Positions 1 through 42,175 of a stretch of DNA of 42,175 bases are shown here, piece by piece. Position numbers and translations under genes: made by a program. The DNA is taken from contig JAYUUN010000057.1 of the NCBI GenBank assembly GCA_043754535.1, positions 1-42,175 of the forward strand. The letters are read 5' to 3'. Source of the DNA: Chloroflexota bacterium (GTDB lineage Bacteria > Chloroflexota > Chloroflexia > QHBQ01). Below the pieces are notes generated by a model. That model saw only the letters and a list, made by a program, of their open reading frames with translations. It did no database searches and was not told the origin of the DNA. The first letter of the stretch is position 1. The number at the start of each line of letters is the position of its first letter.

Positions 1-1098
1 GTGGATATTAGCCTCTCCAGTGGTGACGGCCCAGGCTACGGTGTGACATCCGCATTCGCAGGCGAGTGGCTGCGCTACAGCGTCAACGTCGCCAGCAGCG
101 GCCAGTACAGCCTCAGCGTGCGGCTGGCGGCGAGCGGCGGCGGCGGCAGCTTCCACATCGAGCGCGGCAACGGTAGCAACCTGAGCGGGCCGATCAGCGT
201 GCCGAATACGGGCGGCTGGGCTACCTGGCAAACGGTGACGGTCACTGGCTTGAGCTTGAGTGCGGGGTCACAAGTCCTGCGCCTGGTGCTGGACGGCAAT
301 GGCATCAGTGGGCAGGTGGCTTACTTCAACTATCTCACCTTCGCCTTGATCGCCCCCACCTCTACCGCAACAGCGACCACCAGCAGCACCGCCACGCCGA
401 CTGGTACTCGCAGCCCAAGCAGCAGCACGACGACGGCAACCAGCAGCGCAAGCGGCACAGCTACCGCCACCGCTACCAGCAGCATAAGCGGTACGGCGAC
501 GGCCACCGCTACCGCCTGCGCGATCAGCTTCAGCGACGTGCTGACTAGCAATATTTTCTACACTGACATCCAGTTCCTGGCCTGTCGCGGGGTAATTGGC
601 GGCTTCCCCAACGGTCTGTTCCAACCTAACAGCAACTCCACGCGGGGCCAGTTCGCCAAGATCGCCACCCTCGGCTTCGGCATCGCTGCCTTCACACCAG
701 GCACGCCAACCTTCGGCGACGTGCCGAGCGGCAACGTGTTCTACGGCTACGTAGAAGCGGCCTATCACGCTGGGGTGGTCAATGGGCTGGCGGCAGCGCA
801 GTGTGCCTTGCTGGGCCAAAGCAACCCCTGCTACGGCTTGAACGTACAAATTAGCCGGGCGCAAGTGGCGGTGATCGTGCAGCGGGCGCGCAGCTACGCC
901 GTTGTCACCCCTAGCCAGCCCACCTTCAGCGACGTGCCAGCTAGCAACTTTGCTTACGCAGCGGTAGAGACGCTGGCTAGACGGGCGATCATCAGCGGTG
1001 GGTCATGTGCTAGCGGCCTCTGCTTCCGACCCAACGACAATATTCGGCGTGGCGAACTTTCCAAAGTCGTCCACCGGGCGATTGACAGCGCACCGTAG
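1..1098 (+). CDS. 5'-truncated surface protein: CBM6/CBM35-like carbohydrate-binding domain, Thr/Ser linker, C-terminal SLH domains
   Basis: GEWLRYSVNV and PNTGGWATWQTV are CBM6-like motifs; T/S/A-rich linker; SLH repeats FSDV...FY, F.PN...TRGQFAK, ISRAQVA, FRPNDNIRRGE. The ORF runs off the left edge. Confidence 0.8.
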   Translation: MDISLSSGDGPGYGVTSAFAGEWLRYSVNVASSGQYSLSVRLAASGGGGSFHIERGNGSNLSGPISVPNTGGWATWQTVTVTGLSLSAGSQVLRLVLDGNGISGQVAYFNYLTFALIAPTSTATATTSSTATPTGTRSPSSSTTTATSSASGTATATATSSISGTATATATACAISFSDVLTSNIFYTDIQFLACRGVIGGFPNGLFQPNSNSTRGQFAKIATLGFGIAAFTPGTPTFGDVPSGNVFYGYVEAAYHAGVVNGLAAAQCALLGQSNPCYGLNVQISRAQVAVIVQRARSYAVVTPSQPTFSDVPASNFAYAAVETLARRAIISGGSCASGLCFRPNDNIRRGELSKVVHRAIDSAP

Positions 1099-1151
1099 CT
1101 GTTCGCAAGCAGTTGAGCGGTTGCATGGACTGGTTACTAGCTTGTGGCGGC

Positions 1152-1209
1152 AAAGGAGCAGGCAAGCAGAAGGGGCGGTTGCCTGCCCCTTACGCTTCCT
1201 GCTTCTTTT
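1152..1209. terminator. Probable bidirectional intrinsic terminator
   Basis: Nested inverted repeat AAAGGAGCAGG..AAGGGGC / GCCCCTT..CCTGCTTCTTTT between convergent genes. Confidence 0.65.
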
Positions 1210-1229
1210 GCGTCAACCATACGGCTGCT

Positions 1230-3050
1230 TCAGCTAACCTGCACCTGGATGGCATCGTAGGCCTCGGCCCCAGCGGGGTACGCATCAGTGGCGGTGTTCA
1301 ATTGCACCTTGCCCGCGCCATCGGTCGCCCGACACTTGAGGGTGTAGTTGCCCTTCGTCGGGGTCCAGGCCCACGTCCAGTGTACCCAAGCGTAGGGTGA
1401 GAGAGGGGTACGTAGGGCTGCTTCTTGCCAGGTCTTGCCCTCGTCGGTGCTGACCTCTACCTTGCTGATGCCCCGGTCGCCCGCGTAGGAGACACCACCG
1501 ACCAGCAGCGGTTCGGCGGCGATCATTGCCATGCGGTGGGCATTGGTGGCCGGGATGTAGAAGGTCGCCATCGTGCGGGTGGGCGCGGGGTTGTCCCAGC
1601 CCTGGGCCTGCCAGAAGCCTTTGTAGTTCGCGTCGTCGATCACCCGGATTGTGCGTAGCCACTTGACGTTCTTCATGCCGTAGATACCGGGAACGAGCAG
1701 GCGGGCGGGCGCACCGTGGTCGGAAGGCAGCTTCTCGCCATTCATCTCCCAGGCCAGCAGGTTGTAGTCGTGCAAGGCGGTTTCGATGGCGATGCTGTCG
1801 GTGTAGTCGTCACCGCAGATGAAGACGACCCGCCTCGCACCCGCCTGCACACCAGCCTTCTCCAACAAGCCCTTGAGCGGTGTACCCTTCCACTTGGCAT
1901 TGCCAATCAGGTTGCCGCCAATAGGATTGCTGATACAACTAAGCATCAAGTAGCGGTAGAGCGAGGGCTGCTGCAACAATTGCTCGTAAGTTAGCTTGTA
2001 CGGCTTGTCCACCAGCCCTTCAATGCTCAATGTCCAGCCATTGCTGCTGATCACCGGGTCACTGGTGTTCTTAGAGACATGGTAGAAGTTGGCGGTGGGG
2101 GTCTGCTGGGCGGGCATACCTGCGTCGCTCAGGTTGGCAGCGGCGGTAGTCGGCTGGGCAGCAGCAGTCGGTCGACTAGCGGCGGCCTCTGGGGTGTCCA
2201 TGGGGCCAGCCTGGGCCACGGGGCTACCGCTAACCCCACTGCCCCGCCCAACATTGCTGTTGTCGCTGCCCGCACGACCAAGGCCCAGCCCCTTGCCGCT
2301 GATGTAGTTGAAACTGGCGAGGCCAGCGGCGATCACCGCCGCTCCACCACCAATCTGGCGTAGGGCGCGGCGACGAGCGGGCATGGCGAAGCGATTACTA
2401 GCCTGCTGCTGGTGCCAGGCTGCCGTCGTCGCCCGCACGTCGCTGCTGAACACCCCGCCGAGGGTTAGGCCGTAGGCGAGGAAGACCGCGAGGCTCATCA
2501 GGACGAAGCCGATCAGCCCCTCCTGGGTGAAGCCAGAGTTGGGGATGTTGCTGCCGAATACGCCGATGCCGCGATAGGTCTGGCTGTCGCTGGTGATCGT
2601 CTTCTCCAGAGTGGGGATTAGTAGCCCGTAGAACAGCAGGTAGATGACAACGGCATAGCTCAAGCCCTTGAGCAGGCCGCTGCTCAGGCTAGCCACCCTA
2701 CCCTCGTTGGCCGCCTTGGCTTCGCCGCCGCCAAAGAGGGTGGCGTAGAGCATACCGAGCAGCCCCCCGGTCAGCACCAGGGCAATCACGATCACGATCA
2801 CTTCCAGGGCGTGGGCAGCCTGGCCTGCGGTCTGGATGCCCTGCTCAAACGCCTGACCCGGCAGTAGCTTGACGATGATCGGGTCTAGTACCTGGGGGAG
2901 GGTGTAGTGACCGAAGAAGATGTTAAAGAGCCACATGAGGCTGACCATGGTTACCCCAGCGATGATGCCCGCCCAAAAGCCGCGCCCGCGCAAGCTGCTG
3001 GCAGGCAAGGGAGCCATCGGCCCAGCACTCGCCTTGATTTCGTTATCCAT
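1230..3050 (-). CDS. Membrane-anchored molybdopterin-dependent oxidoreductase (sulfite oxidase family) with C-terminal Ig-like dimerisation domain
   Basis: Mo-binding Cys in LSCISNPIGG; GNAKWKG, MNGEKL..DHGAPARL..PG.YG.KNVKWL, GFWQAQGW; KVEVSTDEGKTW..A in the C-domain; about 5 N-terminal hydrophobic segments; RBS GGAAAGAGG. Confidence 0.85.
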   Translation of the reverse strand: MDNEIKASAGPMAPLPASSLRGRGFWAGIIAGVTMVSLMWLFNIFFGHYTLPQVLDPIIVKLLPGQAFEQGIQTAGQAAHALEVIVIVIALVLTGGLLGMLYATLFGGGEAKAANEGRVASLSSGLLKGLSYAVVIYLLFYGLLIPTLEKTITSDSQTYRGIGVFGSNIPNSGFTQEGLIGFVLMSLAVFLAYGLTLGGVFSSDVRATTAAWHQQQASNRFAMPARRRALRQIGGGAAVIAAGLASFNYISGKGLGLGRAGSDNSNVGRGSGVSGSPVAQAGPMDTPEAAASRPTAAAQPTTAAANLSDAGMPAQQTPTANFYHVSKNTSDPVISSNGWTLSIEGLVDKPYKLTYEQLLQQPSLYRYLMLSCISNPIGGNLIGNAKWKGTPLKGLLEKAGVQAGARRVVFICGDDYTDSIAIETALHDYNLLAWEMNGEKLPSDHGAPARLLVPGIYGMKNVKWLRTIRVIDDANYKGFWQAQGWDNPAPTRTMATFYIPATNAHRMAMIAAEPLLVGGVSYAGDRGISKVEVSTDEGKTWQEAALRTPLSPYAWVHWTWAWTPTKGNYTLKCRATDGAGKVQLNTATDAYPAGAEAYDAIQVQVS

Positions 3051-3248
3051 CAGAACCTCTTTCCAACGCGTGGTTGTTGGCTGCTAGCAGCCGTCGTATG
3101 TTGTGCTGCAAACTCTACTGCCCGACGCTGGGCGGCGGATTGCTGGCGGAGCAGCAAAGCTGTTCCTTACCCTATTATACAACATTGCCGGGCGGCTGGG
3201 ATTTGGCTTCGTCGCTGTAAGCCTGAACTCTTACCTCCTCCCCGTCGT

Positions 3249-3277
3249 TTGCTAGCAGCAGCAGTTAGCGATATAAT
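3249..3277 (+). promoter_or_regulatory. Sigma70-type promoter for the 871-aa SLH protein
   Basis: TTGCTA-N17-TATAAT; RBS AAGGAGAGAGG follows before ATG 3382. Confidence 0.55.
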
Positions 3278-3381
3278 AGCCTTTATAGGTGGTGGAGGGG
3301 CTTGGGCCATCACTGCCTCGTAGAACGCTAGCAGGGTTGTGTTATTGGCAGCGTAATGGCTGTTAAGGAGAGAGGATCGTA

Positions 3382-5997
3382 ATGAATAGCAGAAGGAATG
3401 TTGTAGTAGGTTTGCTAGTCGCTGTAATGGCGGTAGTTGTCGTTGTTGGGGTGCTGCTCAGTGGTCTCGGCCAGAGCAAGGCCGGGCCGGTCGCCAGTGT
3501 ACCCGCCGTCGCCCAGGCACCCGCCCAGGTCGCGGATGCCGATAAGGTTGATGCCGATAAGAAGGTTGGTGAGCAAGCGGCTAAGATTGATGCCAACAGG
3601 GTTGATGCCGATAAGAAGGTTGGTGAGCAGGCAGCTGGTGATGCAGAGCAGAGCATAGTGCGCCCTGCCCTCTACCCTGCCCCCAAAACCATGCGCTACC
3701 CCAGCGGGATCGAGTCCAGCAGCGACGTGAGGCACGATGTTTCGCAGCCGCTACGTGAGATCGCCCCACGCAAGGCGATCAAGACCGACGCAGGCGAGAG
3801 TGAGGAGTTGGAGAGCCTGGTTGACCCCTGGCAGTTGAAGCACAAGGATGGGGCCGACCCGGTGATCCAGCGCAACTTTGGTAGCAATGCCATGCCCGCG
3901 CCCATTGGCAGCTTCAACGGGATCAACTCGGTGGCCGGTTGCGGTGGCTGCCAGCCCCCGGACACCAACGGCGAGATCGGCCTGAGCTACTACGTGCAGA
4001 CGGTCAACGCTGCCTTCCAGGTCTTCAACCGCGATGGCACCTCGGCCTACGGGCCAGCGGCGATCAACACGATCTGGACTGGCTTCACTGGCTTCTGCGA
4101 GACCTACAATGATGGCGACCCAGTAGTGGTCTACGACCAGTTGGCCGACCGCTTCGTGGTCAGCCAGTTCGCCTTCCAGTCTACCAGTGCTGGCCCCTTC
4201 TACGAGTGCGTCGCCGTCTCCAGCACGGGCGACCCAACCGGCACCTGGAACCGCTACGCCTTCCTGACTGATGCCAGTAACGTCTTCCCTGACTACCCGA
4301 AGTTGAGCGTGTGGGGTAACGCCTACTTGATGACGACGGTGGAGTTCGGGCCTGGCTTCCTGGGGGCGCGGGCCTATGCGCTCGACCGGGCTGCCATGCT
4401 GACAGGCCAGCCCGCCACCTTCCAGCGCAACGCTACTGCCCTGGGTGGCAGCGTTAGTCGCGCCTTGCCGGTGGATATTGACGGGGCGATCACCCCGACC
4501 GTAGGTACCCCTGCCTACTTCGTTGCGCTCAGCAGCAGCAACAACAGTCTGCAATTCTACAACTTCCTGGTAGACTGGGCGACCCCAGCCAACTCGGTAT
4601 TCAGCACTGGGGCTAACGTGCCAGTGGCTGCCTTCACCATCCCTTGCCCAGCGTCGCGCAGTTGTGTGCCGCAGCTTGGTACCAACAACAAGATTGACGT
4701 GCTGGGCAACCGTCCAATGTTCCGCGCTCCCTACCGCCCAGACAATGGCGGCACCATCCTGCTAAACCACAGCGTAGAGGTTCCAGTCACTGGCGGTACA
4801 GGCGTGGGAATGCGCTGGTACGAAATCCGCAATATGGACAGCAGCCCCACCCTCTACCAACAGGGTACCTTCGCCCCCGACGATACCAGCCGCTTCATGG
4901 GCAGCATCGCCATGGATCGCCTCGGCAACATCGCCGCTGGTTACAGCGCAGGGAATGCAACCATCCGCCCGCAGATTCGCTACGCAGGCCGCCTCCCCGG
5001 TGACCCACTTGGCACCTTCGGTCAGGGTGAGAACACCCTGTTTGCGGGCAACCTTAGTCAGACTAGTGGCTCACGCTGGGGTGACTACAGCGATCTCAAC
5101 CTCGACCCAACCGACGACTGCACCTTCTGGTACACCACTGAGTACAGCAACGGCGGCGGTGCCTGGGGTACGCGGATCGGCTCGTTCAAGTTCCCTGCCT
5201 GCCCGATTGGCGCACCAACCCCCACCAGCGTACCGGCTGGCACCAACACGCCCACCAGCGTGCCTGCCACCAGCACGCCAATGCCACCAACTGCCACCAG
5301 CGTGCCTGCTACCAGCACGCCAATGCCACCAACTGCCACCAGCGTAGCTGCCACCAGCACGCCAGTGCCACCAACTGCTACCAGCACAGCAACTGACCCC
5401 ACTGCCACCAGCACGGCAGCAGCCGCTACTGCTACCCCTTGCACGATCAGCTTCACCGACGTGCCAACCAGCAACCTGTTCTACGGCGACATCCAGTTCC
5501 TGGCCTGCCGCAGCATCGTCAACGGGGCGAATGGCTTGTTCCGGCCTAACGCCAACGCCAGCCGTGGTGAGTTCGCCAAGATCACCGTCCTCGGCTTCGG
5601 TATTGCGGCCTTCACCCCGACCAGCGGCCAGACCTTCAGCGACGTAGCCCCCAGCAGCATCTTCTTCGGCTACATCGAGTCCGCCGCCCACACTGGCGCA
5701 ATCACTGGCTTCCCCGACGGCACCTTCCGCCCCAACACGAACGTAACCCGCGTGCAGGTGGCAGTGATCACCCAGCGCGTGCGCAGCTACGCCCTGTTCA
5801 CCCCGACCCTGGCGACCTTCAACGACGTGCCAGCCAGCAGCTTTGGCTACCAGGCGGTGGAGACTCTGGCCCACAACAACATCATCAACGGCGCGGCCTG
5901 TGTTGGTGGCAGCGGCCTCTGCTTCCGCCCCAACGACAACATCAAGCGCGGTGAGTTGAGCAAGGTCGTGCGCCGAGCGATCGAGACTGCCCCGTAA
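3382..5997 (+). CDS. Secreted SLH-anchored protein with an uncharacterised PPDTNG...RWGDYS domain and Pro/Thr repeat linker
   Basis: N-terminal basic plus hydrophobic segment; motifs PPDTNGEIG.SYYVQTVN, GDPVVVYDQLADRF, DYPKL, RWGDYS..LDPTDDCTFWYT; PTATSVPATST repeats; three SLH repeats. Confidence 0.75.
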   Translation: MNSRRNVVVGLLVAVMAVVVVVGVLLSGLGQSKAGPVASVPAVAQAPAQVADADKVDADKKVGEQAAKIDANRVDADKKVGEQAAGDAEQSIVRPALYPAPKTMRYPSGIESSSDVRHDVSQPLREIAPRKAIKTDAGESEELESLVDPWQLKHKDGADPVIQRNFGSNAMPAPIGSFNGINSVAGCGGCQPPDTNGEIGLSYYVQTVNAAFQVFNRDGTSAYGPAAINTIWTGFTGFCETYNDGDPVVVYDQLADRFVVSQFAFQSTSAGPFYECVAVSSTGDPTGTWNRYAFLTDASNVFPDYPKLSVWGNAYLMTTVEFGPGFLGARAYALDRAAMLTGQPATFQRNATALGGSVSRALPVDIDGAITPTVGTPAYFVALSSSNNSLQFYNFLVDWATPANSVFSTGANVPVAAFTIPCPASRSCVPQLGTNNKIDVLGNRPMFRAPYRPDNGGTILLNHSVEVPVTGGTGVGMRWYEIRNMDSSPTLYQQGTFAPDDTSRFMGSIAMDRLGNIAAGYSAGNATIRPQIRYAGRLPGDPLGTFGQGENTLFAGNLSQTSGSRWGDYSDLNLDPTDDCTFWYTTEYSNGGGAWGTRIGSFKFPACPIGAPTPTSVPAGTNTPTSVPATSTPMPPTATSVPATSTPMPPTATSVAATSTPVPPTATSTATDPTATSTAAAATATPCTISFTDVPTSNLFYGDIQFLACRSIVNGANGLFRPNANASRGEFAKITVLGFGIAAFTPTSGQTFSDVAPSSIFFGYIESAAHTGAITGFPDGTFRPNTNVTRVQVAVITQRVRSYALFTPTLATFNDVPASSFGYQAVETLAHNNIINGAACVGGSGLCFRPNDNIKRGELSKVVRRAIETAP
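3546..3629 (+). repeat. Intragenic direct repeat, 30 bp x2, period 54 bp (VDADKKVGEQAA)
   Basis: GGTTGATGCCGATAAGAAGGTTGGTGAGCA at 3546 and 3600. Confidence 0.85.
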
Positions 5998-6023
5998 GCA
6001 GCTTGCGAGTGGAGACGACAAAA

Positions 6024-6060
6024 CGGCTGGACAGTTCAAACTGTCCAGCCGCTTCTTTTT
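6024..6060 (+). terminator. Intrinsic terminator
   Basis: Perfect stem CGGCTGGACAGTT/AACTGTCCAGCCG followed by CTTCTTTTT; A-run on the left side, so possibly bidirectional. Confidence 0.85.
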
Positions 6061-6070
6061 GGCCGCAGGG

Positions 6071-7597
6071 TCAACCTTCTAGCCAGCGTTCTGCCGCCAA
6101 CCAGGCTGCGTCGATCACGCAGCCTACCACCCTAAGCGGCTGGTAGAGGGTCTTGTCGATCCACAGTTCGGTCTGGGCAAGCGGGGCGGTGGAGGCGGTG
6201 CGCAGATAGGTGCAAGCATTGATGATCGCCTGCCGCAACTGTCCTGTGCTGGTGGGTACCATAGGCAAGGTAAGCAGGGTAAGCAGGGCGTAGGCAGTCT
6301 CCTCGCGGCTGGGGCGACCCAACACACCCCAGCCTCCATCAAGCTGTTCGCCAAGCAGGCGGGCGCGCTGTTCATCCTGCCACAGCAGGCAAGCAGTCTG
6401 TTCGGCGAGCGGCAATGCGCTGAAGGCCGCAGAGATCGCCAGCAAGGTGTAGTAGGGTGAGACGTGCCACTTGTCGCGCAGGGGCTGGGTCAGCAGGTAG
6501 AGGGTGGCCTGCTGGCGGGCGGCTACCATGCGGGCGCGCTCGGCAGGGTCGCTGAACAGCGGTTCGGTAAGGACCAGCGCACTGATGGCGTGGGCGTTGG
6601 TGGTCAACGAGCCAGTGACCTCTAGCTGATAGGTGTGGAAGTGGCCTGTCTGCCGGTAGAAGTGATCGAGCAGCACGCGGCTGAGGGTGCGAGCCGCTGC
6701 CAGCCGTCCAAAACGGACAGCCAGGTAAGCGGCCACCGCCGTGTCGTCGGCATCGGGGGCGAAGTGCGGGTTGCCGCCCACCCCCAGGCGCAGGTCGTGG
6801 GCGGCCAGCAGGCGATCAAAGCTAGCAATCAGGTGCGCGCTCTGCTCTGGGCGCACCTGCAAGGTGAAGTAGATCGACCAAAGGCCAGTAAAGCTATCAA
6901 GCGGGGTGGTCGAGGAGTAGCCGCCGTCGGCATTGCGACTGGCGAACAACAGGCGACTGAGGGCTTGCGCTGTGCTGGTGGGCAGGTGCGCCCGGCGCAG
7001 CAGGTAGGCAGTGGCCGATGGTGAGGAGCCGACCAGCGAGAGTGGACTGATGGTGCTGGCAAGCTGATGGGTGGCCTCCTCGCGTCCGCGCTGCTCCTCC
7101 AAGAACTCGGCGGCGTGCCATAGTTGGCTGAAGGCTGGCACAGCGAAGGCGTTGTCGGGGATCACTGCCAATTTGCGCTGCCAGCGGGCATGGATCGCGG
7201 GCGGCAATTCGGGCAGCAGCAAGCCAAACTCGTGTAGCTTCCGCAGGTGGGTTGGCACCAGCAACTCAAAGCCCGCCAAGTCGCACTCGCTGATCGCCAC
7301 ATCGTCCCAATCTCCGAGGGCGCGGCTCAGGTAGGCTGTCGCCTGTGCAATGGGCTGCTCCAGGCTGTAGGCTAGCTCGTGTTGCGGCAGGCTGAGGAGA
7401 GTGCGCGTGACCATCAGGGTTTGTAGCAGGCGGTCGCTGGCGAAGGCAACCTGCCCACCCCAGCTACCGTCCTCATGCTGGCGGTTGAGTAGCCAGCCGA
7501 TCAGTTGTGGGTCACCGTCGAGCATCGTCACCGCTGCGGTGTCATAGGGCGAAGAAGTTGTTTGCGTAACTGCGTCCTCTACGGAATATGCTGCCAT
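6071..7597 (-). CDS. Class II (DxDD) diterpene cyclase, copalyl/kolavenyl/halimadienyl diphosphate synthase-like
   Basis: SPYDTA, QW-type motif WLLNRQHEDGSWGG, GFELLVP, SSPSATA, catalytic DADDTA, DKWHVSPYY, EETAYAL, LWIDKTLY; RBS AAGGAGAGG. Confidence 0.85.
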   Translation of the reverse strand: MAAYSVEDAVTQTTSSPYDTAAVTMLDGDPQLIGWLLNRQHEDGSWGGQVAFASDRLLQTLMVTRTLLSLPQHELAYSLEQPIAQATAYLSRALGDWDDVAISECDLAGFELLVPTHLRKLHEFGLLLPELPPAIHARWQRKLAVIPDNAFAVPAFSQLWHAAEFLEEQRGREEATHQLASTISPLSLVGSSPSATAYLLRRAHLPTSTAQALSRLLFASRNADGGYSSTTPLDSFTGLWSIYFTLQVRPEQSAHLIASFDRLLAAHDLRLGVGGNPHFAPDADDTAVAAYLAVRFGRLAAARTLSRVLLDHFYRQTGHFHTYQLEVTGSLTTNAHAISALVLTEPLFSDPAERARMVAARQQATLYLLTQPLRDKWHVSPYYTLLAISAAFSALPLAEQTACLLWQDEQRARLLGEQLDGGWGVLGRPSREETAYALLTLLTLPMVPTSTGQLRQAIINACTYLRTASTAPLAQTELWIDKTLYQPLRVVGCVIDAAWLAAERWLEG

Positions 7598-7698
7598 AAA
7601 ACCACCTCTCCTTTTGACTCACACCAGGGGGGTGCGCCGCTCGCGGTAAGCATCGAACAAATGCTGCCATAAAACCACCTCTCCTTTTGACTCACACC
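7588..7698. repeat. Perfect 38-bp direct repeat x2 (35-bp spacer) that duplicates the cyclase RBS and start codon
   Basis: ATGCTGCCATAAAACCACCTCTCCTTTTGACTCACACC at 7588-7625 and 7661-7698. Confidence 0.9.
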
Positions 7699-7824
7699 CT
7701 AGTTTAGCCAAATCGCACCTGAAGGTCAAGTCTCTGCACTGGGCTGCGACTAATTGTGCCATGCTGCAAGGGGAGCGTAGCAGCCGGCGGGACACATACA
7801 ACGCCAAAAAGTTCGGAGCGTAGC

Positions 7825-7879
7825 TTGACAAATAGCAGTTGACCATCTAGAATGCAGGGTGTAGCTGCATTCATGCAGC
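7825..7879 (+). promoter_or_regulatory. Sigma70 promoter of the sugar ABC operon with a palindrome near +1
   Basis: TTGACA(7825)-N17-TAGAAT(7848); GCTGCAT-TC-ATGCAGC at 7864-7879. Confidence 0.7.
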
Positions 7880-8043
7880 ACCCCTTGCCGTACCAATATC
7901 ATTAGAGAACCACTGGCCCGCTCGTGGGCGGCAGCAGGGGCGCAAGACTACCGTTCGGGGTCTGAACAGAGGGGAGGTGGGGCGGGGAACACAATCGGCT
8001 TAACAACGGCGATCCAGGTATTCCAGAGGAGGAAACAGTTTCG

Positions 8044-9384
8044 ATGCAGAAGCATAACCGCAGCGTAATGACGCTCGTCGCGCTCTTTGCCATGATTACT
8101 ATGGTGCTAAGTGCCTGCGACAACAACAGTACCACCAGCAATGCCACTACCAGCAAAACCCCGGCTGCCGCTAACACCCCGGCTGCCAGCAACAGCAATG
8201 GCTCGGCAGCCACCGGCAAGCTGGAGATGTTCTCCTGGTGGACGACCGGTGGCGAGAGCGCGGGTCTTAAGGCAATGTACAAACTCTACACTAAGGATCG
8301 CCCGAACGTAGAGATTGTGAACCAGGCGGTCGCAGGGGCGGCTGGTTCCGACGCAAAGGCCGTGCTAAAGAGCCGGATGCTCGGTGGTGACCCACCGGAC
8401 TCCTTCCAGGTTCATATGGGCCATGAACTGCTCGACGGCTATGTGGCCGCCGGTCAGGTAGAGCCGCTTGACGACCTCTACAAGAGCGAAGGCTTCGACA
8501 AGGCATTCCCTCAGGGCGTGCTAGACATTGTATCGGGCAACGGCCACTACTGGTCAGTACCGGTAAACATCCACCGCGCCAACGTGTTGTGGTACAACAA
8601 GAAGGTCTTCACTGATAACGGCCTTACTGCCCCAGTTACGTTCGACGACTTCTTCAAGGCCGCCGATGTGCTGAAGGCGAAGGGGATCACCCCGCTGGCC
8701 CTCGGTGACAAGGTGCCGTTCGCTTCGGCTCACCTGTTCGAGACGGTGCTGGTTGGCACCCTCGGCGCAGAGAACTACAAGGGTCTCTGGAATGGCAAGA
8801 CCAAGTGGGACGGCCCAGAAGTGACCCAGGCTCTCAACAACTTCAAGAAGATGCTTGGCTACATCAACAGCGACCATGCCGCCCTCACCTGGGATCAGGC
8901 CAACGATATGTTGATCGCAGGCAAGGCTGGCATGACGATCATGGGCGACTGGGTAGACGCTGACTATAAGGCGAAGGCATTTACTGACTACGGTTGGACG
9001 ACCTCACCAGGAACCAAGGGGCTGTACGATGCCCTCTCCGACACTTTCGCTCTGCCAAAGGGCGCAAAGAACAAGGAGAACGCCCTTGCCTGGCTGAAGC
9101 TGGCCGGTTCACAGGTTGGTCAAGATGCCTTCAACCCGCTCAAGGGTTCGATCCCGGCCCGCATCGATGCTGGCAAGGGCGACTATGATGCCTACCTCCT
9201 GTCTGCCATCGCCGACTGGAAGAAGGACACCATTGTTCCTAGCGTCGTTCACGGCGCAGCAGCGAAGGACGGCTGGGCAACGGCTTACACCGACTCGGTC
9301 AACAGCTTCGTTACCAGCCTCGATGTGGGGAAGACGCAGAAGGCCCTGGTGCAGGCCGCTGCCGACAACATGACGAGCAAGTAA
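8044..9384 (+). CDS. Carbohydrate ABC transporter substrate-binding lipoprotein (glucose-binding protein type)
   Basis: Lipobox LSAC; KLEMFSWW, AVLKSRMLGGDPPDSFQVH, SVPVNIHRANVLWYN, IMGDW, FNPLKGSIPAR resemble Thermus/Pseudomonas-type glucose-binding proteins. Confidence 0.9.
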   Translation: MQKHNRSVMTLVALFAMITMVLSACDNNSTTSNATTSKTPAAANTPAASNSNGSAATGKLEMFSWWTTGGESAGLKAMYKLYTKDRPNVEIVNQAVAGAAGSDAKAVLKSRMLGGDPPDSFQVHMGHELLDGYVAAGQVEPLDDLYKSEGFDKAFPQGVLDIVSGNGHYWSVPVNIHRANVLWYNKKVFTDNGLTAPVTFDDFFKAADVLKAKGITPLALGDKVPFASAHLFETVLVGTLGAENYKGLWNGKTKWDGPEVTQALNNFKKMLGYINSDHAALTWDQANDMLIAGKAGMTIMGDWVDADYKAKAFTDYGWTTSPGTKGLYDALSDTFALPKGAKNKENALAWLKLAGSQVGQDAFNPLKGSIPARIDAGKGDYDAYLLSAIADWKKDTIVPSVVHGAAAKDGWATAYTDSVNSFVTSLDVGKTQKALVQAAADNMTSK

Positions 9385-9478
9385 CTAGCAACCTGCTCCT
9401 CCAGGAGCAGACGAGTAGTAGCATAGTGGGGCTGGCTTTGGTCAGCCCCGCTTTCACTATCTAGAGGGAAGCATTGTT

Positions 9479-10408
9479 ATGGAAGCAACTTCCAGTGTGC
9501 AGGCCAGCCCCCAAGTGGGTCGTCGCCGCTTCAACTTTGACCGCGTTATTGCCATAGCCCTGATTGCTCCTTCGTTGCTGGCAATAGCGGTCTTCGTCTA
9601 CTTCTTCATCGGCCAAACTGCCTACGTCTCGCTGGTACGCTGGAACGATCTGCTACCCGACTACACCTTCGTTGGCTTGAGAAACTACGACAAGCTGTTC
9701 CAGATCGAACGCTTCCAGGCCGACATGAGCAACACCCTCAAGTTCACCGTGGTGTTTATCTTTGTCTGCCTGGCGGTGGGCTTGCTGCTCGCTAACCTGC
9801 TCGACCAGAAGATCAAAGGTGAGGCAATCTTCCGCAACATCTTTATGTTTCCGCTGGCGATCTCATTTATCGTCACGGGGGTAGCCTGGCGGTGGCTCCT
9901 AACCCCCTCCTCTGGGGTTAACCTGATTGGCAGCGCAATCGGCATTGTAGATATGAAGAACCCACCTGGTTGGTTTACTGACCCCAAGATTGGCATCCTG
10001 GCAGTTGCTATTGCTGCTGTCTGGCAGACATCGGGATATGTAATGGCGATGTACCTGGCGGGATTGCGCTCGATCCCAGACGAAATCAAGGAGGCAGCGC
10101 GGATCGATGGGGCAACAGAGTGGCAGCTATTCCGCCAGATCACCTTGCCCCTGCTGCAACCAATTACCCTCAGTGCTGTAATCATCCTCGGCCACATCTC
10201 GCTTAAGATTTTTGACCTCACCAAATCCATGACTGGCCCTGGGGCGGGCTTTTCGACCGATGTGCCAGCCCTGTTTATGTTTGAGACGACCTTCTCTGGT
10301 AGCCACTTCTCGCAGGGAGCCGCCATTGCGATGGTGCTGCTGGTAGTGGTCAGCGTGCTGATCATACCTTACTTGATCTACAACTTCCGAAACGAGGTGC
10401 GCTCATGA
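9479..10408 (+). CDS. Carbohydrate ABC transporter permease 1
   Basis: FVGLRNY; EAA loop LAGLRSIPDEIKEAARIDGA; multiple TM segments. Confidence 0.92.
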   Translation: MEATSSVQASPQVGRRRFNFDRVIAIALIAPSLLAIAVFVYFFIGQTAYVSLVRWNDLLPDYTFVGLRNYDKLFQIERFQADMSNTLKFTVVFIFVCLAVGLLLANLLDQKIKGEAIFRNIFMFPLAISFIVTGVAWRWLLTPSSGVNLIGSAIGIVDMKNPPGWFTDPKIGILAVAIAAVWQTSGYVMAMYLAGLRSIPDEIKEAARIDGATEWQLFRQITLPLLQPITLSAVIILGHISLKIFDLTKSMTGPGAGFSTDVPALFMFETTFSGSHFSQGAAIAMVLLVVVSVLIIPYLIYNFRNEVRS

Positions 10409-11280
10409 GTGTCGTTCCTTACAAGCCGTCGCGTCGCCGGATCACCCCTGGGCGGGTGATCACCTACGCTGTGCTGGTTGGCTTCTCCATCTTCTACCTG
10501 ATCCCTGTCTATGTGCTGGTCGTTACCAGCCTCAAGTCGTTCCGCGAGGTAAGCCTGGATCGGATGTGGAATCTGCCACAGAGCTTCAGCCTCGACAGCT
10601 TTCGCGATGCCTGGTTCGGCAACGAGGAGACTTCGGTCAACGGCCTGGCTAGTAGCTTCTGGAACAGCATCGTGCTGACAGTGCCAGCCGCCCTGATCTC
10701 AGCAGCGGTCGGTTCGATCAACGGCTACGTGCTGACCAAATGGAAGTTTCGCGGCGCAGACGTGGTGTTCCCCCTGATCCTGTTTGGGATGTTCATCCCC
10801 TACCAAAGCGTACTAATCCCCCTGGTGCAGTTGATGCAGAACCTCCACCTTTATGGCTCACTGTGGGGGCTGATCTTTGTCCATGTGATCTACGGTATAC
10901 CGATTACCACGCTGATCTTCCGCAACTACTACGCCGGGGTACCAACCGAACTGATAGAGGCGGGGCGAATAGATGGCGCAGGGATTATCGGTATCTACCG
11001 CTATATCCTCTTTCCGATTTCACTGCCCGGCTTCATCGTCGTGCTAATCTGGCAGTTCACCTCGGTTTGGAACGAGTTTCTGTTTGCTGTGGTACTGGTC
11101 AACACCCCCTCGTCGCAGCCAATCACAGTCGCGCTCAACAATCTAGCGGGCAGCTTTAGCGTAGCCTGGAACGTGCAGATGGCTGGGGCATTGCTGGCCG
11201 CTCTACCGACACTAGTGGTCTACATCTTCCTCGGTCGTTACTTCCTGCGTGGATTGCTAGCTGGTTCGGTCAAGGGCTAG
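10405..11280 (+). CDS. Carbohydrate ABC transporter permease 2
   Basis: EAA loop ELIEAGRIDGA, WNEFL; ATGA overlap with the upstream permease. Confidence 0.92.
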   Translation: MSVVPYKPSRRRITPGRVITYAVLVGFSIFYLIPVYVLVVTSLKSFREVSLDRMWNLPQSFSLDSFRDAWFGNEETSVNGLASSFWNSIVLTVPAALISAAVGSINGYVLTKWKFRGADVVFPLILFGMFIPYQSVLIPLVQLMQNLHLYGSLWGLIFVHVIYGIPITTLIFRNYYAGVPTELIEAGRIDGAGIIGIYRYILFPISLPGFIVVLIWQFTSVWNEFLFAVVLVNTPSSQPITVALNNLAGSFSVAWNVQMAGALLAALPTLVVYIFLGRYFLRGLLAGSVKG

Positions 11281-11307
11281 GCGGCAAGGAAGCGCGGTTC
11301 GGCATTT

Positions 11308-11345
11308 AAGGAAGCGTCCCTCAGTAGCAGGGGTGCTTCCTTTTT
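11308..11345 (+). terminator. Intrinsic terminator of the ABC operon
   Basis: AAGGAAGCGTCCCT...AGGGGTGCTTCC followed by TTTTT. Confidence 0.8.
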
Positions 11346-11355
11346 GTTGATGGTT

Positions 11356-11427
11356 TGTTTTCACGAAAACAGTTATGACAAGCTAGTGGCTCTAGCTATT
11401 GACAGATCGGGGCGGCTGTGCTAATCT
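11356..11427 (+). promoter_or_regulatory. Palindrome TGTTTTC-AC-GAAAACA plus sigma70 promoter of the first ParB-like gene
   Basis: 16-bp inverted repeat at 11356-11371; TTGACA(11399)-N17-TAATCT(11422) with extended TG. Confidence 0.6.
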
Positions 11428-11462
11428 AGACTGAAGAAGTAGAATGTAGAGGGAGCAGATGG

Positions 11463-12374
11463 GTGAGCAAGAAAAGCAAACAGGCGCATGAAGTAGCACG
11501 AATAGAGCAGAGCAGCGGCCCACAAGCGGAGCAGGCCCGCCAGATAGAGATCAGCCATCTCCACGACAACCCCTACCAGCCCCGCAACGAGATGAGCAGC
11601 GAGCGGCTAGCTGAACTGGCGGGGGTGATCAGGAGTAAGGGCTTCCAGGGGGTGCTGGTCGCCAGGCCCGATCCCGATCAGCCGGGTTACTATCAGCTGA
11701 CGGCTGGGCATCGCCGGCGCGACGCAGCAGGGCTGGCTGGTTTGGACAGCCTGCCAGTACTGGTGCATCAAATCGGTGATGGCGAGATGGTCGAGTTGGC
11801 GATTACCGAGAACATCCAGCGTGAAGACCTCAGCCCGCTAGAGGAAGGCCATACCTACCTGCTGATGATCGGTGAACTTGGCTACACCCATGAGCAGATT
11901 GCTCAATCGGTGGGCAAGAGTAGGGGCTATGTAGAGAACCGTATTCGGGCTGCTCGTGCGCCACAGGATGTGCAGGAGCTTGTGCGCGACAAGCCGGACA
12001 GCCTACGTGCAATCGCCACGCTGGTCAAGATCAAGGACAATGCGCTGCGTGGCGAAGTGATATGGCAACTACGCAACGGCAAGCTGACCGTAGATGAAAT
12101 TGCAGGCTATCTTGAGGAGCAGGGTGGGCAGCAGCACCGGGTAGCAGAGTCGCTCCACAAGCAGGGCCGCCCCGCAAAGGCCTCTGACCCACTAGTAGAG
12201 GAACGAGTGATGCAGAGGGTGGGTAGCGGCAAACTGGCGGTTGCGCTACGTAGTCTGCTCGGTTACCGCGCCACCCTCGCACATGGCCGTGAGCTATCGG
12301 AGCGGGAGCGGGCCTCGCTGTTCCAACTGGCTAGCCTGATGGACGAGTTGCAGGGTTCGCTGGACAGCAAGTAG
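11463..12374 (+). CDS. parB: ParB/Spo0J-family partition protein (ParB-1)
   Basis: NPYQPR, CTPase box AGHRRRDAA, ENIQREDLSPLEE, HTH THEQIAQSVGKSRGYVENRIR; GTG start with GAGGGAG RBS. Confidence 0.85.
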   Translation: MSKKSKQAHEVARIEQSSGPQAEQARQIEISHLHDNPYQPRNEMSSERLAELAGVIRSKGFQGVLVARPDPDQPGYYQLTAGHRRRDAAGLAGLDSLPVLVHQIGDGEMVELAITENIQREDLSPLEEGHTYLLMIGELGYTHEQIAQSVGKSRGYVENRIRAARAPQDVQELVRDKPDSLRAIATLVKIKDNALRGEVIWQLRNGKLTVDEIAGYLEEQGGQQHRVAESLHKQGRPAKASDPLVEERVMQRVGSGKLAVALRSLLGYRATLAHGRELSERERASLFQLASLMDELQGSLDSK

Positions 12375-12421
12375 GCAGTTGAGAGCGGTGAGAAGGAGGC
12401 TGGCTACTGGCAGCCTCTAGC

Positions 12422-13219
12422 CTAGAGCATCTTGATCAACTCGTCCATAGCCTTACGTACTTCCTGTGCTTTCACCTTCACCGCGTTGCGCTCGTCGGGT
12501 GACAGCCGCCCGCGCTCTGCCAGCTTACGGCTAGCGAAGTTGATCGCGCTACTAAGCGGGCGATATGGGTCACTAGCAGGCTGGGTGCGCCGCTGGCTGC
12601 GGCCACCTTCGTCTGAGCGACTACCGCCACGATGGGATACGTCGTACAAGCTCTGCCCCTGCTCAAGTTCAACCACCCGATTGCGATTGACGTTGACTGT
12701 CTCGCGGCTGAGGTTGAACAGTTCGCCAATGTCGCTATCCGAGTAGCCCATGTCGTGCAGCCGCCCAAAAGCGCGCCCCCGGTCGGCCAGCGAAAGGGCG
12801 ACGATTTGGGTGTTGGAGAGGATCGCCTCCTCGGTGCCATCCCCATCAGTCAGCACTGTGGCCCGGATTTGGGCGTAGCGGCCCGGCTCCTCCCCTGCCA
12901 GCCACTTGTAGGCGGCTAGGCGGCGGTTGCCCACCTTGCAGGTGAAGCGGTCGCCGTCACGCACCACGGCGATAGCCTGTACCAGGCCCTTACGCCTAAT
13001 GCTGGCAACCATCCGCTCAATCTCAGGCAGTTCGCCAGTGCGTGGGTTCTCCGGGTCGAAGTCGATCAGGTCAACTCGCAGGTAGACTTCTTTGATTTGT
13101 TGGGGCATACGGCTGGAGGTGGGCAGCGGCGCGGGCGGGGTATACTGGCCGTCGGTGGGGCCGCCCTGCCCTACATCAGGGTTGAAAGTGAAGCGGCCCT
13201 TGCTCACTCTAGGCGGCAT
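12422..13219 (-). CDS. parB: Divergent plasmid-type ParB/RepB protein (ParB-2), coupled to parA
   Basis: IDFDPENPR, SIRRKGLVQAI.V, VGNRRLAA, HTH YSDSDIGELFNLSRETV; start overlaps the parA end by 11 nt. Confidence 0.75.
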   Translation of the reverse strand: MPPRVSKGRFTFNPDVGQGGPTDGQYTPPAPLPTSSRMPQQIKEVYLRVDLIDFDPENPRTGELPEIERMVASIRRKGLVQAIAVVRDGDRFTCKVGNRRLAAYKWLAGEEPGRYAQIRATVLTDGDGTEEAILSNTQIVALSLADRGRAFGRLHDMGYSDSDIGELFNLSRETVNVNRNRVVELEQGQSLYDVSHRGGSRSDEGGRSQRRTQPASDPYRPLSSAINFASRKLAERGRLSPDERNAVKVKAQEVRKAMDELIKML

Positions 13220-14075
13220 GGCTGGCCTCCACCTTCAGCGGTTTGATGCGGGCCTGCTCACTCATGTCGCTGATCTGCTCACTGCTATACACTCCTATGC
13301 GCCCTAGCAGTTCTGCCGCCAGGTTTACGTAATCGTCGGCGGCCTCGCGCACCTCACGGCGGCGACCGATGCCGAAGATGCTGGTGCCAGCGTCTGGGCA
13401 GTCGCCATGCACTGTATTCTTGGCGATGTAGCTGTCCAACACATAGGGGCGTGCGTCGGGGAAGCTGGTCAGCATCGCCTTAACCTTGGCGTTTACCCGG
13501 TTATTGGCCTCCACAAAGGTGCCGAAGATACCCAGCACTTGCAGGTTGGGGTTGGCCTTGCGCTGTACCTTCTTGACCTCTTGCAGCAGCATTGCCACGC
13601 CGTCAAAGTCGAGGATGCCCATCCGCAGGGGGATTACCAAATAGTCAGCGGCGACCAAGGCGTTGGTGTTGAGGATGCCCAGGCTGGGTGGGCAGTCGAT
13701 CAGGCAGATGTCAAAGTTCTCCTCCACCTCACTCAACACCTCGCTGAGAGCGTCGCGGCCCGTTGCATCACGCTGCAATTCTGTCTCCAGAGCGGCCATG
13801 TTTTCGCTGCCGGGAGCCAGATAGAAGTCTTCAATGCGGGTTAGCACCTCCGCCAATGGGGCGATGCTCGCGCCTTTGAGGTGGTGATAGAGGCTGTCGC
13901 AGACAGTCAGCCTGCCGTCGCCATAGGCACCCAGCCACTTGCTGCTGTGCGTCTGTGGGTCGAGGTCAACCAGCAGAACGGTAAAGCCCATGCGCGCCAA
14001 AGCCTCGGCCAGGTTGACCGATGAGGTCGTCTTCGCTACCCCCCCCTTGCGGTTCGAGATCGCTATCTTGATCAT
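13209..14075 (-). CDS. parA: ParA/Soj-family Walker-A ATPase
   Basis: Deviant Walker A NRKGGVAKTT, LLVDLDPQ, LIDCPPSLG..T.NALVAAD. Start reassigned to ATG 14075 (RBS GGAGAGGGG). Confidence 0.93.
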   Translation of the reverse strand: MIKIAISNRKGGVAKTTSSVNLAEALARMGFTVLLVDLDPQTHSSKWLGAYGDGRLTVCDSLYHHLKGASIAPLAEVLTRIEDFYLAPGSENMAALETELQRDATGRDALSEVLSEVEENFDICLIDCPPSLGILNTNALVAADYLVIPLRMGILDFDGVAMLLQEVKKVQRKANPNLQVLGIFGTFVEANNRVNAKVKAMLTSFPDARPYVLDSYIAKNTVHGDCPDAGTSIFGIGRRREVREAADDYVNLAAELLGRIGVYSSEQISDMSEQARIKPLKVEASHAA

Positions 14076-14093
14076 GTTGCCCCTCTCCAAAAC

Positions 14094-14212
14094 TGTTAGA
14101 TGGTCTAACACATATGCCGCCTTGGTGACAACCAGCCACCTACGCTGCACCATGCTGTATTCTACCACTGCGTCCCTGTTCTGTCAAAATGTGTTAGATA
14201 GTCTAACACATT
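14094..14212 (-). promoter_or_regulatory. parA promoter bracketed by two TGTTAGA-N3-TCTAACA palindromes (candidate parS or operator)
   Basis: Minus-strand TTGACA(14187-14182)-N17-TAGAAT(14164-14159) with extended TG; palindromes at 14094-14110 and 14188-14212 (AATGTGTTAGA-TAG-TCTAACACATT). Confidence 0.75.
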
Positions 14213-14563
14213 GCGGTGCGGTAGAGGGTGGAGGTAACCATCGGGTACTACCTTGCTTCCCAGTTCCGCAGTGGGCTGGCATCGCTGTTGCCAGCTAGCG
14301 AGCGTTCAGCTACAGAGTAGTAGTGCTAGCACGGCGGAGTGCTTGCCTCCCCAGCAGCAGGTCAGCCGCGAGCTAGCAAGCAGAGGGTGGTGGTGACTAC
14401 CCTCAGCAGCGCACTGGCACGGAGCAATTAGAGCGGTTGATCAGGCAGTTGAGGGCCAGTTTGTCCACTTTGCGCCGTCGTCAGGTACAAGCGCAGGTTT
14501 ACATCAATGTAAGCATAAGAACGCCGCGATTCAGTTATTATGGCAAATTGGTGGAAAAACCCC

Positions 14564-14593
14564 TTGACTCTTATGTGCCAGATCACATAGAAT
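14564..14593 (+). promoter_or_regulatory. Promoter of the phd-like/rep unit with an overlapping palindrome
   Basis: TTGACT-N18-TAGAAT; TATGTG-N6-CACATA at 14572-14589. Confidence 0.6.
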
Positions 14594-14637
14594 CGGCACA
14601 GGCTATGTTACACATTTGTTGCATCGGAGGGACGAGG

Positions 14638-14919
14638 ATGGACAGCAAGCAGATTGGCGCGGCACTGGCACTGGTAGGCGTAGCAGACGAGGGTCTGAAC
14701 GTGCGGGATTTCCGGGCGCAGTTGTCGGCCATCCTAGAGCAGTTGCCCCAACATCCCGTCTGCCTGCTCAACGTGCGTAACCGGCCAACCGCTGTGTTGG
14801 TTGATCTGCGCGCCTACCGTGAGACGCTGGCGAAGGCCGAGGCTTACGACAGGCTGCTACTGGGAGGATTGAATAGGGAGCATCGCCGCTTAAGCGGCAC
14901 CGCCCTGGCCTGGGGCTAA
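14638..14919 (+). CDS. Small Phd/YefM antitoxin-like DNA-binding protein with no adjacent toxin
   Basis: LNVRDFRAQLSAILEQL...PVCLLNVRNRPTAVLVDLRAY follows the Phd/YefM beta-alpha-beta-beta pattern; RBS GGAGG, ATG 14638, 93 aa. Confidence 0.65.
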   Translation: MDSKQIGAALALVGVADEGLNVRDFRAQLSAILEQLPQHPVCLLNVRNRPTAVLVDLRAYRETLAKAEAYDRLLLGGLNREHRRLSGTALAWG

Positions 14920-14931
14920 AAGAAGGCAAGC

Positions 14932-15028
14932 AAAAACCCACTGTGTCGCCGCCAAGCTCGTCAGTGGGTTCTACCGGATACCAGACGCTCCTTGCGGACG
15001 CGCCCAGCTTCGCTTTTGCTCTCTACTA
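14932..15028 (-). ncRNA. Predicted counter-transcribed antisense RNA (~95 nt) in the rep leader
   Basis: Minus-strand promoter TTGCAA(15062-15057)-N17-TATAAT(15039-15034) with extended TG; GCAA-tetraloop hairpin; terminator stem AACCCACTG/CAGTGGGTT with a U-tract only on the minus strand. Confidence 0.6.
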
Positions 15029-15125
15029 AGAGCATTATAGCACAGCCGGATTCTGATTGCAAGGGGTTATATACCTTTTTGCCAAAAATTGGCTGAAGGG
15101 CAAGCATAGAAAGGGCCATTTTCTG

Positions 15126-16406
15126 ATGCTTACCGCTTGCAACCCTGCCCCGGATACGCTCCGGCAGGAATCGGGTGCTACCCTGCGCCCCCAAGTCGCG
15201 CCGACCAATCAGCGCACCGCCCGCCAGATTAAGGCGCAGCCCTTCTGCTGGCAGGCCGTCTCTGCCTTGCAGACGATCCGCGCTGTCTTCCAGAATCATC
15301 GCCGCATGGCAGCCCTCGTCCTCTATACTACCCTGACCGAAATCGCCTCGCAGCAACGCACTCCTGGACAGGGCAAAACATCCTGCGCCTACCTTGCCAA
15401 CCTTGCGGGCCTTAGCGAACCGACCGCCCGCCGCTACCTGCACGAGTTCGAGCAGATTGGCCTGCTCCGCATCATCCCTGGGGTTCACGCTGCGAACACC
15501 TACGTGCTGCTCGGCGATCCCCTGGCTGACGGCTTGAGCAGCCCGCTGAAGCTAGCCGACGCACCTACCAGCCACGCCAGCCAGCCCACTACTAGCAGTC
15601 GGCTGCAACCGGTGGAGAGTGCAGGGCAGCGGCATGGCTCCACTTCCGTTGCAACGGTGACGCAGCATGGGATCACCGCTGATCGCCCAGAGCCACCCAG
15701 GGGGATCACCGCTGATCGCCAAGTTATAACAAGAGTCCTGAACAAGAAAGACGAACAACCAACAAACAGGCTGGTTGGTGAGCAGCAAGTTGATGTTGCG
15801 ATAGCTGAGCAACCCGCAGCCGACTACGCTCTCGCTGGCGAAGCGATCAACGGCCTGGTGAGGCTAGGGGTGCGCCGTAGCCTCGCCGAGCAACTAGCGG
15901 GCTGCCACCCACCAGCGCAAGTAGAGGGCTGGGTGCTATATGCCCAGGCGACGGTGGGGCTGACTAACCGCGCCGGGTTCGTCCTTGCCCGCTTGCGCGC
16001 TGGCGACCAGCCTCCCAGCCCTGCCCCCACCATCGGCAACTGGTTGCGGCAGCGGCAGGCAGCGGCTGCCGAGCAGAGTACGCTTCGGTCAAACCCTGCG
16101 CCACAGGCATCACCGCCAACCCTAGCTCCGCCTACCGCCTCGGCCACTACCGACGAGTCGCAGCTTGAGCAGGCCAAGCGCGTATGGCTAGCAGCCCAGC
16201 CCGACCTTGAGCTGCTGGTTGGCGGCGATGCCTGGCAGGGCTGGCTAACCCATTGCCGCCTGATAGCAGTGGCGGGCGACTGCTGGCAGGTCTGGCAGGT
16301 GCCTGGTGGCCTGGGCCGGGTGCTAGCCGAGCGTTGGGGCGCACAAATCGCCACCCTGCTCTCACATATCGCTGGGGGGAGGCTGCGCTTGCAGTTCGGT
16401 CGCTAG
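15126..16406 (+). CDS. Putative replication initiator: N-terminal winged HTH, central Rep-like helical domain, C-terminal DnaA domain I-like region
   Basis: wHTH SCAYLANLAGLSEPTARRYLHEFEQIGLL...ANTYVL; LTNRAGFVLARLR resembles the NPAG.L motif of Rep C-domains; tail VWLAAQPDLELLVGGDAWQGWL...CRL resembles the DnaA N-terminal domain; adjacent to parAB. Start at ATG 15126 is inferred. Confidence 0.6.
   Translation: MLTACNPAPDTLRQESGATLRPQVAPTNQRTARQIKAQPFCWQAVSALQTIRAVFQNHRRMAALVLYTTLTEIASQQRTPGQGKTSCAYLANLAGLSEPTARRYLHEFEQIGLLRIIPGVHAANTYVLLGDPLADGLSSPLKLADAPTSHASQPTTSSRLQPVESAGQRHGSTSVATVTQHGITADRPEPPRGITADRQVITRVLNKKDEQPTNRLVGEQQVDVAIAEQPAADYALAGEAINGLVRLGVRRSLAEQLAGCHPPAQVEGWVLYAQATVGLTNRAGFVLARLRAGDQPPSPAPTIGNWLRQRQAAAAEQSTLRSNPAPQASPPTLAPPTASATTDESQLEQAKRVWLAAQPDLELLVGGDAWQGWLTHCRLIAVAGDCWQVWQVPGGLGRVLAERWGAQIATLLSHIAGGRLRLQFGR
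15669..15770 (+). repeat. Iteron-like 19-bp direct repeats plus an A-rich tract inside rep
   Basis: GGGATCACCGCTGATCGCC at 15669-15687 and 15702-15720 (period 33), then AAGTTATAACAAGAGTCCTGAACAAGAAAGACGAACAACCAACAAACAGG. Confidence 0.65.
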
Positions 16407-17755
16407 GTGCGCCGCCGCACTACCATGCTGATGCCTCCCTTTGGTCGTAGCGTCACCAACGGCTCTGGGCGCACTGCCTTACCCTCGAACAACTCGAAGC
16501 GCACCCGCTGGGCGATGCTGGCGAGTAGCAGTTGTCCCTCTAGCATGGCAAAGCCGTTGCCGATGCAGACACGCGGGCCAGCACCAAACGGTAGGTATGC
16601 TCCCTTCGGGATCGCCTTCTCCCGCTCTGGGTCGAAGCGTTCTGGCTCGAAGCGGTTAGGGTTGGCAAAGTAGTCGGGCCGCCGCTGCATGGTGAACACA
16701 TCCACCATCACCAGCGTCCCCTTCTTGATCGCGTAGCCGTCAAGCATGGTATCGCATACTGCCACGCGGGGGATGAAGTGCGCGGGCGGGTAGAGGCGCA
16801 GCGTCTCCTTGAAGACCTGGGTGGTGAAGGTCAGGCGTGGTAGGTCAGCGACCGTCGGCGTGCGGCCTTGCAACACCGCGTCTACCTCGGCTAGCACTCG
16901 CTCATAGCGGCGGGGGTGGCGGGCCAGCAGGTAGAAGGCCCAGGAGAGCGCATTGGCCGCTGTCTCGTGGCCCGCAATAAAGATGGTCATCAGTTCGTCA
17001 CGAATCTGCTCGTCGTCCAAGCCGCTGCCGTCGGCATCTTGCGATTGGATCAGCATAGATAGAAAGTCGCCCTGGTCGCCTGGCTCCCTGCGCCGCTCCT
17101 CGATCATGCGGTAGATGATCGCGTTGAGTGTGGCCTGTGCCTGGCGGTAGTGCAAGGTGGCTGGCACTGGTAGGTAGCTAATGAAGGGGAAGAAGAAATA
17201 GCGGGTGACATATGCCATTGCAGTGACAATCGCATTGCCCAATTCCTTCGCCTCCTGAGTCACATCGCTAGAGAACATCACCCGGCTGATCACCTGCATG
17301 GTGATCTTCTGCATCTCCTGGGTGAAGTTGATCGTGCTGCCATCCTGCCAGATCGTCTGGCGGGCCTCGGCCACCTCGGTCATCGTCTCAGCGTAGGCAG
17401 ACACCCGCTGATGGTTAAAGGCAGGCTGCACCAGGCGGCGCACTCGGCGGTGGGGCTTGTGCTGGCTAGTCAGCAGCCCATGCCCCAGGATCGGTTGGGC
17501 AAGACCTGTCACCTGGTCGGTCTTGTCATAGTCGGCCCAGTTGCCAACCAGCACTTCCTGTACGTACTCTGCCTTGTTCACCCGCACCAGCTTGATCGGG
17601 CCGAGGTTGATCTGGTTAATATCGGGGAAGTCTCGCGCCTGCTGGTTGCGAATCCTGATCCCGTCCATAAACAAGGTGTGCAGGCTGCCCAGCAGCGGCA
17701 ACTCAAACGGGCCAGGGATCACCTTCTTTGCTGGCTTCGGACTTGTGCTGACCAT
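16403..17755 (-). CDS. Cytochrome P450
   Basis: I-helix AGHETAA, ExxR (ETLR), PERF, heme motif FGAGPRVCIG. Start probably 17755 (GGAG RBS); 17758 and 17767 are alternatives. Confidence 0.95.
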   Translation of the reverse strand: MVSTSPKPAKKVIPGPFELPLLGSLHTLFMDGIRIRNQQARDFPDINQINLGPIKLVRVNKAEYVQEVLVGNWADYDKTDQVTGLAQPILGHGLLTSQHKPHRRVRRLVQPAFNHQRVSAYAETMTEVAEARQTIWQDGSTINFTQEMQKITMQVISRVMFSSDVTQEAKELGNAIVTAMAYVTRYFFFPFISYLPVPATLHYRQAQATLNAIIYRMIEERRREPGDQGDFLSMLIQSQDADGSGLDDEQIRDELMTIFIAGHETAANALSWAFYLLARHPRRYERVLAEVDAVLQGRTPTVADLPRLTFTTQVFKETLRLYPPAHFIPRVAVCDTMLDGYAIKKGTLVMVDVFTMQRRPDYFANPNRFEPERFDPEREKAIPKGAYLPFGAGPRVCIGNGFAMLEGQLLLASIAQRVRFELFEGKAVRPEPLVTLRPKGGISMVVRRRT

Positions 17756-17954
17756 CATCTTCTCCATTCGGTACACGCCAATTTGAACACCCGCCTGGCC
17801 CACCAACATCCGAGGATGAGCCAATGCTAATTATAACAAACCTGAGCTGCCAACCAGCACTGCTCCAGCGACCGATCCATTCATAAACCACGATTGTTGC
17901 ACAGCGTCGGCTTTAGTGGTACAATCAATCATGGTTTATGCGAAAGGGGGAGCT

Positions 17955-18782
17955 ATGCGGCTACCGTTCTGCGCCAGGCAAAATGACAGCCTTGCGGGTG
18001 CCATCCGCGATGTTACATACAGTACCAGCGGGCGGCAGCCGTTGCGCCTGGACATCTACCCGCCGACGGCAGCCCGCAAGCGGCTGGCTCCACTTATCCT
18101 CTATATACACGGTGGGGGCTGGGTGATCGGCAGCAAGTTTAGCTCCGTCCGTTCGGTGCCAGGGTTGCGACGGCTGATCGGCAAGCTGCGGCGGCGCGGC
18201 TACCTCTTTGTCGCCCTGGACTACCGTATGATCCTCACCCACGCCTGGCCCGCCCCACTACAGGACATCGTGGCTGCCCTCGCTTACCTACGCGCCAATG
18301 CCGCTCTCTACAACCTTGACCCCAGTCGGGTTGGTCTACTTGGCGACAGTGCAGGCGGTCACCTGGCTGCCCTCGTTGCCCTCAACGGCATGGCAGGCGA
18401 GATTGGCGCGGTGGTTGACCTATTTGGCCCTAGCGACCTCAGCTACCTCAGCCGCATCCCTGGCTTGGCCCCGCTCCTCCCCCACCTGCTAAGGAGCGAA
18501 CGCAGGTTGACCGCTGACCTTCTGCGGGCTGCCAGCCCTATCAGCCACATATCACCTGAAAGCCCACCCTTCCTGATCGTGCAGGGCGAACGTGATCCGC
18601 TCGTGCCGCCAGCCCAGGCGCGTACTCTCTACCGCCTGCTGAGCGAAGCGGGGGTGGCCGCCCACCTGATCATGGTCGAGAACGCCACCCATGCGCTGCT
18701 GCCACTCGGCTGGCCGCTGCGCCCTAGCCTGCGCGAAATTGGCCGCGAGATAGCCGCCTTCTACGACCGCCACCTGCGCTGA
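17955..18782 (+). CDS. Alpha/beta hydrolase (HSL-family esterase/lipase)
   Basis: HGGGW oxyanion motif, GDSAGG nucleophile elbow, D in GERDPLVP, H in ATH; promoter TTGCAC-N17-TACAAT at 17897-17925. Confidence 0.9.
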   Translation: MRLPFCARQNDSLAGAIRDVTYSTSGRQPLRLDIYPPTAARKRLAPLILYIHGGGWVIGSKFSSVRSVPGLRRLIGKLRRRGYLFVALDYRMILTHAWPAPLQDIVAALAYLRANAALYNLDPSRVGLLGDSAGGHLAALVALNGMAGEIGAVVDLFGPSDLSYLSRIPGLAPLLPHLLRSERRLTADLLRAASPISHISPESPPFLIVQGERDPLVPPAQARTLYRLLSEAGVAAHLIMVENATHALLPLGWPLRPSLREIGREIAAFYDRHLR

Positions 18783-18916
18783 GGAGTAGGCAGGATCAGC
18801 CACCTGGCTGCTCCCCAAATCAGCCAGCTTGCCCGGCATACATACCACTGGAGACGGATGCGGAACTGGGCCAGCAAGCGGTATAATGCTAGCAACTGAC
18901 TAGAGGGAGCGCACAG

Positions 18917-20566
18917 ATGTTGAGCATAGAGCGCGTGGGCCGCTACTACGGCACCCGCCCGATCTTCGAGAACCTCACCTGGCAGATCGAGCCGGGCGAA
19001 CATAGCGGCCTAGTCGGGCCGAATGGGGCGGGCAAGTCCACCCTGCTACGCCTGCTCGCGGGCATAGATCGCCCTGACGAGGGCCAGATCATCGCGCGGC
19101 GCGGCCTCAAGGCGGCCTATCTCCCACAGGAGGTGCCAGCCCCCGTTGGTTCTACCCCCCTCTCTATCGCGCTAGAAGCCCGTCCCGACCTCAGCGCGAT
19201 CAGTGCGGCCATTGAGGCTGCCGGGCAGCAAATGAGCCAGCCCGCAGTCTACAGTGATGCTACCCGCCTGATGCAGGTAGCGGACGAACACGCCCACCTG
19301 CTTGAGCAGTACGAGGAGCTTGGCGGCCCCCGACTGGACAACGAGGCAACAGCCCTGCTTCGCAGCCTGGGCTTCAGCGACGACGAACTGCATGAACCGC
19401 TGCCCACCCTCAGTGGCGGCCAGAAGAAGCTGGCCCACGTCGCCCGCTGCATCCTCGCTCACCCCGACCTGTTGCTGCTGGACGAACCAGACAATCACCT
19501 TGACATGGCAGGCAAGGCCCGCCTTGAAGCGGTGATCCGCAACTTTCCTGGCGCGGTGATCGTCATCTCCCACGACCGCTACCTGCTGGACGAGACGGTG
19601 ACGCAGATCGCCGAGCTTGAGGATGGCAAGCTCCTCCTTTTCCCCGGCGACTACTCGGCCTACGCCGTGCAGAAGGAGTTGCTGCTCGCCACCCAGCAGG
19701 CCAACTTCGCCGACCAGCAGAAGGAGATTGCCCACCTGGAGGAGGCGGTCGCCCGCTTCAAGGATTGGGCTAGCCGCACCCAGGATAAGGAGAAGCTGAT
19801 GCGGAAGGCGCGCAATACCCAGAGGCGGCTGGATCGCGTTGAGCGGCTAGACAAGCCAGTGCTGGAACGCCGCCGCATGGCCCTCGCCCTTCACCCTTCG
19901 CAGCGTGGCGGCCAGAAGGTAGTCGAGCTGCGAGGGGTCAGCAAGTCTTTCGCCGTTGAAGCAGGCAATGTCGCCGTGTTGCGCGACCTGCACGGGCTGG
20001 TGCGCCACGGCGAAAGGGTTGGCATCATTGGCCCAAACGGGGCGGGTAAGTCCGTCCTCTTTCGCCTGATTGAGGGCCAGCTTGAGCCGACGGCTGGCAG
20101 CGTCTGGGTTGGCCCCAGCATCGCCCTCGCAAGCTATACCCAGGAACACCAGTCGCTTGACCCTGAGCGCACATTGGTAGAGACGATTCGCGCTCAAACG
20201 GCAATGTACGAGGGGCAGGCCTACGCGTTCCTCGGCAAGTTTCTCTTTGGCTACGAACAGGCCAGCCACAAAGTCGCCACCCTCAGCGGCGGTGAGAAGG
20301 CGCGCCTGCAACTGGCCTGCCTGATGCTCTCTGGGGCCAACTGCCTGCTGCTCGACGAGCCAACCAACAACCTCGACATCCTCTCTGCCGAAGTGCTAGA
20401 ACGCACCCTCGCCGCCTATGCAGGCACGGTGATCGTCATCTCCCACGACCGCTACTTCCTAGACCGGGTGGCGGATCGCCTCTGGCTGCTGGATGCTGGC
20501 CGCCTACAGCAGTACGAGGGCGGTTGGAGCGAGTACGAGGCGCACCGCGAACTGACCACTGCCTGA
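18917..20566 (+). CDS. ABC-F family ATPase (ribosome-associated)
   Basis: Two NBDs (GPNGAGKS x2, LSGGQ/LSGGE, LLLDEP, ISHDRY), no TM segments, basic inter-domain linker. Confidence 0.92.
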   Translation: MLSIERVGRYYGTRPIFENLTWQIEPGEHSGLVGPNGAGKSTLLRLLAGIDRPDEGQIIARRGLKAAYLPQEVPAPVGSTPLSIALEARPDLSAISAAIEAAGQQMSQPAVYSDATRLMQVADEHAHLLEQYEELGGPRLDNEATALLRSLGFSDDELHEPLPTLSGGQKKLAHVARCILAHPDLLLLDEPDNHLDMAGKARLEAVIRNFPGAVIVISHDRYLLDETVTQIAELEDGKLLLFPGDYSAYAVQKELLLATQQANFADQQKEIAHLEEAVARFKDWASRTQDKEKLMRKARNTQRRLDRVERLDKPVLERRRMALALHPSQRGGQKVVELRGVSKSFAVEAGNVAVLRDLHGLVRHGERVGIIGPNGAGKSVLFRLIEGQLEPTAGSVWVGPSIALASYTQEHQSLDPERTLVETIRAQTAMYEGQAYAFLGKFLFGYEQASHKVATLSGGEKARLQLACLMLSGANCLLLDEPTNNLDILSAEVLERTLAAYAGTVIVISHDRYFLDRVADRLWLLDAGRLQQYEGGWSEYEAHRELTTA

Positions 20567-21094
20567 ACCGCACTCCCTACTCATCTCCGAGTCGTTCTCT
20601 GCTCTTGCTAAAGCCGCTCTAGTGTGGTATATTCTTCATGGCAGATGTAGATGGCCGTCGCAGTGCCACTGATCATAGTTGCGCGTAACGACTGGTCTTT
20701 TAATTCCGTTGTATGGCTGGCACTCCAGTTTACTTGCGTACTGGCAAATGGAAGTGGAAAAGAGCAGCACCGCAGCCTGAGTACACAGGCCGCCGATGTT
20801 GCTTTTGCCGACCCCAAAAGGTGGCTGCGGCCCCTTGCAAGATTAACCGTGTCAGTCACCCTCGCTTCCCAGCTTGCAACGGCGCAGGCAAGGAACCACA
20901 ACCCACCATGCCCGGTGTTCGAACTAGCAGCCCCCAGAGTACCTGCTGCCAGCCCACCCGATTTTGGTAAGGTAGTGGTAAGTTGACAGGGGTGGTAATA
21001 TTATTGTGCGGGACAACTCGCACAGTGCGTTAACATCATGCGAGACGATGAAAGTCTAGCACTCATTTATTCGGTCATCGTGAGGAGAGAAACG

Positions 21095-23572
21095 ATGCAT
21101 AAAAGACGAACCAACCGTTCACCCGGCACCTTGGCGTGGCTAGCTGCCGCATTCATGCTCCTGGCATCGCTGGGCGCACTTAGCAGCAGCGTGTCTGCTG
21201 CCCCTACCGTGGCCCAAGCAGCCTCCGCTAGCTCCTCTGCCAGTGCAACAGGCAGCCAGTTCGCTGCTCAATCCCCGTTCACCTGGCTGATCAACCTAGG
21301 CAACAGACTAAACGCCCAGCCTCCACAGAACGCGGCTGCTCTGTTCAGTTTGCTTGCTGGCGGCTCGGCTAAGGTGAGCAACAACCCTGCTGCCACTAGG
21401 CTGCTTAACGTCCCGTTCAAGCCCGCAGTCAAGACTACGGGGATTGGGCCGAACGCGGGCGCATTCATCAATCTCAACCGTAATCCCACTCCACCAGCTT
21501 GTGTTCAGCCTGGCGGCACTGTCGCTTACAACTGGGTCGTTACTTACGACACCACCCCAAACTACTTCACCGTCGAAATCCATGACCCCAGCGACACCCT
21601 CATTGATGGGCCGTACAACTATCCCCCGCTCAGCCCTGCTCCAGTGGCTGGCGGCTCACCCTACACTGGTAACCGCACCTGGATCGTACCAGTGGGGGCC
21701 GCACCAGGTGTCTACCGCATCCTCTCTCGCTACTTCTCGCTCGAAGTGGGCAATGAGGCTGGGTCAGATGTGACCTTCTTCGTCTGCAACAGCCAGGCCA
21801 ACCTGCGCCTGCGGAAGATGAACGACGTAGATGGTGTCGCTGGCACCACCGGAGACGATGTTCCCCTCAGTGGCTGGGTACTCTGCGTCACCTTCTCTGC
21901 GCCCTTCTCTGGTACCTTCTGCAAGGTCACTGATGTCAACGGCTATGCCAACTTCCCCAACATCCCCGCTGGCGGCGTTGTCGTCTCGGAGGTGTTGCAG
22001 CCTGGCTGGGTCAACACGGTACCAGGTGCTATCTCTGCACCGCTAACTCTACTGCCTGGTAGTAGCACTGACTTCGTCTTTGCTAACCACAGCGTAGGTA
22101 CGCCGACCCCAACTGGCACTGCCACCGGCACACCCACCGCGACTGGTACTGCCACTAACACCGCCACCGCCACTGGCACCGCCACCGCCACTGCGACCCG
22201 CACAGCCACTGGCACGGCCACAGCGACTGGCACTGCGACGAACACGCCGACGAACACGGCTACTCGTACCTCGACCCGCACAGCCACTGGCACGGCCACA
22301 GCGACTGGCACTGCGACGAACACGCCGACGAACACGGCCACTCGTACCTCGACCAACACGCCGCTGCCGACCAATACACCGACGAGTACTAGTACTGCGA
22401 CGAACACGCCGACGAACACGGCCACTCGTACCTCGACCAACACGCCGCTGCCGAGCAATACACCGACGAATACCCCGGTGCCACCAACTGCAACCAACAC
22501 CGCTACCCCAGTACCACCGACCGCAACTAGTACTGCTACTCCAGTGCCACCAACTGCGACCAATACTCCAGTGCCACCAACTGCGACCAACACTGCTACG
22601 CCAGCAACACCAACCGCGACTAGTAGTGCTACCCCGGTGCCGCCAACCGCGACCAGCACCCCGGTGCCACCGACGGTAACTAACACGCCAGCGGCTCCAA
22701 CCAGCACCCCGGTGCCACCGACCGTAACTAACACGCCAGCGGCTCCGACCAGCACGCCAGCGGCTCCGACCAACACGCCAGCGGCTCCGACCAACACGCC
22801 AGTGGCTCCGACCAACACGCCAGCGCCAGTGCCAACCCGCTACTGCCCGCCGGGTCGCCCCAGCTGCGAACCGGGCCGCCCCCCAGGCCGCCTGCCGCTG
22901 CCGACTGATACCCCTGTACCGACCACAACCTCGACTGCAACCGCACCTGCAACCGGCACCCCGCTGCCGCCGACCAGTACGCCAGTGCAGCCGACCCAGA
23001 CCAGCACCCCGCCGCAAAGCACCCCGGTCGAACTGACTGCTACCAGCACGCCAGTGCCGACTGAGCCAACCAACCCCTGCCTCACACCAGTGGCGGGCGG
23101 CACCCCTGGTGGCAATATGCCTCCTGGCGGCACCATGCCTCCGGGCTGCACCAGCCCAACCCCAACCAACCCCTGCCTCACACCAGTGGCGGGCGGCACC
23201 CCTGGTGGCAATATGCCTCCTGGTGGCACCATGCCCCCGGGCTGCACCACCCCAACCAACCCCTGCCTCACGCCGGTGGCGGGCGGCACCCCTGGTGGCA
23301 ATATGCCTCCTGGTGGCATGATGCCTCCGGGCTGCACCACCCCGAACCCGTCGGGTGGCCCGACCCGCACTGCCCTCAGCAGCGGCGGCCCGACCCCAAC
23401 CCCTGATGCCGAGACTGGTGGCGCACGCGGCAAGATTCCGCGCAAGCTGCCTAGAACTGGCGCAGGCGAAGGCGACTCGACCAACCTGATCACCTTCTTC
23501 GCCCTCGGCTTTGGCCTCGCCAGCATCATGCTCGGCTTCGGTCTACGCCGCCGGACGCGCACGAACAGGTAG
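21095..23572 (+). CDS. Large LPXTG-type surface protein: Ig-like and CnaB/SdrD-B-like domains, Pro/Thr stalk, Cys-bounded repeats
   Basis: Signal peptide ending [19 protein letters not shown]...VSEV..PGW; long PT repeats; C-terminal LPRTG, hydrophobic helix and RRRTR tail; RBS GAGGAG before ATG 21095. Confidence 0.8.
22100..23060 (+). repeat. Pro/Thr-rich tandem repeats, including a 78-bp near-exact duplication
   Basis: [31 protein letters not shown] and PAAPTNT units. Confidence 0.85.
23066..23342 (+). repeat. Three ~90-96 bp repeats encoding [22 protein letters not shown](T/M)MPPGCT
   Basis: Copies start at 23066, 23162 and 23252. Confidence 0.9.
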
Positions 23573-23596
23573 TACCACGACCAGCAACCCATAAGT

Positions 23597-23634
23597 AGCG
23601 GGGGCAGTAGAGCAATCTACCGCCCCCGCTTTCT
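23597..23634 (+). terminator. Intrinsic terminator
   Basis: AGCGGGGGCAGTAGA-GCAA-TCTACCGCCCCCGCT then TTCT. Confidence 0.75.
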
Positions 23635-23675
23635 GTGCCACCTACTTGTGGCACGCTGCTTGCCCCATCATCCCC

Positions 23676-24077
23676 ATGTCCAATCTTACCCTGCTCAACG
23701 AGATTGCCGCCACCGACCGTACATTCCAGCGGGTGGGCGACCAGTGGATCGGCAAGTGCCTGATCTGCCGCGCACCAATGCGCTTCGATGCGGGGAACGG
23801 GGAGGGGGCGACGGTCGAACATATCCTGCCGCGCACTGCCGGGGGCAGCAACGACCTGCACAACCTGGGCCTTGCCCATCCCGCCTGCAACTGGGAGAAG
23901 GGGCGCAACTGGGATAGCAAGAAGGCCAGCCGCCGCCGGGCTGACCCTCAGAAGTACGCTGCCCTGGTTGATCGCCTGCTGCTTGAACGTCAACAGCGTT
24001 GGCGCGACCCCCTTTCTTTAGCTGCAATCCTTGCCATTGCAAGAAGAAGTTACCATACTTATAGGGCGCAGTGGTAG
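23676..24077 (+). CDS. Small HNH endonuclease
   Basis: CLIC...ATVEHILPRTAGGSNDLHNL.LAHPACNWEKG. Confidence 0.85.
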   Translation: MSNLTLLNEIAATDRTFQRVGDQWIGKCLICRAPMRFDAGNGEGATVEHILPRTAGGSNDLHNLGLAHPACNWEKGRNWDSKKASRRRADPQKYAALVDRLLLERQQRWRDPLSLAAILAIARRSYHTYRAQW

Positions 24078-24091
24078 ACGGGGAGCAAGCA

Positions 24092-25264
24092 ATGTGGACG
24101 CGGCACAAGAAGCAAGCGGAGATTGAGTTGGGGCAGGCGGTGATCCTCTCACCGCAGCCTGCCTGCTCCTACCCGCTGCACCCGGTTGCCCTTGCTCTTG
24201 GCGACGAGATCGTGGTCGCTTGCCAACACCCGCTGCCTGGCAGCGAACTGGAACCAACCAACGACAATATCCCCCGCTTCACCCTCACCCTCTCGCGCAG
24301 CGATCTACACCTGGTTAGCCACAGCCTCCTCTACCGGGCGGCGCAGCAACCCTACAATCTTGCCCTTGCCACTGCCAACGGCAGGCTATATGCTGTCTGG
24401 AACGCCTACAGCTACAAAGATGTAATCCTCACCTACCTGCTAGACACTGCCAGCCAGCCAGTGCATCGCCTCGAACCCGCCCTCTACCTGCCCAGCTTTG
24501 CCGCCGCTGGGGATCGCCTCTACTTGCTCGGCCACCAGAACGACACTCTCACCTACCTCAGCAGCGACGACGGTCAGCACTGGGGTGACCCCTACCCACT
24601 AGAGCCGCTGGAGGATCGCCATCAACTCGATTTCGCCCGCCCACAGATGTATGCCGCTGGCGAGTTGCTGGCCGCCACCTGGGGGCTGCTACCGCGTGGC
24701 GACGGGGTGGCTCTGGCCGAACGCCGTTATCGCCGCCGCTACCAAACTGCTCTACGTGGCGGGCGCATCTTCGTGCGCTGGTACGATGGCGTGGGCTGGC
24801 GGCGCGCTCAGCAGGTCAACGCTCCTACCCTCCCTGCTGCATATCCCGCCCTCAGCTACTGGCAGGATCGCCTCTGGCTAGCCTACTGTGGCTGGGAGCA
24901 GGCGGGTGAACTGCCTGGCCTCTACCTAGCCAGCCGCACCCTCGCGCAGGCTGGCTGGGCTAGTCATAAGCTGGACGACTTCGCCAGCACCCGACTGGTC
25001 GAGGGCGGCGCGGTCCGTAGCTACCTGCTCCCACTCAGCGACCCGCCTGGCCTGCTGCTCCTCGCGCTGCAAGGCGGCAATCTGCACGCCTACCTGATTG
25101 CTGCCAATGGTGACTGCCTCGCCAGTGCAGAGCTAACCAGCGCGGGCCGCAACAGCGATCCCAGCCTGCTGCTCGTTGGTGGTCAGCCGTTTGTCGTTTG
25201 GCAGACCGAGAAGCCACCCGGTAGCTACCAGGTAGTAGCTGCTCCCCTCCACTTTCATCTGTGA
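24092..25264 (+). CDS. Hypothetical protein, possibly a BNR/Asp-box beta-propeller
   Basis: One Asp-box SSDDGQHW; repeated P.l....g..l.v.W strands; RBS GGGGAG before ATG 24092. Confidence 0.5.
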   Translation: MWTRHKKQAEIELGQAVILSPQPACSYPLHPVALALGDEIVVACQHPLPGSELEPTNDNIPRFTLTLSRSDLHLVSHSLLYRAAQQPYNLALATANGRLYAVWNAYSYKDVILTYLLDTASQPVHRLEPALYLPSFAAAGDRLYLLGHQNDTLTYLSSDDGQHWGDPYPLEPLEDRHQLDFARPQMYAAGELLAATWGLLPRGDGVALAERRYRRRYQTALRGGRIFVRWYDGVGWRRAQQVNAPTLPAAYPALSYWQDRLWLAYCGWEQAGELPGLYLASRTLAQAGWASHKLDDFASTRLVEGGAVRSYLLPLSDPPGLLLLALQGGNLHAYLIAANGDCLASAELTSAGRNSDPSLLLVGGQPFVVWQTEKPPGSYQVVAAPLHFHL

Positions 25265-25279
25265 GCGCGGCAAGAAGAT

Positions 25280-25317
25280 GCGGCGGATTGGCTCCCCCTA
25301 GGAGGTCAACCCGCCGC
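25280..25317. terminator. GC-rich hairpin between convergent genes
   Basis: GCGGCGGATTGGCTCC...GGAGGTCAACCCGCCGC; no clear U-tract. Confidence 0.5.
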
Positions 25318-25338
25318 TCAGATGATCGTTAATAGCTA

Positions 25339-25887
25339 CTAGCGGCCTCGTACCGCCCGCCGCGTCGCCTCCAATGCTAGACCGAAGGCAAGGTGGCCCG
25401 CCAGGCCGTAGAGGTGTAGGCCGAGTGGGTAGCGCGTGGGGCCGTAGGCGTTGCCGCTGAGGGGAACAGCAATCTCATCTTGCAGCAGCCAGAACACTGC
25501 CCCCAGCGGTAGCCCGTTGCCTGTGCCAAGCCCCGGCTTGTACTCGGCGGCCAGCCCATAGAGGCCGCCCAGCAGCGTGCCGAAGGTGTAATGCGAGAGA
25601 GGGCCAGCCCACTGCTGCTGCTCGTAGGTAAGCTCACGCCCAGTTACCGCTTTGACGGCGCGACTGGCGGCCACCTCGTTCGCGTCATTGTCGCCCTTGC
25701 CGCCTTGCGACTGGTAGCCCAGCCTCAGCGGATTGCGGCTGCGCGGCGGCTTGCCGTCCGGGGCGGCTCCGCTTAGGGCTACACTCAGGTTGATGTATAC
25801 GCCCTGGAAGGTGTCCATCGCCACCAGTGCCACAAACCCCGCGATCAACCCCGCCCGCCAACCCTTCGCCAAATCTTTCTTCGCCAC
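25339..25887 (-). CDS. DUF1440-like membrane protein
   Basis: GLIAGFVA..AM, HYTFG...G.LYG, FWLLQDEIAVP, HLYGLAGHLAFG; GTG start with AAAGGAG RBS. Confidence 0.65.
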   Translation of the reverse strand: MAKKDLAKGWRAGLIAGFVALVAMDTFQGVYINLSVALSGAAPDGKPPRSRNPLRLGYQSQGGKGDNDANEVAASRAVKAVTGRELTYEQQQWAGPLSHYTFGTLLGGLYGLAAEYKPGLGTGNGLPLGAVFWLLQDEIAVPLSGNAYGPTRYPLGLHLYGLAGHLAFGLALEATRRAVRGR

Positions 25888-26200
25888 GATTGCTGCTCCT
25901 TTAGCTTGTTTGCTGGCGATGGGGCAAGGTTCGTGCCAGTAGCAGGGGTGTTGCCCACCACCAAAAACAACTTCGACTGCATAGGGGCGTTTGGTGAACC
26001 GCACTCTAACTAGTTGCATACTCAGGTGCAGAGGGCTGGCCTATCGCTAATCTGCCGCCTGGCAACGTAGCAAGCTATTATCTTTACACAAGAAGAAACA
26101 GGCAATCGTGAACCTTTATCACCATGCTGCTTACCTGCTCCCTCATCTTGTGCTATAATCCAGCCCTACATAGTAATCATTCAACCAGGAGGCGAAGTTC

Positions 26201-26986
26201 ATGCAGCAGTCGCATACCCTCAGCCTGATCACCATCGTGTTGATCATTATTCTTGTGTCCGCTTGTGTGGGCAACCCGCCAGCCCCTACCGCCACTAGCG
26301 AGTCGCAGCTAGACTGGAGCTACCAGGGCGACAACGGACCGGGCAAGTGGGCAAGCCTCGACAGCAAGTACGCTCTGTGCGCCAGTGGCAAGAGCCAATC
26401 GCCCATCGATATACAGCAGGCGCAGCGGCAAGACCTACCCGACATTGCCTTCCACTACCAGCCCAGCCTGCTGAAAATCGTTAACAACGGCCACACCATC
26501 GAACTGGACTATCCGGACGGCAGCAACACGATCACCCTTGACGGTAGTAGCTACCGCCTGGTGCAGTTCCACTTCCACACGCCCAGCGAACATCAGATCG
26601 ACGGGCAAGCCACCGCGATGGAGTTGCACCTAGTCCACAAGGATGCAAAGGGCAGGCTGGCGGTGATCGGCGTGCTGGTCAAAGAGGGGGAGGAGAACCG
26701 TACACTCGTCGAGGCCTGGGCGAAGCTGCCGCACAGTGAGGGGGAGCAGCCGCTCGACAGCAGCCTCGATGCCAGTCAACTGCTGCCCCGCAACCGTAGC
26801 AGTTTCCGCTACGCCGGCTCGCTGACCACGCCGCCCTGCAGCGAAGGGGTGCGCTGGACGGTACTGGAACAGCCGATAGAGATGTCAGCCGCCCAGATCG
26901 CCGCCTTCCGCACCATCTACCCTAGCAACAACCGACCGCTGCAACCGCTCAACACCCGCGCCGTGATCGAAGATGCCACCAAGTAG
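26201..26986 (+). CDS. cah: Alpha-class carbonic anhydrase, lipoprotein
   Basis: QSPIDI, NNGHT, Zn ligands FHFH and ELHLVH, GSLTTPPCSEGV.W, NNRPLQ; lipobox VSAC; TGTGCTATAAT upstream. Confidence 0.93.
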   Translation: MQQSHTLSLITIVLIIILVSACVGNPPAPTATSESQLDWSYQGDNGPGKWASLDSKYALCASGKSQSPIDIQQAQRQDLPDIAFHYQPSLLKIVNNGHTIELDYPDGSNTITLDGSSYRLVQFHFHTPSEHQIDGQATAMELHLVHKDAKGRLAVIGVLVKEGEENRTLVEAWAKLPHSEGEQPLDSSLDASQLLPRNRSSFRYAGSLTTPPCSEGVRWTVLEQPIEMSAAQIAAFRTIYPSNNRPLQPLNTRAVIEDATK

Positions 26987-27667
26987 CTACTGCTGGCGGC
27001 GGCGCGGGCGGTTGGCTGCTACTATCCAAACAGTGATCAGCGCAATCATCAGGGCGAACCATGGCCCAACCCCAGAGCCAGTGAAGAAGACAAGGTAGCC
27101 GCTCACTGGTCCGATGATCAGCCCGGCAATGACTAGCCCGATCACCCCCAGCAGGCGAATGCGGTGGGCGAAGGGAGTCAGGCTTGCTTGATCCAGGCTC
27201 CGCAAGCTGTTGACTAGCCCGATTATCATCAGGATCGGAGTCCAGAAGAAGATGAGCGCAAACCCCGACACCAGCCACATTAGCCCTCCGAAGTAGCCGC
27301 CCCTAGCAGCTTGGCTGGCAAGGAGTGGCAGGGTTGGCACCGCCACTGCCAGCAGTGGGCAAGCGATGCCCCACCAGGCCTGCCGCATAATCAGCCTGGT
27401 GCGCTCTGCCGGGGCGAGTGCCTCTAGTGGGGGGCGGTAGAAGCGTTCCAACGAGGCGTTCTGCGGCGGCGCAACCGGCCCGCTAAACTGCTCAATCCGC
27501 ACCTGCTCGACAAGCTGGCGCGCTGAACCGTAGCTGGGACTGTCGTCGGGGCAGTATGGCTGCCCAGCAGAGTAGAGGGTGCAGAGCGAACAGATCGGCC
27601 TGTTGCACATAGCGCAGCTTACCAACATTGGGATGGCGGGATGGCGGTAGCAGGTTAGTCTGGTCAT
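26987..27667 (-). CDS. Membrane protein with an N-terminal B-box-like zinc finger
   Basis: CYRHP....CAMCNRPICSLC.....GQPYC followed by about 4 TM segments. Confidence 0.65.
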   Translation of the reverse strand: MTRLTCYRHPAIPMLVSCAMCNRPICSLCTLYSAGQPYCPDDSPSYGSARQLVEQVRIEQFSGPVAPPQNASLERFYRPPLEALAPAERTRLIMRQAWWGIACPLLAVAVPTLPLLASQAARGGYFGGLMWLVSGFALIFFWTPILMIIGLVNSLRSLDQASLTPFAHRIRLLGVIGLVIAGLIIGPVSGYLVFFTGSGVGPWFALMIALITVWIVAANRPRRRQQ

Positions 27668-27925
27668 CTTTGGCTCGACACCTCAGTTAAGATTTATGCA
27701 TATTGTAGCACGTTTTACCCACGTTAGCAAGCCTCCTGACCTACCTGTGCTGGGTTGAAGCCTCCACCTTTGACAACCCCCTTTTCCTGCAACTGGCGAT
27801 CTGCTATAATATTGCCAACCCCCATTCGTCTCCTCGGTTGCAGCAGACGTGGCTCAAGGCTGAGTCGTCGGGTCGTCCACTGGTTCAGCCGCCTGCCCCG
27901 GCTACTATCCTGGAGGAGTAATATC

Positions 27926-29122
27926 ATGGCCGAGTTTATTGACCGTATTGAGTTCAGCGGGATCGTCAAGGTGCGCGATGCGATCCTCAAGCTGGACAAG
28001 CCGTTCCGCCTCGAAAGCGGTGAGCCGAGCTTCGACGTGCCGCAGCACATCAAGGACGCGATCAGCAAGGCTCTGCAAGACAACCACACCCACTATGTCG
28101 CCTCCGCTGGCATCCCTCAACTGCGCCAGGCCATCGCCGAGAAGGCGGCCCGCAAGAATCATATCCCCGTTGGCAAGTTTGCCGAGGTGCTGGTCACAAA
28201 CGGTGGGATGCACGCCCTCTACGTCCTCTTTCGCGCCCTGCTCGAAGCAGGGGACGAAGTGCTGATCCCCGACCCGACCTGGACTTGTGTGCAGGAGTTG
28301 CTCAAGCTGGCGGGGGCCAATGTCACCCGCTTCCCCCTGCGCGAGGAGCTTGGCTGGCGGTTCAACCCAGATGAGTTGCGCGCCGCGATCACCCCACGCA
28401 CGAAGGCTATCATGATCAACTCGCCGCACAATCCGACTGGCGGTGTCCTCACCCGCACTGACCTCGAAGCCATCGCTGCGATTGTGCAAGACCACCCTGG
28501 TATCACCGTAATCTCCGACGAGGCGTATGAGGATGTAATCTTTGACGGCGAGGAACACGTCAGCTTCGCGAGCCTACCAGGGATGTACGAGCGTTCGGCC
28601 AGCGTGTTCACCTTCAGCAAGTCCTACGCAATGACCGGCCTCCGCCTCGGCTACATCGTCACCCCCAATCCGCTGCTGATGGATCGCATGGCGAAGGTCG
28701 TCCTCTACACCTCGAATGGGGTCTCCTCGATCACCCAGTACGGTGGTCTGGCTGCCCTGACCGGCCCACAGGACTGCCTGACTGAGTTCCGCGACGAGTA
28801 CAAGCGGCGGCGTGACCTGTTCTACGACGGCCTGGCGACCATCCCTACCTTGCAGGGCGAGCGGCCAAAAGGGGCATTCTATGCCTTCCTCAAGATCGCC
28901 CCCACCTGGCAGGACGAGCGTGGGCGCAGCGACTCGTGGGCGATGACCGACTACCTGCTCAAGGCGCGAGTCGGCTCATCCCCTGGCGTGATCTTTGGGC
29001 CGCACGGTGAGGGCTACGTGCGCTTCAGCACCGCCTGTGTCGCCACCGACCTCAGCGGCGCGTTGGCGACCATGCAGCAGCTTTTCGCCGAGGAGCCAAT
29101 CCTGGTAGAGGCAGGCAGTTAG
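27926..29122 (+). CDS. PLP-dependent aminotransferase, class I/II (aspartate aminotransferase-like)
   Basis: GEPSFD, INSPHNPTG, SDEAY, FSKSYAMTGLRLGY (PLP lysine), GAFY; RBS GGAGGAG before ATG 27926. Confidence 0.92.
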   Translation: MAEFIDRIEFSGIVKVRDAILKLDKPFRLESGEPSFDVPQHIKDAISKALQDNHTHYVASAGIPQLRQAIAEKAARKNHIPVGKFAEVLVTNGGMHALYVLFRALLEAGDEVLIPDPTWTCVQELLKLAGANVTRFPLREELGWRFNPDELRAAITPRTKAIMINSPHNPTGGVLTRTDLEAIAAIVQDHPGITVISDEAYEDVIFDGEEHVSFASLPGMYERSASVFTFSKSYAMTGLRLGYIVTPNPLLMDRMAKVVLYTSNGVSSITQYGGLAALTGPQDCLTEFRDEYKRRRDLFYDGLATIPTLQGERPKGAFYAFLKIAPTWQDERGRSDSWAMTDYLLKARVGSSPGVIFGPHGEGYVRFSTACVATDLSGALATMQQLFAEEPILVEAGS

Positions 29123-29146
29123 CTACTAGCTCAACAAGCCTCAAGG

Positions 29147-29176
29147 GGCAGCAAGGTGAGCAACCGCCTTGCTGCC
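29147..29176. terminator. Hairpin between convergent genes
   Basis: GGCAGCAAGGTG-AGCAAC-CGCCTTGCTGCC. Confidence 0.55.
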
Positions 29177-29181
29177 GCCCG

Positions 29182-30126
29182 TCACTGCTTTGCGTGGGCC
29201 TTGAAGAAGTGCCAGATCAACTGGGCCAGCGACTGCTCATCCCCTGGGCGGCCCGGCAAAGCGCGCACGCTACCATCCTCGAACCAGGTGTGGGGGCCAC
29301 CCTTCACCGTGTAGTAGACGACCTCCGTACCAGCCTTGCAGCCGCTGAATGTTTGTTTGCTGCCGCCTTCGCTCTGCGCGACCTGCGGTGTGGGCTGGCA
29401 GCCGTCGGCCTGCACCCAGAACGCCTGGTTCTCTGCCACCGAGTTGTAGCGGTAGCCGTCAGCCTTGTTGCTCACCCCAGCGTAGCGCACGTTGTCGTCT
29501 GCGTCGCCGTGGAAGACGACGAGGGAGAGCGGATGGGTGGGTGGGGCTTCGTCGCCGCGGATCGTACCAGCAACAGGGGCTACCGCCGCTAGCCGATCAG
29601 CCAGCCTGACACCCAGGTAGTAGGCCATCATTGCCCCGTTGGAGAGGCCGCTGGCGTAGACCATCTTGAGGTTGACGTTGTAGCGTTGGTGCATTTCGTC
29701 GATCAGTGCGCTGATGAAGCCAACGTCGTCCAGGCCGTTCGCCTGCGCGTAGCCGCAGCACCAGCTTGCGTTGAAGCTGCTGTCACTACGCTGGTCGGTG
29801 CCATCAGGGTAGACGACGATGAAGCCCTCCTGGTCAGCGACCCGGTTCATGCCCATGTAGCCGCTGGCGTTGAGGCCCGTGCCGCCCCGCCCATGCAGCA
29901 TGATCACCAGTGGCAGCGACTTGCCAGCGGCGTAGGTAGCCGGTATGTGCAGGTAATAAGTGCGGGCCAGACCACCAAACTGCATCGCCTGCCCAAAGTC
30001 GCCCGGCCCACTCGCTGGTGGCACCACCACCGCCGTCGTGCCGTTCACGCTGCCGCCCCCGCCGCAGCCCAGCAGCAACCCGACCAGCAGCAGAGCCACA
30101 CCCACCGCAGAACGCTTCTTGACCAT
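29182..30126 (-). CDS. LpqC/PHB-depolymerase-family esterase, lipoprotein (paralog A)
   Basis: PLVIMLHG, VVYPDG, NASWCCG, DDVGFI, GLSNGAMM, FHGDADD, GGPHTW; lipobox LLGC. Confidence 0.85.
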   Translation of the reverse strand: MVKKRSAVGVALLLVGLLLGCGGGGSVNGTTAVVVPPASGPGDFGQAMQFGGLARTYYLHIPATYAAGKSLPLVIMLHGRGGTGLNASGYMGMNRVADQEGFIVVYPDGTDQRSDSSFNASWCCGYAQANGLDDVGFISALIDEMHQRYNVNLKMVYASGLSNGAMMAYYLGVRLADRLAAVAPVAGTIRGDEAPPTHPLSLVVFHGDADDNVRYAGVSNKADGYRYNSVAENQAFWVQADGCQPTPQVAQSEGGSKQTFSGCKAGTEVVYYTVKGGPHTWFEDGSVRALPGRPGDEQSLAQLIWHFFKAHAKQ

Positions 30127-30135
30127 CAAACCCTT

Positions 30136-31122
30136 CTATCGCTTCGGGTGTGCATTGAGGAAGTTGAGGATCAGGGTGTCAACGTCTACGTCGCCCACCT
30201 CGCGGCCCGCCAAGCCGAGGATTGCCGCAGTGCCAGGGATTTCGTGGCCGCCCTGCTTGAGTGAGTAGGAGACCACCGCCGTGCCACCTTCGCAGCCGCC
30301 ATAGCTCTCCTTCGTGCTGCCTGCGTTGTCCGCCCGCTGCGGCTCTGGCTTGCAGTTGTTCGCCTTAACCCAGTAGGCTACAGTATCTGGCTCGGCCTGA
30401 TAGCGGTTGCCAAACACCGTGCCGCCCTGGTAGAGGATCACCGGGTCGCGTTCGCCATGCACCTCCATTACTGCCACTGGCTGGCTAGGCATCGCTGCGC
30501 CCGCCTGCATTGCCCCAGAGAAGGAGACGACGGCGGCGATCTGCTCTGGTATTTCCCGCGCCAGGCGGTAGGCCAGCATCGCGCCATTGGAGTGGCCGAC
30601 GACAAACAGCCGCCTGTCATCAACCTGGTAACGCTGCTCAAGATCGGCGATCAGCTTGCTAACATAACCCACATCGTCAACCTTGTTGGTCACGGCAGAG
30701 CCGCAGCAGAAGCCTGCGTTCCAGCCGGGGTCGGGGCCGCTGCCATCTAGGTAAGCAAGGATGATCCCCTGCTCATCTGCCCGCCCTACCATGCCGCTTG
30801 CCCCGCGAAAGATACGCGCACTGCTGACATAGCCGGGCAACAGTAGGATCAGCGGCAGCGGCTTGCCCGCCTTGATCTGCGGTGGCAGGTGCAGGATGTA
30901 GGTTCGCGTCAGGCCACCATAGCTGAACTGCTGCTCGTAGTCGCCCGCTCTCTGTGGGTCGGTCGCCAGGGTGGGGAGCGGCACACTGGTGGGGAAGGGA
31001 TAGGGGCTAGCGGTTGGGGCGGCAGGTGGCAGGGCGGTCGGGGGCGGCTGGTTGGCCGTTGCCCCATCGCAGGCCACCAGGGTGAGCAGAGCAAGCAAGA
31101 TAAGGGTGCGCCAATTCTTCAT
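30136..31122 (-). CDS. LpqC/PHB-depolymerase-family esterase, lipoprotein (paralog B)
   Basis: WNAGFCCG, DDVGYV, GHSNGAML, HGERDP, GGHEIPG; lipobox LVAC; RBS GGAGAG before ATG 31122. Confidence 0.85.
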   Translation of the reverse strand: MKNWRTLILLALLTLVACDGATANQPPPTALPPAAPTASPYPFPTSVPLPTLATDPQRAGDYEQQFSYGGLTRTYILHLPPQIKAGKPLPLILLLPGYVSSARIFRGASGMVGRADEQGIILAYLDGSGPDPGWNAGFCCGSAVTNKVDDVGYVSKLIADLEQRYQVDDRRLFVVGHSNGAMLAYRLAREIPEQIAAVVSFSGAMQAGAAMPSQPVAVMEVHGERDPVILYQGGTVFGNRYQAEPDTVAYWVKANNCKPEPQRADNAGSTKESYGGCEGGTAVVSYSLKQGGHEIPGTAAILGLAGREVGDVDVDTLILNFLNAHPKR

Positions 31123-31210
31123 CGTTCTCTCCAAAGTTTTACATAGTTTGCCCTCTATTATAAGCTATCTGTGTGAGAATGGGATGAGAGAGGAGCATTC
31201 ATTTGCCCGC

Positions 31211-32137
31211 CTACTCCACGCTGATCATCCGCACCTCCAGCAGTTGCTCGCGGCTGAAGCCTTCCAGTTGCAGGTAGTAGGCGGCAGCGTCGATCATCGC
31301 GTCCAGCGGCAGTAGGCCAACCAGTTCGCTATGCCCTATCGTCACTCCGTAGCGGGCGGCTTCGGCGCGCACTAGTTCGAAGGCGCGGTAGAGAGGGGTA
31401 GCCTTGTGGTTGAGCAGGTTCATCGAAACCTGGGCCAGCCCCTGCGCCGCCAGGTCTACGCCCATCGCCTGCACGTTGACCAGTCCGCCGCTGCTCTCGC
31501 GGATGTTTTTGCTGATTCTCTTGGCGATCTCTACGTTCGGGGTGTTGAGGTTGATGTTGTAGGCGATCAGGTAGTTGCGCGCCCCCACTGCTGTGGCCCC
31601 AGCGGTTGGGTGCAGGCGCGGCTCGCCCGCTGGGGCGAAGTCGGGCCTGCGCTCTGGCAAACCAACCGCCTCCTTCAAACCCTCGTACTGGCCCACCCGC
31701 ACATCCGGTAGCCGCCTGCGGGCAGCAGTAGTAGCCGACTCGGCGTAGAGGTAGACGGGGATCGCCAGTTCGTCGGCCAGCCTTGCGCCAAGCTGTTTGC
31801 TCAAGGCCACGCACTCTGGCATGGTGATCCCGCTGATCGGGATGAAGGGGATCACGTCGGTCGCGCCAATGCGGGGGTGCGCCCCCCTATGCTCCTCCAT
31901 GTTGATCAAGGCCTGGGCCTGCCGTGCTAGTCGGAAGGCAACCTCGGCCACCGCCTGCGCCTCACCGACATAAGTCACCACCATACGGTTGTGGTCGCGG
32001 TCGGCAGAGTGGTCGAGCAGGCTGACCGCCAACCCTTCCTCTTTCGCCTGGCGCACCACGTCCACGATCTGCTCAATCACCTCTGGCCTGCGCCCCTCGC
32101 TAAAGTTGGGGACGCACTCTACGATCTGCCTGGGCAT
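31211..32137 (-). CDS. ftcD: Glutamate formimidoyltransferase
   Basis: VECVPNFSEGRR, DHNR.V.T, HRGAHPRIGATDVIPF, HPTAGATAVGAR, QVSMNL, SELVGL. Confidence 0.92.
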   Translation of the reverse strand: MPRQIVECVPNFSEGRRPEVIEQIVDVVRQAKEEGLAVSLLDHSADRDHNRMVVTYVGEAQAVAEVAFRLARQAQALINMEEHRGAHPRIGATDVIPFIPISGITMPECVALSKQLGARLADELAIPVYLYAESATTAARRRLPDVRVGQYEGLKEAVGLPERRPDFAPAGEPRLHPTAGATAVGARNYLIAYNINLNTPNVEIAKRISKNIRESSGGLVNVQAMGVDLAAQGLAQVSMNLLNHKATPLYRAFELVRAEAARYGVTIGHSELVGLLPLDAMIDAAAYYLQLEGFSREQLLEVRMISVE

Positions 32138-32166
32138 CGTTGCTCCTTTGCCTGCTAGGGCGCAAA

Positions 32167-33483
32167 CTACTCGTCTTCGACCTTCGTGAAGCGGTGCTGT
32201 GGGAGTCGCCGTTTAATCAGCTTGATCGCTTCGGCGATCCGCGTACGCGTCTCCTTGCCCTGCTGCTCCTGACCAGACCGCTCGTAGAGGCGGGCAAGGT
32301 GGATCAACTCTGTGTAGAGCTTACGTTGGTCGCCCTCCTCCTCGTAGACAGCTACCGCCCGCTTGCGGTATGCTATCGCCTGCTCCACATCGCCCAGCCG
32401 GGCATAGCTGATCGCAATGCCGCTGTTGAGTTCAGCTAGCATATCAACATCTATCTTGTCATCAAGCAACAATGCCTGCTCCTGCGCCGCAATAGACTCC
32501 TGGTAGCGACCCAGCGCGAAGTAAGCATCGGCCATAGCGACCAGCGGCCAGAACTGGTTGTTGGCATCATCGCTCGTGCGAGCATAAGCCAGTTCGCGCT
32601 GGGTGGCAGCCACTATCTGCGTATAATCCTTTGTCTCGCCATAAAGCTCGCGCAGGAACATGAAATCCTCGGTCACATCAACCCGCTCGCCCCGCTCCAT
32701 ATCCAACTGGATCGTCTCCTCGGCCAGGCGGATCGCTTCCGGGTAGTTGTGCTGCCTGCTGTGATAGATCGCCAGGTAAGTGGCGGCCTGCACTACGCCC
32801 GCCTGCGTACTCTCCTTGCGGGCCAGGGCCAGGGTGCGTTCCATGAATGGCAGCGTGCCATCTGGATAGCTGAAGTTATCGAAGCTGCGGCCACTATCTA
32901 TCTCACCCAGTACCTTCATACGCTCCTCCAGATCGGTACTTTGCTCGGCTTGCAGCAGCAGCGCAGCGGCGGCCTGGAGGCGGGGCTGACCGACAGTGGC
33001 CGACGAGGAGGAACTGCCTAGCTGAGGGGCAGCGAGGCGGGGGCGGGGCGGCTGCTCAAGCTGGGCCGCCACGGCGGTGCTGAGCAGCGTCTGCAATCCC
33101 TCCTGCTCTGCTGGCTCAAGCCCACTCTCTCGGCCTAGCAGTGGCTTGATCATCCCCTCTAGCTGGCTGTAAGCACCATACTCTGCCAGGAAGTCGGCGA
33201 GGCTGCTTGTTGGCGTATCCCCAGCAACTATCTCCTGGTTGAGCAGCGCAAAGGCAGCGGCATAGTCCCGCGCCAGCACCAGGTAGTTGAACTGCTGAAG
33301 CAGTGGCTGTACGTCTGCCAGAGCCTGCGGTGGGTTGTCCCTCGCGTCGAAGCGGTATTGGCTGGCATACTCGGCGGCTTTGGCCCGCTGCTGCTCTGGC
33401 GTAGGCGGGGCAGGGCGGTTCTGCCAGTAGGCGCGCTGCCGCTCCTCTCTCTTCTGCTTGTCGTTTCCCTTCTTGCTCATCAC
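32167..33483 (-). CDS. Tetratricopeptide repeat protein
   Basis: Repeated A..Y..LG.Y.EAI..A.ALL helical-pair motifs in the C-terminal half. Confidence 0.7.
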   Translation of the reverse strand: MMSKKGNDKQKREERQRAYWQNRPAPPTPEQQRAKAAEYASQYRFDARDNPPQALADVQPLLQQFNYLVLARDYAAAFALLNQEIVAGDTPTSSLADFLAEYGAYSQLEGMIKPLLGRESGLEPAEQEGLQTLLSTAVAAQLEQPPRPRLAAPQLGSSSSSATVGQPRLQAAAALLLQAEQSTDLEERMKVLGEIDSGRSFDNFSYPDGTLPFMERTLALARKESTQAGVVQAATYLAIYHSRQHNYPEAIRLAEETIQLDMERGERVDVTEDFMFLRELYGETKDYTQIVAATQRELAYARTSDDANNQFWPLVAMADAYFALGRYQESIAAQEQALLLDDKIDVDMLAELNSGIAISYARLGDVEQAIAYRKRAVAVYEEEGDQRKLYTELIHLARLYERSGQEQQGKETRTRIAEAIKLIKRRLPQHRFTKVEDE

Positions 33484-33590
33484 TTTCTCCTCTGGCCTAC
33501 ATCTTTGGCCGCAACATTATAGCACACCTACCGATAACCGCCCGTGATGTTGTATAATTCGCTGCAAGTGGCAAAACAGGAGACGACTTT

Positions 33591-35033
33591 ATGACCCTAA
33601 AGCTATTCAATACCCTGCGCAGGCAGAAACAAGAGTTCCAACCAATGGGCCAGACTGTGGGGATGTACTGCTGCGGCCCAACCGTCTACGCCTTCGCCCA
33701 CGTTGGCAACCTGCGAACCTATGTGTTCGAGGATGTGCTGCGCCGCGTACTAGAATACAACGGCTATGCTCTCAACCAGGTGATGAATATCACCGATGTC
33801 GGCCACCTGGTCAGCGACGAGGATGAGGGCGAGGACAAGATGATCCTGGCGATGAAGCGCGAGGGCAAGTCGGCTCTGGAGATTGCCGCGTTCTACACCG
33901 CTGCCTTCCTGCGCGACCTGAGCCGCCTAAACATTGAGCCGGTGGAGATCATCTGCAAGGCGACCGACCACATTCCAGAGATGCTCGCCCTGATCCAGCT
34001 TCTGGATCAGCGCGGCCATGCCTATTCTATTGACGATGGTGTGTACTTCGATGTAAAGACCTTCCCCAGCTATGGCGCACTGAGCGGCCTCGACCTTGAG
34101 GGCCAGGAGGCGGGAGCGCGGGTAGAGGTCAACCAGCAGAAGCACAATGCCAGCGACTTCGCCCTCTGGAAGCGGGCTGCGCCGAACCACCTGATGCAGT
34201 GGGATAGCCAGTTTGGGCGTGGCTTCCCCGGTTGGCACATCGAATGCTCAGCGATGAGCATGAAGTACCTGGGCAACCACTTCGACATCCACTGCGGCGG
34301 CGTGGATCACATCCCGATCCACCACGAGAACGAGATCGCCCAGAGCGAGGGGGCGACCGGGGAGAAGTTTGTCAACTACTGGCTGCACGGCGAGTTCTTG
34401 CAGATGGACGGCGGCAAGATGAGCAAGTCGCTTGGCAACCTTTACACCCTTGACGACCTGGCAGCACGGGGGGTGGAGCCGCTTAGCTACCGCTACTTCC
34501 TGCTCAATGCCCACTATCGCACAAAGCTGAACTACACCTGGGAGGCTTTGGAGGCCCAGCAGCGGGCCTATCGCCGCCTACGCGAGTTTGTTGGCGGTGC
34601 GCTAGCGGCAGGGCAGGACGGGGCAAGCCTGGGCGATACTGCCTGGCTCGAACCCTACCACAACAGCTTTGTAGAGGCGATCAACGACGACCTCAATATG
34701 CCCCGCGCCCTCGGCCTCTGCTGGGAGCTTATCGCTGAAGCGAAGCGGCTGGGCAGTGGAGCGTTGCTGGCTGCCCGCCAGCAGTTGCTCGACTTCGACC
34801 GCGTGCTGGGCCTGGGTTTGGGCGAGGTATTGGCTTTCCGCCCAGCGGCACACAGCAGCAGCGACACCAGCAGCCTCGACGATCAGGTGAACTTGCTGAT
34901 CGCAGAGCGCAAGGCTGCACGGGCGAACAAGGACTTCAAGCGCGGTGACGAGATTCGGGATGAACTAAAGGGGTTGGGTATCGAACTGATCGACAAGCCC
35001 GGCGGTATCACTGAGTGGCGCAAGGCTGATTGA
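33591..35033 (+). CDS. cysS: Cysteine--tRNA ligase
   Basis: YCCGPTVY..AHVGN (HIGH), NITDV, DFALWK, GFPGWHIECSAM, HHENE, KMSKS; TGTTGTATAAT upstream. Confidence 0.97.
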   Translation: MTLKLFNTLRRQKQEFQPMGQTVGMYCCGPTVYAFAHVGNLRTYVFEDVLRRVLEYNGYALNQVMNITDVGHLVSDEDEGEDKMILAMKREGKSALEIAAFYTAAFLRDLSRLNIEPVEIICKATDHIPEMLALIQLLDQRGHAYSIDDGVYFDVKTFPSYGALSGLDLEGQEAGARVEVNQQKHNASDFALWKRAAPNHLMQWDSQFGRGFPGWHIECSAMSMKYLGNHFDIHCGGVDHIPIHHENEIAQSEGATGEKFVNYWLHGEFLQMDGGKMSKSLGNLYTLDDLAARGVEPLSYRYFLLNAHYRTKLNYTWEALEAQQRAYRRLREFVGGALAAGQDGASLGDTAWLEPYHNSFVEAINDDLNMPRALGLCWELIAEAKRLGSGALLAARQQLLDFDRVLGLGLGEVLAFRPAAHSSSDTSSLDDQVNLLIAERKAARANKDFKRGDEIRDELKGLGIELIDKPGGITEWRKAD

Positions 35034-35098
35034 CGATGCACACCCCTGCTGCAAGTAGGGGTGTACTTCTTGCACCGCTGACCTGAGAGGAGCGGATC

Positions 35099-35908
35099 AT
35101 GTACATAATGGTGACGAACGATGACGGCTATGATAGTGAGGGGCTGTTGGTGTTGAAGCAGCAGTTGGAGCAGGTGGCTGAGGTGGTGGTGCTAGCCCCC
35201 GACCACAATTGGAGCGCAAGCGGCCACAGCCGCACCCTGCGCGACCCCTTGCGGGTGTGGGAGGCGCAGTTGCGCGATGGTTCGACCTGCTACATCAGCG
35301 ACGGCACACCCTCGGACTGCGTAGCCCTGGTGACGCTCGGCTTCTTGGGCCGTAAACCCAATCTGATCGTCAGCGGCATCAACCGGGGCAGCAACCTGGG
35401 TGACGACATCACCTACTCTGGCACGGTGGCGGCGGCGATGGAGGGAGCGATGCACGGCATACCCAGCATTGCGGTCTCCTGCGAGGGTCGCGGCAAGTGG
35501 CATTTTGAGACAGGCGCACTGTACGCTGCGAAGCTGGCCCAGCAGGTTGCCAAGCGCGGCCTACCAGATCACACCCTGCTCAACCTCAATACGCCCAACC
35601 TGCCGCCTGCCGAGATTAAGGGGCTGGAGATCACCCGCATGGGCCGCCGCTACTATAAGGACGAACTGATAGAGCGGATTGACCCCTTCGGCCAGAAGTA
35701 TTACTGGACGGCGGGCGAGCCACACGCGCTGGAGCCGGATGACGGCACCGACACCGGGGCAGTCGCTAACGGCAAGATCAGCATCACCCCCCTGCACCTC
35801 GACCTGACCAGCCACGCCATGCTGGCGGATTTGGCAGGCTGGGAGCTGGAGTTAGCTCGCCGAGCCACTTATTGCATCTCCTGCATTATGCAACAGCAAA
35901 CACAGTAA
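35099..35908 (+). CDS. surE: 5'/3'-nucleotidase SurE
   Basis: TNDDG, DGTPSDCV, SGINRGSNLG...YSGTVAAA, ISITPL. Confidence 0.95.
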   Translation: MYIMVTNDDGYDSEGLLVLKQQLEQVAEVVVLAPDHNWSASGHSRTLRDPLRVWEAQLRDGSTCYISDGTPSDCVALVTLGFLGRKPNLIVSGINRGSNLGDDITYSGTVAAAMEGAMHGIPSIAVSCEGRGKWHFETGALYAAKLAQQVAKRGLPDHTLLNLNTPNLPPAEIKGLEITRMGRRYYKDELIERIDPFGQKYYWTAGEPHALEPDDGTDTGAVANGKISITPLHLDLTSHAMLADLAGWELELARRATYCISCIMQQQTQ

Positions 35909-36035
35909 GGATGCAACAAGCGATCCTGCACAAGCTGCTATTACCCGTTTTCCCGGCTATCAACAGAACCTATTTTGTCCTCGTCAGGCAACGCGGTCAG
36001 TAGCCTGCTGATTTGGGCTGCCGCTAAGTAGCCGC

Positions 36036-36064
36036 TTGACAATCCAGCCGCCCGGTGCTACAAT
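36036..36064 (+). promoter_or_regulatory. Sigma70 promoter of comEA-comEC
   Basis: TTGACA-N17-TACAAT with extended TG. Confidence 0.7.
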
Positions 36065-36099
36065 CGCAGCGATCAACTTACTTCTAGAGAGGTGCGGCG

Positions 36100-36837
36100 G
36101 TGGCGAAGGCAGCAGCTAACGAGCAAGCGCAAGCGGTGGCGGCTGAAGCGGCGGCGGAGCAGGCAGCGGCGCAGGCGGCTCTGGCTGCCGAGTTGGAGGG
36201 CAGCAAGCCAACCTCAACCTGGCTGCCGCGGCTGGTGGCGATCAGTCTCGCGTGCCTGGCGATTGTTGCGGCCAGCGTCTTCTTCTACCAACAGGCCAAC
36301 GCCCCCGCCCAGGCCATTACTACTCTCCCCCTGCACGCAACTGCCACCCACGCTGGCAAGCAGGCCATCGTCGTCTACGTGACCGGCGCGGTTTCCGCCC
36401 CCGGTGTCTACCGCCTGTGGGATGATGCGCGCATCGGCGACCTGGTGGGCAAGGCGGGCGGTCTGTTGCCCGCTGCTGACCCTGTGGCGATCAACCTGGC
36501 CGCCCGGCTTGAGGATGGAGAGCAGGTGAACGTCCCCTTCAAGGCCACCGCTGCCCCGGCTGCCCCGCTGACCGTGATCGGTAAAGCGGCCAGCCAGCCG
36601 AGTGGAACGGCTGCTGCGGTAGCCGCTAAGTCGCCCACGCCCGGCAAGGTCAACCTCAACTCTGCCAGCGAAGCTGAACTGGATGCAGGTCTGCCAGGGG
36701 TCGGCCCGGTACTGGCAAAGAATATCGTGGCCTACCGCACGGCTAACGGTCACTTCCGCAGCGTAGACGATCTCCGCAAGGTGGACGGTATCCACAAATC
36801 ACTTTTCGACAAACTCAAGCTGCTGGTCACTGTCTAG
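36100..36837 (+). CDS. comEA: Competence DNA receptor ComEA (TM, SLBB, helix-hairpin-helix)
   Basis: VYVTGAVSAPGVY, INLAARLEDGEQ, KVNLNSAS..EL..LPGVGP.LA..I..YR..NG.F.SVDDL.KV.GI. Confidence 0.92.
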   Translation: MAKAAANEQAQAVAAEAAAEQAAAQAALAAELEGSKPTSTWLPRLVAISLACLAIVAASVFFYQQANAPAQAITTLPLHATATHAGKQAIVVYVTGAVSAPGVYRLWDDARIGDLVGKAGGLLPAADPVAINLAARLEDGEQVNVPFKATAAPAAPLTVIGKAASQPSGTAAAVAAKSPTPGKVNLNSASEAELDAGLPGVGPVLAKNIVAYRTANGHFRSVDDLRKVDGIHKSLFDKLKLLVTV

Positions 36838-36866
36838 GCCAAACAAACTGCTGAGAGGAGCCGCTC

Positions 36867-38408
36867 ATGGTGATGGTCTACGTGGCGGCTGGCTGGCTCC
36901 TCGGCATCTTCGTGGGCAGCGAACTTGCGCCCCTGCCTATCCTTGTGCTGCTCACCTGCGGGCTGGCGGCGGTGGCAATAATTGTTCTTGGTAGGCGGCT
37001 GCCTGCTGGTCTGGCCCGCCAGATCGGTTGGGCTACCCTCGCCCTCACCCTCGGCCTCTGGCGCGCCACTGCTGCCCAGCCGTCGCTTGGCGCGCATGAT
37101 CTCAGCTACTACAACACCTACCGGACGGTGCAGATCGTGCGTGGGGTGGTGGATCAGCCGCCAGAGGCCCGCGACCGCGACCTGCGCCTGCACCTCGCTG
37201 GGCGAGCGGTCTGGCGCGACAGCGAAAACCACTGGCAGCCAGTGGGTGGCTCCATGCTGGTCAGCCTGCCGCTCACCGACAGCAGCCACTACCGCTATGG
37301 CGACCTGCTCGAACTGCAAGGGCTGCTAACTGCCCCGCCCGCCTTTGGTGGTAGCTACAGCACTTACCTGAAGCGGCAGGGCATCCTCAGCTACAGCCAC
37401 AACCCGGATGTGTTGGCCGCTGGCAAGGAGAACGCGCCGCTAACCAGCTTCTATGGCTGGCTGTTTGGCCTGCGGGAGGCGGCAGGGCAGGCTGTCAACC
37501 GCCAGTTCCCCCAGCCCGACGGCGCGCTGCTCAACGGCATCTTGCTTGGCGACCGCACGGGGCTACCAGGCTGGTTGAGCGACGACTTTGCCAGCACTGG
37601 CACCGCCCAGATCGTGGCGATCTCCGGCCAGAATATGGTCTACGTCCTCGGCTTTATTCTCCTGCTAGCCGACTGGCGCAAGCGACCGCGCAGCCGCTAC
37701 GCCCTCTATGGCGTGGCCCTGGTTGCCGTCTACTCGGTATTCGTGGGAGCAAGTGCCAGCGTAGTGCGCTCGGCGATCATGGCGGGTGTGGTTGCGCTGG
37801 CGATTGCCCTCGGCGAGTCCTACAACGTGACCGCCGCTCTCGCCTTCGCTGCGATCCTGATGACCGCCTTCAACCCAGCCTACCTCTGGGATATTGGCTG
37901 GCAGCTAAGTTGCGTGGGGATCCTCGGCCTCGTCTACGTCGCTCCTTTGCTGAAGGCCGTCTTCGACCACATCCTGCGTGGTAGGCTGTCTCGCTTGCGC
38001 TGGCTAGGCGGCCTGCTCTCGGTCTCCATCGGCGCACAACTGGTGACAGAGCCGCTGATCTGGATGTACTTTGGTCAGGTCTCGCTCATCTCACCGCTCG
38101 CCAACATCATCGCCGAACCCCTGTTGCCGCTGATCATGGCTTTTGGGGCAATCAGTGTGCCGTTGCTGCTGCTTTGGCCGCCTCTGGCGATCCCCTTCGC
38201 TGCACTGGCCTGGGTCTTCCTGCGGGCGATGATCCAGATCGTCGAGTTCTGCGCCCTGCTACCCTTTGCTGCCCTGCAATTGCCCAACCTCTCCGTCTGG
38301 TGGGTGCTGGCCTACTACAGCGCATTGGCAGCGGTCGTAGTCTGGTGCAATGCCTTGCGGGTAGAGGCTAGAGCCGCGCAATTGACCGCCAGGCTGGCTG
38401 TCGGCTAA
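36867..38408 (+). CDS. comEC: Competence membrane channel ComEC (OB-fold plus Competence domain, no C-terminal beta-lactamase domain)
   Basis: GILLGDR, AISGQN, SVVRSAIM, NP...WDIGWQLS, SLISPLAN; directly follows comEA. Confidence 0.88.
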   Translation: MVMVYVAAGWLLGIFVGSELAPLPILVLLTCGLAAVAIIVLGRRLPAGLARQIGWATLALTLGLWRATAAQPSLGAHDLSYYNTYRTVQIVRGVVDQPPEARDRDLRLHLAGRAVWRDSENHWQPVGGSMLVSLPLTDSSHYRYGDLLELQGLLTAPPAFGGSYSTYLKRQGILSYSHNPDVLAAGKENAPLTSFYGWLFGLREAAGQAVNRQFPQPDGALLNGILLGDRTGLPGWLSDDFASTGTAQIVAISGQNMVYVLGFILLLADWRKRPRSRYALYGVALVAVYSVFVGASASVVRSAIMAGVVALAIALGESYNVTAALAFAAILMTAFNPAYLWDIGWQLSCVGILGLVYVAPLLKAVFDHILRGRLSRLRWLGGLLSVSIGAQLVTEPLIWMYFGQVSLISPLANIIAEPLLPLIMAFGAISVPLLLLWPPLAIPFAALAWVFLRAMIQIVEFCALLPFAALQLPNLSVWWVLAYYSALAAVVVWCNALRVEARAAQLTARLAVG

Positions 38409-38431
38409 GAGCCAATTGGTGGCTGCTCCTG

Positions 38432-39391
38432 CTATTCTACGCCCTGGGGCTGCGCTGCCGCCGCTCGCCCCTGCTCCATCCCCTTGCTGGACAGCACCAC
38501 CAGCCCCGCTAGCATCAGCCCTGCGCCGAGGCCAACGGTGAGGTTTAGCTGATCCTTGCTGAAGGCTGGAGCTGCTGTCAGGTAGAAGATAGCTGCTGAG
38601 AGCAGGGTAGCGGTCAGCGGTTCGGCGAGGGTGATGATGCTAGCTGTGGTTGCTGGGATGCTCCGCAGGGCGCGCACGTAGAGGAAGTAGGCGAGGAAGG
38701 TTGCCCCCAGGCCGAGGTAGAGCAGCAGCCCCCAGCCGCCTGCCCCCACGTCGCCCAGCCTCCCACCCAGCAGCATTACTGGCAGCATTAGTAGCGCAGC
38801 GAGGCCAAAGGAGAAGGCATTGAGTTGCGCCCCCGCATAGCGCGTGGTCAGCGACTTGGTGATCACCGAGTAGATCGCATAGCCGGTGCCAGAGAGCAGG
38901 GCGAATACCACCGCCACTGCAAAGTCCGCCGCGCTGCCGTGCTGCCCGTCACTGCCCTTGCCACCGACCAGCAGCACGGCTCCGGCCAGGGTGATCGCCA
39001 AAGCCAGCCAGCTACGCCCAGTCAGCCTTTCGCCCAGGAAGGCCGCCGCTACCGCCGCTACCACCAGCGGCGCACTGCAAATTGCCACCAACGCTGCCAG
39101 GCCCGCCCCGCCCAGAGCCACCGCCTGGAAGAAAAGAGTCTGGTAAGCCATCATGCAGCCACCACAAGCGAGCAACCGCAGCAGGTCGGCGCGAGATTGG
39201 ATGCGTGGGAACGGGCGACCAGTAGTTGCCAGACTGAGCAGCAGGAAGGCAGGCGCGGCAATCGTCAGTCGCAGCCAACCGACCGCTACCCCATTCGCTG
39301 CTGGGCCGATCAGGTTGCTGGTGATCCCAGTCGTCCCCCACAACGTCGCCGCCAGATAGTTCAGCAACAGCCCCGCCCGCATCTTGCTCAT
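38432..39391 (-). CDS. EamA/DMT family transporter
   Basis: About 10 TM segments; LWGTTG, RL.IAA, LAEPLTA; RBS AAGGAGG before ATG 39391. Confidence 0.88.
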   Translation of the reverse strand: MSKMRAGLLLNYLAATLWGTTGITSNLIGPAANGVAVGWLRLTIAAPAFLLLSLATTGRPFPRIQSRADLLRLLACGGCMMAYQTLFFQAVALGGAGLAALVAICSAPLVVAAVAAAFLGERLTGRSWLALAITLAGAVLLVGGKGSDGQHGSAADFAVAVVFALLSGTGYAIYSVITKSLTTRYAGAQLNAFSFGLAALLMLPVMLLGGRLGDVGAGGWGLLLYLGLGATFLAYFLYVRALRSIPATTASIITLAEPLTATLLSAAIFYLTAAPAFSKDQLNLTVGLGAGLMLAGLVVLSSKGMEQGRAAAAQPQGVE

Positions 39392-39485
39392 CGCCAGCCT
39401 CCTTACACCTGTAGCCCCATTATACCCTGCCACGCTAGCGGGGGAGCAGGGCCATGTACCACTCGCGACCTATCTTCCTGGCTCC

Positions 39486-39514
39486 TTGACAGGTGGCTCC
39501 ATCCAGTCTAGAAT
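39486..39514 (+). promoter_or_regulatory. Sigma70 promoter of the GH5 gene
   Basis: TTGACA-N17-TAGAAT. Confidence 0.7.
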
Positions 39515-39566
39515 ACGAATGGCTTATCCGTTTCATCCCTGCCATCATCCCTGCTCAGGAGATTGT

Positions 39567-41756
39567 ATGCTCAAGCTAACCCCCTGGTTTGTACTGCCCT
39601 TCTTCCTCATCACCGTGCTGGTCGCCTTCAGCCCTGCGCGCCTGCCCAGCCTGGCCCCCGCTTCCCCTCCCGCTCCGCGGAACACCCCCTGCGCGATCAC
39701 CTTCAGCGACGTGCCAGCCAGTAGCATCTTCGCCAGCTACATCTACGACCTCGCCTGTCGCGGCGTAGTCGGTGGCATTGGCGGCGGCCAGTTCGGGCCA
39801 AGCGGCCAGGCCAACCGCGCCCAGTTCGCCAAGATGGCTAGCCTCGGCTTTGCAGTGCCGTTGGTCGAGCCTGTCCTCGGCAACTTCAACGACCTGTTGC
39901 CCAGCAACGTCCTCTACCGCTACATCGAGAGTGCCGCTGCTGCCAGCGTGATCCGTGGCTACCAGCAGCCCGCGCAATGCCCCAGCACGGTTGAGCCACC
40001 CTGCTTCCAGCCCCATCGCACCATCAGCCGCGCTGAAGTTGCCGTGATCGCGATACGGGCTGGCGGCTTCAGCCTGGTCGCTGCCCCGGCCAGCCCAACC
40101 TTCAGCGACGTGCCTGCCACCTACTTCGCCTATCGCGAGATCGAAACCGCCGCTAGCCTGCACATCATCAGCGGGGCAAATGGTCGCTTCCGCCCTGCCG
40201 ACCCCATTCGCCGCGACGAGTTGTGCAAGGTACTCTCTCTTGCCATGCAAGCTGCTCCCCCCCGACCTACCCCCGGCGGCCCGCCAGCCGCCAGCCTCGG
40301 CATCTACGCCGACGCGCTAGCCGCGGGCTGGGACGACTACTCGTGGGATAGTACCCGCAACTTCGCCAGCAGCATCGCCCACAGTGGTAGCCACAGCCTC
40401 AGCATCAGCTACGACGCTGGCTACGCTGGCCTCTACCTCCACCACGCCCCGATCAGCATCGGCCCCTACACGACACTGCGCTTCTACATCCAGAGCGGCG
40501 CGGCAGACGGCCAAAGGATCAGCGTCCACCTGATGAATGCCGCCGCCGACCAGAGCGGCAGCAGCCGCGCTGTCACCGATTACATCTACCCCGGCCACCG
40601 CATCACCGCTGGGCAGTGGCAGGCGGTGGTCATCCCCCTGCGCGACCTGACCAACGAGGGACAGATTAGTGGCATCGTGCTGCAAAGTGAGTCCCAGGCG
40701 GCCATGCCAGTCCTCTACATTGACGACCTTAGCCTGGTCAGTGGCAACCTTAGCTACTACCCGACCGCCACTGCCACCCCTGGCCCCGCCCCGACCGCCA
40801 TCCCTACCAACCTCACCTACTATCGGGGGGTCAACCTTACCGGCGGCGAAATCAGTTGGGTGGGCTGGCCTGGCACTTTCGGCTTCAACTACACCTATCC
40901 CCGTGCCGCCGAGTTCGACTACTTTAAGAGTAAAGGGTTGAACCTGATCCGCCTGCCCTTTCGCTGGGAGCGGCTGCAACCAACCCTCAACGGCCCGCTC
41001 GACAGCGCAGCCCTGGCTCACCTCGACATCGCGGTTGGCTATGCCCGCACACGAGGGATGCAGGTGCTGCTCGACCCGCACAACTTCGCCCGCTACCGGC
41101 TGGGCAGCACCGACTACCTGATCGGCAGCCCACAGGTGCCAAACGCCGCCTACGCCGACTTCTGGCGCAAGCTGGCCCAGCACTACGCCAACGAACCAAA
41201 CCTCTACTTCGGCCTGATGAACGAGCCGCACGACACTGGGGGGCTGTGGCCCGCAGCAGCGCAGGCGGCGGTCTCTGCTATCCGCGAGGTAGACAGCAGC
41301 CACACCATCTTTGTTCCTGGCGAGTGCTGGACGGGGGCATGGACGTGGCAGGACTGCAATGGCAGCCTCTCGATCAACGACCCCCAGAACAAGATAGTCT
41401 ATGAAGCGCACCAATACTTCGACCGCAACGGCAGCGGCAACTACGCGGGCAACTATGATGCAGAGGGTGCCACCGCCGACACTGGCGTAGAGCGGGTGCA
41501 GCCCTTCATCGCCTGGTTGCAGGCCCACAACGCACAGGGCTTCCTCGGCGAATATGGCGTGCCGAACGACGACCCACGTTGGTTGGAGGTGACGGAGCGA
41601 ATGCTTACCCGCCTCGACCAGGTAGGCATCGGCGCAACCTACTGGGCGGCTGGCCCCTGGAACGGCAGTTCGCCAGTGGTGATCGAACCCTACCCCAATG
41701 GTGACGACAAGCCGCAGCTAGCCACCATCCGCCGCCACCTCGGTCGCCAGCAGTAG
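39567..41756 (+). CDS. SLH-anchored GH5 endoglucanase with a CBM-like middle domain
   Basis: N-terminal SLH x3; IYADAL..GW..YSW jelly-roll-like domain; GH5 motifs GVNL.GGE, IRLPFRWERLQ, DPHNFARY, acid/base MNEPH, HQYFD, nucleophile FLGEYG; RBS AGGAG. Confidence 0.9.
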   Translation: MLKLTPWFVLPFFLITVLVAFSPARLPSLAPASPPAPRNTPCAITFSDVPASSIFASYIYDLACRGVVGGIGGGQFGPSGQANRAQFAKMASLGFAVPLVEPVLGNFNDLLPSNVLYRYIESAAAASVIRGYQQPAQCPSTVEPPCFQPHRTISRAEVAVIAIRAGGFSLVAAPASPTFSDVPATYFAYREIETAASLHIISGANGRFRPADPIRRDELCKVLSLAMQAAPPRPTPGGPPAASLGIYADALAAGWDDYSWDSTRNFASSIAHSGSHSLSISYDAGYAGLYLHHAPISIGPYTTLRFYIQSGAADGQRISVHLMNAAADQSGSSRAVTDYIYPGHRITAGQWQAVVIPLRDLTNEGQISGIVLQSESQAAMPVLYIDDLSLVSGNLSYYPTATATPGPAPTAIPTNLTYYRGVNLTGGEISWVGWPGTFGFNYTYPRAAEFDYFKSKGLNLIRLPFRWERLQPTLNGPLDSAALAHLDIAVGYARTRGMQVLLDPHNFARYRLGSTDYLIGSPQVPNAAYADFWRKLAQHYANEPNLYFGLMNEPHDTGGLWPAAAQAAVSAIREVDSSHTIFVPGECWTGAWTWQDCNGSLSINDPQNKIVYEAHQYFDRNGSGNYAGNYDAEGATADTGVERVQPFIAWLQAHNAQGFLGEYGVPNDDPRWLEVTERMLTRLDQVGIGATYWAAGPWNGSSPVVIEPYPNGDDKPQLATIRRHLGRQQ

Positions 41757-41769
41757 CAGCGGGGGGCGG

Positions 41770-42175
41770 GTGCGTGCCGCCGTCACCGCCCGCCTGGGCA
41801 AATGCGGCTGGCTGCCTCTAGTGGTCGGCTATGCTGTCGCTCTGCTGCTCTGCCCACCAGGGCGCGACTTCGCCATCCTGGACGATTGGATTTATCTGCG
41901 CTCGGTTGCCGACCTGTTCGCTGGCGGTGGCCTGCACCCAGCCGACTACGCGCAGGTGACGCTGGTTACCCACACGCTGTGGGGAGCGACTTGGGCTGCT
42001 GTGTGCGGTTACAGCTTTACCGCCCTTACCTACGCCAACCTCGCCGCCGCTCTGGTCGCCAGCCTCGCCTGCTATGCCCTCCTGCGCCAGCTAGCCGTCA
42101 GCCCCAGGCGCAGCCTGCTGGGGGCGGCCCTGCTTTCGCTCAACCCCCTGTTCGTGCTGCACGCCTACAGCTACA
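41770..42175 (+). CDS. 3'-truncated GT-C membrane glycosyltransferase (ArnT/PMT-like), absent from the ORF track
   Basis: Frame from GTG 41770 reads MRAAVT...YAVALLLCPPGRDFAILDDWIY...LLGAALLSLNPLF; DDW luminal motif after TM1; open to the window end. Confidence 0.7.
   Translation, partial: MRAAVTARLGKCGWLPLVVGYAVALLLCPPGRDFAILDDWIYLRSVADLFAGGGLHPADYAQVTLVTHTLWGATWAAVCGYSFTALTYANLAAALVASLACYALLRQLAVSPRRSLLGAALLSLNPLFVLHAYSY

Follow-up and report, generated by a model that had tools for sequence, protein, structure and literature searches.

The window analysed here is a 42,175-nt stretch of DNA from a Chloroflexota bacterium (GenBank assembly GCA_043754535.1, contig JAYUUN010000057.1). It carries a predicted small-RNA gene on the minus strand, placed between a Phd/YefM-like gene and a rep-like gene that both lie on the plus strand. 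The features of the locus are:

14564..14593, plus strand: promoter-like site in the rep sense, TTGACT-18-TAGAAT, upstream of the phd-like gene (10/12 in the scan)
14638..14919, plus strand: Phd/YefM-like gene with no toxin partner (Pfam PF02604, E = 1.1e-6, 28.8 bits against a cut-off of 29.8)
14908..14927, minus strand (strand unsettled): hairpin 3, GCCU...AGGC with loop UUUUAGCCCC (covariation)
14932..15027, minus strand: predicted small RNA of about 96 nt, its start placed 7-8 nt past the -10 and its end at the U-run (covariance model R1 and fold)
14935..14970, minus strand: hairpin 2, with a lower stem, a 4x4 interior loop, a short upper stem and UUGGCG at 14950-14955, followed by U5 (fold and covariation)
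14981..15007, minus strand: hairpin 1, with a GCAA (GNRA) loop at 14992-14995 (fold and covariation)
15034..15042, minus strand: extended -10 of the small-RNA promoter, TGC-TATAAT (sequence and promoter scan)
15057..15062, minus strand: -35 hexamer of the small-RNA promoter, TTGCAA (sequence and promoter scan)
15081..15093, no strand: inverted repeat GCCAA-N3-TTGGC between the RNA promoter and rep, upstream of the -35 (sequence and family copies)
15102..15131, plus strand: predicted rep-mRNA hairpin in which the Shine-Dalgarno region AGAAAGGG (15108-15115) is base-paired to the start codon (15126-15128)
15126..16406, plus strand: rep-like gene, 426 aa, with a winged helix-turn-helix, a helical middle domain and a C-terminal domain like DnaA domain I (structure matches and neighbours)

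The putative small-RNA promoter consists of TTGCAA (15062-15057) and TGC-TATAAT (15042-15034), separated by a 17-nt spacer on the minus strand. It had been described in an earlier note made from the letters of this stretch, and the promoter scan recovered it in the same place with a score of 10/12 and the TG present. Within the 2.5-kb region at 14000-16500, the scan listed three promoter-like sites, against 0.8 +/- 0.9 in shuffles. The two hairpins with GCAA and UUGGCG loops formed as the note had drawn them when 15027->14932 was refolded, with a minimum free energy of -38 kcal/mol and z = -2.8; one of 200 shuffles was as stable. We propose that hairpin 2 is both recognition loop and terminator. 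The note had it terminating in this direction only, and a U-run does lie 3' of it on the minus strand only; on the other hand, the terminator scan of the window region did not list this hairpin, because the scan rule demands a loop of 3-8 nt. Two features absent from the note were added here, the covarying hairpin 3 (14908-14927) and the inverted repeat at 15081-15093. The loop of hairpin 3 contains the stop codon of the phd-like ORF, and transcripts of the small-RNA gene may possibly read through into it. The inverted repeat may serve as a protein operator or fold as an mRNA hairpin; in most copies of family f1, it takes the form GCCCAA-TT-TTGGGC, with GCCTAA/TTAGGC in one. The Rfam search that the note had suggested gave no family: Rfam 15 produced 0 matches at gathering thresholds across the whole window, and between 14850 and 15150 with E up to 10 there were two noise matches only, mir-183 (14.9 bits) and SpR10 (14.5 bits).

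The product of the rep-like gene matched no named family, and its relatives number five among 5.8 billion clustered proteins. Its N-terminal domain matches winged-helix folds, plasmid RepA N-domains included, and its C-terminal domain resembles DnaA domain I (4tps_D, target TM 0.81, E = 4.6e-3). Judging by the fold, the adjoining parA and parB genes and the relatives, 15126-16406 probably has a rep function. A distant blastn of annotated plasmids with window positions 14400-16500 gave no match, nor did tblastn with the window Rep. Housekeeping genes on the contig make the replicon look more like a chromid or megaplasmid than a small plasmid.

A covariance model (R1) found 26 copies of the element in 7 of the 151 Chloroflexia genomes searched, and it scores the window element at 123 bits (E = 1.4e-25, span 14904-15042). 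All 26 share the promoter, an A-rich 5' tail, hairpin 1, usually capped by a GNRA tetraloop, a terminator-like hairpin 2 and hairpin 3. The minus-strand promoter is kept in every copy at a constant distance from the hairpins. The hexamer homologous to the -35 is TTGACA (6/6) in 17 copies, the -10 matches TATAAT at 6/6 in 14 copies and at 5/6 in 11, and a TGn extension is present in 21; the -10 of the 26th copy was misplaced by the covariance-model alignment, and the sequence there shows TG-A-TATAAT. Hairpin 2 has a mean energy of -19 kcal/mol over the 26 copies, and the T-run after it is at least 4 (and at most 5) in 16 copies, 3 in nine and 2 in one. The short runs, of 3 T and 2 T, count against the reading proposed here. 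Two further searches were made for related loci. One with an alignment of six proteins gave six loci, all in Chloroflexia/Chloroflexi MAGs, and a pattern scan of metagenomes gave nine, eight of which fit the model; these add little, because seven are near-copies of three types already known.

Covariation across homologous loci, proposed as a check in the note, was evident in this set. In the 26-copy alignment, to which two partial opposite-strand rows were added, 91.6% of cells are paired against 79.4% in shuffles (0/500 reach 91.6%) and 39-48% in slid controls. Double, compensatory changes occur in 19 of the 31 pairs where 11.0 were expected. They affect 8/10 pairs of hairpin 1; covariation was found in 5/11 lower-stem and 2/3 upper-stem pairs of hairpin 2 and in 4/5 pairs of hairpin 3. 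We regard this conservation with covariation in 26 homologous copies as the strongest argument that the element exceeds chance, and sequence and comparison together show an RNA gene of defined structure and strand. A protein-coding reading of the element was ruled out by the pairwise compensatory changes and by indels that are not multiples of three (one of 1 nt separates the window from a relative with 98% identity, and one copy has an insertion of 20 nt).

The strand can be told from the same alignment, in which the RNA strand has 91.5% of cells paired and the rep-sense strand 77.7%. Hairpin 1, with G-U in 69 of 281 cells, pairs at 87.5% when read on the minus strand and at 66.9% when read on the plus strand, and hairpin 3 pairs nearly alike on both (90.5% vs 85.7%). 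The functional structure might instead be the plus-strand rep leader, acting as a cis-regulatory mRNA element next to an incidental minus-strand promoter. Every hairpin forms there too, more weakly, the rep start region is structured, and hairpin 3 does not discriminate between the strands; against this, the minus-strand promoter is kept in 26/26 copies, hairpin 1 loses its G-U pairs on the plus strand, and the U-run behind hairpin 2 exists on the minus strand only. We consider this interpretation very unlikely.

The place of the element before rep-type genes is fixed. In 22 of the 26 cases, a replication-type gene starts 50-125 nt downstream of the element, and two further copies are the upstream members of tandem pairs (G002:C198 and G004:C227). 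For the remaining two, G000:C104 in the motif search and G022:C8 at a contig end, the script did not place a gene start; the downstream gene of G000:C104 was nonetheless read directly. The downstream genes are of four kinds: the window type, with winged helix-turn-helix and DnaA-domain-I-like domains, and its relatives; an HTH_36 type (E down to 8.9e-9); a zinc-ribbon/Toprim/NTPase type; and the HTH proteins of Candidatus Chlorohelix allophototropha. The gap from the RNA -35 to the rep start is about 65 nt in the window and 50 nt in genus g5. Hairpins equivalent to the one that closes the window rep start are found in other copies with different sequences, such as CAUGGAAA/UUUCCAUG, CAUCAGAGA/UUUCUGAUG and GGCUC/GAGCC, and AUUCUCC/GGAGAAU in Chlorohelix.

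The genes upstream of the cassette are varied and mostly co-oriented, and include phd-like, antirepressor-like, HATPase_c_4 regulator and methyltransferase genes. Phd/YefM-like genes precede 6 of the 18 copies of family f1, and the window protein is a candidate repressor co-transcribed with rep. Such variety upstream, the very strong promoter, and homology between paralogues that begins exactly at hairpin 3 would also suit a convergent-promoter insulator, in which the minus-strand promoter and hairpins block or collide in cis with upstream read-through into rep and the RNA product has no function. For such interference, however, a promoter suffices; three covarying hairpins, a mostly GNRA loop and a conserved top loop of hairpin 2 would be unneeded, and the clustering of differences between co-resident copies at the hairpin 2 top and interior loop would go unexplained. 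This explanation is unlikely in our view, and an insulator effect and antisense RNA action could coexist. A priming or origin-associated transcript, whose promoter activity would activate or prime a nearby origin, appears less plausible still. The location between par genes and rep is a frequent origin site, and one type of partner gene encodes a primase-like protein, yet no iteron-like array was found around the element, transcription of the RNA proceeds away from rep up to a terminator-like hairpin, and the architecture fits regulators rather than primers.

The same layout before a rep-like gene recurs on each of the three circular Candidatus Chlorohelix allophototropha plasmids, where the rep relatives adjoin parA/parB. 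Because R1 gave only E = 0.13-0.63 on these loci, the link between the window family and Chlorohelix rests on architecture. In two of the three plasmids, a U-run follows the counterpart of hairpin 3. Two plasmids share a rep-sense TTGACA-16-TACAAT site (11/12) about 330-350 nt before rep, and a leader from this site would therefore span the whole RNA gene. The cassettes are near-identical save at the hairpin 2 top, a pattern that an incompatibility determinant should show. For example, plasmids 1 and 2 differ at 13 positions between the rep ATG and the U-run, 7 of them within 17 columns at the top of hairpin 2.

A comparable pattern was seen in the covariance-model family. UUGG is present in the hairpin 2 top of 18/26 copies, nine of which have the identical top GCUUGGCGGC. 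The tops of tandem copies differ from each other, and comparison of contigs C104 and C112, both from the window's assembly, places 7 of the 14 differences from hairpin 3 to the -10 in the hairpin 2 interior loop. The three copies binned into the window genome have the same UUGGCG top, with the interior loop alone differing. If these three are in one cell, the shared top would risk cross-talk; co-residence here rests on metagenome binning. By sequence comparison, replicons that share a cell differ mainly at the hairpin 2 interior loop or top. In I-complex plasmids, incompatibility was altered only by top-loop and interior-loop changes, according to PMC10724649. The shared UUGGCG top of the three window-genome copies could also be taken as a sign of a structured RNA with some other job that travels with replication modules, either as a trans regulator of host or partition genes or as an RNA bound by Rep or another protein, with the mostly GNRA loop and the widespread UUGGCG top serving as protein or tertiary contacts. 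The constant partner is nevertheless a rep-type gene directly downstream, whatever its family, the variable part sits where antisense specificity would lie, and no other conserved complementary target was identified, and we give this proposal little weight.

The best reading, which we hold to be probable, is that the RNA is a cis-antisense copy-control RNA of a rep replicon, with its expression and repression predicted. The minus strand from 15027 to 14932 would yield a constitutive, structured small RNA whose whole length is complementary to the untranslated rep leader. The first contact with the leader would be made by the hairpin 2 top, where a UUGG loop of the U-turn type is exposed above the interior loop, and the second by the single-stranded, A-rich 5' tail. 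Less Rep would be made after binding, so that RNA dosage would report the replicon copy number, and the hairpin 2 loop sequence would decide which replicons cross-react. We infer that the RNA is produced, that rep mRNA crosses its gene, and that binding represses. The comparative tests that we ran all agree with a counter-transcribed RNA acting on rep, and support it at the level of sequence. The family was previously uncatalogued and most likely governs the copy number and compatibility of its replicons, in the manner of antisense RNAs of well-characterised plasmids.

In the window, the sense mRNA would most likely be a phd-like/rep transcript from the promoter at 14564. The note had named this site, and TTGACT-18-TAGAAT (10/12) was indeed found there and is kept in the sister genome. 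No plus-strand terminator-like site was listed in the scan of 14000-16500, hence none from 14564 to rep. Between the RNA promoter and the rep start there was neither a plus-strand promoter nor room for one. Rep-sense sites of at least 10/12 lie within 450 nt upstream of 6/26 copies, against 0.43 expected from shuffles. In 13/26 copies no rep-sense site of at least 9/12 was found within 500 nt upstream, and there any sense RNA would have to originate in upstream genes or at promoters of a kind that the scan misses.

Several routes from binding to repression were examined. The RNA cannot act by covering the ribosome-binding site directly, as about 100 nt separate its 5' end from the rep start codon; from the predicted 5' end (15027) to the Shine-Dalgarno region (15108) the distance is 81 nt. 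Transcription attenuation of the pT181/pIP501 type was rejected, as the leader has no plus-strand terminator-like site. Leader peptides were sought in 22 copies as Shine-Dalgarno-preceded ORFs between hairpin 3 and rep, and no consistent ORF emerged; a TTG-started 'LPKIGHGKG' frame occurs in 4 to 5 family-f1 copies with poor Shine-Dalgarno spacing and is absent from the window. A structural switch was rejected after folding 14 leaders with and without the target masked, which left start-region accessibility unchanged (mean unpaired probability 0.26-0.50 free, 0.26-0.51 masked). Pseudoknot or second-site pairing of the hairpin 2 loop with the inverted repeat or the start-hairpin loop, compared by eye, gave matches of 4-5 bp only and no consistent covariation between loop classes. 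For the step after binding, our preferred guess is translation control, or duplex cleavage and decay, because the rep start region is locked in a hairpin.

The element can be compared with known antisense systems. CopA of R1 (IncFII), an antisense RNA about 90 nt long, forms two stem-loops; in the 3' stem-loop, a recognition loop over a destabilised upper stem is combined with the terminator. It targets the leader a few tens of nucleotides ahead of rep, and the same operon carries a small repressor gene (CopB) farther upstream. The title of Blomberg et al. 1992, a reference of PMC10724649, concerns inhibition of leader-peptide translation. Our element resembles R1 CopA/CopT and CopB in the two-stem-loop antisense RNA, the destabilised upper stem, the terminator role, the leader target upstream of rep and the small upstream gene. 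It differs in having no sequence or Rfam similarity, no consistent leader peptide, unrelated Rep proteins and an extra third hairpin; in place of CopB, the upstream protein is Phd/YefM-like and present in only 6/18 family-f1 copies. Countertranscript-driven attenuation, as in pT181 and pIP501, requires an intrinsic terminator in the leader between target and rep. There, too, a multi-stem-loop antisense RNA targets the rep leader at a good distance ahead of the start codon, whereas the plus-strand leader of the window has no intrinsic terminator by our scan.

In ColIb-P9, UUGGCG is located in the target loop, whereas here it is in the antisense RNA. The title of Asano et al. 1998, cited in PMC10724649, names this motif. 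The likeness to ColIb-P9 Inc drawn in the earlier note holds for the UUGGCG loop and the interior loop, but a leader peptide and pseudoknot were not found. Like the I-complex Inc RNA/RNAI, the element has the UUGGCG hexamer in a recognition loop, co-resident cassettes that differ at the top or interior loop, and a rep start closed by structure. Unlike them, it has no repY-like leader ORF, no supported pseudoknot partner, no Rfam match, and two to three hairpins where the I-complex RNA has one. In the window, no leader ORF with a Shine-Dalgarno-like sequence was found, and the possible loop partners lack covariation. As described in PMC10724649, incompatibility of I-complex plasmids (ColIb-P9, IncB, IncK) is set by the top loop and the interior loop.

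In pMV158, a small DNA-binding protein gene and rep form one operon with an intergenic antisense gene opposite; RNAII is 48 nt with one hairpin and loops that lack the U-turn motif, its single-stranded 5' tail is important for binding, and its target directly precedes the repB translation signals (PMC4485353). The dual layout of a small-protein gene and rep with an opposite antisense gene between them is shared with pMV158 RNAII and CopG. Here, by contrast, the target in the window ends about 100 nt before the start codon, with 81 nt from the RNA 5' end to the Shine-Dalgarno region, a UUGG loop is present, and a Phd/YefM-like gene precedes only 6/18 family-f1 copies.

A wider proposal, more doubtful than credible at present, is that of a portable antisense cassette (RNA promoter, three hairpins and hairpin-locked start) grafted before at least four unrelated or very distant initiator types in two orders of multi-replicon Chloroflexia. 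The bases of the hairpin 2 top and interior loop would form an address code for compatibility, and repression would follow an undescribed route, since the target lies 45-100 nt upstream of a locked start with no attenuator, leader peptide or pseudoknot. A search of a paper library returned nothing on replication control in Chloroflexota replicons, antisense control included. Public sequencing runs that contain the window stretch or part of it comprise 12 DNA runs, with no RNA run listed. If the copy-control reading is true, the covariance model is ready for annotating the new RNA family, the family would mark rep genes of otherwise unannotatable replicons, and the compatibility of replicons in one cell would become predictable. 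The promoter, RNA and leader would also serve as vector parts for a phylum without genetic tools. The cultured Ca. Chlorohelix allophototropha would be a natural test bed, with its three plasmids, near-identical cassettes and differing hairpin 2 tops.

The earlier note had described a minus-strand small RNA upstream of rep, with a near-consensus promoter, two hairpins and termination in that direction only. All three elements were found where it had placed them, and both hairpins appear as drawn in the predicted fold of nucleotides 15027-14932 (96 nt):

15062-15034, minus: promoter, TTGCAA (15062-15057), 17-nt spacer, TGC-TATAAT (15042-15034)
15007-14981, minus: hairpin 1, GCAA loop
14970-14935, minus: hairpin 2, 9-11 bp lower stem, 4x4 interior loop, short upper stem, then U5
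14955-14950, minus: UUGGCG at the top of hairpin 2
14908-14927: hairpin 3, loop UUnAGCCCC
14564-14593, plus: rep-sense promoter-like site, 10/12, before the phd-like gene
15126-16406, plus: probable rep gene

In the promoter scan, the RNA promoter scored 10/12 with TG, and 2.5 kb held three promoter-like sites versus 0.8 ± 0.9 in shuffles. The predicted fold has a minimum free energy of -38 kcal/mol (z = -2.8), with 1 of 200 shuffles equally good. Since the plus-strand side of hairpin 2 runs into UUCUACC and the minus-strand side into U5, hairpin 2 could terminate minus-strand transcription only.

When the window's own assembly (132 contigs, 88.9% complete; the window is the entire contig C57) was searched at the DNA level, C112 and C104 each yielded a paralogue, at approximately 70% identity. 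All four other genomes of the same family (f1) also hold matching relatives. A covariance model, R1, was built from 14 copies; it found 18 copies in the five f1 genomes (3, 4, 5, 1 and 5 per genome) and, among 40 genomes of the order, eight weaker ones, all from two genus-g5 genomes, with no matches in family f2 (0/26 genomes) or genus g4 (0/7). Within a class sample of 151 genomes, seven matched, from 3 of 52 genera. No family in Rfam 15 matches the element.

Promoter and hairpins, whose conservation at homologous loci the earlier note had made a check on its proposal, are present across the 26 copies with covariation. The -35 is TTGACA in 17/26 and the spacer is 17-18 nt; TGn precedes the -10 in 21/26, and the -10 itself is TATAAT in 14 and matches it at five of six positions in 11. 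The 26th copy was misplaced by the covariance-model alignment, though its promoter is visible in its sequence. An inverted repeat lies approximately 10 nt upstream of the -35, reading GCCCAA-TT-TTGGGC on the RNA strand in most f1 copies. The RNA strand also carries an A-rich tail (AGAGCAAAA), a hairpin 1 that in most copies ends in a GNRA tetraloop, and hairpin 2 (mean energy -19 kcal/mol) followed by a U-run, with at least four T in 16 copies, three in nine and two in one. In the window, the phd-like ORF has its stop codon inside the hairpin-3 loop.

Covariation was assessed on the 26 copies plus two partial opposite-strand rows. In this alignment, which is fitted to the model and made of related copies, 91.6% of cells were paired versus 79.4% in shuffles (0/500 reaching it; slid controls, 39-48%), and 19 of 31 pairs carried double changes against 11.0 expected. 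These fall in 8/10 pairs of hairpin 1, 5/11 of the lower and 2/3 of the upper stem of hairpin 2, and 4/5 of hairpin 3. Across the 26 copies, pairing was 91.5% on the RNA strand versus 77.7% in the rep sense. For hairpin 1 the values were 87.5% and 66.9%, with G-U in 69 of 281 cells; hairpin 3 does not discriminate between strands (90.5% versus 85.7%).

A copy lies 50-125 nt upstream of the start of a replication-type gene in 22/26 cases. The remaining four are two upstream members of tandem pairs (G002:C198 and G004:C227) and two copies for which the script placed no start, namely C104, where the gene was read directly, and G022:C8, where the copy is at the contig end. At both tandem loci, a single rep is preceded by two complete cassettes spaced approximately 400 nt apart, with a small conserved ORF between them (~50-70 aa, shared "...RCWPLPD...", no Pfam match).

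In Pfam, the window's Rep-like protein has weak HTH matches only, and a search of clustered proteins gave five relatives. The protein has no family name. A relative shows a Pfam DnaA_N match at 8.6e-5. Its AlphaFold model (mean pLDDT 65) contains three confident domains, in the order winged helix-turn-helix N-domain, helical middle and C-terminal domain. In the PDB, the last is closest to DnaA domain I (4tps_D, E = 4.6e-3, target TM 0.81, rmsd 1.9, 82 columns), and N-domain matches include those of plasmid RepA (4pql_B, 5kbj_H, 4pt7_B); no PDB match reached E ≤ 1e-3. A disordered stretch of ~100 residues separates the winged helix-turn-helix from the DnaA-domain-I-like domain. Upstream, in divergent orientation, are genes for ParA (PF13614, 1.9e-46) and a ParB-like protein. 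Because of the DnaA-domain-I/RepA-like folds, the DnaA_N match in a relative and the adjoining partition genes, the gene is likely a rep.

More than one family is represented among the partner genes: most f1 copies have a relative of the window's protein, C104 and C112 a zinc-ribbon/Toprim_2 (9e-7)/NTPase protein, and g5 copies an HTH_36 protein (E as low as 8.9e-9). Homology between C104 and C112 spans hairpin 3 to the rep start and the DNA upstream of hairpin 3 is unrelated, which points to a travelling unit of hairpin 3, hairpin 2, hairpin 1, promoter and start region. Upstream genes vary, and include Phd/YefM-like (6/18 f1 copies), P22_AR_N antirepressor-like, HATPase_c_4 regulator and methyltransferase genes. 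At G001:C236, the Phd/YefM-like gene is overlapped by a few bases by a 115-aa ORF with no Pfam match, which may be its toxin partner; no such ORF follows the window's Phd-like gene.

For the RNA to be antisense to rep mRNA, rep transcription would have to start upstream of it. The RNA -35 is ~65 nt from the rep start in the window and ~50 nt in g5, and neither interval contains a plus-strand promoter-like site. Our scan of the window found no plus-strand terminator-like site after the 14564-14593 site. Rep-sense sites of at least 10/12 occur within 450 nt upstream in 6/26 copies versus 0.43 expected from shuffles, including 11/12 sites at C104 and C112, whose upstream DNA is not homologous; 13/26 copies have no site of at least 9/12 inside 500 nt.

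Under the proposed mechanism, the cis-antisense RNA would bind the rep leader via the hairpin-2 loop and 5' tail, lowering Rep synthesis. Simple masking of the ribosome-binding site is excluded by geometry, and masking the antisense target gave no change in predicted start-region accessibility. A plus-strand scan of the window leader found no terminator, and no consistent leader ORF was found across copies. In most copies the rep start is folded, with a hairpin pairing the Shine-Dalgarno region and/or the start codon, and its sequence differs between lineages. Since the start region is hairpin-locked, leader binding would probably act on translation or mRNA stability, and transcriptional interference from the strong convergent promoter may contribute in cis as well.

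The closest working likeness is CopA of plasmid R1, in RNA size, stem-loop number and order, and distance from rep. The loop motif resembles that of I-complex Inc RNA, and the operon layout that of pMV158 CopG/RNAII as described in PMC4485353. Where testable, the features that define the ColIb-P9, pT181 and pMV158 mechanisms are absent from the element. In the literature searched, mostly as listings, no work on antisense replication control in Chloroflexota came up. No curated Rfam family includes the element.

Cassettes sharing a genome differ mainly at the top or in the interior loop of hairpin 2. C104 and C112, co-resident with C57 by metagenome binning, show 14 differences from hairpin 3 to the -10, seven in the hairpin-2 interior loop; tandem copies have differing tops (UUGGCG/UUGGCC versus UGCCAG). 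In I-complex plasmids, according to PMC10724649, only changes to RNAI's top and interior loops altered incompatibility.

Candidatus Chlorohelix allophototropha, from a different order of Chloroflexia, encodes distant relatives of the g5-type protein on each of its three circular plasmids (375, 241 and 55 kb; 27-36% identity, E 9e-10 to 3e-4). Each adjoins a ParA-family or AAA-ATPase gene, with ParB too in two of the three, and directly upstream of each is the layout of the RNA cassette: a minus-strand promoter (TTGACA-17/18-TG-TATCCT, -35 starting 20 nt from the annotated start), an A-rich tail and small hairpin 1, a hairpin 2 (AUCCCC/GGGGAU) with UUUUCUU, and a third hairpin, with a U-run after it on two of the plasmids. 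Plasmids 1 and 2 have in common a rep-sense site, TTGACA-16-TACAAT (11/12), ~330-350 nt ahead of rep, which would make the leader extend across the RNA gene. From rep ATG to U-run these two differ at 13 positions, seven within 17 columns at the hairpin-2 top. Because R1 scores these elements at only E = 0.13-0.63, the relationship is architectural, and may or may not reflect homology. Two places on NZ_CP128401.1 (plasmid 1, 375 kb) matched in both protein and DNA searches; it may carry a second rep/RNA cassette.

The 42-kb contig also encodes an ABC-F protein, a sugar ABC transporter and the following:

11463-12371, plus: second, canonical ParB (ParB_N 1.6e-20 and HTH_ParB)
33591-35030, plus: cysteinyl-tRNA synthetase (CysS)
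35099-35905, plus: SurE
36100-38405, plus: ComEA/ComEC
14187-14159: parA promoter, TTGACA-17-TAGAAT, 11/12

Given the housekeeping-type genes (CysS, SurE and ComEA/ComEC) and the canonical ParB, a small plasmid is less likely than a chromid, a megaplasmid or an integrated module. At 14188-14212, AATGTGTTAGA-N3-TCTAACACATT forms a perfect palindrome that overlaps the parA promoter's -35. A related half-site, TATGTTACACAT (14600-14617), follows closely after the -10 of the 14564 phd-like/rep promoter, and a third related copy is at 14100-14113. Together these look like a putative shared operator linking the partition and replication genes.
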